Of a stretch of DNA of 64,000 nucleotides, positions 1 to 64,000 are shown one piece after another. Each line of letters opens with the position of its first letter. The first letter of the stretch is position 1. A program made the translations under genes and the position numbers. Origin of the DNA: Treponemataceae bacterium (GTDB lineage: Bacteria; Spirochaetota; Spirochaetia; Treponematales; Rectinemataceae). The stretch is from positions 864,001 to 928,000 of the forward strand of contig CAXXHO010000005.1 of the NCBI GenBank assembly GCA_963667725.2, written 5' to 3'. Below the pieces are notes generated by a model. The model worked only from the letters and a program-made list of their open reading frames with translations. It did no database searches and had not been told where the DNA came from.

Positions 1-236
1 CACAAGTAGCGTATATATCTTTATAGTCAGCTTTGGGATTTCCGCAATAGGGAAAGTCATCAAAAGCACGAAAAAAACGCTTTTTTTGTATAGTAAACAG
101 TGCGTTAAAATAGTATAAAATATTTTAATATAACAAGATAATAGTCGTCGCCCATCGTTGTTGGCCGAAATTTGAAAAGAAGGCGTAAAATTAAAAAAGG
201 AAGGCTTTTCTCCGATACGCACATCTTCTGAACGAG

Positions 237-257
237 TTATCCACAGTTTGTGCACAA
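237..257. promoter_or_regulatory. DnaA boxes (perfect TTATCCACA plus palindromic TTGTGCACAA), candidate oriC element
   Basis: TTATCCACA at 237-245; TTGTGCACA (one mismatch to TTATNCACA) readable on both strands at 248-257; AT-rich tract at about 80-145; upstream of gyrB. Confidence 0.7.
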
Positions 258-303
258 TCTCGCTCAGTCGATCTTGGGATAGGGGAAAAGAGGTCGCGAT
301 CGC

Positions 304-332
304 TTTACTATTATTGTTTCAATCGATATAAT
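304..332 (+). promoter_or_regulatory. sigma70-type promoter of gyrBA
   Basis: TTTACT(304-309)-17 bp-TATAAT(327-332). Confidence 0.55.
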
Positions 333-398
333 GATCCCGTTCAGGGACGAATGGTTTTTCCTTGGGTTAAAGGCAAAACCCTCTGTATACAACAATAA

Positions 399-2330
<1,932 letters not shown>

Positions 2331-2342
2331 GAAAGCGATAAA

Positions 2343-4922
2343 ATGGCAGAAACTGGAAGATTGATATCAGTCCCGATCGAAGACGAAATGAAGACCGACT
2401 ATCTCACCTACGCGATGTCGGTCATCGTGGCCAGGGCTCTCCCCGACGTCCGCGACGGGCTCAAGCCCGTCCACCGACGCATCCTCTACGCGATGGAAGA
2501 GCTGGGGCTACGCTATAACGCGGCGACGAAAAAATGCGCCCGCATCACCGGCGACGCGATGGGAAAATACCATCCGCACGGCGACTTTTCCCTCTATGAC
2601 GCCCTCGTCCGCATGGCCCAGGATTTTTCGCTGCGCTATCCCCTCGTCTACGGCCAGGGCAACTTCGGCTCCATCGACGGCGATCCGCCCGCGGCCAGCC
2701 GCTATACCGAGGCCAAGCTCTCCCGCCTGGGCGAGGAGATGCTGGCCGATTTGGACAAGGATACCGTAGTCTTCGGCCCCAACTACGATGAGTCGCTAAC
2801 GGAACCGCTCGTCCTGCCTTCGGCCTTTCCCAATCTTCTCGTCAACGGCTCTTCCGGCATCGCCGTCGGCATGGCCACCAACATGGCGCCCCACAACCTT
2901 CTGGAAGTGGGCGAAGCCATCGCCGCCTATATAGAAAATCCCGACATAGATCTCGAAGGCCTGATGAGGCACATAAAAGGCCCCGACTTTCCCACTGGCG
3001 GCATCATCTTCGGTCGGGAGGGCATCAGGGACGCCTATACGACGGGGCGGGGCAAGATCATCGTCCGCGGCAAGTTCATCATCGAGATGATGAAAAACGG
3101 CAGAGAGCAGATCGTCTTCACCGAAATTCCCTATGCCGTGAACAAGACGACCCTCATCACGCGCATCGCCGATCTCGTGAGGGACAAGATCCTCGACGGG
3201 GTCTCCGACCTCAGGGACGAGAGCGACAGGGACGGTCTGCGCATGGTGCTCGAGCTCAAGAAAGGCGCCATCCCCAAGCTCGTCCTCAACAGGCTTTTTA
3301 CCCATACGGCATTGCAGTCCACCTTCGGCGTCATCAACCTCGCCCTCGTGGACGGAAGACCTAAGTGCTTATCCTTAAAGGAATTAGTTTCATTATTCGT
3401 CAAGCATCGCGTCGACGTGGTTACCCGCAGGTCGCGCTTCGAGCTGAGAAAGGCCGAAGAAAGAGCCCATCTCCTGCGCGGCATGGTCATCGCCCTGCGG
3501 AACATCGACGAGGTCGTGGCCATCATCAAGGCCAGCAAGAACGTGGAAGTGGCCAGACTGGCCCTTCAGCAGCGTTTTGAGCTGAGCGAGGTACAGGCCC
3601 AGGCCATCGTCGACATGAGGCTTGGAAGACTCACCAGTCTTGAAACTGAAAAGATCCTCGCCGAATTGGCCGAAATCGAGGCGAAAATCGCCTATCTCCA
3701 GGAACTGCTCGCCAGCGATGTCTTGATACTGAATGTCGTCAAACAGGAAACCATAGATATCGCGAAGAAATACGGCGACAAGCGCCGTACGGAGATCGTC
3801 GCTTCCAACGTTGAAGCCATCAATATCGAAGATCTGATCAAACCCGAGGAAATGGCCATTCTCATTTCCAACAAGGGTTTCATAAAGAGGGTTTCCGTAC
3901 ATCTCTACAGGTCTCAGGGCCGAGGCGGAAAAGGTTCCAATTCCACGACCCTGCTGGAAGAGGATTTTATAGAACAACTCTTTGTGGCCAATACACATAA
4001 CTATCTTCTCTTCGTCACCAGCGCCGGAAAGGCCTATTGGCTGAAGGTGCACGAAATTCCCGAATCGAGCAGGCAGGCGCGCGGCGCTCACGTGAAGAGC
4101 CTGTTGGCCATCTCCCCCAACGAGGAGATAACGACCATCATCGACTTCAAGGAATTTTCGGACGATCAGTACATCCTCATGGGTACGCTCAGGGGTGTGG
4201 TCAAAAAAGTAGCCTTGAAGGACTTCATAAACGCCAAAACGCGCGGAATTATCGCCATTTATCTCGACGACGGCGATAAACTCGTGTCGGCATGCCTTAC
4301 GAATGGTTCGGACGAAGCCGTCCTCATCACGAGAAACGGCCAGGCCCTGAGAATCCACGAAGAGCAGGTGAGGGTAATGGGACGCGCTTCCCGAGGCGTT
4401 CGCGGCATCATGCTCGCCGACAGCGACGAGTTGACGGCCATGCTTCGCGTAAACGACGAAGAGCTGATGCTTCTTTCCACCACCAACGGCTACGGGAAAC
4501 GCGTGGCCTACGACAACTTCTCCAGCCATGGGCGCGGAACGAGAGGCCAGATGATCTACGTTCCGGACGATGTTTCGGGCGAAGTGGTCGGCGCCGTCTC
4601 CATTTCCGAACAAGACGAGGCCATGATAATCACTTCGATGGGCAAAACCATCAAAATCGAGGCGGAAACGGTCAGAATCCTGGGCAAGGGAGCGCGAGGC
4701 GTGCGAATCGTCAACATCAACGCCCCGGATTACGTCATTGGGCTTGATAAGGTCGTGATGGACGAAAGCGAAAAGATAGCCAACGCCGGTTCATTGACTG
4801 ATGTCCTGGCTGATGCGTCGATTGGCGGCACGAGCGATATCGGAATTGAAGTTCTCAACGACGATGAAGAAGCCGAGGGTTCTGTCCGGCCAACCGAAGA
4901 ATCGGAGAATGATGAAAACTGA
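2343..4922 (+). CDS. gyrA: DNA gyrase subunit A
   Basis: [22 protein letters not shown], catalytic SRYTE, GyrA-box QGRGGKG, beta-pinwheel repeats, acidic tail. Confidence 0.98.
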
Positions 4923-4949
4923 TCTTGATATGATTGCGGCGTAAAGTGG

Positions 4950-4976
4950 GCTCCCGGGAAACCGGGAGCTTTTTTT
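4950..4976 (+). terminator. intrinsic terminator after gyrA
   Basis: GCTCCCGG-GAAA-CCGGGAGC followed by T7. Confidence 0.85.
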
Positions 4977-4977
4977 A

Positions 4978-4993
4978 TGTTTCACGTGAAACA
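4978..4993. promoter_or_regulatory. parS site 1
   Basis: perfect palindrome TGTTTCACGTGAAACA, the canonical chromosomal ParB site. Confidence 0.9.
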
Positions 4994-5034
4994 TTATGGC
5001 GGTCGTCCGTGAATCATCTTGCCGTAAAGCCAAG

Positions 5035-5050
5035 TGTTTCACGTGAAACA
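5035..5050. promoter_or_regulatory. parS site 2
   Basis: second perfect TGTTTCACGTGAAACA, 57 bp after the first. Confidence 0.9.
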
Positions 5051-5077
5051 TTCGGAGGGGAAGGATGCTGGCTGGAT

Positions 5078-6208
5078 TCAGAATTTTCTGGAAAGCGAGT
5101 AGTCTATGAATTCCTTGAGGATCCCAAGCTTTTCCGCGTCGAGACCGGCGGTGTGGCGGGAAAGCTCGGCGAGACACTGTTCGGCTTTTTGCGCATAGGC
5201 GGCGGAGAGGGCCCTTACCTTGGTATCGATGCCATGGGCTCTCACAAGGTCCCGTATATGATCGACATCCCGCCTGGAGATATCCTGGTTGCCGAATACC
5301 GCGTAGAATCCCGGCTTTTCCGAGTCTTCGAGAACGTGGGTGAGCAGGATCATAAAAGGAGTTTTCTTGCCTTCTCGTATATCCGACCCCACGGGCTTGC
5401 CAAGCTCTTCCTCGTCGCCGAACAGGCCTAGATAATCGTCCTGAAGCTGAAAAAGAACGCCCAAATTCAGGCCGAGCGCCTCCAGGGCAGGGATCGCGTC
5501 GGATCTTCCGGCGACGAGGGCTCCGGCGCAGAGGGGCAGGCATATCGTGTAACGGGCCGTCTTGTAGGTATAAACCTCGATAGTCTCCTCGAGGGCGGGA
5601 ATTTCCGCGCGGGAGCCGAGGCGCACATCCTTTATCTGCGCGAGGCAGACATCGACGAGTTCGCGAGAAAAGAGTTTTCCCATTTCATAGCCAAAGCTTG
5701 TAATTAATTGCCAGGCAATGAAATAGTAGATATCGCCCGCGCATATTCCGATAGCGGCGCCAAGGTCGGCGGCGCCAAGGTCGGCGGCGCCAAGGTCGGC
5801 GGCGCCAAGGTTGGGGCTGCCTGAACCGGCGGCGCCGACATGCGCCGCTTCGATCCTTTCGAACGTCTTGTGCATGGTGGGTTGGCCGCGCCGCATCTCG
5901 TCCTTGTCCATGATATCGTCGTGGACGAGGAGGCCGGCCTGGAAGAACTCGAGGGCCGCGGCGAGCCTCAGGGCTTTCTCGCGGCGAAGCTCTCTTTCCT
6001 CGGCGCCGGCCGAAAAAAGTTCGGAACTTAGGCATGCCAGAATGCCCCGCAGCATTTTTCCCGAGAGGATATAGTCTTTCATGACGGAAAATATCCGTCC
6101 CGAATCGCCGGAAAAGCCGGCGCAAGCGGAACCGCTCGCGGAAAGCTGTTCCTCAATGGCTTCGGCGATGTCTCCGCGCGTCGCGGAAGAATACTCGGAG
6201 AGTGTCAT
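5078..6208 (-). CDS. polyprenyl diphosphate synthase (GGPP synthase-like)
   Basis: GKMLRG, first Asp-rich motif LVHDDIMDKDEMRRG, KTARY, second motif FQLQDDYL, DIREGK. Confidence 0.92.
   Translation of the reverse strand: MTLSEYSSATRGDIAEAIEEQLSASGSACAGFSGDSGRIFSVMKDYILSGKMLRGILACLSSELFSAGAEERELRREKALRLAAALEFFQAGLLVHDDIMDKDEMRRGQPTMHKTFERIEAAHVGAAGSGSPNLGAADLGAADLGAADLGAAIGICAGDIYYFIAWQLITSFGYEMGKLFSRELVDVCLAQIKDVRLGSRAEIPALEETIEVYTYKTARYTICLPLCAGALVAGRSDAIPALEALGLNLGVLFQLQDDYLGLFGDEEELGKPVGSDIREGKKTPFMILLTHVLEDSEKPGFYAVFGNQDISRRDVDHIRDLVRAHGIDTKVRALSAAYAQKAEQCLAELSRHTAGLDAEKLGILKEFIDYSLSRKF
5754..5811. repeat. 15-bp tandem repeat (about 3.9 copies) encoding LGAAD repeats
   Basis: GCGGCGCCAAGGTCG x3 plus a partial copy; protein reads NLGAADLGAADLGAADLGAA. 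Confidence 0.9.
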
Positions 6209-6330
6209 TATGCCCCTTTCGTCATATGTTCTCTCTTTTATAACACGAGTATCCCGAAGGGGACAGGGTTGGCCGCGGTTTTCTACCGCGGAAAACAGAG
6301 GCGGAAGATGAGCGAGCCGATAAAAGCATA

Positions 6331-6362
6331 AAAAGACCTTCAGGCTCGCCTGAAGGTCTTTT
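6331..6362. terminator. intrinsic terminator after the sigma factor gene (symmetric, possibly bidirectional)
   Basis: AAAAGACCTTCAGGC-TC-GCCTGAAGGTCTTTT perfect inverted repeat. Confidence 0.85.
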
Positions 6363-6410
6363 GGATTTCGCTTTTAGCGCGGCGCCAGGATTGGCGTCGA
6401 TTCTCGGCTT

Positions 6411-7283
6411 TCAGGCCACGTAGGCTTCGAGCTTCTCCATCACTTCGGGAACGGAAATCTTCTTGAGCGCGGCTTTTTCAATCTGGCGGATCCTCTCCTT
6501 GGTGAGGTGCATCCTGTCGCCGATTTCCTTGAGGCTCATCGGACGTCTTCCGTTGATGCCGAAGCGATATTCAATGACCTGGCGTTCCTTGATGCTCAGC
6601 GTTTCGAGCACCGTGTTCAGGTCGTCCTTTAGGTTCAGCGCGTAAGCGTAGTTTTCGGGGGACTGGTACAGCGTGTTCTCCACGAAGTCGCCCACGACGC
6701 TGGCGTTTCTCTCGTCGTAAACCGGGCTGTCGAGCGAGACGAGATCCCTGGAAACGGCGATGATGTCCGCCACGTGTTCGGGATCCATGTTGAGGTAGGC
6801 GGCGACCTCCCTGATCTCGGCGTCTTCAGAAATGCCCTCAAAACCTTTGCGCGCTTTTTCGATCTGCACGAGTTCGTTGGCGCGGTTGAGGGGGAGGCGG
6901 ATCATCCTGCTCTTCTCGCAGATGGCTTTGAGAATAGCCTGGCGGATCCACCAGACGGCGTAGGAGATGAAGTGGAAACCCTTCGAGACATCGTAGCGTT
7001 CAATCGCGTTCATCAGGCCAATATTTCCTTCGGAGATGAGATCCGAGAGGGGCATGCCCTGATTCTGATACTTTTTGGCGACATTGACGACGAATCGGAG
7101 ATTGGATTTAACCAGCATGTCCTTGGCGAACTTGTCGCCGGCCGCTGCCTTCAGCGCATATTCATTTTCCTTCTCTCTCGAGAGGAGGGGGATCTTATTG
7201 ATTTCCTTGAGATAGATAGAGAGGACGTTTTCGTCTGAATCGCTGGAACTGAACATCATGTTGGAATTACTTCTTTTGCTCAT
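6411..7283 (-). CDS. sigma70-family alternative sigma factor, RpoS-like (regions 1.2-4, no region 1.1)
   Basis: YLKEINKIPLL, NLRFVVNVAKKY, DLISEGNIGL, SYAVWWIRQAI, TKERIRQIE; AGGAGA RBS. Confidence 0.9.
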   Translation of the reverse strand: MSKRSNSNMMFSSSDSDENVLSIYLKEINKIPLLSREKENEYALKAAAGDKFAKDMLVKSNLRFVVNVAKKYQNQGMPLSDLISEGNIGLMNAIERYDVSKGFHFISYAVWWIRQAILKAICEKSRMIRLPLNRANELVQIEKARKGFEGISEDAEIREVAAYLNMDPEHVADIIAVSRDLVSLDSPVYDERNASVVGDFVENTLYQSPENYAYALNLKDDLNTVLETLSIKERQVIEYRFGINGRRPMSLKEIGDRMHLTKERIRQIEKAALKKISVPEVMEKLEAYVA

Positions 7284-7311
7284 TGTCTTCTCTCCTTGAT
7301 ACTAAGTATAT

Positions 7312-7327
7312 TGCAACATCCGTGCCA
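7312..7327 (-). promoter_or_regulatory. sigma54 (-24/-12) promoter of the RpoS-like gene
   Basis: minus strand TGGCACG-GATG-TTGCA matches the TGGCACG-N4-TTGC(A/T) consensus exactly, 28 bp upstream of the ATG. Confidence 0.85.
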
Positions 7328-7565
7328 AAAACCTTCATCTAATAGAAGTATATGACGATATATTGCTATGTTGTTTTGGTATATATATTTATATAGCGCA
7401 GTCAAGCTTATATAAGAGATCGGGTTCAAAGATACGCGGGGCATTATGCGAAGAATTAACCGTCAAACGTGTCAAAATGACATGGTGCTCTCTGCAGAGG
7501 CGAAAACTGTGTGGTTTTGAAACGGTTCTGCTAAAAAACCTAGGGATCCGTACCGCATTTCGGTT

Positions 7566-8240
7566 CTAAAGTTCCCCGAGGCCGTGCACGCGGCCGCAGC
7601 AGCGGCTAAAGGGAAGGCCCGAACCGCAGATGCAGCGCTGCGAGGGGTCGGCTCGCTGTATCTGGTCCCTGCCGAAGCTTGCCTTGATTGTCCGGCGCTG
7701 CCCTTCGTCGAGCCCGAAGCTGGGAAAGCTAGGTTTGAAATGACGAAAGAAAATAAGTTTCTCGCAGCAGTCGTGATGATCGAGGAGAGAACCGGCCTTT
7801 ATGTTTTTCCAGGCGTCTAGGACTATCCTTAAAACCGTCTCGCGCTCCTGGAAGGAATCGAAGCGGCTTCGCGGTTTCCTGGCCAGGTATGAGGCCATCT
7901 GTATATTCGTGAAAGCGTAAAAATCGTCGAGCTCGGCGGTAGGCTGCTTTCGCATGCCGTATCCGTTGATGTTTCGGAGATAGACACGGCGCGCGAAACC
8001 TCTCCTCCTAAGTTTTTGCGCAGAGGAAAGACTCTTTATCGCGAGCTCGCGTTTATCGAGCCTAAAAAGGGCTACCGAAAGCCAGTAAAGCGTTCGGGAC
8101 AATTCCTCGGAACAGGAAGGCGGCGTGGCTTCGACCGCCAGGCGCAGCGTCTCTATCGCTTTATCAGGTCTGTGGAGGGTCAGTTCCCTGAGGCCTTTAC
8201 GGAGCAACTGTGCCTCATTTTGTCTTTCTTGTTTATCCAT
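7566..8240 (-). CDS. TPR-like protein with C-terminal SEC-C zinc-binding motif
   Basis: helical TPR-like N-terminus (AIETLRLAV, LYWLSVALFRL); C-terminal CICGSGLPFSRCCG; start uncertain (8240 or 8267). Confidence 0.7.
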   Translation of the reverse strand: MDKQERQNEAQLLRKGLRELTLHRPDKAIETLRLAVEATPPSCSEELSRTLYWLSVALFRLDKRELAIKSLSSAQKLRRRGFARRVYLRNINGYGMRKQPTAELDDFYAFTNIQMASYLARKPRSRFDSFQERETVLRIVLDAWKNIKAGSLLDHHDCCEKLIFFRHFKPSFPSFGLDEGQRRTIKASFGRDQIQRADPSQRCICGSGLPFSRCCGRVHGLGEL

Positions 8241-8288
8241 ATATACGCTGCTGATAAAAATATACAAAGGTATTCGCGCGCCGGCAAG

Positions 8289-10517
<2,229 letters not shown>

Positions 10518-10527
10518 GTGAGGGAAA

Positions 10528-11766
10528 TCAGACTTTCTTGAAGATGACGACGGCGTTCTGTCCGCCGAAACCCATGGAATTCTTGATGAAAGCCCTCACC
10601 GGCATGTGGATGCCGACGTTCGGCACGTAATCGAGATCGCATTCGGGATCGGGGTTGTCGTAGTTGATGGTAGCGTGGACGAAATCCTCGTTCATTCCCA
10701 GGATGGAAGCTATGGACTCTATGGCGCCGGCGGCGCCGATGCAGTGGCCGGTCATGGACTTGAGGCTGGAGATCTTGAGCTTGCGGGCGTGGTCGCCGAA
10801 GGCGGCCTTTATCGCCTTGGTCTCTATCGGGTCGTTGAGCGGGGTGGCGGTGCCGTGCGCGCTGACGTAATCGATCTCCTCAGGCCGCATATGGGCGTCG
10901 GCGAGGGCGAGGCTGATGGCGCGCGCCACTCCCCTGCCTTCCGGGTCTGGGGCGGTGATATGGTGGGCGTCGCAGGTCTGGCCGAAACCGACCACCTCGG
11001 CGTAGATCTTGGCGCCGCGCGCCTTGGCGTGCTCATATTCCTCGAGGAGAAGGACGCCGGCGCCCTCGGCCATGACGAAGCCGTCCCTGTCGCGGTCGAA
11101 GGGGCGGGAGGCTTTCTGCGGATCGTCGTTGCGCGTGGAAAGGGCCTGGATGTTGATGAAGGAGGCCATGCACATGCGCACGATGCTCGCCTCGGAGCCG
11201 CCCGAGAAGATCATGTCGGCGTAGTTGTCGCGGATGAGGCGCATGGCCTGACCTATGGCGTCGGTGGCGGCCGCGCAGGCGGTGACGATGCACTGACAGG
11301 GGCCGGTTATGTTGAGCGTGAGGGCTATCTGGGCCGGGCCGAAGTTGGCGAGGCCCTTGGCGACCGTGAGGGGGGGGACGCGGCCCGGCCCTCGTTCGGT
11401 CAGCCGGACCGCCGCTTCCTCTATGCTCGCCGAACCGCCTTGGCCGGTGCCTATGCAGACGCCCGTGCGTTCGGCGTCGAGCGCTTCCTTCGAAAGGCCG
11501 GCGTCCTGGAGGGCCTCGAGGGCAGCATAGACGGCAAACTGGGCGAAACGATCCATTTTTTTCGCCTCTTTGGAGTCCAGGCGCAGGGAGGCGTCGAAAT
11601 TCTTGACTTCGCCGGCAATCTTCACGGCGAGGTCAGAGGATTCGATCATGGTGATGGGGCCGACGCCGGAACGCCCTTCCTTCACCGAAGTCCAAAACGA
11701 GGGAATATCGTTGCCGAGAGGGCTTACGACGCCCAGACCTGTCACTACGACTCTTCTTTGATTCAT
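10528..11766 (-). CDS. fabF: beta-ketoacyl-ACP synthase II
   Basis: RRVVVTGLG, catalytic TACAA, SRPFDRDRDGFV, AHGTAT, GHCIGAAG. Confidence 0.93.
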   Translation of the reverse strand: MNQRRVVVTGLGVVSPLGNDIPSFWTSVKEGRSGVGPITMIESSDLAVKIAGEVKNFDASLRLDSKEAKKMDRFAQFAVYAALEALQDAGLSKEALDAERTGVCIGTGQGGSASIEEAAVRLTERGPGRVPPLTVAKGLANFGPAQIALTLNITGPCQCIVTACAAATDAIGQAMRLIRDNYADMIFSGGSEASIVRMCMASFINIQALSTRNDDPQKASRPFDRDRDGFVMAEGAGVLLLEEYEHAKARGAKIYAEVVGFGQTCDAHHITAPDPEGRGVARAISLALADAHMRPEEIDYVSAHGTATPLNDPIETKAIKAAFGDHARKLKISSLKSMTGHCIGAAGAIESIASILGMNEDFVHATINYDNPDPECDLDYVPNVGIHMPVRAFIKNSMGFGGQNAVVIFKKV

Positions 11767-11768
11767 GG

Positions 11769-12506
11769 TCACATCCCCATTCCGCCGTCGACCTGGAGGA
11801 CGACGCCGGTTACGTATGATGAAAGCGGTGAGCAGAGGAAAAGTGCGGCGTTCGCCGCTTCTTCCGCGCTGCCGACTCTCCCCAGAGGAATGGATTCTTT
11901 CAGTTTCTGCTTGAAATCCTCGGGTATCTTATCAGTCATCGAGGTTTCTATAAAGCCCGGAGCGATGGCGTTGACCCGCAGGTTCCTCGAGGCGACTTCC
12001 CGGGCGAGGCTCTTCGTGAAGCCGATGATGCCCGCCTTGGACGCGGAATAATTGGTCTGGCCGCCGTTGCCCGTGATGCCGACGACGCTGGATACGTTGA
12101 GGATGCAGCCGTCGCGCTGCTTCAGCATGGTCCGGACCACTGCCCTGCAGAGGAGGAAGGCGCTCTTCAGGTTGGTGTCGAGCACGGCGTCCCAATCCTC
12201 GGTTTTCATGCGCATGAGGAGGCCGTCCCGGGTTATGCCCGCGTTGTTTACGAGAATGTCGATCTTGCCTTCCTTGGCGAGAACGGCCGAGACGGCGGCT
12301 TCTATCGATGCCTCGTTCGAGACATCGCAGGAGAGCCAGTAATCCCCGAGGACACCAGCCTCTCCTTTCTCGGATTGGACGGGCGCGCTTCGGGAGAAAA
12401 CGTAGACTTTAGCCCCCTCGGACCGGAACCTGGCGGCTATGGCGGCGCCGATGCCGCGCGAGGCGCCGGTGACGACGCAGATTTTATCGGACAGCAGTTT
12501 TTCCAT
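11769..12506 (-). CDS. fabG: 3-oxoacyl-ACP reductase
   Basis: TGASRGIG, NNAGITRD, YSASK, lies between fabD and fabF. Confidence 0.93.
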   Translation of the reverse strand: MEKLLSDKICVVTGASRGIGAAIAARFRSEGAKVYVFSRSAPVQSEKGEAGVLGDYWLSCDVSNEASIEAAVSAVLAKEGKIDILVNNAGITRDGLLMRMKTEDWDAVLDTNLKSAFLLCRAVVRTMLKQRDGCILNVSSVVGITGNGGQTNYSASKAGIIGFTKSLAREVASRNLRVNAIAPGFIETSMTDKIPEDFKQKLKESIPLGRVGSAEEAANAALFLCSPLSSYVTGVVLQVDGGMGM

Positions 12507-12524
12507 TGATGCATCCTCCGGAGG

Positions 12525-13445
12525 CTAGAGCGATTGTGATGAAATGGCGTCGAGGGTTCCGCCGGCAAGGCAGGGTACTTTCGATCCGAATGCCTTCCAG
12601 AGCCCCGCGAGCACCGTGCCGGGACCGGTTTCGAAGCAGCGTTCGAAACCATCGGCTGCGATGGCGCTTTCCTCGCTGATCCATCGCACGGGGCTTACGA
12701 TCTGCGCCGAGGCGAACTGCTTGGCCTGGGTGCCCGAAGCGATTTTTGTTCCCGTTACGTTGGAATAGATAGCGGCTTTGGGATCGTGAAAAGCGACATC
12801 CTTCAAAACCTCCGCAAAAGCCTCGGACGCGGGCCCCATGATGGGCGAATGGAAGGCGCCCGAGACCTTAAGACGCACGACGCGCTTGGCGCCGGCCGCC
12901 TTGAGCCTTTCCTCGGCCTGGGCCACGTCGGCCTCCGTGCCTGAGATGACGCATTGGACGGGGCTGTTGTAATTGGCCACCCAGACGTTTTTCAGCCCGG
13001 CTTCGGCTATCGTCCGCTCGATCTTGTCGGGAGCCAGAAAGAGCACGGCGCTCATGGTCGATCCGCCGGATTTCCGTCCGGCCTCGTCCATGAGGCGGCC
13101 ACGCTCGGCCACGAGCCTGAACATGTCGAAGAACGAGAGTATTCCGGCCTCAGCCAGAGCCGGCCATTCGCCTACGGAGAATCCGGCGAATCCCGTGGCC
13201 ACGATGCCGTGTTCGCGGGCGCAGAGGGAGGCGGCCGAACCCGCCAGGGCGAGGGAAATCTGCGTATTCTTCGTCTGTTTTAGGGCTTCCTCGTCGCTCT
13301 CGAAGAGGAGCTTTCTCATGTCCGTTTTTGAAGCTTCCGATGCCAGCTCGAAGAGCTGGCGGACAGCCTTGCTCGTATCGTAGAAATCTTTGGCCATTCC
13401 GGGGTATTGGGCGCCTTGTCCGGGAAAAAGAAAGCAGGTTTTCAA
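12525..13445 (-). CDS. fabD: malonyl-CoA:ACP transacylase
   Basis: FLFPGQGAQ, GFSVGE nucleophile motif, VSGAFHS, ETGPG; TTG start after AGGAGG. Confidence 0.92.
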   Translation of the reverse strand: MKTCFLFPGQGAQYPGMAKDFYDTSKAVRQLFELASEASKTDMRKLLFESDEEALKQTKNTQISLALAGSAASLCAREHGIVATGFAGFSVGEWPALAEAGILSFFDMFRLVAERGRLMDEAGRKSGGSTMSAVLFLAPDKIERTIAEAGLKNVWVANYNSPVQCVISGTEADVAQAEERLKAAGAKRVVRLKVSGAFHSPIMGPASEAFAEVLKDVAFHDPKAAIYSNVTGTKIASGTQAKQFASAQIVSPVRWISEESAIAADGFERCFETGPGTVLAGLWKAFGSKVPCLAGGTLDAISSQSL

Positions 13446-13600
13446 GGGTTTTCCTCCTGGGATTTCTCAAACTGCCAAGCTAGGCTCATACGCATAGTAT
13501 AATTTACAAAAACCCGAAAAATGTAAATAGCCGCCAAGGAGGCGAAAAAATGCCATGTTTCCCGCTGGCGAGGGCTTTCCCGCGCGGTTATACTCTTCCA

Positions 13601-13915
13601 ATGCCTACCGATTCGACAATGATGATCGTGGAATGCATCCAATCCATTCCGGCCGGCCGAGTGCTCTCATATGGGGCTGTCGCGGAGATGTCGGGCAACC
13701 CGCTGAGAGCCTCCGGCGCCCGTCAGGTGGCCAGGATTCTCCATTCCATGTCGCGAAAATATGGCTTGCCCTGGTGGCGCGTCGTCAAAAAGGACGGGGC
13801 GATCGCGCTGGGCGCCGGCGAAGGAAAGGATCTTCAGCGTCAGCTCCTGGAAGCCGAAGGCGTCGAATTCTCGGCTTCGGGAAAAATCGACATGATAAAA
13901 TTCGGTTTCCGCTGA
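13601..13915 (+). CDS. alkyltransferase-like protein (MGMT family, Trp in place of the catalytic Cys)
   Basis: IPAGRVLSYGAVA, ARQVA, PWWRVV, QRQLLEAEGV. Confidence 0.85.
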   Translation: MPTDSTMMIVECIQSIPAGRVLSYGAVAEMSGNPLRASGARQVARILHSMSRKYGLPWWRVVKKDGAIALGAGEGKDLQRQLLEAEGVEFSASGKIDMIKFGFR

Positions 13916-13935
13916 ACTAAACGCGGCTTGTCGCC

Positions 13936-14835
13936 TTATCCCAGGAGAAACTGCGATCCGAGGATCCGCAGACCTCTCGCGGCCATGAGCTCTGAGAATT
14001 CCGGTCTCAGGAAAAGGCCCCGCACGAGAAGGTGTTCAACACCTTTTTTGTCGTAGTGGACGCGTATCCTGTCGAGAATGCGGAATTCCAGGCCCAGTTC
14101 GCGAAAATCCTTGGTCACGTAGAGGAAGCGCACTATGCCCAGGGACCTTCCCTCCACCTGAACGACGGCGCCCGCCGCGGCCGCTATCGGACTTCCCCCG
14201 GCCTCGGTGATGTAATAGATGAAGCTGTTGGCGCGGCGGGCTTCCATGAAGTCTAAAACTTCGCTTTGTTCCAGCAGGGCTGCCGCAGCGGGCAGCCAGT
14301 CGAGGGCGTCGGTTCGGGCTTCCTCGACGAGGGCGGCCATGTCCAGGGGGCTGTCTTCCATCGTACAGTGTTCCACGGAAAACTCTTCGTCGAGGAGTTC
14401 CTCGTATTCCTCCGGCTCCGGCCCAAGGCGGGCAAGGCCCAAAGCCTCCCTCATGTCGTCCATCCAGGATTCGATGTACCGCCTGAGGACGGCGTTCTTG
14501 TATTCCCTGAACTGCAGATCTTCCTGAGGATATTCGGAGAGCACCTGCCTGAAAGCCTTGAACACCCCTTTGCCGTGGGATAGAGCCTTGAGGAGAGCCC
14601 GTTTGAGTTCGAGATTCTTGAGGCGGCCGCAGAAATTTTCCATCAAGCGGAATCCATCGGCGGGAGTCCACGCCGGCGGCGGGGCCAAGTTCGCGGGAAG
14701 CTCGCCTTCCGGCCTTGTCACGAGTTCGCCCGTGCGCAGGTCGATGAGGCGGGACTTGGTCTGGTCTTCCATCGCGAAAATGATGCGTTCCAGGATTGTC
14801 TCGGTCAATTCGAAGGTGGGTTCGCCGTTCAGCAT
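13936..14835 (-). CDS. UPF0158-family protein with a C-terminal GNAT-like domain
   Basis: IIFAMED, GFRLMENF, ALSHGKGVFKAFR; C-terminal FLYVTKDFRELGL resembles acetyl-CoA motif A. Confidence 0.65.
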   Translation of the reverse strand: MLNGEPTFELTETILERIIFAMEDQTKSRLIDLRTGELVTRPEGELPANLAPPPAWTPADGFRLMENFCGRLKNLELKRALLKALSHGKGVFKAFRQVLSEYPQEDLQFREYKNAVLRRYIESWMDDMREALGLARLGPEPEEYEELLDEEFSVEHCTMEDSPLDMAALVEEARTDALDWLPAAAALLEQSEVLDFMEARRANSFIYYITEAGGSPIAAAAGAVVQVEGRSLGIVRFLYVTKDFRELGLEFRILDRIRVHYDKKGVEHLLVRGLFLRPEFSELMAARGLRILGSQFLLG

Positions 14836-14919
14836 GCCTTCATTGTACACCATGAAGGGCTTTCGTGGTGCATGGAATTGTGGACAGAGGAGAATCGGCC
14901 CTGTATACTGGACAAAACA

Positions 14920-15837
14920 ATGAAAGCGAACCTCCACCTTCACTCTAAATTCTCCGACGGCAGCCTCTGGCCCGAGGAAATCGCCCTCGGGGCGGCGCGC
15001 GAAGGCTTGGAGGCGGCCGCTCTCACCGACCACGACACGATGGGCGGTACCGAGCGTTTCGTGAACGCCTGCGCCCGCTTGGGCGTTCTGGGCCTTACCG
15101 CCTGCGAAATCGATGTGTCGGAGCCGGAAATAGAGTATAAAAGCGAAATCCTCGGCTATTTCCCCGGCAAGGCATCCTTCGAATGTCCCGCTACCCGCTC
15201 GATGCTGGCCACCGTCCTGGGGGAGAGGAAGAAAAGGCTTGAATATTATTTGTACTGGGCGAGGACGATCTTCAGGCGCGAAGACCTGACGATGGACGAT
15301 CTTCTCGGCGACAAGCTGGCCGGTATGGACAGGGACAAGTTAGAGGGTCTGGATTCAGTTTCCTGGAGCAAGGTGGATCTCTTCCTCTACCTCAAGGCGC
15401 GCCGTCTGATTCCCGCCTACGCGACCTACAAGGGTTTCAAGAAAGAGTGGTTCGTGCCCGGCAAGTTCCCCAAGTACAAGCTTTCCAAGCCAGGCGTCAG
15501 GGAATGCGTGCGATCCATCCATGAAGACGGCGGTTTCGCCGTGATTCCTCATTTCGGGCATTTCTGGAACGACGATATCGATGCCATGGAGCGCCGCCGC
15601 GACAAGATATCGTCACAGCTGGGTTTTTTCCGGAACTGCGGCGTGGATGGCATCGAGCTGTACTGGTATTCGGGCCGGCAGAAGACCGAGGAGATCAATG
15701 GGCTGATGGAGGAGATGGCCGGCCCGCTCGGTTTCTTCTTCACCTACGGTTCGGATTGCCATGGTCCGGGCACGGACAAGTATACCATGGACAAGTTTTC
15801 CGGCGATTTCGCCGGTTTCCCGAAGGTTTCCCGATAA
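14920..15837 (+). CDS. PHP-domain metal-dependent phosphoesterase
   Basis: LHLHSKFSDG, ALTDHDT, GSDCHG. Confidence 0.88.
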   Translation: MKANLHLHSKFSDGSLWPEEIALGAAREGLEAAALTDHDTMGGTERFVNACARLGVLGLTACEIDVSEPEIEYKSEILGYFPGKASFECPATRSMLATVLGERKKRLEYYLYWARTIFRREDLTMDDLLGDKLAGMDRDKLEGLDSVSWSKVDLFLYLKARRLIPAYATYKGFKKEWFVPGKFPKYKLSKPGVRECVRSIHEDGGFAVIPHFGHFWNDDIDAMERRRDKISSQLGFFRNCGVDGIELYWYSGRQKTEEINGLMEEMAGPLGFFFTYGSDCHGPGTDKYTMDKFSGDFAGFPKVSR

Positions 15838-15856
15838 AAGAAGACAGGAGTTTTCC

Positions 15857-16708
15857 ATGGCACATTGCATCGTCCCCGCCGCCGAAGACATTCTCGACAA
15901 GGAATTCAAGGTGCTGGACAAGGGCTTCGTCAGGCTCGTCGACTATCTCGGCGGCGACGACCGCATCGTCCAGGCGGCGCGGGTTTCCTACGGAAAGGGG
16001 ACGAAGAGTTACCGCGAGGACGCCGGCCTCATCGATTATCTGCTCCGCCATGAACATACCTCTCCCTTTGAGCAGGTCGTCCTCACCTTCCATGTGAAAC
16101 TGCCCATCTTCGTGGCGCGCCAGTGGATCCGCCACAGGACGGCCAGGGTGAACGAGGTGTCGGGCCGCTATTCGGTCATGAAGGACGATTTCTATGTCCC
16201 GGCTCCCGTCGATCTGGCTTCCCAGAGCGACGACAACAAGCAGGGGCGGTCGGAGGAGCCGATGGCGGCTGACCAGGCGGCGAGGGTGCGCGAAATTCTG
16301 GAACGCGGGCAGAAGGAAGCGTACGGGGACTATTCCGGTCTGGTGGAGGAAGGGCTGGCCCGGGAAATCGCGCGCATCAACCTGCCTCTATCGCTCTACA
16401 CCGAATGGTACTGGCAGATCGATCTGCACAATCTTTTCAGGTTCCTCATGCTCAGGCTGGACTCCCACGCGCAGAAGGAGATCAGGCTGTACGCGCGGGC
16501 AATGCTGGAAATGACGCGCGCCGTGGCGCCGAAGGCCACCGAAAGCTTCGAGCGCAACAGCTTGAGCGCGGTCCGCTTTACCGGCGCTGAGATGGCCGAG
16601 CTGAAACGAAGGTTGAAGGCCGATGTAGACGGCGTTTCCATGCCCCTCCTCAAGGGCAAGGAACTCGAGCGCCTGGAGGAGAAGCTGAGGACGGGGAAAC
16701 AGCTATAG
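15857..16708 (+). CDS. thyX: FAD-dependent thymidylate synthase
   Basis: AARVSY, HTSPFE, ThyX motif RHRTARVNEVSGRY, LRLDSHAQKEIR. Confidence 0.95.
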   Translation: MAHCIVPAAEDILDKEFKVLDKGFVRLVDYLGGDDRIVQAARVSYGKGTKSYREDAGLIDYLLRHEHTSPFEQVVLTFHVKLPIFVARQWIRHRTARVNEVSGRYSVMKDDFYVPAPVDLASQSDDNKQGRSEEPMAADQAARVREILERGQKEAYGDYSGLVEEGLAREIARINLPLSLYTEWYWQIDLHNLFRFLMLRLDSHAQKEIRLYARAMLEMTRAVAPKATESFERNSLSAVRFTGAEMAELKRRLKADVDGVSMPLLKGKELERLEEKLRTGKQL

Positions 16709-16906
16709 CCGCCGGAAGTTCTTCACTTTTTCCAACGGATAAGAGCATCGCAAAACGCGCTTGCTTTTATTTTCCGATCCGACTGTGAAATGGATATGGA
16801 AAAAGGCTGTTCATCCACAAGGCCGAGACTCGCAACAAGGTGTATACAACCGGAATACACAGATGATAGATCGTTATCGAGAGAGAGGGGTAGTCCATCC
16901 GCGCTG

Positions 16907-17210
16907 AATCCTGTGATAAGTTGCTTTATTTTAACCAATCCTATTTTTTTCGATGATTCACCGCATCATAAGGAATCAATATTATCGCGAGTACGGCTCG
17001 GACAAAGGGCCTTCGGGATTATAATAGTCACTGAAGCCTATCATGGTCTCTGTGCAATGACAGGTGAGTATACCTTACGAGAGTTTTTTAAGCGGCCCAT
17101 ATCAAGACAGTCGCGACGTCGGGACCTCTGCTCGTTTCGAGCGGGCTCTTGTTACGTTTCAATCTTCATAAATTGTTTGATACAGGCTACAATACCATAT
17201 ATACAAAACT
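16907..17210 (+). pseudogene. degenerate HNH restriction-endonuclease remnant
   Basis: fragments NPVISCFILTNPIFF, RLGQRAF...EAYHGLCAMTGE, then a frameshift near the T6 run (17084-17089) into AAHIKTVATSGPLLVSSGLLLRFNLHKLFDTGY; AT-rich. Confidence 0.7.
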
Positions 17211-17241
17211 GGTGCCACATCAGGTCTATGGCAGCGCCATA

Positions 17242-17601
17242 GCCAGGGTAATGGCGAAGCTTTCCTTGGATGGCCTCGTGGAAAAGATCAGCAAAAAAGT
17301 CTCCAAACAGGCAATAAACAAGTACGAAAATGGCCTGATGATGCCCGACAGCTCCGTTATCATCGCGCGTCGCTGACGTACTCGGTGCGGGTAAGCTGAT
17401 CGAATCGGCAGCTCGTTTTTGCTACTTCGAGCGGTGCTCGAACGCGAACTCGGAATCAAGCGTTCTGAAATTTCGCTCTTCGGACTTGCGGCCTTGAAGC
17501 GTCAATATGGGCTTTCAATGCAGGCGATCATGTGTAGTGCCGTATCGTATTAGATCATCATAGACTACTCATATGGGCAGTTCAGCAAGATGATCAGCTG
17601 A
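17242..17601 (+). pseudogene. XRE-HTH / ImmA-IrrE metallopeptidase regulator remnant with internal deletion
   Basis: HTH piece ARVMAKLSLDGLVEKISKKVSKQAINKYENGLMMPDSS, stop, then ADRIGSSFLLLRAVLERELGIKRSEISLFGLAALKRQYGLSMQAIM with a further stop. Confidence 0.7.
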
Positions 17602-18570
17602 CGGGATCCTGACCGCGAACCGGCATAGCTCGCCGCCCGAAAGGACGGAATCGAGGACGACAGCCTCGGTCTCCTTTTCGAACACGACATCGAAGAGAAA
17701 CTTGACGTAACCCGCCGAACAAGCGCACCAGAGCGGCGGTACCCCGGCGCCCTTTTCCGTTATGGATGCCGACGCGAGCGGACAATGGCAGGCCAGCCTC
17801 CGTCTCTCCAGCTTGTCGGTGGCACGGAGATATCTATCGGGGTCATAGGGAATCTTTGTTATATATATGGTATCGCCCTTGCGAACACCTCCAAGGATTT
17901 CCGGCCGTTCCTCGACGAAATCGACGACGGCCATGGTTATCTTCTGTTCGAACCAGAGGGTCCCGTCCTCCGCGTGCCTGCGGAGGATTTCGACCTTGCG
18001 TCTGTGGTAGTCTGAAAGCCACTCGTCGATCGACCCGAGTTCGAGAAAGCGCTTCTTATCCAGGGCGAAGGCTGCGGCTGGTATCCCGTGGACGTTCCAG
18101 GAGAGCACTCGCTTGGCTTTATCAGGCCCGACTTCCGCCTTCAGGGCTTCCACGAAACGGGCCGTGACTGCGGGGTACGCTTCCGGCTGGCTGCCTTCTG
18201 CCGGAACGGTCACGCCATCCATTACGCGGCTGCGAACAACCTCTCCTTCGATGTTGGCGAGCCTGTCGGCCATCGTGGGGAGTACGCCAATAGGAAAGAG
18301 GTAGGCCATGAGCCGGATCGCCACCATCCCATTTTTCGCGGCCGCAAAGTAGCGCGCAGCGGGGACGAGAAAATCGTAGACAGACGCGCCTTTCGCGAGG
18401 TGCTCTAAGGCCCAGGCTTCGACCGCCGCGAGTTCCGGTTCCTCAAGCGACAATCCCCGGGCGGTTAGCGATGATTCGAGCCCCGCGATAACCAGAAAGG
18501 AGTCCCGAATCGCTTTTTCGTCGAGCCCCCGCTCCCTGAGCGAGGAGAGGTACTCAGTTTCCCTGTACAT
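17569..18570 (-). CDS. hypothetical protein with a C-terminal Cys-containing domain (DUF6144-like)
   Basis: AGGAGA RBS; CHCP, CACSAGY and DSVLSGGELCRF motifs. Confidence 0.65.
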   Translation of the reverse strand: MYRETEYLSSLRERGLDEKAIRDSFLVIAGLESSLTARGLSLEEPELAAVEAWALEHLAKGASVYDFLVPAARYFAAAKNGMVAIRLMAYLFPIGVLPTMADRLANIEGEVVRSRVMDGVTVPAEGSQPEAYPAVTARFVEALKAEVGPDKAKRVLSWNVHGIPAAAFALDKKRFLELGSIDEWLSDYHRRKVEILRRHAEDGTLWFEQKITMAVVDFVEERPEILGGVRKGDTIYITKIPYDPDRYLRATDKLERRRLACHCPLASASITEKGAGVPPLWCACSAGYVKFLFDVVFEKETEAVVLDSVLSGGELCRFAVRIPSADHLAELPI

Positions 18571-18854
18571 CGCATCTCCTGATACGATCGTCTTTGTGGT
18601 GGAGGGTACGCAGGCCACGGCTGACCAGCCGGCGACAGCGCCCCGAAAGCGAAACTCTAGCATAAAGCAGGCACGGAAGAAATACTTTTGGGTCGGCGGA
18701 GCGATCGTGAGCGAGGGCGGGCGGACCACTTCGCCGCGCTGGTCGCGCGGATGTGTCTGGACGGCGGAAGCCCCGGAAGCTAAACTTCCAGCACAGCAGT
18801 GGCGCGGGGGAAATGCTTCAGAGTGTTCCACATATTCCCCCGGGGAGAGATAGT

Positions 18855-19139
18855 ATGACGAGTATCTGCGGTGTTGTTTGCGATATCTGCAAGGATTTTG
18901 GAGCGAACTGTCCGGGCTGTGCCGCTTTAGAAGGGAAGGTATATTGGGCCTCCTATGTCGGGGCCGACCTCTGTCCCCTTTACGATTGCTGTGTCAACGG
19001 AAAGAAGCTGCTTCATTGCGGAAAGTGCCGGGAATTGCCCTGCGCGGTGTATTACGACACCCGGGATCCTTCGGTAAGTGTGGCGGAACACGAGAAGGGA
19101 ATACAAGAGCGGGTGGAGGTATTGCGGAAGCTGGGCTGA
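18855..19139 (+). CDS. small Cys-rich metal-binding protein (DUF3795-like)
   Basis: CGVVCDIC, CPGC, CPLYDCC, HCGKCRELPC; GGGGAG RBS. Confidence 0.75.
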   Translation: MTSICGVVCDICKDFGANCPGCAALEGKVYWASYVGADLCPLYDCCVNGKKLLHCGKCRELPCAVYYDTRDPSVSVAEHEKGIQERVEVLRKLG

Positions 19140-19196
19140 AAGTGCCCGGGTACGCGGCGTAAGATATCTTAATCCGAGAGGCGGCCCGGAGGCCTT

Positions 19197-20219
19197 ATGG
19201 TACCGAAAAAGATTCCCGACACCGATTGGTTCGAGGAACAGCGCGATGTGTTCGCGGTCTACTTTGATGACACCCCCTGGCACGCGACAGGCGACCGGAT
19301 CGTCAGGACTTTTGAATTGGCGCTCAGGAAATATGCGGGTAAGCTGGACAAATTGCCGGGGAATTTCCTCCCTATGGTAATGGACCAGTATCTGGCGTCG
19401 CGGTGGCACGAAATGTCCCACTCTCTGCCGGAGCTGGATGCCGGGGACATAAAGGAAAAGGTGGGATACCTCCACGCTTTCTGCCGTTTCGGCATCAAGA
19501 AATGGCCTTACCGGGCTTTCGAGGTAATACAGGATCTGGGCGGAAGTCGCTTCTGGTGCCGCGACGAGGAAGATGAGGAATTCGGGTTGTACTCTGACGG
19601 TCTAGCCCATTCGCTTTCGGAAGGCAAACGGCTTTTCCTGAGCGTAGTGGTGGAGGTGGAAGGGCGCTGGCACATGACCTATGGTCCGATACTGGACTGG
19701 ATCGGTCTTTTCCCGGGGGACCTGGGATATTTCGCCTCTAAGGTCGCCCTCCAACTCTATGGGAAAGAGGGATTCTCCGCGGTTGTTCGCTTCAACCCAG
19801 TGCCCTTCTGGGCGGCCTGGACCTATGGGGTCATACCCGCCGTCTATCACGAGGGCGAGCCGGTAATGCAATGTTGGCTCCATGGAACGCTCGCCCCCGG
19901 CTTCGATGAGGCGCTCCCCTTGACATGGAGGCGCGACGACGCGGGGCCCAAAACCCGATGGACCTACCGCGACGATACCTTTTTCCGCAGGCGTCAGATT
20001 TTTATTGATCGCAAGACGGGCAAAGCGCTTGTGCTGGCGCGACGCCCCGGGGATTTCAACAAGATCATGGCGCTCCTCGGCCGCCGCTTCGAACAGGATG
20101 AAGAGCGTCCACTGAGCGTCAGCGCGTTGATGGGCGCTATAATCCAGGGCATAGTGGGGGTGGACGAGGAAGTCGCCGCCTGGGAGCGGCCCTTCGCGCG
20201 CTTCGACACGGCTCGATAG
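19197..20219 (+). CDS. hypothetical protein (aromatic-rich)
   Basis: 340-aa ORF with GGAGG RBS, codirectional with neighbours; no recognised motif. Confidence 0.7.
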   Translation: MVPKKIPDTDWFEEQRDVFAVYFDDTPWHATGDRIVRTFELALRKYAGKLDKLPGNFLPMVMDQYLASRWHEMSHSLPELDAGDIKEKVGYLHAFCRFGIKKWPYRAFEVIQDLGGSRFWCRDEEDEEFGLYSDGLAHSLSEGKRLFLSVVVEVEGRWHMTYGPILDWIGLFPGDLGYFASKVALQLYGKEGFSAVVRFNPVPFWAAWTYGVIPAVYHEGEPVMQCWLHGTLAPGFDEALPLTWRRDDAGPKTRWTYRDDTFFRRRQIFIDRKTGKALVLARRPGDFNKIMALLGRRFEQDEERPLSVSALMGAIIQGIVGVDEEVAAWERPFARFDTAR

Positions 20220-20239
20220 TTTTCCGCACAGAGGTTGTT

Positions 20240-21541
20240 ATGACTAAAAAAATGAGCGCGTCCGCTCTTGTAAAGAAGATGCCGCGCGAGACCCTCGAAT
20301 CGATACTCCTCGAACACATTGGGGAGGATGCAGCCCTTGAACGGCACATTATCATCGAGTACGGGACATCGACGACGGTGGCTCACTACAGGGAATTAGT
20401 TGACGGAATGTTTAGAGGCATAAGCGGATGGGGATATGACGGCTATGAGGAGGGCGACGCATACGATATCGCCCGAGAAATACAAGAAATGTTCGTCAAG
20501 GCGGAGAAAAAATCAGTCAATGAACAGGCGAATGCCGTTTTCGCGATTGCGCAGGCCGTGATCGACGGCGTCATTCCCCGCCTCGATGAGTGCGATGATC
20601 ATGACGGGAATTTATACGACATTGTTCATGAAGCGCTAGGTCGGGTCGAGTCCGTAGCGAACGCAGTAGATACAAATACTGCATTGCTAGGAGAAATCGC
20701 GTTATGGGCCAAAGATCTCTTGTCTTCGGGACGACTCGATGGTTACGGAAATGGATGGGCTGAACAGTGTACTGACATTCTCGCGGCGACGGCCAGGACC
20801 GAGGCCGAGCGGGCAGCATTCATAGAAGCCCACCTCGACATCGACGATGTCAGGGAATTGGCTATTCGGGAAGCGTTCGCCGCGAAAGACTTCCAACGCT
20901 GCAAGGTTCTCTCGGCCGAAGGGATCTCCCGTGCGGAGAAAGACAACTTATCGGGTCTGGTCGACGGTTACCGCCAATCCTTAATCGGGGCGATGGACGT
21001 TTTGGGCGCTGGAAAAGATGCCGACGCCCTCGTTGAACAATGGACAATTGAGGCTTGGCGCGATACTTGGTTCATGATATTAAAAAGCCGGACACCGAAC
21101 GCGGAGTGGAAGGAGACGAGGGAGCGGGTTTTGGTGGCGTTGGAGTCGAAGGGGAAATGGGCATCTCTCCTTTCGTCGTTGTACGACTCTGAACGACTTT
21201 ACGACAGATTGATGACGCTTTGCGAAAAAGACCAGGCGGTCCTTGTGACGTACTATCGGAAGCTTCTTAAAAAGTTCCCCACCCGCGTCGCTCCCCTTTT
21301 GCTGACATATATCCGCCAGAAGGCCGCTTCCGACTTCAACCGGAGTTCCTATCAGAGAACGGCGGCCCTTGCAGCGGACTACAGAGTCTGCGCCGGCGTC
21401 GATGCGGCTGCTGCACTCATTGACGAGCTTGAAGCGCAGTACCGGGCTCGTCGCGCGATGCGCGAGGAGCTGGAAAAAGTACGGCCTGTACGGCAACCCC
21501 CGGCAGCGAAAATCAAGCCCTTGTTACACGATCTTTTTTGA
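20240..21541 (+). CDS. hypothetical helical protein resembling the C-terminal part of SWIM-finger proteins
   Basis: 433-aa ORF with AGAGG RBS; DDHDG segment and C-terminal YRARRAMREEL; no SWIM Cys/His motif. Confidence 0.65.
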   Translation: MTKKMSASALVKKMPRETLESILLEHIGEDAALERHIIIEYGTSTTVAHYRELVDGMFRGISGWGYDGYEEGDAYDIAREIQEMFVKAEKKSVNEQANAVFAIAQAVIDGVIPRLDECDDHDGNLYDIVHEALGRVESVANAVDTNTALLGEIALWAKDLLSSGRLDGYGNGWAEQCTDILAATARTEAERAAFIEAHLDIDDVRELAIREAFAAKDFQRCKVLSAEGISRAEKDNLSGLVDGYRQSLIGAMDVLGAGKDADALVEQWTIEAWRDTWFMILKSRTPNAEWKETRERVLVALESKGKWASLLSSLYDSERLYDRLMTLCEKDQAVLVTYYRKLLKKFPTRVAPLLLTYIRQKAASDFNRSSYQRTAALAADYRVCAGVDAAAALIDELEAQYRARRAMREELEKVRPVRQPPAAKIKPLLHDLF

Positions 21542-21556
21542 CCTATTCTTTTTGCC

Positions 21557-23413
21557 ATGCCCCGTCCCAAAAAAACCGAATCAGGCAAGCTTAAGATCGG
21601 CGATAACTGGAATGTCATCAGCATCATAGCGCTCTCGCAGAACAACCCGCTCAAGGCTGTTTCGGAATTTGTGGAGAATTCGATAGACGCGGGGGCGAAG
21701 AACGTGACCATCGTGCGCGGCAAACAAAAAAATGACCACTACATCAAGGTGATAGACGATGGTAGCGGTATCGAGGACTTCCGCTATGTCGCCACACATA
21801 TCGGCGATTCGATCAAGCGAGAGCTCAAACGTAAAGGTGGGACGGATCTCCAAGGCGAGTTCGGGATCGGGCTTCTTTCTTTCTGGACGGTGGGCGAGAT
21901 ATGCACGATCACCTCGACCGGAGAGGATGGCATCGCGCGAAGCATGCGACTCGTGAAGGGGAATCCTTCGTTCGTGCTGCGCGAAATAGGAACGTTGTTC
22001 GGCCGCCAAGGAACCGAACTCCTCATAAGCCCCATCCTTGCTGGGGTCCGTGCACTCTCGGCCGAAAAGATTCAAAACTTTCTCGCTTCGGAACTCCGGG
22101 ATCGCATAACCAAAAGCGGTGTCCGCATTCGCATTGTGGACCACATGTCGCGCCGCGAACTCATCGTCGAGCCCCGTAAATTCAAGGGCAGGCTTATCCA
22201 CCAGCTTCCTGAGGCGCGATGTCCCTTCGGTGAAGTTTACCTCGAACTCTATTTCGCCGAATCCACCCAGGATGTGGCGGTCGGGCTCTACAAGCGGGGG
22301 ACGCGCGTGCTTTCCGATATTTCCCGGCTGGACCGATTTTCGGGCTCACCCTGGGATACGCGGCACATTGAGGGCCTCATCGATGTTCCCTTTCTTCAGC
22401 TCACACCGGGAACGCGCGATGGTATTATCCTTGACGAAGCGTACGAATCTTTTTGCGTAGCAATCGAACCTGTCGTCGGGGCTTTGATGGAGGTCCTCGA
22501 TGAGCAGAGGCGGGCGGAAGATGAGGAAGCGAGCAGGCAAGTACTGAACCGCGTTACAAAAGCCTTCCGCGAAGCCTTTCTTTACTTGCCGAGCGAGGAT
22601 TACGGCTGGCTTGCCGCCAAGACCCGTGATGCGAGAAAGGCCAGGGGCATCGGGGACGCGGACGCAGGGGCTGGACAGGATCAGGGCAAGTTCCCTCCCT
22701 CAGCACCGGACGAGCCCATCGGAATAGAAGGAGAAGGCGGAACCTCTGTTTTGGATGCTTCTTTCGGCGAATATATCCCTGAGACCTTGGAAAAAAAAGA
22801 TGCGCAGAAGAGCTTTTTCGACTACGCGGGACCACTGTATAAGATCATGATTTCGCCGGCATCCTCCGTGATCGGGGTCGGGGAAAAGAAAAAACTCAAA
22901 GCGGTTGCACGGGATCGCGCGGGGCGCATGGTGGACATAGGCGTCTCCTTCGAATGGCGCGTTACGGAAGGAGGCGGTTCGCTCGATGGGATCGATTCGG
23001 CGTACGCGGAATACATCGCGCCCCAAGAACCTTGTGTCGCGGCGATCGAACTGAAGGCTGTGCAAGGCGATTTGATATTTTTTGCTAACGCTCTCGTCAC
23101 GGTCACCGCGGAACTCGTCAAACGGCCGGGTGGAGCGGGCGGAGCCGTGAGGCGAGGTCTTCCCGGTTACACGTACCGAAAGGCTCCCGGCGAACTCTGG
23201 CGATCGAGGTACGAAGCCGAGACGTCGGTTATTGTGATCAACAACGCCCACGCGGACTTCATCTATGCTTCGCGCCAGCCCATGACGAAGCTGCGCTACA
23301 TAGCCCGCCTTTTCGCGAAAGAACTTGTTCTCGCCAATTTTCCCGAGGCTACCAAGGAAGAACTGATCGAGCGCATGGTCGAGCTCACGCTCTATACCGA
23401 AGATAATCTTTAA
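21557..23413 (+). CDS. GHKL (Hsp90/MORC-like) ATPase with acidic linker and beta-rich C-terminal domain
   Basis: EFVENSIDA, VIDDGSG, GEFGIG, QGT motifs. Confidence 0.8.
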   Translation: MPRPKKTESGKLKIGDNWNVISIIALSQNNPLKAVSEFVENSIDAGAKNVTIVRGKQKNDHYIKVIDDGSGIEDFRYVATHIGDSIKRELKRKGGTDLQGEFGIGLLSFWTVGEICTITSTGEDGIARSMRLVKGNPSFVLREIGTLFGRQGTELLISPILAGVRALSAEKIQNFLASELRDRITKSGVRIRIVDHMSRRELIVEPRKFKGRLIHQLPEARCPFGEVYLELYFAESTQDVAVGLYKRGTRVLSDISRLDRFSGSPWDTRHIEGLIDVPFLQLTPGTRDGIILDEAYESFCVAIEPVVGALMEVLDEQRRAEDEEASRQVLNRVTKAFREAFLYLPSEDYGWLAAKTRDARKARGIGDADAGAGQDQGKFPPSAPDEPIGIEGEGGTSVLDASFGEYIPETLEKKDAQKSFFDYAGPLYKIMISPASSVIGVGEKKKLKAVARDRAGRMVDIGVSFEWRVTEGGGSLDGIDSAYAEYIAPQEPCVAAIELKAVQGDLIFFANALVTVTAELVKRPGGAGGAVRRGLPGYTYRKAPGELWRSRYEAETSVIVINNAHADFIYASRQPMTKLRYIARLFAKELVLANFPEATKEELIERMVELTLYTEDNL

Positions 23414-23442
23414 TAGGGATGATGACGGAGGCGCTTTGGCTC

Positions 23443-24576
23443 CTATAGCCGCACGCTTTTGTCCTCTCCCATGCCGTAGAGACGGGAAACGTCGATGGAC
23501 TCGCCCTCCGGGGAGAGAAGTCTGCCTTCGAATCGCCCGAAGGGACCCGCGTAGTCGATTTCGGCGATGCCGAGCTTCACCTGGATATCGTGAGAAACCT
23601 CTGGATGGAAGATGAGATCCACGAGGCCTTCCGTATCCTGGATGTTCCAGGGCGATTCGCGGCCATAGGGGCGGGTGATCTTTACCGGGGGAAGAGGGTA
23701 GATGGCCCCATCGATCCAGAGGCGGTTTTCGTTGTAGCGGACCTGATCCCTCACCTGGTTGTCGGTGAGGTTGAAGCCGATCCTGCGGCCCGTTTCATCC
23801 ATGCCGAAGCCGGTAATCCAATCGTAATGAAGCCGGTAGGGGTAGTAGCCTTTATGGTCGTCCAGGATGCCGGAGGACTGGCTGGGGTCGAAGGCATATT
23901 CGCGTCCGGCTACCTTGATGGCTCCCGAACAGGGCATGAGGATCTTCGCCGAATACATGGCGCGGCCGACGCCGAGGGGAAGGCAGACGAAGTATGGCGC
24001 GCAGGCTCCCTTCGTGAGGTCGAAGCTGAGGTCTATGTCGAAACTTTCCTTCAGCGTCTTCCGGTTGGCGGCCGGGCTTTTTTTAAAACGCGACACGGGG
24101 CTGTGGGAGGTGGCGCGGAGGCCGCAAAAATTCATTTCGGGATCGAGGCGGATGGAGAGGTGGTCGCCTCCGGCCGTCGCGTGGCTTTCCGTAAACTCGA
24201 AATTGTGGGGAAAAGAAAACCGGCTTCCGGGGAAAATGTGGCGAAAGCCGTATTTTTTCTTTTCTTTTCGGTTCCACAGGTCTATCGATGCCATGGTGAG
24301 GAATTTGGCGTCGTAGAGGACGGCGAGGAGGAACCAGTCGTCATTGCCTGCCTCGATGGCCTGCCACTCCTTGAGCCTGAGCCGCTTAAGGAATCGGGGA
24401 ATGAGGTAGTGGTAGGGTTTTCGGGCGTTGATGAGGTCGGTGATTCCGGGGAAGCCTTCCCAGGAGCCGTAGACGATGGAGCCGTCGCGGACGAGGGCCA
24501 CGGGGGCGTGGGAGGGCTCCGGAGCCCCGAGTATCGACCGAGGTTCCGGGGGTTTTTGCGGTTGGGGGTCAGACAA
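23443..24576 (-). CDS. DUF2804-family protein
   Basis: RLKEWQA, LDDHKGYYPYRLHYDW, GFNLTDNQ, NENRLW, GPFGRFEG, GMGEDK. Confidence 0.75.
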   Translation of the reverse strand: MSDPQPQKPPEPRSILGAPEPSHAPVALVRDGSIVYGSWEGFPGITDLINARKPYHYLIPRFLKRLRLKEWQAIEAGNDDWFLLAVLYDAKFLTMASIDLWNRKEKKKYGFRHIFPGSRFSFPHNFEFTESHATAGGDHLSIRLDPEMNFCGLRATSHSPVSRFKKSPAANRKTLKESFDIDLSFDLTKGACAPYFVCLPLGVGRAMYSAKILMPCSGAIKVAGREYAFDPSQSSGILDDHKGYYPYRLHYDWITGFGMDETGRRIGFNLTDNQVRDQVRYNENRLWIDGAIYPLPPVKITRPYGRESPWNIQDTEGLVDLIFHPEVSHDIQVKLGIAEIDYAGPFGRFEGRLLSPEGESIDVSRLYGMGEDKSVRL

Positions 24577-25453
24577 GGCCGTTCTCGTAGAGCTTGTAGA
24601 GGGCTTGGGTGCCCAGCTCGCCCATCCCCTCGGCCGAGACTTTCGTGAAAAGTTTTTCGGCGAGTTCGAGGAGGGGCAGGTTGAGTTTCATCTGCCTGGC
24701 CGCGTCGACGGCGATTCGCAGGTCCTTGAGGAAGTGTTTTACGTAGAAGCCGGGTTTGAAGTCGCCGTCGAGCATGCGCGGCACCATGTTGTTGAGCTGC
24801 CAGCTGCCCGCGGAGCCGCTTCCGATGGAGAGGAGGACGGTCCGGGGATCGAGGCCGGCCGCCTTCGCGTAGGTTATGGATTCGATGGCGCCCATGAGGC
24901 TGGCCGCTATGGATATCTGGTTGGCCATCTTGGTGTGCTGGCCGGCGCCGGGGCCGCCCTGTCGAACGACCGTTTTGCCCATGATGTCGAAAAGGGGCTT
25001 GACGGCGGCGAAGCTGTCTTCGTCGCCGCCCGCCATGATGGTAAGCGTCGCTTTTTTTGCGCCGATGTCGCCGCCCGAGACGGGGGCGTCGAGGGCGGCG
25101 AGGCCTTTGGCCTTGGCCGCGTCGTAAATTCGAACGGCCAGGTCGGGGCGCGAAGTAGTCATGTCGACGAGTATCGCTCCCGGTCTGGCGTTGTGGATGA
25201 GGCCGGAATCTCCGAAGTATACTTCTTCCACGTCGGAAGGATACCCGACCATGGTGATGACGACATCGCAGGCCTGGGCGAGGGTTGAAGGCGTCGCTAT
25301 CCAGACGGCGCCGGCTTCTAATAGGTTTTTAGCCTTCTCGGCGGTTCTCGTATAGACAATCACCTTGCGGCCGGCGGAAAGCAGATGTCCGGCCATGGCG
25401 TTTCCCATGACGCCCAGGCCGATAAAGCCGATTGTTCTCGTTTCAGTAGGCAT
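24569..25453 (-). CDS. NAD(P)-dependent beta-hydroxyacid dehydrogenase (3-hydroxyisobutyrate / tartronate semialdehyde reductase family)
   Basis: IGFIGLGVMG, DAPVSGGDIGA, GAGQHTKMANQ, FLKDL. Confidence 0.9.
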   Translation of the reverse strand: MPTETRTIGFIGLGVMGNAMAGHLLSAGRKVIVYTRTAEKAKNLLEAGAVWIATPSTLAQACDVVITMVGYPSDVEEVYFGDSGLIHNARPGAILVDMTTSRPDLAVRIYDAAKAKGLAALDAPVSGGDIGAKKATLTIMAGGDEDSFAAVKPLFDIMGKTVVRQGGPGAGQHTKMANQISIAASLMGAIESITYAKAAGLDPRTVLLSIGSGSAGSWQLNNMVPRMLDGDFKPGFYVKHFLKDLRIAVDAARQMKLNLPLLELAEKLFTKVSAEGMGELGTQALYKLYENGLV

Positions 25454-25601
25454 TTCATTCCTCCGGAAATTTTCGTGTACCTCCACTGTAGCCCTGCTAG
25501 CGGAAATGCGCAACCTTAGTATTTTTATGAAAAGTATTTTTTCATGTTGTTGTGAAATGAAAAATCTTACCATATACTTGGCGCACAGGAGGCTGGCAAA
25601 G

Positions 25602-26840
25602 ATGATGTTGGACTCGGAAAATATCAATATTCGCCTCGAAGGCTATGCGGCGAGGCCTGACCATTACCTTATCGGCATCATGTCGGGGACGTCGCTCGAC
25701 GGCGTCGACGCGGTGCTCACGAAAATTTCCACCTTGGCCGACGGTTCCATCGCGGAAGCCCGACTCGTCCACCAGGCATCGATTCCCTATTCGAGCGACC
25801 TGAAGGCCTTGCTGCTCGCGCTCTGCTCGCCGGAGACGGCGCGAATCGACGATCTTGTCTATGCCCATTTCGGGCTCTCGGAATGGTACGCGGCCACGGT
25901 CCGGAAGCTCCTTGACACAAGCGGTTTTCCCGCCGGGAAGGTGGACGCGCTCTGCCTTCACGGCCAGACCGTCTGGCACGCGCCCGCCCTCAGGCCTTTT
26001 CCCGCGCCCGGCGGCGGCTTCGTACCCGTAAAAGGCACCCTCCAACTAGGCTCGGGCTCGCTGCTCCGGGAACGCGCGGGCATCCCCGTGATTTTCGACT
26101 TCCGTTCGAGGGACATGGCCGCGGGCGGGGAAGGCGCACCGCTCGCGCCGTACGTGGATGCCCTCCTCTTCGGGAGCCCGACGCGAGGCCGGATCGTCCA
26201 GAATATAGGCGGCATCGGCAACGCGACGGTGATACCGGCCGCGTCGAAACGCGAGGGAATATTCGCCTTCGACACCGGCCCTGGCAACATGATCATCGAC
26301 GAGCTCATCCGAAGAAAGACGGGCGGCGCGGAACACTATGACGAAGACGGCCGCCGCGGGCGCGCCGGCAAAGTCGACGCGGCCTTCGTCGCGGCCCTCA
26401 TGGCCGACGACTATTTCACCAAGGCCCCGCCCAAAAGCACGGGCCGCGAGATGTACAACTCGGCCTTCGCCGACCGCCTCATCGACGAGGCGCGAAGGCG
26501 AAGCCTCTCTTTCGAGGATCTCGTCGCCACAGCCACGGCCTTCACGGCCGAGAGCATCGCCCGATCCTACCGCGATTTCATCTATGCGAAGACAAAGATC
26601 GACGACGTCGTCGTCGGCGGAGGCGGGGCGCTCAACGGCTTCCTCATGGACCTTCTGCGCGCTCGCTTGCCCGCCGGCGTCACCCTCATGTCGACCGCTG
26701 ATCTGGGCATCCCTGAACAGGCGAGGGAAGCCATCGCCTTCGCCGTGCTCGGCCACGAGGCCCTCATGGGCAGGGCGGGCAACCTCCCGGCCGTGACGGG
26801 CGCGGCCAGGGATGTTATACTGGGCAACATCACGTTGTGA
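25602..26840 (+). CDS. anmK: anhydro-N-acetylmuramic acid kinase
   Basis: IGIMSGTSLDGVD, HGQTVWH, DFRSRDMAAGGEGAPL, NIGGIGN, FDTGPGN, PPKSTGRE. Confidence 0.95.
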   Translation: MMLDSENINIRLEGYAARPDHYLIGIMSGTSLDGVDAVLTKISTLADGSIAEARLVHQASIPYSSDLKALLLALCSPETARIDDLVYAHFGLSEWYAATVRKLLDTSGFPAGKVDALCLHGQTVWHAPALRPFPAPGGGFVPVKGTLQLGSGSLLRERAGIPVIFDFRSRDMAAGGEGAPLAPYVDALLFGSPTRGRIVQNIGGIGNATVIPAASKREGIFAFDTGPGNMIIDELIRRKTGGAEHYDEDGRRGRAGKVDAAFVAALMADDYFTKAPPKSTGREMYNSAFADRLIDEARRRSLSFEDLVATATAFTAESIARSYRDFIYAKTKIDDVVVGGGGALNGFLMDLLRARLPAGVTLMSTADLGIPEQAREAIAFAVLGHEALMGRAGNLPAVTGAARDVILGNITL

Positions 26841-26911
26841 TAGGGCATGAGCGCAGAGCGTTCATGCCGGACGCGGCACCATACCGCGCTCACCAGCCAG
26901 ACGGAGGAATC

Positions 26912-27412
26912 ATGCCGAATTCGATAGTGCAGTTCATCACCAGCAAGGGCGAGATCAAGATGGAAGTGCTGGAAGACAAGACGCCGATAACCGCGGCCAA
27001 TTTTCTGAATTATGTAAAATCGGGCTTCTACGACGGGACGATTTTCCACAGGGTAATTCCCGGTTTCGTCGCCCAGGGCGGCGGTTTCGTGCCCGGAATG
27101 GACCAGAAGAACACGAAAGACCCGATCGTGAACGAAGCGGCGAAAGGACCTTCCAATTCCCGCGGAACCCTGTCCATGGCCCGAACCTCCGATCCCAACA
27201 GCGCGACGAGCCAGTTCTTCATCAATTTCGTGGACAACAAGAGCCTTGATTACCGCGGCCCCGGTCCCGGCGCCGGCTACTGCGTTTTCGCCAAGGTTAC
27301 CGAAGGCATGGACGTCGTGGACGCCATGGCCCAGGTTCCCACCGGCAGGCGCCCGCCTCACGCCGATGTTCCCAAGGAAGACATCGTTCTCATCGCCGCT
27401 AAAGTTATGTAA
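26912..27412 (+). CDS. ppiB: cyclophilin-type peptidyl-prolyl isomerase
   Basis: FYDGTIFHRVIPGFVAQGGG, SMART, SATSQFFIN. Confidence 0.9.
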   Translation: MPNSIVQFITSKGEIKMEVLEDKTPITAANFLNYVKSGFYDGTIFHRVIPGFVAQGGGFVPGMDQKNTKDPIVNEAAKGPSNSRGTLSMARTSDPNSATSQFFINFVDNKSLDYRGPGPGAGYCVFAKVTEGMDVVDAMAQVPTGRRPPHADVPKEDIVLIAAKVM

Positions 27413-27503
27413 ATACGCCGACGACGCCCCAGGCCGGTTTTGCCACTGCCCGGGGCTTTCGTTGTTTTCGCCGCGTTTGAGATAGATTTATTCGATGTTC
27501 CTA

Positions 27504-27533
27504 TTGACAAGAACGCGACGGACTGGCTATCAT
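27504..27533 (+). promoter_or_regulatory. sigma70-type promoter of the ABC transporter operon
   Basis: TTGACA(27504-27509)-18 bp-TATCAT(27528-27533). Confidence 0.55.
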
Positions 27534-27537
27534 AGCC

Positions 27538-27559
27538 ATGTTACTATTAATAGTAACAT
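27538..27559. promoter_or_regulatory. perfect 22-bp palindrome, candidate repressor operator
   Basis: ATGTTACTATTAATAGTAACAT directly downstream of the -10 box. Confidence 0.6.
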
Positions 27560-27605
27560 AAACACAAAACCAAGCCTCCCAAGGCCGGTACACATCGAGG
27601 TATCC

Positions 27606-28589
27606 ATGTCGCGCAAAGCAATCGCCTCTTTCGCAGTCCTCGGCATCGTCATGCTCATCGTCTCCTGCGGATCCAGCGGCAAGAAAACGGTGGGAATCGC
27701 CAAATTCGTGGCTCACCCGAGCCTGGACGCGGTCGAACAGGGCATCATCGACGAAATCAAGGCGGCCAAGCCCGATGTCGAGCTGGACCAGCAGAACTCT
27801 AATGCCGACATGGCCACGGCGGGACAGATCGCCCAGCGCTTCAAGGAACGCAAGGTAGCCGTCGCTGTCGGCATCGCGACGCCGACAGCGCAGGCCCTGG
27901 TCAATCAGATAAAGGACAGGCCTGTCGTCTACTCTGTGGTCACCGATCCCGTTTCGGCGGGCCTGGTCGAAAGCATGGACAAGGGCGGGGCGAATGTCAC
28001 CGGAACCTCGGACATGACGCCCGTGCGCCAGCAGCTCGATATGCTTCTGTCGATGGCGCCTGTAAAAAGGCTCGGCCATCTCTATGCCTCGGGCGAGGCC
28101 AATTCCGTGGCGATCGCCGCCATCGTAAAGGCCTATTGCGAGGAAAAGGGCATCGAATACGTCGAAGCCACGGTCACGAATTCCTCCGAAGTCAAGTCAG
28201 CCCTCCTCTCCATCGCGGAACGGATTGACGGCTTGTACCTCGGCAACGACAACACGGTATTTTCGGCCCTCAGCGCCGTCTCCGAAGTCACGCTCGCCAG
28301 GAAGATTCCCCTCATGTCAGCCGATCCAGTCTCGGCCGAGACAATTCCCGTGCTCGCCGCTCTGGGGTATGATTATTACCAAATGGGAAGAGAGACCGGA
28401 AAGATCGTCGTCCGGATCCTGAACGGTGAAAAGACCAAGGATATTCCCGGTTACCTGCCGACCGACCCCGAAGCCCTCGTCCTCGTCCTCAACCTGGATG
28501 TAGCCGCCGGTTTCGGCATCACGCTGGATCCCGCCCTCGTCGAGAGCGCCAAGGTCCTGATTTCAGGCGGTACGGTAACAAAGAAGTAA
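27606..28589 (+). CDS. ABC transporter substrate-binding lipoprotein (COG2984-type, aromatic amino acid-like)
   Basis: lipobox LIVSC, HPSLD, IATPTAQA, VTDPVSAGLV, NVTGTSD, GEANS. Confidence 0.85.
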   Translation: MSRKAIASFAVLGIVMLIVSCGSSGKKTVGIAKFVAHPSLDAVEQGIIDEIKAAKPDVELDQQNSNADMATAGQIAQRFKERKVAVAVGIATPTAQALVNQIKDRPVVYSVVTDPVSAGLVESMDKGGANVTGTSDMTPVRQQLDMLLSMAPVKRLGHLYASGEANSVAIAAIVKAYCEEKGIEYVEATVTNSSEVKSALLSIAERIDGLYLGNDNTVFSALSAVSEVTLARKIPLMSADPVSAETIPVLAALGYDYYQMGRETGKIVVRILNGEKTKDIPGYLPTDPEALVLVLNLDVAAGFGITLDPALVESAKVLISGGTVTKK

Positions 28590-28596
28590 AGGAACC

Positions 28597-29580
28597 ATGC
28601 TAGAAGGAATTTTGGTCGAGGGTCTGGTCTACGGGATCATGGCCCTCGGCGTTTTCATCAGTTTCAGGATTTTGGACTTTGCCGATCTCACGGTGGAAGG
28701 ATCTTTTCCCGCCGGCGCGGCGGCGGCCGCGGCCATAGTGACGGCGGCCGCGAGGAATGGCCTCGGAACGGCGCAAGCCGGAGGATCCGGAGCCTTTGGA
28801 GCCCCTGGAGCCTGGCTCTCGACCCTCGCTCCCTTCGCCGCCATCCTGGCCGGCTTCGCGGCAGGCGGCCTCGCGGGGCTGGCTACTTCCCTGATTCACC
28901 ATAGACTGAGGGTGCCTCCGCTTCTCGCGGGCATCGTCACCATGACGGGATTCTATTCCATAAACCTGCGCGTTCTGGGCGGAAAACCCAACCTGCCCCT
29001 CATCAGGAACAATCCGCTTCTGAACGGCGCGAGGACCTGGATGGGTCCGGATGTTCCGCAGGATATCGCCCTTCTCCTCGCGGCGCTTCTGGCTGCCCTC
29101 GCCATCGCCGCCCTCCTGGATCTTTTCTTCCATACCGAAACCGGAATCGCGCTGGGAGCCCTCGGCGACAACGAAGCCTCCGTGATACAGGCAGGCGTCA
29201 ATCCCTCGTCGCTCAGAACCCTGGGTATCGTGCTGGCCAACGGCCTCGCGGGGCTTTCGGGAGCCTTGGCCGCCTCCTATCAGGGCTTCGCCGATGTCAA
29301 TTTCGGCGCCGGGGTGGTGGCGGCGGGCCTCGCTTCGGTGATGCTCGGCGAACTCATCCTGCGCTCGCAGTACATTGGGGTGCAGATTTTCCGCGTCCTC
29401 GTCGGCTCGATCCTCTTCAGGGCCCTCATGTACGCCGCCCGTTCCTGGGGGTATTTCGTGGGCATCACGCCGAACGACCTCCGCCTCCTCAACGCCCTCC
29501 TTATCGTAGGGGCCGTGGCCCTGTCCAAGTACACCGCGAAGCGTCCCCGAGCGGTTTCCGCCGGCGGAGGCCGCCTATGA
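28597..29580 (+). CDS. ABC transporter permease (COG4120-type)
   Basis: LGVFISFRILDFADLTVEGSF, YSINLR, QGFADVNFG; hydrophobic. Confidence 0.85.
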   Translation: MLEGILVEGLVYGIMALGVFISFRILDFADLTVEGSFPAGAAAAAAIVTAAARNGLGTAQAGGSGAFGAPGAWLSTLAPFAAILAGFAAGGLAGLATSLIHHRLRVPPLLAGIVTMTGFYSINLRVLGGKPNLPLIRNNPLLNGARTWMGPDVPQDIALLLAALLAALAIAALLDLFFHTETGIALGALGDNEASVIQAGVNPSSLRTLGIVLANGLAGLSGALAASYQGFADVNFGAGVVAAGLASVMLGELILRSQYIGVQIFRVLVGSILFRALMYAARSWGYFVGITPNDLRLLNALLIVGAVALSKYTAKRPRAVSAGGGRL

Positions 29581-30368
29581 TCCGCATTGAATCGGCCCTC
29601 GTCGCCTTTCCCCAGGGCGGCGGCGAAGACCGCGTCGTCCTGCGGGACCTGTCGCTCGGCGTTCCCCGCGGGCAGACTCTATCCATCATAGGCTCCAATG
29701 GGGCGGGCAAGAGCACCCTCCTCAACGCCATCGCCGGCACCGTGCCCCTGCGTTCGGGCACCATCGTCGTGGACGGCCGTGACTGCACGCGCGACCCCGA
29801 ATGGATACGGGCGCGCTACGTCGGCAGGGTTCGCCAGAACCCGCTCGCGGGGACTGCCGGCGAGATGACGCTGCTCGACAACCTGGCCCTGGCTTCCCGA
29901 AAAGGTCCAAGGCGGCTCAGGCTCGCCGTGACGCCCGCTCTTTCGAGAGAGCTGGGCGAACGCGTGGCTGAACTGGGAATGGGGCTAGAAAACCGCCTTC
30001 GCGAGAACGTCTCCCGCCTTTCCGGCGGCCAGCGCCAGGCCCTCACCCTCCTCATGGCCGTGCTTTCGCGCCCCTCCGTCCTTCTTCTGGACGAGCATAC
30101 GGCCGCCCTGGACCCCGCCAACGCCGAAATCTTGGCCAGCCTCACGAAACGCTTCGTCTCGGAATTCGGACTCACCGCGCTCATCGTCACGCACGACATG
30201 AAACGGGCGCTGGACCAGGCCGAACGCGTCGTGATGATGCACGAAGGCGGCATCGTCGCCGACGTATCGGGTGAGGAGAAATCCCGCATGAAGGTATCGG
30301 ATCTCGTGGAACTCTTCCGTGCGGCGCGTGGCAGCGAATATGCCGAGGACAGGGACCTCCTGCGCTGA
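29577..30368 (+). CDS. ABC transporter ATP-binding protein (COG1101-type)
   Basis: GSNGAGKST, LSGGQRQ, LLLDEHTAALDP. Confidence 0.9.
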   Translation: MIRIESALVAFPQGGGEDRVVLRDLSLGVPRGQTLSIIGSNGAGKSTLLNAIAGTVPLRSGTIVVDGRDCTRDPEWIRARYVGRVRQNPLAGTAGEMTLLDNLALASRKGPRRLRLAVTPALSRELGERVAELGMGLENRLRENVSRLSGGQRQALTLLMAVLSRPSVLLLDEHTAALDPANAEILASLTKRFVSEFGLTALIVTHDMKRALDQAERVVMMHEGGIVADVSGEEKSRMKVSDLVELFRAARGSEYAEDRDLLR

Positions 30369-30419
30369 CCGTCGATGCGCCACCGGCCGCCCGAACCGCC
30401 GCCCTGCTCCTCAACAACT

Positions 30420-30448
30420 CGCCGGCCGCGCGCGCCGGCGTTTTTTTT
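30420..30448 (+). terminator. intrinsic terminator
   Basis: CGCCGGC-N7-GCCGGCG followed by T8. Confidence 0.75.
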
Positions 30449-30563
30449 CGCTTCTTGACCGAGAGAGTAAAATATTTTTTTAGGTTCAAGCTTGTGCCTG
30501 GAAAATTATGCTATATAATGCAAGAGCTATTCCGAAGAAGTTATAGCACAATGGAGGTATCCT

Positions 30564-32075
30564 ATGAGAAAAATGGCATTCCTAGCGCTGCTGACGGCCT
30601 TGCTCGCCCTCGCCGTCCCGCAGGTTTTCGCCGCCGGAGCGGAAAAAGTGCTCACGCTCGGCGTGGATCAGGAGGTTATCGGCCTCGATCCGAACATCGT
30701 GACATCCTTCTCCTCGCACAGGCGCGTGGACCTGCTCTACAACAAGCTCGTCAGGCATAACGAAAACCTGGAAATCGTGCCCGACCTCGCCGAAGACATC
30801 GACATTCCCAACAACGTCACCTACATCTTCAACCTCCGCAAGGGCGTCAAGTTCCACAACGGACAGGAAATGACGGCCGATGACGTCGTGTTTTCGCTGA
30901 ACAGGATCCTGGACACCAAGACAGCCTCGCCCGGCAGATCCTACCTCGCCACGGTCAAGTCGATCGAAAAACTCTCGGCCTATTCGGTGAAGGTTACGCT
31001 CCAGGCTCCTCTCGCTTCCTTCCTCGAAGGCCTCGCCTCCAACAACTGCGCCATCGTGTCCAAAGCGGCGGTCGAGCAGTACGGCAACCTTCAGAAAAAC
31101 GTCGTCGGAACCGGACCCTTCATGCTAAAGGAATGGACCCCCGACAACTCCATGACCCTGGTGAAGAACCCCGACTACTTCGAGAAGGGCGCGCCCTACC
31201 TCGATAAAGTCATCTTCAGGATCATCCCCGAGCAGGCATCCCTCCTCGCCGGCGTCAAGTCGGGAACCCTCGACATGGCCACCATCAACGACGGATCCAC
31301 CATCATGCTCGCCAAGCGGGACACTAACCTCGTCGTCATGCAGAAACCCGGCGTCAACGTCAGAACCTTCGGCTTCAACGTCACGCACAAACCCTTCGAC
31401 GATGAGCGCGTCCGCCAGGCCGTCTCCCTCGCGATCGACAGAAGCGAAGTCGTGGCCGTGGCCGAGTTCGGCATGGGCATGGCCTCTGGCCCGATCCCCG
31501 TCTCAGCCACCCAGTGGGCCCTCCCCCTCTCCAAGATTCCCTATTCCACGCCCGACTACGCCAAGGCCAAGGCCCTTCTCGCCCAGGCCGGCTATCCCAA
31601 CGGATTCACCTTCAAGATCGTCACCGCCAACTCCTACGAGGGCGGACTCTCGGTAGCCCAGGTCATCCAGGACCAGCTCAAGAAAATCGGCGTCACCGCC
31701 GAGCTCGAAGTGGTCGAATGGGGCATCTACATCGACCGCTGGGTGAAACGCACCTTCGACGCGATGGTCGAACTCCGCGGCGGCTCCAGCGAGCCCGACC
31801 GCTTCCTCTACAGGATGATCCACTCCACCGGCGGCGTGAACAATTTCGTGTTCAAGGACGCCGAAGTGGACGCCCTCCTCGACAAAGGCCGCGCGCTCAC
31901 GAAAGTATCCGAGCGCAAGCCCGTCTACGACCAGCTGCAGATTGCCCTCGCCACGAAGGCGCCCATCGTTTTCCTGTATTGCCCCCTCGAAACTCACGTC
32001 GTGAGCAAGAGCGTGAAGGGATTCAAGCAAGTCGGAAACGGAAGCCTCTATTTCCTCACCTACGCCCAGAAATGA
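30564..32075 (+). CDS. peptide/nickel ABC transporter substrate-binding protein (family 5)
   Basis: signal peptide, PDLAE, LRKGVKFHNG, GTGPF, VRQAVSLAIDR. Confidence 0.92.
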   Translation: MRKMAFLALLTALLALAVPQVFAAGAEKVLTLGVDQEVIGLDPNIVTSFSSHRRVDLLYNKLVRHNENLEIVPDLAEDIDIPNNVTYIFNLRKGVKFHNGQEMTADDVVFSLNRILDTKTASPGRSYLATVKSIEKLSAYSVKVTLQAPLASFLEGLASNNCAIVSKAAVEQYGNLQKNVVGTGPFMLKEWTPDNSMTLVKNPDYFEKGAPYLDKVIFRIIPEQASLLAGVKSGTLDMATINDGSTIMLAKRDTNLVVMQKPGVNVRTFGFNVTHKPFDDERVRQAVSLAIDRSEVVAVAEFGMGMASGPIPVSATQWALPLSKIPYSTPDYAKAKALLAQAGYPNGFTFKIVTANSYEGGLSVAQVIQDQLKKIGVTAELEVVEWGIYIDRWVKRTFDAMVELRGGSSEPDRFLYRMIHSTGGVNNFVFKDAEVDALLDKGRALTKVSERKPVYDQLQIALATKAPIVFLYCPLETHVVSKSVKGFKQVGNGSLYFLTYAQK

Positions 32076-32185
32076 GCGTTAAAATCGCATAACGCGACGC
32101 GTTGTGCGATTTGTATACCGGGAACCCCGCGGTTTTCCGCGGGGTTCCCAATTCTCTCATCAACATTCTTGCATTGGGGCTCATA

Positions 32186-33148
32186 ATGGGAAGATATATC
32201 GTCAGGCGGCTTTTATCCCTGATACCGGTACTCCTCGGCGTATCGATCATCGTGTTCTTTCTTGTCCGTCTCATACCGGGATCGTCGCTGCAGATGTATC
32301 TCGGAACTCAGGTGGAAACGACGCCCGAGCAGATGGTGGAACTCAAACGAATTTTCGGCGAGGACAAACCCGTGCCCGTGCTCTACATCGAATGGCTGGG
32401 CAGAGTCCTCAGGGGCGACTTCGGCTATTCCCTGCGCACGAGCAGGCCCATCCTGCCCGATATCCTGCAGCGGCTTCCCTTGAGCATAGAGATAACCATT
32501 TTCGCCCTGATCCTCGCCCTCGCGATCGGCATACCGCTCGGCATACTGTCCGCGATTAAGCAGCATCCTCTCACCGATGTGCTCATCCGCGTCGGCGGCC
32601 TCCTGGGATTGTCCCTGCCGCAGTTCTGGCTCGCCTCCCTCATGGTGATAGCCTTTTCGAACTTCCGCGGATGGATTCCCATGGGCAACTACGTGAGTTT
32701 TTTCAGCGCGCCGCTCCAGAACATCAGAATGCTCTTCTTTCCGTCGCTGGCCATCGGGATAGGCCTCGCCGCCGTCATCATGCGCTACACCCGCAATTCC
32801 ATGCTCGAAGTGCTGCAGATGGATTACATACGCACGGCCAAGGCGAAAGGGCTCAAGAAGAAGGTCGTCATCGTGAGGCACGCGTTGAGGAACGCCATTC
32901 TGCCCGTCATCACCGTGGCGGGGTTCAACACCGGCTATCTCCTCGGCGGCGCCATCGTCATCGAGGAAGTGTTCGCCCTTCCCGGCATGGGAAGGCTCGC
33001 GTTGTACGCCATATACCAGCGCGACTATCCGCTAATCCAGGGAATTATACTCCTCATCGCCGCCATGTTCGTTCTCGTGAACCTGGTGACCGATCTCATC
33101 TATGCGGCGGTGGATCCGCGCATCCGGCTCGACGACGGAGCGAGGTAG
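32186..33148 (+). CDS. peptide ABC transporter permease (DppB/OppB-like)
   Basis: RLLSLIPVLLGV, GDFGYS, YIRTAKAKGL, HALRNA, RDYPLIQG. Confidence 0.92.
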   Translation: MGRYIVRRLLSLIPVLLGVSIIVFFLVRLIPGSSLQMYLGTQVETTPEQMVELKRIFGEDKPVPVLYIEWLGRVLRGDFGYSLRTSRPILPDILQRLPLSIEITIFALILALAIGIPLGILSAIKQHPLTDVLIRVGGLLGLSLPQFWLASLMVIAFSNFRGWIPMGNYVSFFSAPLQNIRMLFFPSLAIGIGLAAVIMRYTRNSMLEVLQMDYIRTAKAKGLKKKVVIVRHALRNAILPVITVAGFNTGYLLGGAIVIEEVFALPGMGRLALYAIYQRDYPLIQGIILLIAAMFVLVNLVTDLIYAAVDPRIRLDDGAR

Positions 33149-33151
33149 GAT

Positions 33152-33988
33152 ATGGCTGGAACAAGACTCGGGAAAAACGCGATCGCCCTCACCGGGCTCG
33201 CGATTATCGCCTTCTACATCGCCGTCATCATCGTCGCGCTTTTCTGGCTGCCCTACGACCCCGTGGCCATGAGCCCGGCCCACATGCTGGAAGCGCCTTC
33301 GATCCAAACGGGACACCTCTTCGGCACCGACGAGTTCGGCCGCGACATACTGTCGCGGATCATGCAGGGCTGCTCGGTTTCGCTGATCATATCCATCAGC
33401 GCCACGCTGATGGGCGCCGTGATTGGCACCCTCATGGGCATCTGGGCAGGATTCCTCGGCGGGAAATGGGACCAGTTCATCATGCGCATAGCCGACATCC
33501 TTTTCTCCTTCCCTTCGCTGCTTCTCGCGATATTCATAATGGGAATCCTCGGAGAGAAAACGTACAACGTCATCATAGCTATCGGCATCGTCTACATACC
33601 GCAGTTCGCGAGGGTGAGCAGGGGCGCGATAATTACGCTGAAGAGCAGCGAATTCGTGCGCGCCGCCTTCTCCAACGGCGCCGGAAGAAGTTATGTGCTT
33701 TTCAAGCACCTTCTTCCCAACATAATGATGCCGCTCATTGTCCAGGTTTCGCTGTCGCTCAGCGTGGCCATCCTCCTCGAATCGGCCCTGAGCTTCCTGG
33801 GCCTCGGCATTCAGCCGCCCTATCCGTCCTGGGGCAACATGCTTTCGAGCGCGCGGAAATTCATGATGCTCGCGCCCTGGACGGCGATCTATCCCGGCAT
33901 CGCGATCAGCTTTCTGGTGCTCGGCTTCAATCTTTTAGGCGACGGGCTGCGCGACATCCTCGATCCGCGCCTGCGGAACGTGAAGTGA
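33152..33988 (+). CDS. peptide ABC transporter permease (DppC/OppC-like)
   Basis: FGTDEFGRDILSR, HLLPN, LSFLGLG, GDGLRDILDP. Confidence 0.92.
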   Translation: MAGTRLGKNAIALTGLAIIAFYIAVIIVALFWLPYDPVAMSPAHMLEAPSIQTGHLFGTDEFGRDILSRIMQGCSVSLIISISATLMGAVIGTLMGIWAGFLGGKWDQFIMRIADILFSFPSLLLAIFIMGILGEKTYNVIIAIGIVYIPQFARVSRGAIITLKSSEFVRAAFSNGAGRSYVLFKHLLPNIMMPLIVQVSLSLSVAILLESALSFLGLGIQPPYPSWGNMLSSARKFMMLAPWTAIYPGIAISFLVLGFNLLGDGLRDILDPRLRNVK

Positions 33989-33998
33989 GGGGCGGGAA

Positions 33999-35027
33999 AT
34001 GAAACAACGCGGCGACGTGATTCTAAGCGTAAAGAATCTGAAAACATATTTCGACACTGAATACGGCATCGTGAAAGCAGTCGACGATATCTCCTTCGAT
34101 GTCCGCCGGGGCGAGGTGCTCGGCATCGTGGGCGAGTCCGGCTCGGGCAAGTCGGTGACGAACCTTTCGCTGCTGCGGCTCGTCCCGACGCCTCCCGGAC
34201 GCATCGCCGGCGGCCAGATATTCTTCGAAGGCAAGAATCTCCTCGAAGGGGACGAGGAAGACATAAGGCTGATCCGCGGCGGCAACATATCGATGATATT
34301 CCAGGACCCGATGACTTCCCTCAACCCTCTGTTGCGCATATCGCTGCAGATAGCCGAAGCCCTGCAGCTCCATCATGGTCTTTCGAAGAAAGAGGCCGTC
34401 GCCAAGGCCGTCGAGCTGCTCAAGGCGATAGGCATTCCGGACGCCGAAAGCCGCGCCCACGACTATCCGCACCAATTCTCGGGCGGCATGCGTCAGCGCG
34501 TTATGATAGCGATGGCCATCAGCTGCAGCCCCGACATTCTCATCGCCGACGAGCCGACGACAGCCCTCGACGTCACGATCCAGGCGCAGATACTCGATCT
34601 CATAAAAGGGCTTTCCGACAAGAACACCATGTCAGTGATCCTGATAACCCACGACCTGGGCGTCGTGGCTGGCATCTGCGATTCGGTCTGCGTGATGTAC
34701 GCGGGGCGCATCGTGGAGAAGGCCGGCGTCGACGAACTGTTCAGCGATCCGAAACATCCTTATACGATCGGCCTTCTCGATTCTATACCGCGCATCGACG
34801 CGGCGGGGCGGCAGAGGCTGTATTCCATTCCAGGCGCGCCGCCCAATCTTGTGAACCTTCCGGCGGGCTGTCCCTTCTATCCCCGCTGCGAAAAGGGGAT
34901 GGATGTCTGCACTAAGGCCTTCCCGCCGGAAACGAGTTTCGGCGCGACAGGGTCAGGCGCGGCGGGCGGCGCGACGCGGTCGGTGCGCTGCTGGCTTCAT
35001 GCCGAAGGATCCCACGATGCCCGATAA
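33999..35027 (+). CDS. peptide ABC transporter ATPase (DppD/OppD-like)
   Basis: [25 protein letters not shown]-terminal GCPFYPRC. Confidence 0.92.
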
Positions 35028-36015
35028 AGCGACCCTGCTCGAAGTGAAGAATCTTAAGGTTTATTTCCCCATCGAAAAGGGAATCCTGATGCGCCGTCGG
35101 GTCGGCTGGCTCAAAGCGGTGGACGATATCAGCTTTTCCCTGAAAAAGGGCGAATCGCTCGGCCTCGTGGGCGAGTCGGGCTGCGGCAAGTCGACGACGG
35201 CGATGGCCATCGCCCAACTTCAGAGCGCGACGAGCGGGGAAATCCTCTTCGAAGGAAAAAATCTCCGCGCACTGTCGCCCAAGGAGCTGTACGAGGCGCG
35301 AAGGAATTTCCAGATCGTCTTCCAGGATCCCTATTCATCGCTAGATCCGAGGATGAAGGCCGCCGATATCATCGCCGAGCCCCTGCGCATCTACGCGAAG
35401 CGGGGAGCGCTCAACCTTACCGAAGAGCAGATCAAGGCCAAGACCGCCTCCTTGATGGAAAAGGTGGGTCTTCTGCCTTCGTTCGGAAGCCGCTATCCCC
35501 ACGAATTCTCGGGCGGCCAGCGGCAGCGCATCGGCATCGCGCGCGCCCTCGCCCTCGAGCCCAAGCTCATCATCGCCGACGAGCCGGTGAGCGCCCTCGA
35601 TGTGTCCATCCAGTCGCAGATTCTCAATCTCCTCAAGGATCTGCAGGACGAGTTCGATCTCACCTTTCTCTTCATCGCGCACAATCTCGCCGTCGTGGAG
35701 TATTTCTGCTCCAGGATCGTGGTGATGTATCTGGGAACTATAGCCGAAATAGCCGATTCTGCGGTTCTCTACGAAAAGCCCATGCATCCTTACACTCGCG
35801 CGCTGCTGTCGGCCGTGCCGATTCCCGATCCGCCCAAGGAACGCCTGCGCAAGCGCATCATATTGAAGGGCGACGTGCCGTCGCCCACGAAGGAAAGGGC
35901 CGGTTGTCCCTTCAGGGAACGCTGTTCCGAGGCCATGGAGCGCTGCGCCGCTAGCGTGCCGCCCCTCGTGGAAGCCGAGGCCGGCCATCAGGTGGCCTGC
36001 TTCCTGTATTCATGA
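35017..36015 (+). CDS. peptide ABC transporter ATPase (DppF/OppF-like)
   Basis: GESGCGKST, FSGGQRQR, DEPVSALD, GCPFRERC. Confidence 0.92.
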   Translation: MPDKATLLEVKNLKVYFPIEKGILMRRRVGWLKAVDDISFSLKKGESLGLVGESGCGKSTTAMAIAQLQSATSGEILFEGKNLRALSPKELYEARRNFQIVFQDPYSSLDPRMKAADIIAEPLRIYAKRGALNLTEEQIKAKTASLMEKVGLLPSFGSRYPHEFSGGQRQRIGIARALALEPKLIIADEPVSALDVSIQSQILNLLKDLQDEFDLTFLFIAHNLAVVEYFCSRIVVMYLGTIAEIADSAVLYEKPMHPYTRALLSAVPIPDPPKERLRKRIILKGDVPSPTKERAGCPFRERCSEAMERCAASVPPLVEAEAGHQVACFLYS

Positions 36016-36524
36016 GGAGGACCACCGTGCCACCGCTTATCGATGACGCAACGTTGGGCGATATAGATTCCTGCGCGCTCATCGCCTGCGAATCAGAAAT
36101 AGGAAAGCGCTATGGCTTCGAGCGCGCCACCCTCGCCGGAAAAATGCGCGCAGGCGTGGCGGCTGGCGCCCTCATCGTGGTGGCCCGGGAAGACGCCGGA
36201 ACGCCTGACGCCGGCGGCGCCGCGCCGTGCGGCGTTCTCGGCTTTGCCTGGATCGACCCGCGCGGGGCCTTCGGTTCCGCGCCCTATCTGAAGCTCATCG
36301 CCGTCGACGCGAACAAACGGTCAGGCGGCGTCGGTTCGGCCCTTCTCGCCGAGTTCGAAAGGCGCACGCTCGCCATCGGCAGAGTCTGGACGCTCATGGT
36401 GTCGGACTTCAACCTGGGCGCCGTTGCCTTCTACGAGAAACATGGGTACTGTAAAGCAGGGGCCATTCCCGGTTTCGCCGTCGATGGCATCGCGGAGATA
36501 TTGATGGTGAAGAAAAAGACATGA
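36012..36524 (+). CDS. GNAT acetyltransferase
   Basis: LIAVDANKRSGGVGSALL, VSDFNLGAVAFYEKHGY; ATGA overlaps with both neighbours. Confidence 0.85.
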   Translation: MRRTTVPPLIDDATLGDIDSCALIACESEIGKRYGFERATLAGKMRAGVAAGALIVVAREDAGTPDAGGAAPCGVLGFAWIDPRGAFGSAPYLKLIAVDANKRSGGVGSALLAEFERRTLAIGRVWTLMVSDFNLGAVAFYEKHGYCKAGAIPGFAVDGIAEILMVKKKT

Positions 36525-37609
36525 GTGAAGATCAGCTGGCCGGCGCGATAAACGCCATCGCCGAACGCGCTCTTTCGCGGAAACTCGCCGCGGGACTCGT
36601 CGTGAGAATCGAGCGCGGCGCCCAGCCGATGTTTGAACATGCCTACGGACACGCGCTCGTCGCGGCGAACCGCCACGATCCCATGACGACGGGCACGAAA
36701 TTCGACCTCGCTTCCCTCACGAAACTATTCACCACGACGGCCGCCCTGCGTCTCGCGACGGGGAAAAGAATTCCCCTCGACGCGCCGTTGCGCGACATCG
36801 AATTTACCGCCAGGATGTCGTCCGGACACCCCCTGCTCGAGAGGGCTTTTTCCGCCATCACGGTCCGGAAGCTGATGACGCATTCGAGCGGCCTGCATTA
36901 CTGGTATCCGTTCTACGCCACGGGCGGCGGCGATTTCGCTTCCATAATGGAAAGCGTCCTGGGGCGCTTTCCCCTCGGCGGCGACATCGTCTATTCCGAC
37001 CTTAATTACATGCTTCTCGGCAAGATCGTGGAAAGCGCGAGCGGATTTCCGCTGAAAGCTGCGATGCGCGATATCGTCTGCGGACCGTTAAAGTTGGCCG
37101 ACACAGGATACAGGCTCGAGCGCGGTCCTTTCGCCGCGACGGAATTCGGCAATCTCATAGAAAAGAAAATGGTGGAGGATCTCGGCCTCGTCTTTTCGAG
37201 CTGGCGCCCAGACGGCATCCCCTTCGTGGGCGAGCCTGACGACGGGAACTGCCACTACTTTTTCAGCGGCGTGGCAGGCCATGCCGGCGTCTTCTCGACG
37301 GCGCGCGACCTCTGCGCGCTGGGGAATGTGTATCTGGATCCGAACGGCCACAACGGATTCCTCTCGCCGAGCCTTGTCGCTGAAGCCTGCCGGGATCACG
37401 GAGGGAATCGCGGCCTTGGATTCCAGCTGGGCGAACTCTATCCGGGCGGCGGCTTCGGCCACACCGGGTTCACCGGAACCTATCTTTATCTCAACCGAGA
37501 AACGCAAATAGCGGTCGCCATACTCGCCAACCGCCTCCATGTCGAGACGCCGCAGAACATCAACGAGTTGAGGAAAGAGCTCGTCGGCGCGGTACTCCGG
37601 GAACTCTGA
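36521..37609 (+). CDS. beta-lactamase-fold serine hydrolase
   Basis: FDLASLTK (SxxK), LMTHSSGL, YSD, AGHAGVF, GHTGFTG. Confidence 0.88.
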   Translation: MSEDQLAGAINAIAERALSRKLAAGLVVRIERGAQPMFEHAYGHALVAANRHDPMTTGTKFDLASLTKLFTTTAALRLATGKRIPLDAPLRDIEFTARMSSGHPLLERAFSAITVRKLMTHSSGLHYWYPFYATGGGDFASIMESVLGRFPLGGDIVYSDLNYMLLGKIVESASGFPLKAAMRDIVCGPLKLADTGYRLERGPFAATEFGNLIEKKMVEDLGLVFSSWRPDGIPFVGEPDDGNCHYFFSGVAGHAGVFSTARDLCALGNVYLDPNGHNGFLSPSLVAEACRDHGGNRGLGFQLGELYPGGGFGHTGFTGTYLYLNRETQIAVAILANRLHVETPQNINELRKELVGAVLREL

Positions 37610-37796
37610 AAGGCCGAAGCCGACCTGGACCCTGTCTTGACGCGCCCCCCCAATTCATGGATTCATGTAACGCTCAAAAAAAGTTCCGTAAAAAGGAACG
37701 GCGTTCAAACGCCGCTATAGCCTCACTGCATTGGCGGCAAGTCTCCGCCACGCGGCGGGTCCGCGCGCCGCGGTCTCCGCTGAACAAGCCGGGAGA

Positions 37797-39071
37797 ATGA
37801 ACATCGTGTACGGTATCGATTTTGGAACCTCCAATACTGTCGTCTCCATCGAATCAGGCGGAAAATCGGAAGTGGTGGATCTGGGCGGCGGCGAAAAAGT
37901 GCTGCCTTCCATCATGTTTTTCGAAAGAGACAAACCTGTCGCGATCGGGACCGAGGGAATACGCGAATATTCGGCGGCTTTGGAGCGGCACAGGCTCTCG
38001 AGGGATCTGTACCGGCATTTTCGGCTCTTCCAGGCCCTGAAGCTCGCGCTCAAGGACGAATATTTCGAAGGTTCCCATGTTTTCGGAAAGTATTGGAGCG
38101 GGGAAGCCCTGACCGGCCTCTTCCTCCGCGAAGTGAGGCGGAGAGCCGACGCGAGCCGCGGAAAGGCGAGAAGAGAGGTTGTCCTGGGCAGGCCGGTGCG
38201 CCTCGCCGAGACTCCCGAAAAAGACGCTCTCATCCAGAAGCGCTTCGAGGACGCCTGCCGCCTCGCGGGATTCGAGGAAGTGCATTTCGTCAAGGAACCG
38301 GTCGCGGCGATGGCGAGCCTCATCGGCGACGTCAAAGGATGCACGCTCGTGTTCGATTTCGGCGGCGGCACGCTGGACATCACCGTGGCGAGACTCCTGG
38401 ACGACGGCATCGAGATTCTCTCGAGCGAAGGCGCCAACCTGGGCGGCTATATCTTGGACGAAGACCTCTCGCGCGGCCGCATCATCAGGCATTTCGGCTA
38501 CGGCGGCCACATCAGGACGATGACGGGAAAGAGTCTCGAGATTCCGCGCTGGATAACGAATCAGGTGGCCTCATTCTACGCGCTTCCCCTCGGCGACGTG
38601 GTCAAGACCAAGCAGACCATCCAGGAACTGATGTATGACGCCGACAGGAAATCTGAACTCAAAGGCCTTATCCAGTTCCTGGACAGAAACCTCGCCTTCG
38701 GTCTCTTCGAAAAAATCGACGACGCGAAGATCGCGCTATCATCGCGGGACGCGGCGTCGGTCGAGTTCGACCTGCCGCCCCATATCGCCCTCCGGGAGAG
38801 GATCAGCAGAAGCGATTTCGAGCAAATCATCGAAAAGAGGGTGCTCGCCGCCGAGGCTTTGGTGCTCAAGGCGGTCGCCGAGGCGGGCATCGAGACGGAG
38901 GATGTCGGGCATGTTATAAGAGTGGGAGGTTCCTGCAGAATCCCCGCTTTCGTGAGAATGCTCGAAAAGAATTTTCCGGGCAAAGTACGCGAAGGCGAGG
39001 TCTACACCAGCATTTCGGCTGGTCTATTGAGAGCGTGGCGTCTAGGGCTCGGCTGCGATCGGCAAGGCTAG
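37797..39071 (+). CDS. Hsp70-family ATPase, YegD-like (nucleotide-binding domain only)
   Basis: GIDFGTSNT, VLGRPV, EPVAA, FDFGGGTLD, VGGSCRIP. Confidence 0.88.
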   Translation: MNIVYGIDFGTSNTVVSIESGGKSEVVDLGGGEKVLPSIMFFERDKPVAIGTEGIREYSAALERHRLSRDLYRHFRLFQALKLALKDEYFEGSHVFGKYWSGEALTGLFLREVRRRADASRGKARREVVLGRPVRLAETPEKDALIQKRFEDACRLAGFEEVHFVKEPVAAMASLIGDVKGCTLVFDFGGGTLDITVARLLDDGIEILSSEGANLGGYILDEDLSRGRIIRHFGYGGHIRTMTGKSLEIPRWITNQVASFYALPLGDVVKTKQTIQELMYDADRKSELKGLIQFLDRNLAFGLFEKIDDAKIALSSRDAASVEFDLPPHIALRERISRSDFEQIIEKRVLAAEALVLKAVAEAGIETEDVGHVIRVGGSCRIPAFVRMLEKNFPGKVREGEVYTSISAGLLRAWRLGLGCDRQG

Positions 39072-39079
39072 AATTCGTT

Positions 39080-39580
39080 CTAGAATTTGTAGCCAAATCT
39101 CCTGAGCATCGCCTTGCGGTCCGCCTTGTCGGCATCGCATTCGACACCTAGCGGGGAAGACCCATCTATCACGCCGAGGATGCCGGCTCCCTGTTCCGTC
39201 CTCGCGCGTACAACCTGCAGCGCGTTGGCGGTGGCGCAGAAAATCCCGCAGACTTCGGGGCAGGCCTTAATGCGATCCAGGACGTTGATGGGATACGTAC
39301 CGGGGCCCAGGATGAGATAAAAGCTGTGCCCGGCGCCCACTGCCAGGGCGCAATCCACCGCGCTTTTCACCAAGGCCGGATCGGTACCCTCGGATCGCAC
39401 GAGGCAGACGCCCGACGCTTCGTTGAAGGCCAGTCCATACTTGGCGCCGGGCGCCGAATTGGCCATTATTTCGGCCATATCCTCCACGGTCTTTATGAAA
39501 TGCGACTGTCCGACGACGATATTGCAGTCGGCGGGTGTCGTAAGTTGAACGATATCGAGTTCCACGGCTTTCTCCTTCAT
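39080..39580 (-). CDS. adenosine-specific kinase family protein (DUF355-like)
   Basis: GQSHFIKTVED, FNEASG, YPINVL, IFCATAN, GVIDG, C-terminal FGYKF. Confidence 0.85.
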   Translation of the reverse strand: MKEKAVELDIVQLTTPADCNIVVGQSHFIKTVEDMAEIMANSAPGAKYGLAFNEASGVCLVRSEGTDPALVKSAVDCALAVGAGHSFYLILGPGTYPINVLDRIKACPEVCGIFCATANALQVVRARTEQGAGILGVIDGSSPLGVECDADKADRKAMLRRFGYKF

Positions 39581-40404
39581 TCTTCCTGGGCTTCTTTATG
39601 AACGGGCCGGCCCACGGGAGCGGCGTACATGGCGAACATGTCCTCGCCGTCCAGCCCGAGATACGCGTCGAGCTTTTTCTGGTCGTAGGCGCCCACGGCG
39701 CAGGTTCCCAAGCCCAAAGCCTCGCATGCCAGATAGAGATTCTGGCAGGAATGGCCGGCGTCCAGGGCCACGAGCTTGTCGGCCGCCTTGCCGTAGCGCC
39801 ATTCGCTCCTGTAGGGAACAGCCGCCCAGAGAATGACGCAGGATGAATTCCGCAGCTGGTCCATGAGGGCTTCGTTGAGCGATTCTGAATCGTCGCCCTC
39901 CCTTTCGAGCACGAGGGAATGTTCCAGCGGAAGATAACGATAAAGCCCGGGCTTGAGTCCATCGATGCTCCGAACGGAGACATAGAGATCCAGGGGGTGC
40001 CTGGCGCCGCCCGATGGCGTCGTCCTGAAAGAAAATTTCCCTCTGTTCTCGCGCACGCCTTCGCAGGACCATAGAAGATAGGAAAGCTCAGCGAGGGAGA
40101 GCGGCGCGATTTCGAAAACGCGTCTCGATTTGCGGCTTTTCAGCAGCCTATGAAGGATTGGCGCCGCCATTATTGGCGCCGCCATAACGGACGCCGCCTC
40201 TAGGGCTGCTAATGGCGCCGGCGTTGCCGCCATTCTCGCGTAGACTTCCTCCACGGGAGGAAGCGTCACGACGCTGTCGTCGGATTCGGGAGGAGTCTCC
40301 TGCAGGGGAGCGGGCAGTCCTTTCGACTGGTCGGAAACCGTTTCCTTGACGAGCTGCCAGTTGGATTTCAGGAAATGTCTTCCCTGAAGGTATCGGTCAT
40401 CCAT
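39577..40404 (-). CDS. SagB/ThcOx-family FMN nitroreductase/dehydrogenase
   Basis: RKSRR, FRTTPSGGARHP, GLYRY, LDAGHSCQNLYL. Confidence 0.88.
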   Translation of the reverse strand: MDDRYLQGRHFLKSNWQLVKETVSDQSKGLPAPLQETPPESDDSVVTLPPVEEVYARMAATPAPLAALEAASVMAAPIMAAPILHRLLKSRKSRRVFEIAPLSLAELSYLLWSCEGVRENRGKFSFRTTPSGGARHPLDLYVSVRSIDGLKPGLYRYLPLEHSLVLEREGDDSESLNEALMDQLRNSSCVILWAAVPYRSEWRYGKAADKLVALDAGHSCQNLYLACEALGLGTCAVGAYDQKKLDAYLGLDGEDMFAMYAAPVGRPVHKEAQEE

Positions 40405-40855
40405 TATTCTTTCCTTGAAACAGAAGCGTCTCTATATAGTCCACCGCGTCGGCCACAATCCTGTTGCACACCTTGTCGCTCAGGCCGCCTGCCTTTACCG
40501 CCGCCCGGCCTTCTTCGGTCCAGAGATCGGCGCCGCCGAGAAGGGCGCGGCACTGAGTCGATCCATGCCTGGCTTCCATCTCAGCCACGAATTTCGCGAC
40601 CGCCCCGTAGGTATTCATCTTCCCGTCCTGGTCCGATCCTTCTTCGCTTCCCATGGCGAGCGAAAGGGCCAGAACGCCGCCGCTGATAGCCCCGCAGGTG
40701 AGTCCCATCCTGCCCATGCCGCCGCCCAGTCCCGTCGAGATCTTGTGAGCGAGACGCTCATCCATGCCAAAATCGGCGGCGAATACGGTGAATACCGCCT
40801 GTGAACAAGAAGAACCGCCGCCATGCAATGCCACCGCCCGTTCCGCTCTGGTCAT
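40397..40855 (-). CDS. C-GCAxxG-C-C family redox-active protein
   Basis: SCSQAV, GLGGGMG, TCGAISGG, GSTQCRALL, C-terminal Cys. Confidence 0.85.
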   Translation of the reverse strand: MTRAERAVALHGGGSSCSQAVFTVFAADFGMDERLAHKISTGLGGGMGRMGLTCGAISGGVLALSLAMGSEEGSDQDGKMNTYGAVAKFVAEMEARHGSTQCRALLGGADLWTEEGRAAVKAGGLSDKVCNRIVADAVDYIETLLFQGKNNG

Positions 40856-40969
40856 ATGTTTCCTCGCTGATTAATTGACTTCAGCCACTGTTATACTACC
40901 ATCTCTAAGACTCAGGCAATCGCGGCGCCGTTCCGGCCATATTGATATAATTGCGCCGTCGTCCCAGCC

Positions 40970-42460
40970 TTATCTATACGAACGCGCCGCTTTCACCGCT
41001 TTCTCCCATCCCGACACGAGGCGGCTCCTCGTCCCACCGTCCATCTCCGGCCTGAATTCGCGTCTCTTTCTCCAATTCTTCTTCACGTCGTCCAGCCCCG
41101 ACCAGTAACCCGCGGCCAGACCGGCCATGTAGGCGGCGCCTAAGGCCGTAGTCTCGGTGACTTCGGGCAGGACGACGTTCCGCTCCGTGATATCGGCCTG
41201 GAACTGCATCAGGAAGGAGTTGGCCGAAGCCCCGCCGTCGGCTTTTATGCTCGCAAGCCTGCGGCCTGAATCCTTTTCCATGGCGTCGAGAAGATCGCGC
41301 GACTCGTAGGCTATCGCCTCCAGGGCCGCGCGTACGAAATGCGCCCTCGTCGTGCCTCTTGTGATGCCAACCACGGTTCCGCGCGCCTCCGAATCCCAGT
41401 AAGGCGCTCCCAGGCCGACGAAAGCCGGCACGAGATAGACGCCGCCGGTATCAGGCACCGAACGCGCCAGCGCCTCGCTCTCGGCTGAATCGGCTAGGAG
41501 GCCCATCTGGTCGCGCAGCCACTGGATGACGGCGCCCGCTATGAAAACCGAGCCTTCGAGGGCGTAGGTATAGCCCTTGCCGAGATCCCAGGCCACGGTC
41601 GTGAGGAGGTTGTGTTCGGACACGACGGGAAAGGGGCCCGCGTTCATAAGGGTGAAGCAGCCCGTGCCGTAGGTGTTCTTGGCTTCCCCGGGCTCGAAGC
41701 AGGCGTGGCCGAAAAGGGCCGCCTGCTGGTCGCCCGCGACGCCGGTGACGGGAATCGCCGTCCCGAAAAGCTCCGCGCGCGCGGTCCCGAAGAACCCCGA
41801 ACTGGGCAGCACCTCCGGGAGAATGGAGCGCGGCACGCCGAGCAGTTTCAAAAGATCGTCGTCCCATGTCCGTTTCCTGATATCGAAGAGTAGCGTGCGG
41901 CTCGCGTTGGTCGGATCGGTGGCGTGGCGTCCGGTGAGGCGGTAAATAAGCCAGGAATCTATGGTGCCGAACATGAGTTCGCCGCGCTCGGCGCGCACGC
42001 GCAGGTCGGGACGCTCCCTGAACAGCCAGGTGAGTTTAGTGCCCGAAAAATAGGCGTCCAGCACGAGGCCGGTTTTCTCGCGTATCTCCGGCTCGGCCCC
42101 CGCCGCCCGTAGCTCGTCGCATATGCCCGACGAACGTCTGCATTGCCAGACGATGGCGTTGTACACGGGTTTGCCGGTATCGCGCTCCCACAGCACCGTC
42201 GTCTCGCGCTGGTTCGTGATGCCGATGGCGAGTATCTGGTCGCTCTCGATCTGGGCCGCCGCGATGGCGCCGCGCGCCGCCTCGAGCTGGGTCGTCCAGA
42301 TTTCCTCGGGATCGTGCTCTACCCAACCCGGCTTGGGGAATATCTGATTGAAGGGTATCTGCTTGACGCCGATGATGATGCCGTCGTGGTTGAATAAAAT
42401 CGCCCTCGAAGAGGTCGTGCCCTGATCCAGGGCAAGAATATACTGTTCTTTTGTCGACAT
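40970..42460 (-). CDS. glpK: glycerol kinase
   Basis: ALDQGTTSSR, GITNQRET, YFSGTK, GDQQAALFG, KNTYGTG, GLGAPYW. Confidence 0.96.
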   Translation of the reverse strand: MSTKEQYILALDQGTTSSRAILFNHDGIIIGVKQIPFNQIFPKPGWVEHDPEEIWTTQLEAARGAIAAAQIESDQILAIGITNQRETTVLWERDTGKPVYNAIVWQCRRSSGICDELRAAGAEPEIREKTGLVLDAYFSGTKLTWLFRERPDLRVRAERGELMFGTIDSWLIYRLTGRHATDPTNASRTLLFDIRKRTWDDDLLKLLGVPRSILPEVLPSSGFFGTARAELFGTAIPVTGVAGDQQAALFGHACFEPGEAKNTYGTGCFTLMNAGPFPVVSEHNLLTTVAWDLGKGYTYALEGSVFIAGAVIQWLRDQMGLLADSAESEALARSVPDTGGVYLVPAFVGLGAPYWDSEARGTVVGITRGTTRAHFVRAALEAIAYESRDLLDAMEKDSGRRLASIKADGGASANSFLMQFQADITERNVVLPEVTETTALGAAYMAGLAAGYWSGLDDVKKNWRKRREFRPEMDGGTRSRLVSGWEKAVKAARSYR

Positions 42461-42565
42461 GAATGTAGTATACTCCGGAAACGAAGAACGTGAAACGCCG
42501 AAAATGGCAGCGCGGCGGCCTTGAAAACGCATTGGCCGCTTGCCGGTTTCATCCTGGGGGAAGCC

Positions 42566-43051
42566 ATGGAAAAGAACGAATTCAATGCTCTCGTGAACGC
42601 TTTCGAGCACGCGTATGACGCCTTGTCGGCTGAACTGAACGCGCTCGGTCCCGATGAATTGAACTTTGTGCCGCCCATCCTCGACGCGTGGTCCATCAAC
42701 GAGCACCTCGTTCATCTTCTGGACGCCGACTGCAACCTCGTGATGCGGCTGAGGGGCGCGGTGGGAGAACCGGGCAAAAACATCCCCATCTGGGACCAGG
42801 AAGCCTGGCGCGCTAAAAATAATTATTCGGCGAGCGACGGCGTTTTCTGCCTCGATCTTGCCGTATCCCTCAGGAAATTCCTGGCGGAATCCCTCCGGAC
42901 CCTCGACGACGCGACACGCGAAGCCGCCTGCGTCATGCATCCCGAACGGGGAAAGCTCAGCCTTGCCGATGTCCTGACCATCTATACGGGACATGCCGAT
43001 TTTCACTTCAAGTATCTTAAAAGGAATCTTGAGGCGTTTAAAAATAAATAG
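42566..43051 (+). CDS. DinB/YfiT-family protein
   Basis: WSINEHLVHL, HPERG, HADFH metal-binding histidines. Confidence 0.85.
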   Translation: MEKNEFNALVNAFEHAYDALSAELNALGPDELNFVPPILDAWSINEHLVHLLDADCNLVMRLRGAVGEPGKNIPIWDQEAWRAKNNYSASDGVFCLDLAVSLRKFLAESLRTLDDATREAACVMHPERGKLSLADVLTIYTGHADFHFKYLKRNLEAFKNK

Positions 43052-43066
43052 CATAGAGGAAGCACG

Positions 43067-43768
43067 ATGGATCTGATGGAAAGCCTTACGACGATACGAA
43101 TCGGCCCGATGGACGCTGCCATCCGCCTCATCCTGGCCATGCTGGCGGGAGGGTTGGTGGGAATGGAGCGCGAGATGCGCCGACAGACCGCCGGCCTGCG
43201 CACCCATATCCTCATATCGCTCGGTTCCTGCCTCCTGATGATGCTCTCCATCTGGATGCCCCAGTCCGTCGGTCTCGACAAGGGCGATCCGGGGCGCATC
43301 GCCGCCCAGGTTGTGTCGGGCATCGGTTTCCTTGGCGCCGGCGCCTTCATAAAAATCGGCAACAACGTAAAAGGCATGACGACAGCCGCCAGCCTCTGGG
43401 TCGTTGCCGCAATCGGACTGACCATAGGAGGCGGCATGTGGATCGCCGGCCTCATCACCCTCGTTCTCGTCCTGATCGCCCTTGCCGCCCTGGAGCCCGT
43501 TGAGCGCAAGCTTTTCCCTGCCGAGCGTTTTAAATACATCGGCATCTGGTTCGCGGAAAATACGGCCGACCGCGGCAAAGTCCTCGACGTCCTCGCCGAG
43601 CACGGCATACGCGCGCAATCCGTCGACGCGAGCCAGGATGTCGCCAGGCAGTCCACTAAGTTCTCCGTGCTGGCCAAGATCCCCGTCGATGTGGACATCG
43701 AGCGTCTCTTCAGGGACCTTCGCCATATCGGCAACGTCGAAAAGGTGAAAATCGAGGAAAACGCCTAG
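43067..43768 (+). CDS. mgtC: MgtC/SapB-family membrane protein
   Basis: GMERE, AGLRTH, DPGRIAAQVVSGIGFLGAG, GMTTAA. Confidence 0.88.
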   Translation: MDLMESLTTIRIGPMDAAIRLILAMLAGGLVGMEREMRRQTAGLRTHILISLGSCLLMMLSIWMPQSVGLDKGDPGRIAAQVVSGIGFLGAGAFIKIGNNVKGMTTAASLWVVAAIGLTIGGGMWIAGLITLVLVLIALAALEPVERKLFPAERFKYIGIWFAENTADRGKVLDVLAEHGIRAQSVDASQDVARQSTKFSVLAKIPVDVDIERLFRDLRHIGNVEKVKIEENA

Positions 43769-43825
43769 CCGGGGCTGATGGCCACGGGCTAAGCTCGGAC
43801 TTGTTGGATTTGTTCAGGTGAAGAC

Positions 43826-44494
43826 TCAGCGGGCCAGCCAGCTCCTGACGTCGTTCAAGTTTTCAAACACCCGCGCGGCCCTGCGCAGCGCTTCTTCATC
43901 CGGCTGTATCAAATCGGGAACCATCACCGGAATCGTCCCCGCCGCGTAGGCCGAGGCTATTCCGGTGCGAGAATCCTCCAGCACCAGGCAGGAACCGGGG
44001 CTCACACCGAGCCCCGCGGCTGCCTTCAGATATATCTCGGGATCGGGTTTTGTCTTCTCGACCTCATCCCCGCAAATGGTAAAGCTGAAGCGATCAAGAA
44101 TGCCCGCCTTGCGCAGAAGCGGCATGACGCGGGGCCTTGTGGTCGACGTCGCCACGGCTATCGGAATCTTTTCAGCCGCGAAAAAGTCAAAAATATCAAG
44201 GAGGCCGTGTTTGAGCGGAACTTCATTCTCGCGGAAATAATCGGCTTCCAGGGCGAGCCTAGTAGCCCTGATGGCGTCGTAAGGGAATTCGGGCCCATGC
44301 GTTTCCATCATGAACAGCCTGCCGGAGGCGCTCGACTGTCCGACGAGGCTCATGAGCACTTCGGGGCCGATGTCCCAACCGTGCGCGGCTCCCGCCTTTG
44401 TCCAAAGCTCATGCGCGATCCGTTCGGTATCAAACATGAGCCCATCCATATCGAAGGCGACCGCCTCGATCGCGAAACCCTCCACGCATAGCAT
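43826..44494 (-). CDS. HAD-family phosphatase
   Basis: FDMDGLMFDTE, VATST, KPDPEIY, LEDSRTG. Confidence 0.9.
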   Translation of the reverse strand: MLCVEGFAIEAVAFDMDGLMFDTERIAHELWTKAGAAHGWDIGPEVLMSLVGQSSASGRLFMMETHGPEFPYDAIRATRLALEADYFRENEVPLKHGLLDIFDFFAAEKIPIAVATSTTRPRVMPLLRKAGILDRFSFTICGDEVEKTKPDPEIYLKAAAGLGVSPGSCLVLEDSRTGIASAYAAGTIPVMVPDLIQPDEEALRRAARVFENLNDVRSWLAR

Positions 44495-44639
44495 TCCCGT
44501 ACTCCTCAAAAACTGGTTGTGCTATAATGTACTATTCTATGCAAGCATGAAAAGCGCTTACCCCTTCAGCCACAGCTCTTTGGCTAAAATCTCGCGATCG
44601 GCAGTCAAATGCGCCGAAAAACCAGCCCGTGCCATTCCG

Positions 44640-44668
44640 TTGACTTTTTTCCGCCCAGCTTGTATATT
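44640..44668 (+). promoter_or_regulatory. sigma70-type promoter of the tRNA gene
   Basis: TTGACT-17 bp-TATATT followed by a GC-rich segment. Confidence 0.55.
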
Positions 44669-44722
44669 TTTTGCCGCGCCCGGAGGGTGAATAGTCCCTC
44701 GTGGCGTTCCGCTTGATTGCGC

Positions 44723-44796
44723 GGGCCCATAGCTCAGTTGGTTAGAGCCGCGGACTCATAATCCGTTGGTCCCTGGTTCAAGTCCAGGTGGGCCCA
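44723..44796 (+). tRNA. tRNA with CAU anticodon, most likely tRNA-Ile2 (lysidine)
   Basis: cloverleaf: GGGCCCA/TGGGCCC acceptor stem, AGCTCAGTTGGTTAGAGC D arm, GCGGA-CTCATAA-TCCGT anticodon arm, GGTTCAAGTCC T arm; paired 1-72 argues against initiator tRNA; CCA not encoded. Confidence 0.93.
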
Positions 44797-44894
44797 TATC
44801 GCAATTCTTTTAATCTCCCGCCAGTTCAAGCTCCACACAACCTTCTCGGCTGATCTTTATCCGACTGCCTCGGGCATGGGCGCGTCAGGCGTCC

Positions 44895-46484
44895 CTAATC
44901 CTTCAGGCACTTCTTCGCCGCAAGTCTGCCCGTCATGATCGCCGTTGGGCCCCCTGCGGGGCTGTACACCCACTTCCCGGCGGCGTAGACATCGGGCAGG
45001 GCCGTCTTTACGGAATCTGCCATGCGGAACATGCTCGTCACCACGGGTATGGCCTGCTCGAAAGACCAGCCAACGATGGAGCCCTCGGAGCTACCCGCTC
45101 GCTCGAGGATGGAGAGGGGCGAGAAAGAGAAGCTGAACAGCTTTTTCTCCTTGATTCCGGGGTAGATGCTCGACGAGATGACCTCGATGAATTCGTCTTC
45201 CACGAGCCGCTTGAACGACTCGTACCAGCCCGCGGCCTTGATCCTCCGCGTGAGCTCGTAGCTGAACAAGGCGCTGATGATGACTCCCGTCTTTCCCGGC
45301 GGGGCCGCGTCGGGATCGCGCAGGGCGGGAATGGAAATCTCGAAGGTGTTGTAGCGGCAGAACCCGCGAAGCCAGGCGGAGATTTCATCCCGCTGGACCG
45401 AGTCCCAACGCGCGAGCATGCCATCCAGTTCGGAGCTATGGATCTGCCCTAGTCCGTTTTTATCGGGGGTGTAGAACAGGTGCCCGCTCGCTATCTTGCC
45501 GAAGGCCTCGGGCGGAAGATCCACGCCCAGGAATACCGAGTAAACTGATTCAGCTCCCTTGCTCGCGAGGATCTTTTCCTTGCGCTGGATGAACGAAGCC
45601 CGCGACTTCTCCGCCATTCCCGTCGATTCGCTCATCGCGTACAGGGCTTTGAGGTCTCCGGCCCAGACCATCTTTTCGTAATGATACGCGGCGCCGGAGG
45701 AGTCGGTTATCACCTTCGCGCCGGGCTCGACTTTGACAATTTCAGTATCGAGGCGCACTTCCCCGCCGCGCTCTTGTATCGCGGCCTCCAGCTTCTGGAT
45801 AAAGGCGCCCACGCCGCCCTTGGGATAGACGTAGTCGTTGTAGAGCGCGAAATAGCTCAGGGCGAAAAAAACCGGCGTCTTGCGGAAGAAATGCTGGCCT
45901 ATGATGTCCTTCAAAGACTGATTTGAGGAGAGCTCGTCGAGGCGCTCCTCGAAAGGCGTGTCCATCTTGGAGATGCGGTGCATCGTCCTCATGAGTCTCA
46001 CCAGCCAAGCGACGAGCGAAGGCGCGAGGACGAGGATGTTTTTCCTCTTTTTGGTGAAGAGGGGATTGTCGACTCCGTAGAGGACTTTCATGTCCTCGAT
46101 GATGGAGCGGATAGCCTCGATGATCCTATCGACATCGCCTTCGCTGCCTGGATAGAGCCTTTTCAGCATGTCGGCGTAGGTGTGGAGGCCCTCTTCCCCT
46201 TCGATCCGGATGATCGAGTCCTCTATGCCGAGTGTGATCGGATTGGGCAGGATCTCGATGTCGATGCCGAATTCCTTGATCATTGGCCCCACCAGCCCAG
46301 CGTTCACCAAAGCCCGCGCCCCGCCCTCGAAGCGGAAGCCCCCGCGCTCGAAGGAGTTCATTAGCCCGCCGCAATGCTCGTTCTTTTCGATGAGGAGGAC
46401 GTCTTTGCCCTTTCGCGCGAGGCTCAATGCCGCGGTGAGGCCGGCGAGGCCCCCGCCTACGACGATGATATCCTTGTTCGTCAT
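44895..46484 (-). CDS. FAD-dependent oxidoreductase, phytoene desaturase-like
   Basis: IIVVGGGLAGL, EKNEHCGG, YPKGG, APPGK, GSIVGW. Confidence 0.85.
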   Translation of the reverse strand: MTNKDIIVVGGGLAGLTAALSLARKGKDVLLIEKNEHCGGLMNSFERGGFRFEGGARALVNAGLVGPMIKEFGIDIEILPNPITLGIEDSIIRIEGEEGLHTYADMLKRLYPGSEGDVDRIIEAIRSIIEDMKVLYGVDNPLFTKKRKNILVLAPSLVAWLVRLMRTMHRISKMDTPFEERLDELSSNQSLKDIIGQHFFRKTPVFFALSYFALYNDYVYPKGGVGAFIQKLEAAIQERGGEVRLDTEIVKVEPGAKVITDSSGAAYHYEKMVWAGDLKALYAMSESTGMAEKSRASFIQRKEKILASKGAESVYSVFLGVDLPPEAFGKIASGHLFYTPDKNGLGQIHSSELDGMLARWDSVQRDEISAWLRGFCRYNTFEISIPALRDPDAAPPGKTGVIISALFSYELTRRIKAAGWYESFKRLVEDEFIEVISSSIYPGIKEKKLFSFSFSPLSILERAGSSEGSIVGWSFEQAIPVVTSMFRMADSVKTALPDVYAAGKWVYSPAGGPTAIMTGRLAAKKCLKD

Positions 46485-47449
46485 AGATTCACCCCCTTTT
46501 GACTGAGCAAAGCTATCGTCTTTTCCCATAGAGCCTCGGCCGCTTCCATGTCGCGCGCGGGAGGCGCCAGTTCCTCTTCTGTCGTCAGATGGAAGAATAC
46601 ATCGCTGGTTTTCGCTAGCGCCTTGGACGTCCCTAGAAAATAGAGGGCTTCCGCGGATTTGTCCGGAGTCGCCGAACGCGCGTCGATGAAGTTCCGCTTG
46701 TACCATTTGTACAGCTTGCCGTTGTCTTTGCCCGTCTCGGTCCGCACCATGCCCGGATGCATGGCGTTGATGGTCACTCCGAGCGGCTCGAGTTCCCTTG
46801 CGATGAGGTGCATCGACAGAAGCTGGGCCAGCTTTCCGGCTCCGTAGGCCTTGAGCCCGGAATACTTATTCCATTCCCACTGGAGGTCGTCCAGATTGAG
46901 TCCCCACACGGCGAACCGATAGCCCTCGGAACCGACGAAAATGATTCTGCCCGTTCTATCCCGGCTCAGCTTGGGCATGAGCATCTTGGTAATGACGAAG
47001 GGCGCGAGGTAGTGGAGGGCGAAATTGGTCTCGAGGCCGTCGGCGGTTTCATGCCGGGTTTCGAGGTGAATACCCGCGTTGTGGATCATAACGTCGATCG
47101 GCTGTTCCAGCCCGGCCAGATAGCGTCCAGCGCGCTGAATGTCCGAGAGCAGTGAGAGGTCGGCGGTGAAGTATTCCGCCCGGACGCCGAAGTCGTCGGC
47201 GATTTCCCCGCAAACTCGCTCGGATTTCTCGCCGTTCCTGTTTATCATGACGAGCCGAGCGCCCATGGCAGCGTATTTCCGCGCCGCGCAGAGACCGATG
47301 CCCGAGGTGGCGCCCGTGATGGCTACCAGCTTGCCGGCGAAGGGCTCAGCGCAGAACTCGGGCTCTTTCTTCATGTTCTTGAGCATCGCCTGGATGTTCG
47401 ACCATTTGTATTGCGGCCAGTACCGCCGGATCGCCTGTTTACGTATCAC
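46481..47449 (-). CDS. short-chain dehydrogenase (retinol-dehydrogenase-like subgroup)
   Basis: ITGATSGIG, HNAG, YGAGK, MHPGMVRT; GTG start after AAGGAG. Confidence 0.88.
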   Translation of the reverse strand: MIRKQAIRRYWPQYKWSNIQAMLKNMKKEPEFCAEPFAGKLVAITGATSGIGLCAARKYAAMGARLVMINRNGEKSERVCGEIADDFGVRAEYFTADLSLLSDIQRAGRYLAGLEQPIDVMIHNAGIHLETRHETADGLETNFALHYLAPFVITKMLMPKLSRDRTGRIIFVGSEGYRFAVWGLNLDDLQWEWNKYSGLKAYGAGKLAQLLSMHLIARELEPLGVTINAMHPGMVRTETGKDNGKLYKWYKRNFIDARSATPDKSAEALYFLGTSKALAKTSDVFFHLTTEEELAPPARDMEAAEALWEKTIALLSQKGVNL

Positions 47450-47567
47450 TGGCTCCTTATATTTATTTTTACATTATAGCAAGGCGTTATGCGCCAAGCA
47501 ATGCGGATGCTGAGACGGATTGCGCAGCCCTTGTGCGACGCCTGTGGATATGGTAGGTATGTCGACA

Positions 47568-48167
47568 ATGAAGACCAAGTACGTCCTCTGTGTCTTCCTG
47601 GCCATCATGGCCGGGCTGGTAGCCTTCGCCGTCTTTTTCAAGGCCGAATTCATCGCCCTTCTCAACCGGCCCGCCTTGCGCGGCCACGCTCTCTTCGTCC
47701 ACATCACCGCCGCCACCCTCTTCTTCGCCAACGCGGCCGTGGGCATGATCTGGGAAAAGCGCAGCTTGGCCTCGGGCAGCAAGGAAGTGATCCTCCACAC
47801 CTTCACCACCGTGGCCTGGATAGACGCGCGCTTCTCCTCGCCCCTCATCATCCTCTCGCTGGTCTCGGGCCTCATGCTCGCCTTCATCCTGGGGGACCTC
47901 TGGACGATCGGCTGGCTTTCGACGGCATTCGTCCTCTTCATGCTCTCTGGGCTGTTCTGGATCGTCAGCGATATCCCCACCCAGTACAAAGTCAAGCGCC
48001 TCATGGCGAGCCTCAAGGCCGACGACCAAGCCCTCCCCGGGGAGCTTGTCCGGCTGTTGAGGCTGCGCTGGTGGATAAGCCTTGGCGGCGTGGTTCCCCT
48101 CGCGGCGGTGTTCGCGCTGATGGTCTACAAACCGGACATTTCGGCCGTGGCGATGTGGTTCAGGTAA
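47568..48167 (+). CDS. DUF2269-like membrane protein
   Basis: about five TM segments, FVHITAA, C-terminal LMVYKP; start uncertain (47559 or 47568). Confidence 0.7.
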   Translation: MKTKYVLCVFLAIMAGLVAFAVFFKAEFIALLNRPALRGHALFVHITAATLFFANAAVGMIWEKRSLASGSKEVILHTFTTVAWIDARFSSPLIILSLVSGLMLAFILGDLWTIGWLSTAFVLFMLSGLFWIVSDIPTQYKVKRLMASLKADDQALPGELVRLLRLRWWISLGGVVPLAAVFALMVYKPDISAVAMWFR

Positions 48168-48222
48168 AGGAGCGTGTCCCATTCAGCGCGGAGCGTATCC
48201 TCCCTGCCGGCGCGGCGCGGAG

Positions 48223-49257
48223 TCACGCTGTGGGAGCGGTGATCGAGCGGATGCTTCCGCGTATGATCAATTCGCCGCCGATGGATACCTTTTCGGAGGG
48301 CCGGCCCGGATCGGCGATACGGTCGAGGAGGAGCCGCATGGCGCGCCGCCCGATCGAGCGGTTGGAGACCTTCACGGAGCTGAGGCATGGCTCCATGAAC
48401 TCGTCGGAGGGGAGGTTGTCGAAGCCGACGATCGAAACGTCATCGGGGATGCTCTTGCCGGCGTCCTTCAAGGCTTGGATGCAGGCGTACGCGATGAAGT
48501 CGTTGACGCAGAACAAAGCGCTCGGCAGGTCCCCGGCGTTGGCGAGCAGCTTCGTCATGTCCTGCCTTCCCTTGTCGAAGGTCGGGTCGATCGCGAAGCA
48601 GTCGGCGGCGGCCACGGGCAATCCCAGGCGGTCCATCGTCTCCATGAAAGCATGCTCGCGTAGCCGGAAATTCCTTGTTTCGATCAGGCTCTTCACGAGG
48701 CCTATGCGGCGATGCCCGGCGCCGTGGAGATATTCCAGGGCTGCGCGCACCGAGGACTCGTTGTTCATGTCGACGAAGTCCAGGTCGAGCCATGGGCGGT
48801 AGGTGTAGACGACGACTATCGGCACCGACACCTCCGAGAAGAACTCGAGATCATCGTCATCCAGCGCCGATCCGAGTATGACCGCGCCGTCAATCATATC
48901 GGTGTTGAGGGCCTGCAGCACCTTTTGCGGATCGAATCCTTCCAATATCTGAATCTCGACGCGATAGTTCTCCGCCTTGGCCTCCTCTTCGAGGCCGGCG
49001 ATGTATTCGGAGATGAAGATGCGGTGAGCCTGGTAGGTGACTTGGCCCTGCTTGGCGATGTAGAGCATTCGGATCGCGCGCGTGCTCGCCGAGGGCGGCC
49101 GCTTCGATTTTTTCTGTTCATAGCCGAGCTTGGCGGCGATCGCGAGAACCTTGTCCCGTGTTTCCTGCCCGACGCCCGGCTTGTTGTTGAGGACGAAGGA
49201 GACCGCGGCCGGCGAGATGCCAGCCAAGTCCGCTATCTCGCGAATTGTTGCTGCCAT
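48223..49257 (-). CDS. LacI-family transcriptional regulator
   Basis: TIREIADLAGISPAAVSFVLN, FCVND, IPDDVSIVGFDN. Confidence 0.93.
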   Translation of the reverse strand: MAATIREIADLAGISPAAVSFVLNNKPGVGQETRDKVLAIAAKLGYEQKKSKRPPSASTRAIRMLYIAKQGQVTYQAHRIFISEYIAGLEEEAKAENYRVEIQILEGFDPQKVLQALNTDMIDGAVILGSALDDDDLEFFSEVSVPIVVVYTYRPWLDLDFVDMNNESSVRAALEYLHGAGHRRIGLVKSLIETRNFRLREHAFMETMDRLGLPVAAADCFAIDPTFDKGRQDMTKLLANAGDLPSALFCVNDFIAYACIQALKDAGKSIPDDVSIVGFDNLPSDEFMEPCLSSVKVSNRSIGRRAMRLLLDRIADPGRPSEKVSIGGELIIRGSIRSITAPTA

Positions 49258-49268
49258 AATGTATGGCT

Positions 49269-49307
49269 ATGATAAACCCAACTTAACAAACTGTCAATGT
49301 TAAGTTG
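49269..49307 (-). promoter_or_regulatory. promoter of the LacI gene with its -35 box inside an inverted repeat
   Basis: minus strand TTGACA(49297-49292)-17 bp-TATCAT(49274-49269); CAACTTAACA-N9-TGTTAAGTTG at 49279-49307. Confidence 0.6.
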
Positions 49308-49405
49308 ATTGTATGAGAATAGCATTCAATAATCCATTAAAATGTGTGAAATATTCGTTAATAACTAAATAGCAGTGTAAAATCTCACTAATTATATGAA
49401 TAATT

Positions 49406-49457
49406 AACTAAAACATTTTAGTTTTTTCTTGACAGCTTTCAAATCTAGATTAATAAT
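49406..49457 (+). promoter_or_regulatory. LacI-type operator and promoter of the GDPD operon
   Basis: AACTAAAA-CA-TTTTAGTT (49406-49423), then TTGACA(49429-49434)-17 bp-AATAAT. Confidence 0.55.
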
Positions 49458-49493
49458 TCAACGATTCCGGAGTCGAGAGAGGGGTTCGCATCG

Positions 49494-50345
49494 ATGATAT
49501 CGATCGCTGTCATACTTGCCGTGCTTGCGCTTGTCGCGGCTCTCTTGTTATGGATGCTATGGCCAGCCTCGCCAAGCCCCGAAATGCGAGTTCTTCTGAA
49601 GGGCCGCAAGTATGCCCATCGAGGCATGTTCGACAACAAGGCTGGGATCCCCGAAAACTCGCTCGCGGCCTTCGGCGCGGCGAGGGACATGGGCTATGGG
49701 ATCGAGCTGGATATCCATCTCGCGAGCGACGGCGAAGTCGTGGTATTCCACGATGACAAGCTCGCCCGCCTGTGCGGCGAAGCGCGGAAGGTCGAGGCCC
49801 TGTCGCTCGCTGAGCTCAAGGCTCTTTCGCTTCTGTCGACCGATCAGAAGATCCCCACCTTGAGGGAGTTGCTCTCCCTTGTGGACGGCAGCGTGCCGCT
49901 CCTCATCGAATTCAAGACGGGACTCCCCGGAAGCGCCGATGTCCGTCCTCTGTGCGAGGCCGCGTCCCGGCTTCTTGACGGATATGAGGGCGATTATCTG
50001 GTGGAAAGCTTCGACGCGAATGTCCTTTCCTGGTTCAAGAACAACCGCCCGAAGGTTATGCGCGGGCAGCTTGCCTTGGGATTTAGAACCTATGAACGCG
50101 CCCTCGGGAAAGAGGGCGCCGCGTCCATCCCCCTTATTCGGCGAAGAATGCTTTCATGGCTTCTGTACAACTATAGATCGAGGCCGCATTTTATTTCCTA
50201 CCGTTTTGAGGATGCCGGCTTGCCTCTGCGAATCTGCATGACGCTCGGCGCCATGGCGGCGGTTTGGACCGTCAGGAAGCGAGAGGATTCCGTTCGACTT
50301 TTGGCGAAATACGATTCCATCATCTTCGAGGGATTCAAGGCATGA
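49494..50345 (+). CDS. glycerophosphodiester phosphodiesterase with N-terminal membrane anchor
   Basis: YAHRG, PENSLAAF, IELDI, VFHD, LIEFK. Confidence 0.9.
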   Translation: MISIAVILAVLALVAALLLWMLWPASPSPEMRVLLKGRKYAHRGMFDNKAGIPENSLAAFGAARDMGYGIELDIHLASDGEVVVFHDDKLARLCGEARKVEALSLAELKALSLLSTDQKIPTLRELLSLVDGSVPLLIEFKTGLPGSADVRPLCEAASRLLDGYEGDYLVESFDANVLSWFKNNRPKVMRGQLALGFRTYERALGKEGAASIPLIRRRMLSWLLYNYRSRPHFISYRFEDAGLPLRICMTLGAMAAVWTVRKREDSVRLLAKYDSIIFEGFKA

Positions 50346-51232
50346 GCGAAAAAAAGTTGGCCGACCCATCAATCAGGAAAATCGCGAAAGGACAGATGTA
50401 TTTCACGGCGATGCTTACGCTTCTCTACGAGCTTCTTCACCTCACTCCGCTGAGGCGCGTCTACCAGAATTTAGTGAGCAAGGCCACCCGAGAAAAGAAG
50501 CGGGTGGGCGACATCCCTATCTTGGAATACTGCGTCGGTTCGCCCAAAGGCAAGCCCCTCGTATTCATGACCCACGGCTACGGCTCCTTCAAGGAGAGGA
50601 TGGCGAACTTCGCCATGCGGCTCGCGGACAAAGGGTATTTCGTCGTCGCTCCGGACGCCCTGGCCCATGGCGAGAGGAACGAACCCGGAAGGTACTCTAT
50701 CCTGCAGGTTGTCGAACGATCCGTGGCCGATATCGACGTTCTCATCGAATATTACAAGGCCAATTCCGATTCGGATACCGAACTTTTTTCCATCGTGGGC
50801 CGTTCGATGGGCGGCTTCGTCGCCTACAGCTACCTAGTGAATGGAAAATATCCGCCCCGGGCCATAGCGCCGACCATATCCTCTCCCGATTCGCGGGATT
50901 TGATGAATTACCAGCTCGGGCTTTCCTACTATGAGAACCACAAGATTCGGCACCTGACCGATCCAGTCGAGATAGCGCGGCGGAACGAGGAACTGGAGGA
51001 GGCGAGCCTCCTGGCGAGGGTCGTCAAGAACGACAAGGTCGCTGTCATCGTCCAGAACATGAGGTTCGATTTCCTCGTGGGGAGCGAGGGAGGCGACAAG
51101 CTGTACGAGGCGTGGAAGGATAAAAGGAAGGACGGAAGCTACCGCTACGTCAAGCCCTTCGCTTTCTTTCATTACATTCCCGATGTCGCCAAGAAGAATG
51201 TCATCGACTTTTTACAGGAGTGGGTTAAATGA
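50342..51232 (+). CDS. alpha/beta-hydrolase (esterase-like)
   Basis: THGYGS, PDALAHGER, nucleophile elbow GRSMGG. Confidence 0.8.
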   Translation: MSEKKLADPSIRKIAKGQMYFTAMLTLLYELLHLTPLRRVYQNLVSKATREKKRVGDIPILEYCVGSPKGKPLVFMTHGYGSFKERMANFAMRLADKGYFVVAPDALAHGERNEPGRYSILQVVERSVADIDVLIEYYKANSDSDTELFSIVGRSMGGFVAYSYLVNGKYPPRAIAPTISSPDSRDLMNYQLGLSYYENHKIRHLTDPVEIARRNEELEEASLLARVVKNDKVAVIVQNMRFDFLVGSEGGDKLYEAWKDKRKDGSYRYVKPFAFFHYIPDVAKKNVIDFLQEWVK

Positions 51233-52284
51233 GTACTCCTATGATCGAGCTGCGCGGAATTCATAAAAGTTACGGTGCCGAGAAGGTCCTCGAAAACCTC
51301 GACCTCCGTATGGAAAAGGGAGGCTTCACCGTCCTCCTCGGCCCTTCGGGCTGCGGCAAATCCACCATTCTCAGGCTGATCGCAGGGCTCGAGACGGCTT
51401 CGGCAGGGGAAGTCCTCATCGATGGCGCCAGCATGCGCGAGGTCCAGCCTGGAGACCGGGGCATCGCCATGGTTTTTCAGAACTACGCCCTCTACCCGAC
51501 GATGACAGTGAGGGAAAACATCGAGTACGGCCTCAAAAATGGCGGCATAGCGAAAAAGGAGAGGGACAGGCGTATCGCCGAGATCGCGGAGCTTGTCGGC
51601 CTCGGCGATTATTTGAAGAAAAAGCCGCAATTCCTGTCAGGCGGGCAGCGCCAGCGCGTCGCCCTAGCGCGCGCCATGGTCAAGCAGCCACGTATTTTCC
51701 TGATGGACGAGCCTCTCTCGAACCTCGACGCGAAGCTCCGCGGCCAGCTGAGGAAGGACCTGATCGAGCTCTACCGGAGGCTTGGAAGCACCTTCGTGTA
51801 CGTGACGCACGACCAGGTGGAGGCGATGTCCCTGGGGACGAAGGTGATCCTGCTCGAAAAAGGCAAGATCCGCCAGGAAGCAACCCCGGAGGAACTATAC
51901 GCCAGACCCGCGAATGTCTTCAGCGCGAGATTCATAGGGACGCCCCCGATGAACATCATCGAGGCGGATCCGGCGACCGCCGCGCGTTTCCCCGGGGCCC
52001 GCCACCTCGGCTTCAGGCCCGAAAAAGCCAGGATCACCGTTGATCGGTCCGCGGTGCCTTCGGGGGATTTGATTTTCCCCGGCGAACTTGTCACTCATGA
52101 GATGCTGGGATCCGAGGTGCTCTATCAGGTCAACGGGCCCGGGTGGAAGGTCCAGGTGAAGCTGTACGAGAATCGAAGGATCCCCTTCGGGCCGGTGTTC
52201 ATCCATGTGGACAGGAAGGATATCTTTTCCTTCGATGGAGATGGAAACAGCATGGAAAGCCCGGCTCCGGGAGGGAACCGATGA
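51229..52284 (+). CDS. carbohydrate ABC transporter ATPase (UgpC/MalK-like)
   Basis: GPSGCGKST, VFQNYALYP, LSGGQRQR, DEPLSNLDA. Confidence 0.93.
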   Translation: MSTPMIELRGIHKSYGAEKVLENLDLRMEKGGFTVLLGPSGCGKSTILRLIAGLETASAGEVLIDGASMREVQPGDRGIAMVFQNYALYPTMTVRENIEYGLKNGGIAKKERDRRIAEIAELVGLGDYLKKKPQFLSGGQRQRVALARAMVKQPRIFLMDEPLSNLDAKLRGQLRKDLIELYRRLGSTFVYVTHDQVEAMSLGTKVILLEKGKIRQEATPEELYARPANVFSARFIGTPPMNIIEADPATAARFPGARHLGFRPEKARITVDRSAVPSGDLIFPGELVTHEMLGSEVLYQVNGPGWKVQVKLYENRRIPFGPVFIHVDRKDIFSFDGDGNSMESPAPGGNR

Positions 52285-53147
52285 AAGCCCTCAAGGCCAG
52301 ACCCTACCTGATGATCGCCCCCGCCATGACCATTTTCGCGGTCTTCGCCCTCTACCCCATCATCTACATGCTTTATCTCAGCTTCTTCAAATGGAATATG
52401 CTTGGTCCGAAGATCTTCATAGGGCTCAAAAACTACGCGAATCTTCTCTCTAGTAAGGAATTCGGCAAGGTTTTCTCCAACTCCCTCTACTACATGGCGC
52501 TGAGCGTCCTCCTCTCGATCGTCATTTCCCTTGCGGTCGCTCTCTTTCTTAAAAAGAAGACGGCGCTCAACGGCTTCCTCCGGGCTTCGATTTTCGCCCC
52601 CTACATTATCTCCCTGGTGTCGGTCTCCCTCATCTGGCTTTGGTTCATGGATCTCGACTATGGACTGCTGAACTTCATCCTCGGGCTGTTTGGGGTCAAA
52701 CCGGTCGATTGGCTCTCCGACAGCCACATGGCTCTCACGTCCCTGGTTATCGTGTCGGTGTGGAAAGGTCTCGGGTTCAACACGCTGATCCTGGCCTCGG
52801 CCCTCCAGGCTATTCCGGAGTACCTCTATGAAGCCGCCGAGCTCGACAAGGCCAAACCTTTTTCGGTATTTCGCTCGATCACCTTGCCGATGATCTCCCC
52901 TACGCTTTTCTTCCTCGCTCTCACGAACATGATCGCCTCCCTCAAGGCTTTCGAGACCGTGGCCCTGATGACTCAGGGGGGGCCGTCCAACTCGACGAAC
53001 ACCTTTGTCTACTACATTTACCAGAATGGTTTCCAGTTCTTCAAGATTGGGTACGCCTCGGCCGCGGGGGTCGTCATGATGCTGTTCATCGGGGCGTTCA
53101 CCATCGCGTATTTCATGGTTCTGGACCGCAGGGTCCATTACCGATAG
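52281..53147 (+). CDS. carbohydrate ABC transporter permease (UgpA-like)
   Basis: FIGLKNY, YEAAELD EAA motif, GGPSNST, GYASA. Confidence 0.9.
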   Translation: MKALKARPYLMIAPAMTIFAVFALYPIIYMLYLSFFKWNMLGPKIFIGLKNYANLLSSKEFGKVFSNSLYYMALSVLLSIVISLAVALFLKKKTALNGFLRASIFAPYIISLVSVSLIWLWFMDLDYGLLNFILGLFGVKPVDWLSDSHMALTSLVIVSVWKGLGFNTLILASALQAIPEYLYEAAELDKAKPFSVFRSITLPMISPTLFFLALTNMIASLKAFETVALMTQGGPSNSTNTFVYYIYQNGFQFFKIGYASAAGVVMMLFIGAFTIAYFMVLDRRVHYR

Positions 53148-53157
53148 GAGGGCGGCG

Positions 53158-53994
53158 ATGATACGAGCGCGACGTGCGATCCCCCTAACGGGACGACTCC
53201 TCGTTTCCCTCCTGATTTTCCTCGTATACTTCGTCCCCTTCTACTGGATGGCGCTGACGGCGATCAAGTCGAAGGGGGAGATGCTCCAGTTCCCGCCGAC
53301 TTTCTGGACGGCCCATCCCAGCTGGGACAACTTCGCGGCGGCATTCGGCGCCTTTCCCTTCTGGAAATACCTCTGGAACAGCATTCTCGTCTCAGGATCC
53401 ATCATCCTCTGTCAAATCTTCACGGTCGTGCCGGCGGCCTACGCCTTTGCCCGATACAGATTCAAGGGCAGCGGCATCTTCTTCGGACTCACCCTGGCCT
53501 CGGTGATGATTCCGCCGCAGCTGGTCTTTCTGCCCGTGTTTCTGCTGATGAACCGCTTCGGCCTCATCAACCACTACGCGTCCCTCATCTTACCGCAGGC
53601 GGCAAGCGCTTTCGGGATCTTTATGCTCAGGCAGACGTTCCGGCAGGTGCCGGAGGAAGTCCTCGAAGCGGCTCGCATGGACAAGGCTTCGGAACTCTCC
53701 ATCATCACGCGTATCATGATCCCGATAGCGATGCCCACGATTTCGGCCCTTGGCCTCATTACCTTCATCGGTACTTGGAACGATTATTTCTGGCCTCTGG
53801 TGCTCACCACAAGCGATGCTGTTCGTACGCTTCCCGTGGGTGTCGCCTCACTGAAGTTGCTGGATAGCGGAATATCCATACCCTACAACGTCGTGATGGC
53901 GGGCAACCTTATCTTGATCATCCCCGTTTTGCTCATCTACCTCATCGCTCAACAAAGAATAACGAAAGCATTCACCTATATGGGTGAAAAATAG
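53158..53994 (+). CDS. carbohydrate ABC transporter permease (UgpE-like)
   Basis: AAYAFAR, EAARMD, WNDYFWP. Confidence 0.9.
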   Translation: MIRARRAIPLTGRLLVSLLIFLVYFVPFYWMALTAIKSKGEMLQFPPTFWTAHPSWDNFAAAFGAFPFWKYLWNSILVSGSIILCQIFTVVPAAYAFARYRFKGSGIFFGLTLASVMIPPQLVFLPVFLLMNRFGLINHYASLILPQAASAFGIFMLRQTFRQVPEEVLEAARMDKASELSIITRIMIPIAMPTISALGLITFIGTWNDYFWPLVLTTSDAVRTLPVGVASLKLLDSGISIPYNVVMAGNLILIIPVLLIYLIAQQRITKAFTYMGEK

Positions 53995-54018
53995 ATTGCT
54001 CTACTAAAGGAGTCGGAT

Positions 54019-55299
54019 ATGGCAAGGAGTCTTGAGATTCGCGGCGCCAGGGTTTTCTTGGCCGCTATCGTCCTGGCGCTATTGGGGGCTCAGGCCCCGG
54101 CGGCGCAGGCCAAGCCCATCGAGCTCAATTACTGGTACGCATATTCTGGCGTGGTTCAGGAAACCAACGAGACTCTGATCAAGAATTTCAACGAGACCGT
54201 GGGAAAGCAGAAGGGTATCCATGTTACCGGAGCCACGCAGGGGACCTATTCTGACGTACAGCAGAAGGTTCAGGCGGCCACAATAGCCGGGAATCCGCCC
54301 AATGTCTTCGTGCTGGAGATGGGCGTGACCGGGATGCTGGGCATGAACGACATCACGGAACAGCTGGACAGCCGGGTCGCCGCCGACAAGTTCGATCTTT
54401 CCGATTTCCAGCAGGCCCTGGTGAAGAGCTGCAAGTACGATGGCAAGCTGTACGGCCTGCCTTTCATGCCCTCCAACCTTATCCTGTACATGAATACGAC
54501 ACTTCTCAAGCAAGCGGGCCTCGATCCGGCCGGGCCCAAGACCTGGGACGATTTCGCCCGCTATTGCAAGACCATCAAGGAAAAGACCGGCCTTTACGGC
54601 CTGACCCTGGCCAGCAACATCTGGTTCCTTGAGGGAATCCTTCTCGAGTCGGGGACTTCCGTCCTGAGCGACGATGAAAAGTCCACGAACATCAACACCA
54701 AAATGGCCTACGACGCCGTCAAGTTCTTCAGGGATCTCAAGGACGCCGGTTATATCAGGATCATGGCCAGCGCCGATTCCGCAAAGCTGATGTCGGACGT
54801 CACGAACCAGAAGGCGGCCATGTGGTTCTACACGACGGCGGGGATTACGACCTTCATGGGTATGGGAAAGAACGCGGGATTCTCGGTGAACACCGCCTTC
54901 ATGCCGAAGCAGGTGAGTTACGGAACCTCGGCGGGAGGCTCCAATATCGTAATTTCCAGCAAGGGAACCAAGCAGGAAAAAGACGCGGCCTGGGAATTCC
55001 TCAAGTGGGTGACGGCGACCGAGCAGACGGTCTTCGTCAGCTCCAAGACGGGGTATATGCCGAGCCGTAAGACAGCGATCGAGTCTCCAACGATGAAGGC
55101 TCTGTACACCGCGTTGCCGCAGTTCAAGGTGGCGATCGACCAGATGGCCTACGCCGACGGGCGCCCGATGAACCCCGCCTATACGGAAGCGTCCTTCGTC
55201 ATCACCTCGGCTCTCGACGCGGTATGGGTCAACGGCCAGAACATCGAAAAGGAGTTCGCCGAGGCTCAGAAAGCCGTCGACAAGCTGCTGCGCGAATAG
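54019..55299 (+). CDS. ABC transporter substrate-binding protein (family 1, UgpB-like)
   Basis: signal peptide, YGLPF, LLKQAGLDP, PKTWDD, AAWEFLKW, TGYMP. Confidence 0.9.
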   Translation: MARSLEIRGARVFLAAIVLALLGAQAPAAQAKPIELNYWYAYSGVVQETNETLIKNFNETVGKQKGIHVTGATQGTYSDVQQKVQAATIAGNPPNVFVLEMGVTGMLGMNDITEQLDSRVAADKFDLSDFQQALVKSCKYDGKLYGLPFMPSNLILYMNTTLLKQAGLDPAGPKTWDDFARYCKTIKEKTGLYGLTLASNIWFLEGILLESGTSVLSDDEKSTNINTKMAYDAVKFFRDLKDAGYIRIMASADSAKLMSDVTNQKAAMWFYTTAGITTFMGMGKNAGFSVNTAFMPKQVSYGTSAGGSNIVISSKGTKQEKDAAWEFLKWVTATEQTVFVSSKTGYMPSRKTAIESPTMKALYTALPQFKVAIDQMAYADGRPMNPAYTEASFVITSALDAVWVNGQNIEKEFAEAQKAVDKLLRE

Positions 55300-55372
55300 A
55301 TGGAAGGCAGCGCCTCGGATCGGCCGCGGGCGCTGCTGGCCTTAAGTCAGTCATCGCTTCGGGAGAGCCTCT

Positions 55373-56383
55373 ATGAACGCACGGAGATCCATCCTCATCG
55401 ATACGGATATAGCCTTCGGATCGCCGAAAGCCGACGCCGACGATGTTCTTGCCCTCATCCTCGCCATGTCCATCCCGGGACTGGAAATCGCGGCCATCTC
55501 GCCGGTAGGAGGGAATGTTTCGCCGGATAGGGCGAGCCGCAATCTGCACGGATTTCTGTCGCGGATCGGAATGTCTTCCATCCCCCATGCCTGGAGTTCG
55601 GCGATGCCTCTCGATCCGCGGTCGAGGGTAAAAGCCGAAGTGTGGGACAGGGCGGCCGAGGATATGATCGTAAGGCCTGAGGACGCGCCGAAGATCGATT
55701 CCGTCGACCTCATCCTGAAGACTCTCGCCGAGGCCACGGCGCCTCTGACGATAGTCGCCATAGGCCCTCTCACGAACCTCGGGATGGCCTTGGCGAAAGA
55801 GCCGGCTGTCGCCGCGAAAATCGGCGAGATCGTCATGATGGGCGGCTCCCGGGAGGTCAGGGGTCTGCACGGCTTGGCCGAGTTCAATATCTGGGTCGAC
55901 CCGGCGGCAGCCGCGATCGTATTCGGTTCAGGCTTGCCGATCAGGGTCTTCGGGCTCGATGTCACCAAAAAGCGCAAGGTGCTTCCTCAGGATCTCGCTC
56001 CCTGGGCTGTCTCCGATTCGCCTCTGGTCCGGGACATTCACGAGAGCGTCCTGGGCTTCATGCGGTACAAGGCAGAGCTGTTCGGCCAGGACTACCGCGT
56101 CGGGTATTTCCACGACGCTTTCCCCATCGCGTATTTTCACGATTCCGGCCTTTTCAGGTTCAACCCTTACGGGATAGAGGTCGGCCTCGACGACGATGAG
56201 GCCTATGGGGTGACGCGTATCGACTTCGGTCCCGCCGACGGCCCGCACCTATTCGCCGTCGATGTCGACGACGCCGCGCTGACGGAGTGGGTCATTCGAA
56301 CGATCGCGGAATCGCCGGCCTGCCTTGCAGGTCATGAAATACGCGTTCCGGGATCAAGGGATGCGGCTTCTCCCAATATATAA
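55373..56383 (+). CDS. nucleoside hydrolase (IU-NH family)
   Basis: IDTD...DADD, GGN, IGPLTN, MGG, AEFNIWVDP, GLDVT, FHD. Confidence 0.9.
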   Translation: MNARRSILIDTDIAFGSPKADADDVLALILAMSIPGLEIAAISPVGGNVSPDRASRNLHGFLSRIGMSSIPHAWSSAMPLDPRSRVKAEVWDRAAEDMIVRPEDAPKIDSVDLILKTLAEATAPLTIVAIGPLTNLGMALAKEPAVAAKIGEIVMMGGSREVRGLHGLAEFNIWVDPAAAAIVFGSGLPIRVFGLDVTKKRKVLPQDLAPWAVSDSPLVRDIHESVLGFMRYKAELFGQDYRVGYFHDAFPIAYFHDSGLFRFNPYGIEVGLDDDEAYGVTRIDFGPADGPHLFAVDVDDAALTEWVIRTIAESPACLAGHEIRVPGSRDAASPNI

Positions 56384-56533
56384 AGGTAACGGGCATCTAC
56401 CGGATCGTATTTAGCGCGTATTTTTTCCTCCGGCGGGATACCGGAGGAAGTAGGAGACAGGAACATTTAAATGTTTCATGGAGAGGCTTTAGTGCTAAAA
56501 AATAAAGAATCGTATTCTATTGACTGTCAGTAG

Positions 56534-56590
56534 GCAGAACACGTTGGCACCTTCGCAGGATGAACCTGCGGCAGGTTCAACTTGTTAGTG
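56534..56590 (+). other. 57-bp imperfect palindrome with attC-like architecture
   Basis: GCAGAAC...GTTAGTG ends around a long imperfect stem with bulged bases; isolated, no integrase in the window. Confidence 0.3.
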
Positions 56591-56794
56591 CGAAAAGGGG
56601 TTCCCCCTTCACACATGAATGGCGGCAGGAAAATTAAGAATTCTCACCCTACCTCCAGAATGGCAACTATTCTTTGCAGTTCAAGAACCCCGTTATAGGC
56701 CTACCGAGAATTCAGCGCTTTACAAAGGCCAAGACTCTGAAGGATGTATAGGAGTTGTTGAGGGATGGATGAGTAAGGGCCAATTTAAAAAACT

Positions 56795-57676
56795 CTATTT
56801 TACGAGTGATTCGTAGCCGGATATTACGTCGAACAGCTCGGAATCGATGCCGCTCTGTCGCAATCGATGAAAGGAACGGTTGAGTTCTTCCATCAGCTCG
56901 TCGATGTTTTTTTCGGCGCGCCGCATCGCCGAAAGGCGGCTCGAATTTTCGCTTGCCAAGGATTCGGCGCATGCTCTAAACAGCGAGACGAAGAGGTATT
57001 CACGTATCAGCGCCCGTATAGTCAAAGTAGCGTTACCGATTATTTCGGGAAGGTTAGCGGTTGGCCAGGGCAATGCGGCTCGTTCGCTGAACCAGATTTC
57101 ATCCAGAGGCAAAAGACGTTGGCTGACTGGAGCGCAGGCAGTGCCGGATGTCGGACGATTGTAGAAGAGGTAGAACTCGTCGATTTCGCCGCGGTCGCGG
57201 CGGTTTTCGCAATCGTCGAGTATCCGGGCAATCAATGGGGTGATGGCTTTGACGGAATTCGGCACAGGAAACAGGGCGATCAGAGGCATGCCGGCATCAT
57301 CGAGCCGCGCTCGCGCCCTTTCGCCGACGACCCATGCGATTATTTTGCCCGGCATAGCGGCCAGCGTTTTAATCGCGAAATCGGCTATCTGGTCATTGAA
57401 TTGACCTACCATCCCTTGGTCGGAGCCAAAGACTATCGCGCTTATCGCTGCCGCCCTGCCTTGTGGCTTTGTGAGCGGGGTTGGCGGGAGGGCGTTTTTA
57501 CGCAAGCAGACGCTCAAACCCAACTCGATGGTACGTTGGTAATCGGCCAATGCCAATACCGATTTTTCATATTGTCCGATAGTGGATGCCGCAAGCGACT
57601 TCATCGTATGGACAACGGATTTCAGATCTCCAGCGCTGTCGATCTTCCGGCGAAGGCTTGCCGAAGTCTCACTCAT
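56795..57676 (-). CDS. atpG: N-type ATPase gamma subunit
   Basis: [57 protein letters not shown]. Confidence 0.93.
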
Positions 57677-59225
57677 GATCTTCTTGACCTTCGCGTGCCT
57701 GTTGGGTTCCCGCAAGGGCTAGACGCGCAAGATCGAGTATCGCTTCGCGGTCTTCCTCGCTCAACAAGGCGGCGGTATCGAATCGCGCGATTATTTCCGC
57801 CGGAATCTTCGCCGCGGCTTCATGTACGGCATCCTCGGCGCCCTTTACCTTTTCGAAGGGTACAGGATCAAAGAGATTCGCGCCCAATGCCAAGAGGCTG
57901 GATATTTGCGCGGCCACCGAAACCGGGGCAAATTCGGGCTGTTTGAGAAAGGCGCGGATTCGCCGGCCATGCTCGATGATCCTGGCCGTATCCGCGTCTG
58001 GGTGAGCTCCGAAACGGGCAAAGGTTTCGAGTTCCTCGAATTGCGCATAGGCGAGTTTTAAATCTCCGACTGCCTCGCGATAGGCAGCCCTCTGAGCCTT
58101 GCCTCCCACGCGCGAGACTGATTTTCCCATGTCGACGGCGGGCAATATGCCCAATTCGAATAGTCTCGGTGAAAGGTATATCTGCCCGTCCGTAATGGAT
58201 ATCAGATTGGTCGGGATATACGCGGATATATTCTGGGCTTCAGTTTCTATTACGGGAAGGGCGGTGAGCGAACCGCCTCCGCGTTCTTCGCGGAGATGGG
58301 TAGCGCGTTCCAAGAGCCGTGAATGAATATAGAAGATGTCGCCCGGAAAGGCTTCGCGGCCGGGCGGACGGCGAAAGAGGAGGGAAAGTTCGCGATATGC
58401 GCGGGCATGCTGGGTCAAGTCGTCGTAGACTATCAGTACGTCCTCTCCGGCTTCCATAAAGTACTCTGCGATGCTGGTCGCGGCATAGGGAGCGATATAG
58501 GAAAGCCCAGGAGGGTCGTTGCCTTCTGCGACAACCACTACAGTGTAACCCAAGGCGCCATTTTCCCGCAGCACAGCCACGGCCTTCGCCACAGCCGAGG
58601 CGCGTTGGCCGATGGCGCAATAGACGCAGACGACACCCGTATCGCGCTGATTGAGGATGGTATCGATGGCGATGGCTGTCTTGCCCGTCTGGCGATCTCC
58701 CAGAATCAACTCGCGTTGCCCGCGCCCGATGGGGATCAGCGCATCGATGACCTTTATACCGGTCTGCAGGGGATCCACAACGGGGGCGCGGTCCATGATC
58801 GGCGGGGCGGGTCGCTCTATCGGCATCCGTACGGTGCTTGCCACAGGTCCCTTGCCGTCGAGAGGTCTGCCGAGAGGGTCTATGACGCGTCCGCGCAATC
58901 CGTCCCCAGCGGCGATGTCCATTACCCTACCCGTACGCGCTGCTTCATCGCCCACATGCAGTCGCCGGGATTCACCGAGCAGGATGACGCCGATTTCCTT
59001 CTCGTCCAGGTTGAACGCGACGCCGAATTCGCCACCGGGAAAAGAGATCAACTCTTCGAATCCCACGGAGGGAAGGCCTGATACCTTGACTACGCCAGAG
59101 GATACATCGGTGATTATGCCTATCTCCTGCGGCATCAAGAGCGGCGCATATTCCTTCCGCGCCTTTTCGATTCCCGCGAACGCGCGGTCGATACTTCGCT
59201 TCAAATCTACAACGTGGTCGCTCAT
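57669..59225 (-). CDS. atpA: N-type ATPase alpha subunit
   Basis: [37 protein letters not shown]. Confidence 0.96.
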
Positions 59226-60010
59226 GGACGCTCATCCCTGGATTCGGCATTTGCTTCTTCCCCGACGTCACCGTCGACGATTTTTCCCATGGCTTTCAGG
59301 TAATTCGCAATGTTCCAGGCTACTTTTTGTCCGTTGGATGCCAATTCAATCCCGCCGATCAGTTCCGCCTCGACCAGGAACCTTAGCTTGATTTCCTCCT
59401 GGAAAGTCTCGTTGAGCGCCTTTTGTATTTCCTTTCGCTGTTTTGCCGTCAGTTCGAACGCGCTTCGGACTAGCGCTGGTTCAGATGCCGAGGCAATGGC
59501 TTTGGCGAATTTTTCCTTCGCCGGACCTTCCAGCGCGCGCACGCGGCGAATAAATACCGCGCACAGGCTGGCTTCCAGGCTGGTTGTGGAAAGATCGGCC
59601 AGGACTTGGCGCGAGATCGCAAATACCTCCTGTTGAGCCCGGCTTGTTATTTCGCGGTTCAAGCGCTTTGCGTCGGTCTTCAGGGCTGCCATATGTTTTG
59701 CATTCATGTCATCGGCGGATTTCTTGGCTTCCTCGATGAGACGCGCCCTTTCGGCGTCCGCCTCCAATTTAGCCTTCTTCAACAGCGCTGATCGCGCTTT
59801 ATCGAACTCATCGTTTTTATGCTGGAATTCATTGCGCTCTTTTTCCGCTTCGGCAATTTTCCCCCCGGCCTCCGCGATTTCGTCCGCGATTCGCTTTTCG
59901 CGTGTCGCGATGGCGGTAAGAATCGGTTTATAGAGGAAGCGTTTCAGCAGCAGCACCAGGACGACGAAATTGAGTATCTGGGCGACGATGGTGAACCAGT
60001 CGATGCTCAT
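59222..60010 (-). CDS. atpF: N-type ATPase b subunit (long form with delta-like C-terminus)
   Basis: [19 protein letters not shown], coiled coil, C-terminal SAFEL and LIGGIEL. Confidence 0.92.
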
Positions 60011-60013
60011 GGG

Positions 60014-60295
60014 TCATTTTCCCGCGGCTTGAGCGATGGCAGAGTTCCAGAAGGGATTGGCGAAGATGAGGATCATGGCGACCACAAAACAATAAATGGC
60101 CGTGGACTCGATCATCGCCAAGCCGACGAACAGAGTCCTGGTTATGGTGGAGGACGCGTCCGGCTGTTGCGCCAAAGAAGTCAACGCGGTTGAAACAGCC
60201 TTCCCTTCTCCGAAAGCGGGAGCCATCGTGCCGATTGTGATGGCGAAGCCGGCGGTGATGATGGATACGATAGCGATAATAGTCATGCTGTCCAT
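60014..60295 (-). CDS. atpE: N-type ATPase c subunit with Na+-binding signature
   Basis: GEG in helix 1, QQP loop, IESTAIY. Confidence 0.95.
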   Translation of the reverse strand: MDSMTIIAIVSIITAGFAITIGTMAPAFGEGKAVSTALTSLAQQPDASSTITRTLFVGLAMIESTAIYCFVVAMILIFANPFWNSAIAQAAGK

Positions 60296-60990
60296 GATTT
60301 CTCCTTTTCGACGGGTACCGTTCTTTTTGCATGGGTGGTGGCGGCGGCGATATACACCGCGGCCAGGATGCTGAAAATGTAAGCCTGCACCATCCCGGTC
60401 AGCAGGCCGAGCGCTGTCATGATGATGGGGAAAATAAAAGGCGTGATACTCACCAGAATACCGACGATCATGGAACCGCTCATCATATTGCCGAAGAGAC
60501 GAATGGCGAGGGCCAAGGTGCGGGAGATTTCGCTTATAATGTTGAACGGGAGCATGATGAATGTCGGCTTGACATACAATTTAAGGTAAGCGCCGAGCCC
60601 TTTCTCCCCGATGCCGAAAATGGGCACTGCCGCGAAAACGCATAGGGAAAGCGCCGCGGTGGTAGAAAGCGAGCCCGTTGGCGGTTCATAGCCGGGAACT
60701 ATCGTAAAGAAGCTTGCCGCGGCGATAAAGATAAAAAGCGTACCCAGAAAGCCAAGGTATTTTTCAGGCGTGCCGAGGCCAATTTCCTCTATCTGTTTTT
60801 CTATGGCCGTAACGATGATTTCGAGCATGTTCTGCCATCTGGAGCGAGAGTGTGTCACAGATAATTTCCGAGTGATCAATATCGAACCGACAACCAGGAC
60901 AACCATGATCGCCCACGTGAATAGGATGGTGGCATTGAGTTTCACGAATCCAAACTGCCAATAAATAATCTCGTCAGGGCTAAGTCGCAT
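60283..60990 (-). CDS. atpB: N-type ATPase a subunit
   Basis: PPTGSLSTT, MLPFNIISEISRTLALAIRLFGN, VQAYIF. Confidence 0.95.
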   Translation of the reverse strand: MRLSPDEIIYWQFGFVKLNATILFTWAIMVVLVVGSILITRKLSVTHSRSRWQNMLEIIVTAIEKQIEEIGLGTPEKYLGFLGTLFIFIAAASFFTIVPGYEPPTGSLSTTAALSLCVFAAVPIFGIGEKGLGAYLKLYVKPTFIMLPFNIISEISRTLALAIRLFGNMMSGSMIVGILVSITPFIFPIIMTALGLLTGMVQAYIFSILAAVYIAAATTHAKRTVPVEKEKSWTA

Positions 60991-61012
60991 GGAAAGCCTC
61001 TTTCAGCATCCG

Positions 61013-62161
61013 CTAAAACCGATAGGTCGCGGCAAGACCTGTTTTCGAAGGCATGCCTTCCGAAGCTACCACAAGGATTTCCCCGCCTTTTTCCGCGACC
61101 AAGTCGCTCAGATCGTCCAACGTGTCGTCCACGCGAGGGTCGGAAAGGTCCCCAAGTTTTATCTTTCCCGTCACCGGGTCGAGCCGGCCGGGGATCTGTT
61201 TCCCGCTTTCGATCAACAGCGTGGCGACCCGTCCAGCCAAAGCCGCCTTGGCAACCTCGGCAAGATTGTCGCTGCCAAGCCCCTTGGAATGGGCTTGCTG
61301 GTATTCATCGCCCGCGGCCTTCAGCCGAGCGGCATACTGGGGCTCAAAATGCTCCCATGCGCGGTCGCTGAGTTCTTCCATGGATACGGATTCGGGATTG
61401 AGCGTTATCCCCTCCGCGGCGAGATAGGGATTCTGGCTGATACGATGGAACATTGCCTGGTGTTCGCTCAATGCCGCGAGGATCAGTGGGAGACCTGATG
61501 GCCGCGAGTAATGTTCCAGTATTCCATGATCGATGACACGGAAGAAGCGCTCGGTATAGCTGTCTATTTCATCGCTTTTGCCGCCCTGCCCATGGTGCAT
61601 CGGCGTACTCTGCGAGCCTATGCCGCCATAGGAGGATACTGTTGAATGCGGCTCGGGCAACTCTTTGCCAAGCGCTTCGGTGATGGTGTGAGGTATCCCA
61701 GGGATGATATCGATTTCGTCAAGACCGTCGCGGTCGCCTTCGAATAGACGGATCGAATGACGGCTCACTCCCAGCACCTGGTATCGCCCCACGCCTTGCA
61801 GAAGCCGTTTGAGCGGCTTGGTATGGAAGCTGTCCGCCACCACGGTCAGCGCGGCAAGCGGGCGTTTTGTCTGAAAAACCTGAAATAACCCGGGCGCCGA
61901 GAATACCGCCAAGCCATCGAAGGTATGATTCCAAAACTCGGCATCGCTGACGAGTGCCTTGTATGGTTTTAATAGCGCGGCGATTTCAGTCGCCGAATAC
62001 TTTTCCTGGAGCGATTGCTCCAGTTCTTTGACCAAATTCCGAAACAGGATCGGATCCCGCTGATTTTCCGGGTAGTGGCGATGCGTTGGCTGGTACAGCG
62101 ATAGACAGGGTGGTTGTGCGCCAGTGAGTTTCGTGTTGAAGTCTCGGGTAAGTAAATTCAT
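61013..62161 (-). CDS. bacterial aeRF1-fold protein (baeRF family 3-like, Balon-like)
   Basis: CLSLYQPTHR, DPILFRNL, FWNHTFDGLAVF, VADSFHTKPL, HGQG, FFRVID, LPLILA, GRVATLLIE, DDLSDLVAEKGG, GLAATYRF; no GGQ. Confidence 0.8.
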   Translation of the reverse strand: MNLLTRDFNTKLTGAQPPCLSLYQPTHRHYPENQRDPILFRNLVKELEQSLQEKYSATEIAALLKPYKALVSDAEFWNHTFDGLAVFSAPGLFQVFQTKRPLAALTVVADSFHTKPLKRLLQGVGRYQVLGVSRHSIRLFEGDRDGLDEIDIIPGIPHTITEALGKELPEPHSTVSSYGGIGSQSTPMHHGQGGKSDEIDSYTERFFRVIDHGILEHYSRPSGLPLILAALSEHQAMFHRISQNPYLAAEGITLNPESVSMEELSDRAWEHFEPQYAARLKAAGDEYQQAHSKGLGSDNLAEVAKAALAGRVATLLIESGKQIPGRLDPVTGKIKLGDLSDPRVDDTLDDLSDLVAEKGGEILVVASEGMPSKTGLAATYRF

Positions 62162-62490
62162 GGGTTAACTCCTTTTGAGATATTGGAAAGCGCCTTTTGG
62201 TCAGCCGGATTCTTGTCCGTGATAGGCGATTTCATCCGCCAGATCAGGGCGAACCGGGCCATGGTGAAACCGATCAGACATGTCAGCAGACGCTGCCAAT
62301 GGCCTGCCGATACAAAGAAAAATCCCGCGATGATAATGCCCGTTCGCAGGAGAAGACTGCCGGAAAACAGCAATGCCGGGTGTTTGGATGAAACACCTTT
62401 TTTCACCGTCCACCAGAGGCCTAAGAAAAAGGAGACACCCAGCGCTCCGCCTGCCAACCATGAAAGAAAAAGCGCGATAGTATCATTCAT
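62158..62490 (-). CDS. atpR: N-ATPase subunit AtpR
   Basis: GVSFFLGLWWTV, SLLLR, CLIGFTMAR; operon position. Confidence 0.85.
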   Translation of the reverse strand: MNDTIALFLSWLAGGALGVSFFLGLWWTVKKGVSSKHPALLFSGSLLLRTGIIIAGFFFVSAGHWQRLLTCLIGFTMARFALIWRMKSPITDKNPADQKALSNISKGVNP

Positions 62491-62821
62491 TCTTATCTTC
62501 CTTGCTTTCCAGCATTTCCTTGTCTTCCTTAACGACCCAATGCCAGGCATTGAGGCAGCCGATCACAAGCCCGGCCACCAAGAGTGTCAATGTCCACACA
62601 TGGTTGCCTTGGCCGCGCTTGTCCAGCCAGAGACCGATCAGCGCGCCGAGCAGCGTGGGAATAACCACCGACCAGCCGATAAGTCCCATCATGCCCAAAC
62701 CGAACCAAACTCCCTTCGCGGAGTTCCGCCTTGCCTTGAGTTTTCGCGCCGCCTTCGCCTTGATTTCGGAGGCCAAAGTCCCTTTTTCCTCCAAGGGCTT
62801 GGCCGATTCTTTCCTATTCAT
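62483..62821 (-). CDS. atpQ: N-ATPase AtpQ (AtpZ/AtpI-like)
   Basis: RKLKARR, WFGLGMMGLIGWSVVIPTLLG, GLWLD, NAWHWV. Confidence 0.88.
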   Translation of the reverse strand: MNRKESAKPLEEKGTLASEIKAKAARKLKARRNSAKGVWFGLGMMGLIGWSVVIPTLLGALIGLWLDKRGQGNHVWTLTLLVAGLVIGCLNAWHWVVKEDKEMLESKEDKNE

Positions 62822-63203
62822 ATTCGATGATCCCCAAACGCCGCAAAAAACCCGCTTCCAGCTTTGCCAAGGCAGAACGCATGGTTTGTTCATGTTCATC
62901 AAGCGTCAGGAATTCCCGCTCCACCGCCTCGCTCAGTTGATCCAAGTCGGATCCTCCTATCGCCCGACGCACGGAAACGAGCACATTCGATCCTGTTTTT
63001 ACCAGGATCCCTTCGTCCACCGCGATAAAGACTTCGCCTTCATGTTTGGTTTCAAAACTGAGGATTCCCGGCACGAGCGCGGCGACACAGTCGAGCCTAT
63101 GCGGCAACAGCCCGAAAGAGCCCTCTTGGGTCTCTGCAACGATGCGCGACACATCCGTTTCCTCAGCGAAGATTCCGAAAGGCAGGAGCACCTTAAGATT
63201 CAT
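62814..63203 (-). CDS. atpC: N-type ATPase epsilon subunit
   Basis: [30 protein letters not shown]. Confidence 0.9.
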
Positions 63204-64000
63204 GGGCGGACTTCTCCTTCGCTTCATCGACCGCTCCGATCATATAGAGCGCGCTCTCAGGATAATCCTTGAATTCATCCTGGAGGATCCTTTCGCACCC
63301 ATCCAAGGCATCTTTGAGACTGACGAGCCTTCCTGGGAGGCCGGTAAACTGCTCGGTAGTGAAAAAGGGCTGGGTGAGAAAGCGTTCAAGGCGCCGGGCA
63401 CGGGCGACGATATCGCGATCCTGTTGCGAAAGTTGTTCGAGGCCCAGCATGGCGATGATGTTTTTGAGTTCCGCGTATTGCGCCAAGGTGCGCCGTATCG
63501 CTTGGGCCAAGAGGTAATGCCTTTCCCCTACGATACCGGGCGTGGCCATCTTGGAATTGGATTGGAGGGGATCGATAGCCGGATAGAGTCCTTCGCTGGC
63601 CCTTTTACGTGAAAGTGCGATGGATGCGGACAAATGCGAGAAGGTATGTACGGCCGCCGGATCGGTGAAATCATCAGCTGGCACGTAGACCGCCTGGATA
63701 GAAGTGATGGCGCCCTTGTCGGTATTGGCGATTCGCTCTTCCAGCGATGCCAGCTCGGTGCCCATGGTCGGTTGATAGCCCAGCCGGGAAGGCATATGTC
63801 CCATAAGGCCCGAGACTTCCGAGCCGGCCTGGATGAAGCGAAAGATGTTGTCGATCAGCAGAAGAACATCTTGGCGTTCGTCGTCCCTGAAATATTCTGC
63901 CATGGTGAGGGCCGCGTGCCCGACACGGAAGCGACTGCCCGGAAGCTCGTTCATCTGGGCGAAGATCATAACCATATTGGGGAGCACGCCGGCCTTCTCC
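63193..64000 (-). CDS. atpD: N-type ATPase beta subunit (3' part; start lies beyond the window)
   Basis: [57 protein letters not shown]. Confidence 0.95.

Follow-up and report, generated by a model that had tools for sequence, protein, structure and literature searches.

The window, by which we mean the whole 64,000-nt stretch of DNA that was analysed and in which all coordinates below are given, carries an N-ATPase operon on its minus strand, with one additional gene between atpR and atpB. From upstream to downstream, the features are as follows:

63193..64000, minus strand: atpD, beta subunit, cut at the window end and continuing beyond it
62814..63227, minus strand: atpC, epsilon subunit of the alternate F1F0 type (TIGR03166)
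62483..62902, minus strand: atpQ (PF09527, TIGR02230)
62158..62490, minus strand: atpR, probable start MNDTIALF, its ATG overlapping the atpQ end by 8 nt
62169..62174, minus strand: AAGGAG, Shine-Dalgarno-like, inside the AtpR tail (sequence)
62158..62161, minus strand: ATGA, overlap of the baeRF start and the atpR stop (sequence)
61013..62161, minus strand: baeRF family 3 / Balon-like gene, 382 aa, aeRF1 fold (ORF, HMM, model and fold matches)
60283..60990, minus strand: atpB, Fo subunit a (TIGR03306, altF1_A)
60014..60295, minus strand: atpE, c subunit (TIGR03322); helix 1 contains GEG, helix 2 IESTAIY
59222..60010, minus strand: atpF, b subunit, long and delta-like at its C-terminus (TIGR03321; PF00213 at residues 177-241)
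57669..59225, minus strand: atpA, alpha subunit (ORF listing)
56795..57715, minus strand: atpG, gamma subunit, the last gene of the operon

Upstream of atpD, outside the window, the same strand carries first a phosphoketolase (XFP) gene and, further out, a DDE transposase gene. The hallmarks of an N-ATPase are all present above the profile cut-offs: AtpR matches PF12966 (90.9 bits) and TIGR03165, AtpQ matches PF09527 and TIGR02230, AtpB is the 'alternate F1F0' subunit A (TIGR03306, 365.7 bits), and TIGR03322, TIGR03321 and TIGR03166 are matched as well. Apart from the inserted gene, the order atpDCQRBEFAG, the presence of atpQ and atpR, the lack of a delta gene, the long atpF, the sodium-type c subunit and the signs of lateral transfer agree with the N-ATPase operons of Dibrova, Galperin and Mulkidjanian (2010, PMC2881411). 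AtpE reads AFGEGKAV and IESTAIY, and is predicted from these residues to have the sodium ligands (a Glu in the first helix and ESTxxY in the second), a pattern known from N-ATPase c subunits (PMC2881411). In contrast to the operons described there, the window has an extra gene for a soluble protein between atpR and atpB; insertions of one and two genes are mentioned in that paper only for cyanobacterial N-ATPase operons. Within the genome, which is 97% complete, PF00231 matches a single gamma subunit, that of this operon, and two V/A-type ATPase operons are found on contig C3, which makes the N-ATPase an extra enzyme. It thus accompanies V/A-type enzymes and not an F-type enzyme, as in Methanosarcina.

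The ORF listing and a direct reading of the sequence bear out the earlier note's description of the junction. The inserted gene is a single ORF whose ATG overlaps the atpR TGA in the ATGA at 62161-62158, and an AAGGAG (62174-62169) is located 7 nt 5' of this ATG, within the hydrophilic C-terminal tail of AtpR. The gene ends in a TAG at 61015-61013, and the atpB ATG follows at 60990 after a 22-nt spacer containing GAAAGAGG. Its translation contains HHGQGG (loop MHHGQGGK, with HHGQGGK at residues 189-195) and lacks GGQ, as the note had also read; the string NIKS is likewise absent from all 382 residues. The GC3 of the baeRF gene is 0.634, which is inside the range of the atp and XFP genes (0.57-0.71) and under that of three flanking host genes (0.73-0.80).

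Scans for signals of separate transcription gave counts at chance level for both promoters and terminators, and no promoter-like site was found 5' of the baeRF gene within atpR. The claim that the junction lacks a terminator is nearly right: there is one weak terminator-like hairpin with a 5-bp stem at the 3' end of the baeRF gene (61040-61024), and the number of such sites is not above chance (12 versus 9.0 ± 3.7 in shuffled sequence). Likewise, the absence of a transposon scar holds at the baeRF gene itself, and the DDE transposase gene is about 8 kb upstream, with the phosphoketolase gene between it and atpD. Rfam revealed no riboswitch or leader: no match reached the gathering score in loci L027 and L016, and between 55000 and 64000 of the window there was none with an E-value up to 0.1. 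Short contigs from a sequencing run that we guess to be cDNA, possibly with DNA (X9), cover the baeRF gene at 61114-61357 and 61537-61711 as well as parts of atpD, atpB, atpE, atpF and atpA; none spans either baeRF junction.

Profile searches place the 382-aa protein in baeRF family 3, as had been called by eye. It matches Pfam baeRF_family3 (PF18845) over profile positions 1-168 of 168 with an E-value of 4.8e-47 and 160.9 bits against a cut-off of 31.5. It also matches NCBIfam NF052287, 'AOC03_06830 family ribosome hibernation factor', over its full length (16-382 to 9-361, E 5.9e-50). The NF052287 score of 170.7 bits does not reach the Balon equivalog cut-off of 330, and the protein is therefore a homologue of Balon but not an orthologue or equivalog. 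In a phmmer search of the PDB, Balon alone was matched (8rd8_B, E 1.5e-15, residues 17-378 aligned to 14-365), with an identity of roughly 19-20%.

The predicted structure agrees with this assignment. In a Foldseek search with the AlphaFold model (pLDDT 85.3, pTM 0.74), the five best matches were Balon and Msmeg1130 (8rdw_B, E 1.5e-23, TM 0.69/0.72; 8v9j_z, TM 0.66/0.69). Rv2629, the other protein that the note had proposed for structural comparison, ranked eighth (TM 0.60/0.63), after two aRF1 entries with lower TM-scores, and aRF1, eRF1 and Pelota all gave a TM of at most 0.45 over the whole chain. The reference structures are those of Balon from Psychrobacter urativorans (PDB 8RD8/8RDV/8RDW) and of the mycobacterial homologues Msmeg1130 and Rv2629 (PDB 8V9J/8V9L/8V9K), as given in the 2024 paper that first described Balon-family factors (Helena-Bueno et al., Nature 2024, PMC10901736). 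The window protein shares with all three the three-domain aeRF1 architecture without GGQ or NIKS, and with Balon the flexible loop that replaces GGQ, which in the model is a low-confidence segment at residues 172-194. A two-strand beta-hairpin in the C-domain (strands 324-327 and 334-336) aligns with the EF-Tu-contact segment of Balon, and the N-terminal T-H-R-x-x-P-x-N-x-x-D-P-I aligns with the region of its HP motif. Here Balon's THREHP (motif residues from the paper text) aligns with THRHYP, so that HP reads YP in the window protein; among homologues the proline is nearly invariant and the preceding residue is His or Tyr. We conclude that the protein is an aeRF1-fold Balon homologue of baeRF family 3.

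What sets it apart from Balon, besides the low identity, the lower score, the YP and the location of its gene in a rotary ATPase operon, is a strongly conserved HG[HQ]GGK loop. Across 28 aligned homologues this loop is nearly invariant, with H190, G191, G193 and K195 at least 90% conserved. Most baeRF families, in contrast, have poorly conserved loops according to the text of Burroughs and Aravind (2019, PMC6514570), where family 3 of the baeRF-1 clade, to which the window protein belongs by HMM, is predicted to bind the A site non-catalytically and a linkage to HPF is noted. Judged from this pattern of conservation, the loop may do more than bind passively.

To place the insertion in context, we compared the operon with 67 other N-ATPase loci from five phyla, a survey that omits the weak AtpR matches G346 and G724 and, of 57 further places, the 36 with E above 1e-10. 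The atpR-atpB junction is normally empty, as the note had stated: atpR and atpB are separated by -14 to +150 nt in 55 of the 55 loci in which both were matched, and a baeRF match is found at this junction in none of the 67. In the closest operons, atpB starts 5-9 nt past the atpR stop or overlaps it, and the AtpR tail holds the atpB ribosome-binding site. The baeRF ATG of the window therefore occupies the usual place of the atpB start.

Elsewhere in the operon, the association does recur. In two of the 67 loci a baeRF gene follows atpA and precedes atpG, once in the order atpA-baeRF-HPF-atpG (L028, baeRF 60% identical to that of the window) and once as atpA-baeRF-atpG (L039, 33% identical). 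The first of these belongs to the same N-ATPase clade as the window operon (AtpA 73%, AtpD 81% identity) and has a baeRF of the same subfamily in the same orientation and with tight spacing. It differs in the junction occupied, in the family branch of its baeRF and in the HPF partner, which the window operon lacks; the sole HPF match of the window genome (PF02482) is on another contig. In a decayed block seen in L024 and L022, the order baeRF-HPF-XFP'-PPK2 is followed by atpD and atpG remnants. Thus, with respect to whether the insertion is a one-off, the exact atpR-atpB position is found only in one species-level population (the window, the metagenome locus L018 and a contig of run X5), and the wider theme of baeRF with N-ATPase returns in two other operons and the decayed block.

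Other genes are also found inside these operons. Insertions between atpQ and atpR in the survey are Na+/H+ exchanger genes, and of unrelated genes, L080 contains one of the acyltransferase family and L067 an unknown ORF of 168 aa. In five loci (L085, L086, L090, L092 and L094), some 300 nt separate atpF from atpA or atpB from atpE, and these gaps were checked for small genes such as HPF. Those in L085, L092 and L094 proved to be longer ends of the atpB or atpF ORF, the gap in L090 holds only a 60-aa ORF, and no ORF is listed for the remaining two gaps.

The phosphoketolase/N-ATPase/baeRF block looks laterally acquired. Neither a baeRF homologue nor AtpR was found in any of 40 relatives, and the block as a whole was not found in them. 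Synteny with a genome of the same genus stops at window position 56459, just below atpG, and the transposase gene is found upstream of XFP. On the other side, nothing matching the flank past the transposase gene (L027:6400-9800) was found in four relatives, and so only the left boundary of the island is placed. The same gene order is present in L018 at 99% identity and in the X5 contig of 18.9 kb with 124 differences over 6997 nt.

The baeRF family itself occurs across many phyla at 50-68% identity and in varied contexts; tblastn against a plasmid collection gave 20 distant matches, all at 33% identity or less. In the family tree, the window, L028 and L024 each have their baeRF in a different clade, and monophyly of the window and L028 sequences is rejected by an AU test (p 0.00045, the group having been named after the tree was seen). 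The occurrence of the three operon-borne baeRFs in different branches suggests that N-ATPase operons have captured such genes repeatedly. Among 23 loci of close baeRF relatives, N-ATPase genes are nearby only in L018, from the same species, and in the decayed L022/L024. In 21 further homologous loci (the neighbour scan excludes L015 and L018), the neighbours are stress genes and other ion-transport genes such as P-type ATPases, Mrp and MscS, with N-ATPase gene remnants in only two. HPF adjoins the homologues in L004, L024 and L028, in keeping with the report in the main text of PMC10901736 that Balon homologues are often found beside HPF/RaiA and stress genes.

Taken together, the protein is probably a Balon-type ribosome hibernation factor that is co-expressed with an ATP-driven ion pump and does not act on the ATPase itself. 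By homology, it would occupy the A site of idle ribosomes as a non-catalytic aeRF1-fold protein, like Balon, Msmeg1130 and Rv2629. Its gene went in cleanly where atpR meets atpB, within a laterally acquired block of phosphoketolase and N-ATPase genes, and took over the region from which translation of atpB starts in the closest operons, with atpB gaining a new ribosome-binding site in the 22-nt stretch downstream. Such a clean insertion, with takeover of the start region and a new site for atpB, makes it most likely, judging from the spacing of the genes, that baeRF is on the same transcript as the pump. The logic we infer is that under low-energy or ionic stress, without growth, the ATP-consuming Na+/H+ pump would be switched on, presumably fed by substrate-level ATP, and ribosomes would be parked. 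Counting against a conserved module at this site is the lack of any counterpart at the atpR-atpB position in the survey, and counting against a general link is the presence of baeRF inside only 3 of 68 N-ATPase operons, the window included.

The first of these counts also fits a passenger, that is, a mobile and often transferred baeRF gene that ended up here by chance, either before the island moved or while it did, and was tolerated because the operon stays unbroken, with no functional link. The broad distribution of the family in varied contexts, as expected for a gene that moves often, the unrelated genes inside the L080 and L067 operons and the nearby transposase gene speak for it too. However, three operons hold baeRFs from three family branches at two positions, all in operon orientation with short spacers, for which a rough estimate, inferred and not a computed test, gives about 0.1 baeRF genes by chance in the roughly 0.5 Mb of operon sequence surveyed, if a 4-Mb genome has no more than one or two of them. 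Furthermore, the insertion kept overlapping start and stop codons and supplied atpB with a new ribosome-binding site, and three sources have the gene intact, with 98-99% identity. We regard a passenger as unlikely. The note's own alternative, a factor co-opted to control Fo translation or assembly, which we extend to membrane insertion of Fo and to direct regulation of the pump, draws on position, between the membrane accessory genes atpQ and atpR and the Fo genes atpB, atpE and atpF. It is very improbable: AtpR is absent from 5 of 5 tested genomes with homologues of 50-56% identity, which shows that the ATPase is not required for the protein, and the 21 further loci associate it with other genes. 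Moreover, the baeRFs of L028 and L039 are between atpA and atpG, not ahead of the Fo genes, the remaining surveyed N-ATPase operons of the 67 have no such gene, and the protein keeps three aeRF1 domains and the hairpin that in Balon binds EF-Tu.

The conserved loop raises the question of whether the protein is instead an active rescue or release factor, with HG[HQ]GGK placed at the peptidyl-transferase centre and acting on stalled rather than idle ribosomes, for example when membrane-protein synthesis stalls under stress. The conservation of its His, Gly and Lys residues would fit such a role, as would the Gln between glycines in the window protein, and the text of PMC6514570 allows for some catalytic baeRF families. 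This Gln, however, is not conserved: it occurs in 7 of 28 aligned rows (the window, P0001, P0003, P0005, P0041, P0051 and P0090), and the consensus is His. GGQ is absent, structure comparison ranks three hibernation factors and not release factors as the best matches, and the HPF genes beside homologues in L004, L024 and L028 are a neighbourhood typical of hibernation factors. An active factor is thus improbable, and we retain the reading as a hibernation factor co-expressed with the pump.

We found no paper in the literature that links baeRF or hibernation factors to the N-ATPase. The main text of PMC10901736 does not contain 'ATPase' or 'ATP synthase', and the text of PMC6514570 describes no F-type, N-type or rotary ATPase neighbourhood ('ATP synthase', 'F1F0', 'F0F1' and 'F-type' do not occur in it). 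The physiological role of N-ATPases is itself described as largely unexplored in the abstract of a paper on the Burkholderia enzyme (PMC5376962).

The repeated entry of baeRF genes into N-ATPase operons hints that the pump serves non-growing cells. The link is rare and based on gene order, and the atpR-atpB junction is specific to one lineage. More speculatively, the N-ATPase, a Balon-type factor with or without HPF, phosphoketolase and PPK2 could form a laterally mobile 'maintenance-energy' cassette selected for strict co-expression, an idea we put forward only tentatively. If so, non-respiratory ATP would drive the ion pump, so that the membrane stays energised, and the factors that park ribosomes would come from the pump's own transcript; the independent entries of baeRF at different junctions would reflect selection for that co-expression, and the purpose of the N-ATPase would be the survival of cells that are not growing. 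Three operons with three factor lineages yield a testable hypothesis, namely that the pump may serve in dormancy or at low energy and that ribosome hibernation may be switched on jointly with ATP-driven ion homeostasis. The operon-borne baeRF genes are natural constructs with which the inducing condition may be found.

The N-ATPase operon of the window lies on the reverse strand and carries a 382-aa open reading frame (ORF), which we refer to as baeRF. The gene order was taken from the ORF list and the junctions were read from the sequence:

64000 down to 56795, reverse strand, atpD (cut by the window's end), atpC, atpQ, atpR, the 382-aa ORF, atpB, atpE, atpF, atpA, atpG
62174-62169, reverse strand, AAGGAG, 7 nt upstream of the baeRF ATG
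62161-62158, reverse strand, ATGA, the baeRF ATG overlapping the atpR stop
61013-62161, reverse strand, the 382-aa ORF, between atpR and atpB
61015-61013, reverse strand, baeRF stop TAG
60990, reverse strand, ATG of atpB, 22 nt past the baeRF stop

This arrangement bears out the earlier note, which had described an ORF between atpR and atpB with an ATGA overlap, an AAGGAG and a 22-nt gap. The spacer before atpB contains GAAAGAGG. All neighbors of baeRF are 'alternate F1F0' or N-ATPase subunits, as judged by Pfam and NCBIfam matches above cut-offs. Namely, AtpR matched PF12966 and TIGR03165, AtpQ matched PF09527 and TIGR02230, and TIGR03306, TIGR03322, TIGR03321 and TIGR03166 were likewise matched above cut-off in the operon. 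In the c subunit, helix 1 has GEG and helix 2 has IESTAIY, the same ligand pattern that Dibrova et al. (PMC2881411) describe for sodium-binding N-ATPase c subunits. The source genome also possesses two V/A-type ATPase operons (contig C3, ~948-951 kb and 1078-1081 kb), and its sole F-type gamma subunit is that of the N-ATPase, which therefore accompanies V-type enzymes and not a standard F-type synthase.

In the closest operons (loci L028, L033, L034 and L063), AtpR also has a hydrophilic tail of ~20-25 residues, and the start of atpB lies 5-8 nt past the atpR stop. Because the baeRF ATG of the window occupies this usual place of the atpB start and atpB has its own spacer, the insertion fell exactly between cistrons and damaged neither. 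A consensus scan found no promoter-like site within atpR upstream of the baeRF ORF and one weak hairpin at the baeRF 3' end; sites were about as numerous as in shuffled sequence.

Pfam places the protein in baeRF_family3 (E 4.8e-47), with weaker matches to families 6, 7, 8 and 11. A phmmer search against all PDB chains returned a single sequence, that of Balon in the Psychrobacter urativorans ribosome (chain B of 8RD8/8RDV/8RDW), aligned over residues 17-378 against 14-365 (E 1.5e-15). An AlphaFold model built with 28 homologues as input had a mean pLDDT of 85.3 and a pTM of 0.74, with low confidence confined to residues 172-194, the loop with HHGQGGK. Foldseek against the PDB ranked Balon first (E 1.5e-23, TM 0.69/0.72) and mycobacterial Msmeg1130 next. 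Rv2629 was 8th by E-value (TM 0.60-0.63), and whole-chain TM-scores of aRF1, eRF1, Pelota and Dom34 were all lower. The initial call of a baeRF3/Balon-like protein was right. The sole NCBIfam match is NF052287, 'AOC03_06830 family ribosome hibernation factor', which covers the full length and scores 170.7 bits, short of the 330-bit equivalog cut-off. On its sequence and structure, the protein belongs to baeRF family 3 and is homologous to Balon, but by the NCBI threshold it is not an orthologue.

GGQ and NIKS are absent from the 382-aa protein. The N-terminal THREHP of Balon aligned to THRHYP, and the residue preceding the conserved proline is His or Tyr across homologues. The model contains the C-domain two-strand hairpin, whose equivalent in Balon contacts EF-Tu according to the available part of PMC10901736. 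In the alignment of 28 homologues the loop HG[HQ]GGK is nearly invariant, and most rows have His where the window's protein has Gln, which rules out a conserved catalytic glutamine at this position.

Two further genes lie upstream of atpD, outside the window:

L027 (the source-genome stretch past the window's end):1600-3990, same strand as atpD, phosphoketolase (XFP), 796 aa, directly upstream of atpD
upstream of XFP, DDE transposase gene

Neither a baeRF homologue nor AtpR was found in 40 relatives (2 congeneric, 22 from the family and 16 from the order). Synteny with a same-genus genome extends to window 56459 and ends ~335 nt below atpG, and GC3 is 0.57-0.71 in the atp, XFP and baeRF genes (0.634 for baeRF, matching the operon) against 0.73-0.80 in three flanking host genes. 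From this absence, synteny end and GC3, the XFP, N-ATPase and baeRF block is laterally acquired. The arrangement is stable in the species-level population, since metagenome locus L018, of the window's species, has the identical gene order at 99% identity, and this order is found again in an 18.9-kb contig of a sequencing run from another study (X5; 124 differences over 6997 nt, gap-free). Downstream of the island, window 48223-56383 holds a host cluster of a LacI-type regulator, GDPD phosphodiesterase, ABC sugar transporter and nucleoside hydrolase, 82-86% identical to the same-genus genome up to 56459. On the other side, ~9 kb past the window's end, contig C5 carries a 3027-aa ORF (L027:9836-18919, forward strand).

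An AtpR-seeded survey of five phyla yielded 67 other loci, compared over up to 20 kb around each by tblastn with the window's proteins. The window's own phylum (401 genomes) gave 5 further AtpR matches over the cut-off; the other sets, of 301 genomes each, gave 30 matches, 21 strong ones among 57 places listed, 7 and 4. By tblastn, baeRF was at the atpR-atpB junction in none of the 67. The atpR-to-atpB gap was -14 to +150 nt in the 55 loci matching both genes, 8 more had an atpQ-atpB distance of 267-364 nt (room for atpR alone), and gene order was rearranged in 4. Two of the 67 carry baeRF inside the operon, with spacings in nt:

L028, window's own phylum, atpA, 216, baeRF (60% identity), 33, hibernation promoting factor (HPF), 66, atpG; both inserts Pfam-confirmed
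L039, atpA, 90, baeRF (33% identity), 60, atpG; by tblastn

The survey suggested in the earlier note revealed recurrence in N-ATPase operons, but not at the site seen in the window.

Other genes also interrupt or adjoin such operons. At least 3 of the 67 have a Na+/H+ exchanger gene (PF00999) between atpQ and atpR, a second recurrent insertion that fits a sodium cycle:

L039:10143-11405, Na+/H+ exchanger, Pfam
L064:2313-3620, Na+/H+ exchanger, Pfam
L067:7537-8817, Na+/H+ exchanger, Pfam
L095:10155-11146, probable Na+/H+ exchanger
L080:13805-15145, acyltransferase-family gene (PF02458), between atpA and atpG in a cyanobacterial N-ATPase operon of rearranged order
L067, additional insertion, an unassigned ORF

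In several phyla, N-ATPase operons from the clade nearest to that of the window have XFP or polyphosphate kinase 2 (PPK2) genes next to them, with XFP upstream of atpD in L029 and L087 and PPK2 flanking in L092 and L093.

At least 4636 homologues of the window's protein are present in the protein collection searched, many 60-68% identical and from very different phyla. Homologues 49-60% identical across the aligned part were examined at 14 genome loci (L014 and L015, at contig ends, have only a partial gene), and no N-ATPase gene occurred within the retrieved flanks. AtpR was absent from all five homologue-bearing genomes checked, so the protein's own function is independent of the pump. Of nine metagenome loci, six besides L018 lack N-ATPase genes and two, L022 and L024, carry ATPase-gene remnants downstream of baeRF, HPF, truncated XFP and PPK2. 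In both, an ORF of 97 aa encodes the N-terminal beta-barrel domain of alpha/beta subunits and is immediately followed by a C-terminal fragment of atpG (99 aa):

L024:8344-8937, remnant ORF pair
L022:3828-4219, remnant ORF pair

Most simply, the 97-aa ORF would be the start of atpD, and these loci look like a decayed N-ATPase operon with its interior deleted. Across 21 baeRF loci, neighbors include HPF (L004, L024), XFP (L021, L024), PPK2 (L002, L024), P-type ATPases, Mrp antiporter subunits, MscS channels, Usp, CsbD, DUF2267/CBS and ferritin-like proteins. This is a similar kind of stress neighborhood to that of Balon genes, for which the available part of PMC10901736 lists chaperones, sigma factors, HdeD, OsmB/OsmY, RaiA, RtcB and drug-resistance genes.

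A maximum-likelihood tree of 28 baeRF homologues placed the window's protein and its 83-90% relatives in their own group (support 100/100), the L028 protein in a separate clade of 7 rows (95/93) and the L024 protein in a third of 5 rows (95/99), with the L039 protein far outside all three. An AU test of a group chosen after the tree was seen rejected joining the window's group with L028 (log-likelihood 57.9 lower, p 0.00045). Because the window and L028 have similar N-ATPase subunits (AtpA 73%, AtpD 81%) but separate baeRF clades, either related operons would have acquired baeRF independently, at two junctions, or a resident gene would have been replaced. Under both readings, the association was renewed and not simply inherited.

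The available main text of the Balon paper (PMC10901736) does not mention an ATPase or ATP synthase. Burroughs and Aravind link baeRF to HPF, and the available text of their paper (PMC6514570) does not mention a rotary ATPase (ATP synthase, F1F0, F0F1 or F-type). Our literature search found no paper with N-ATPase and hibernation together. In the accessible part of one paper containing Balon, ATP synthase and ribosome hibernation, the ATP synthase and hibernation passages are unrelated, and a Nitrospirales genome paper discussing N-ATPases leaves release factors and phosphoketolase unmentioned. The window adds a second baeRF junction (atpR-atpB, besides atpA-atpG), and the survey points to separate captures.

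Finally, the analysis shows what the protein is, its fold, the anatomy of the operon, the lateral origin of the block and the recurrence of such insertions, and from these we infer how such an operon may work. The baeRF gene would be translated from the operon's mRNA, and its product, like Balon, would bind idle or stalled ribosomes at their A site. The upstream XFP on the same strand could yield acetyl-phosphate, hence ATP without respiration, and cells turning on an ATP-consuming pump should shut down translation too. The coupled ATPase/hibernation module proposed in the earlier note is a plausible idea and does recur, but rarely, in 3 of 68 operons including that of the window, and the atpR-atpB junction is limited to one lineage. 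The operon of the window is a testable clue to N-ATPase function and to how Balon-type hibernation is regulated.
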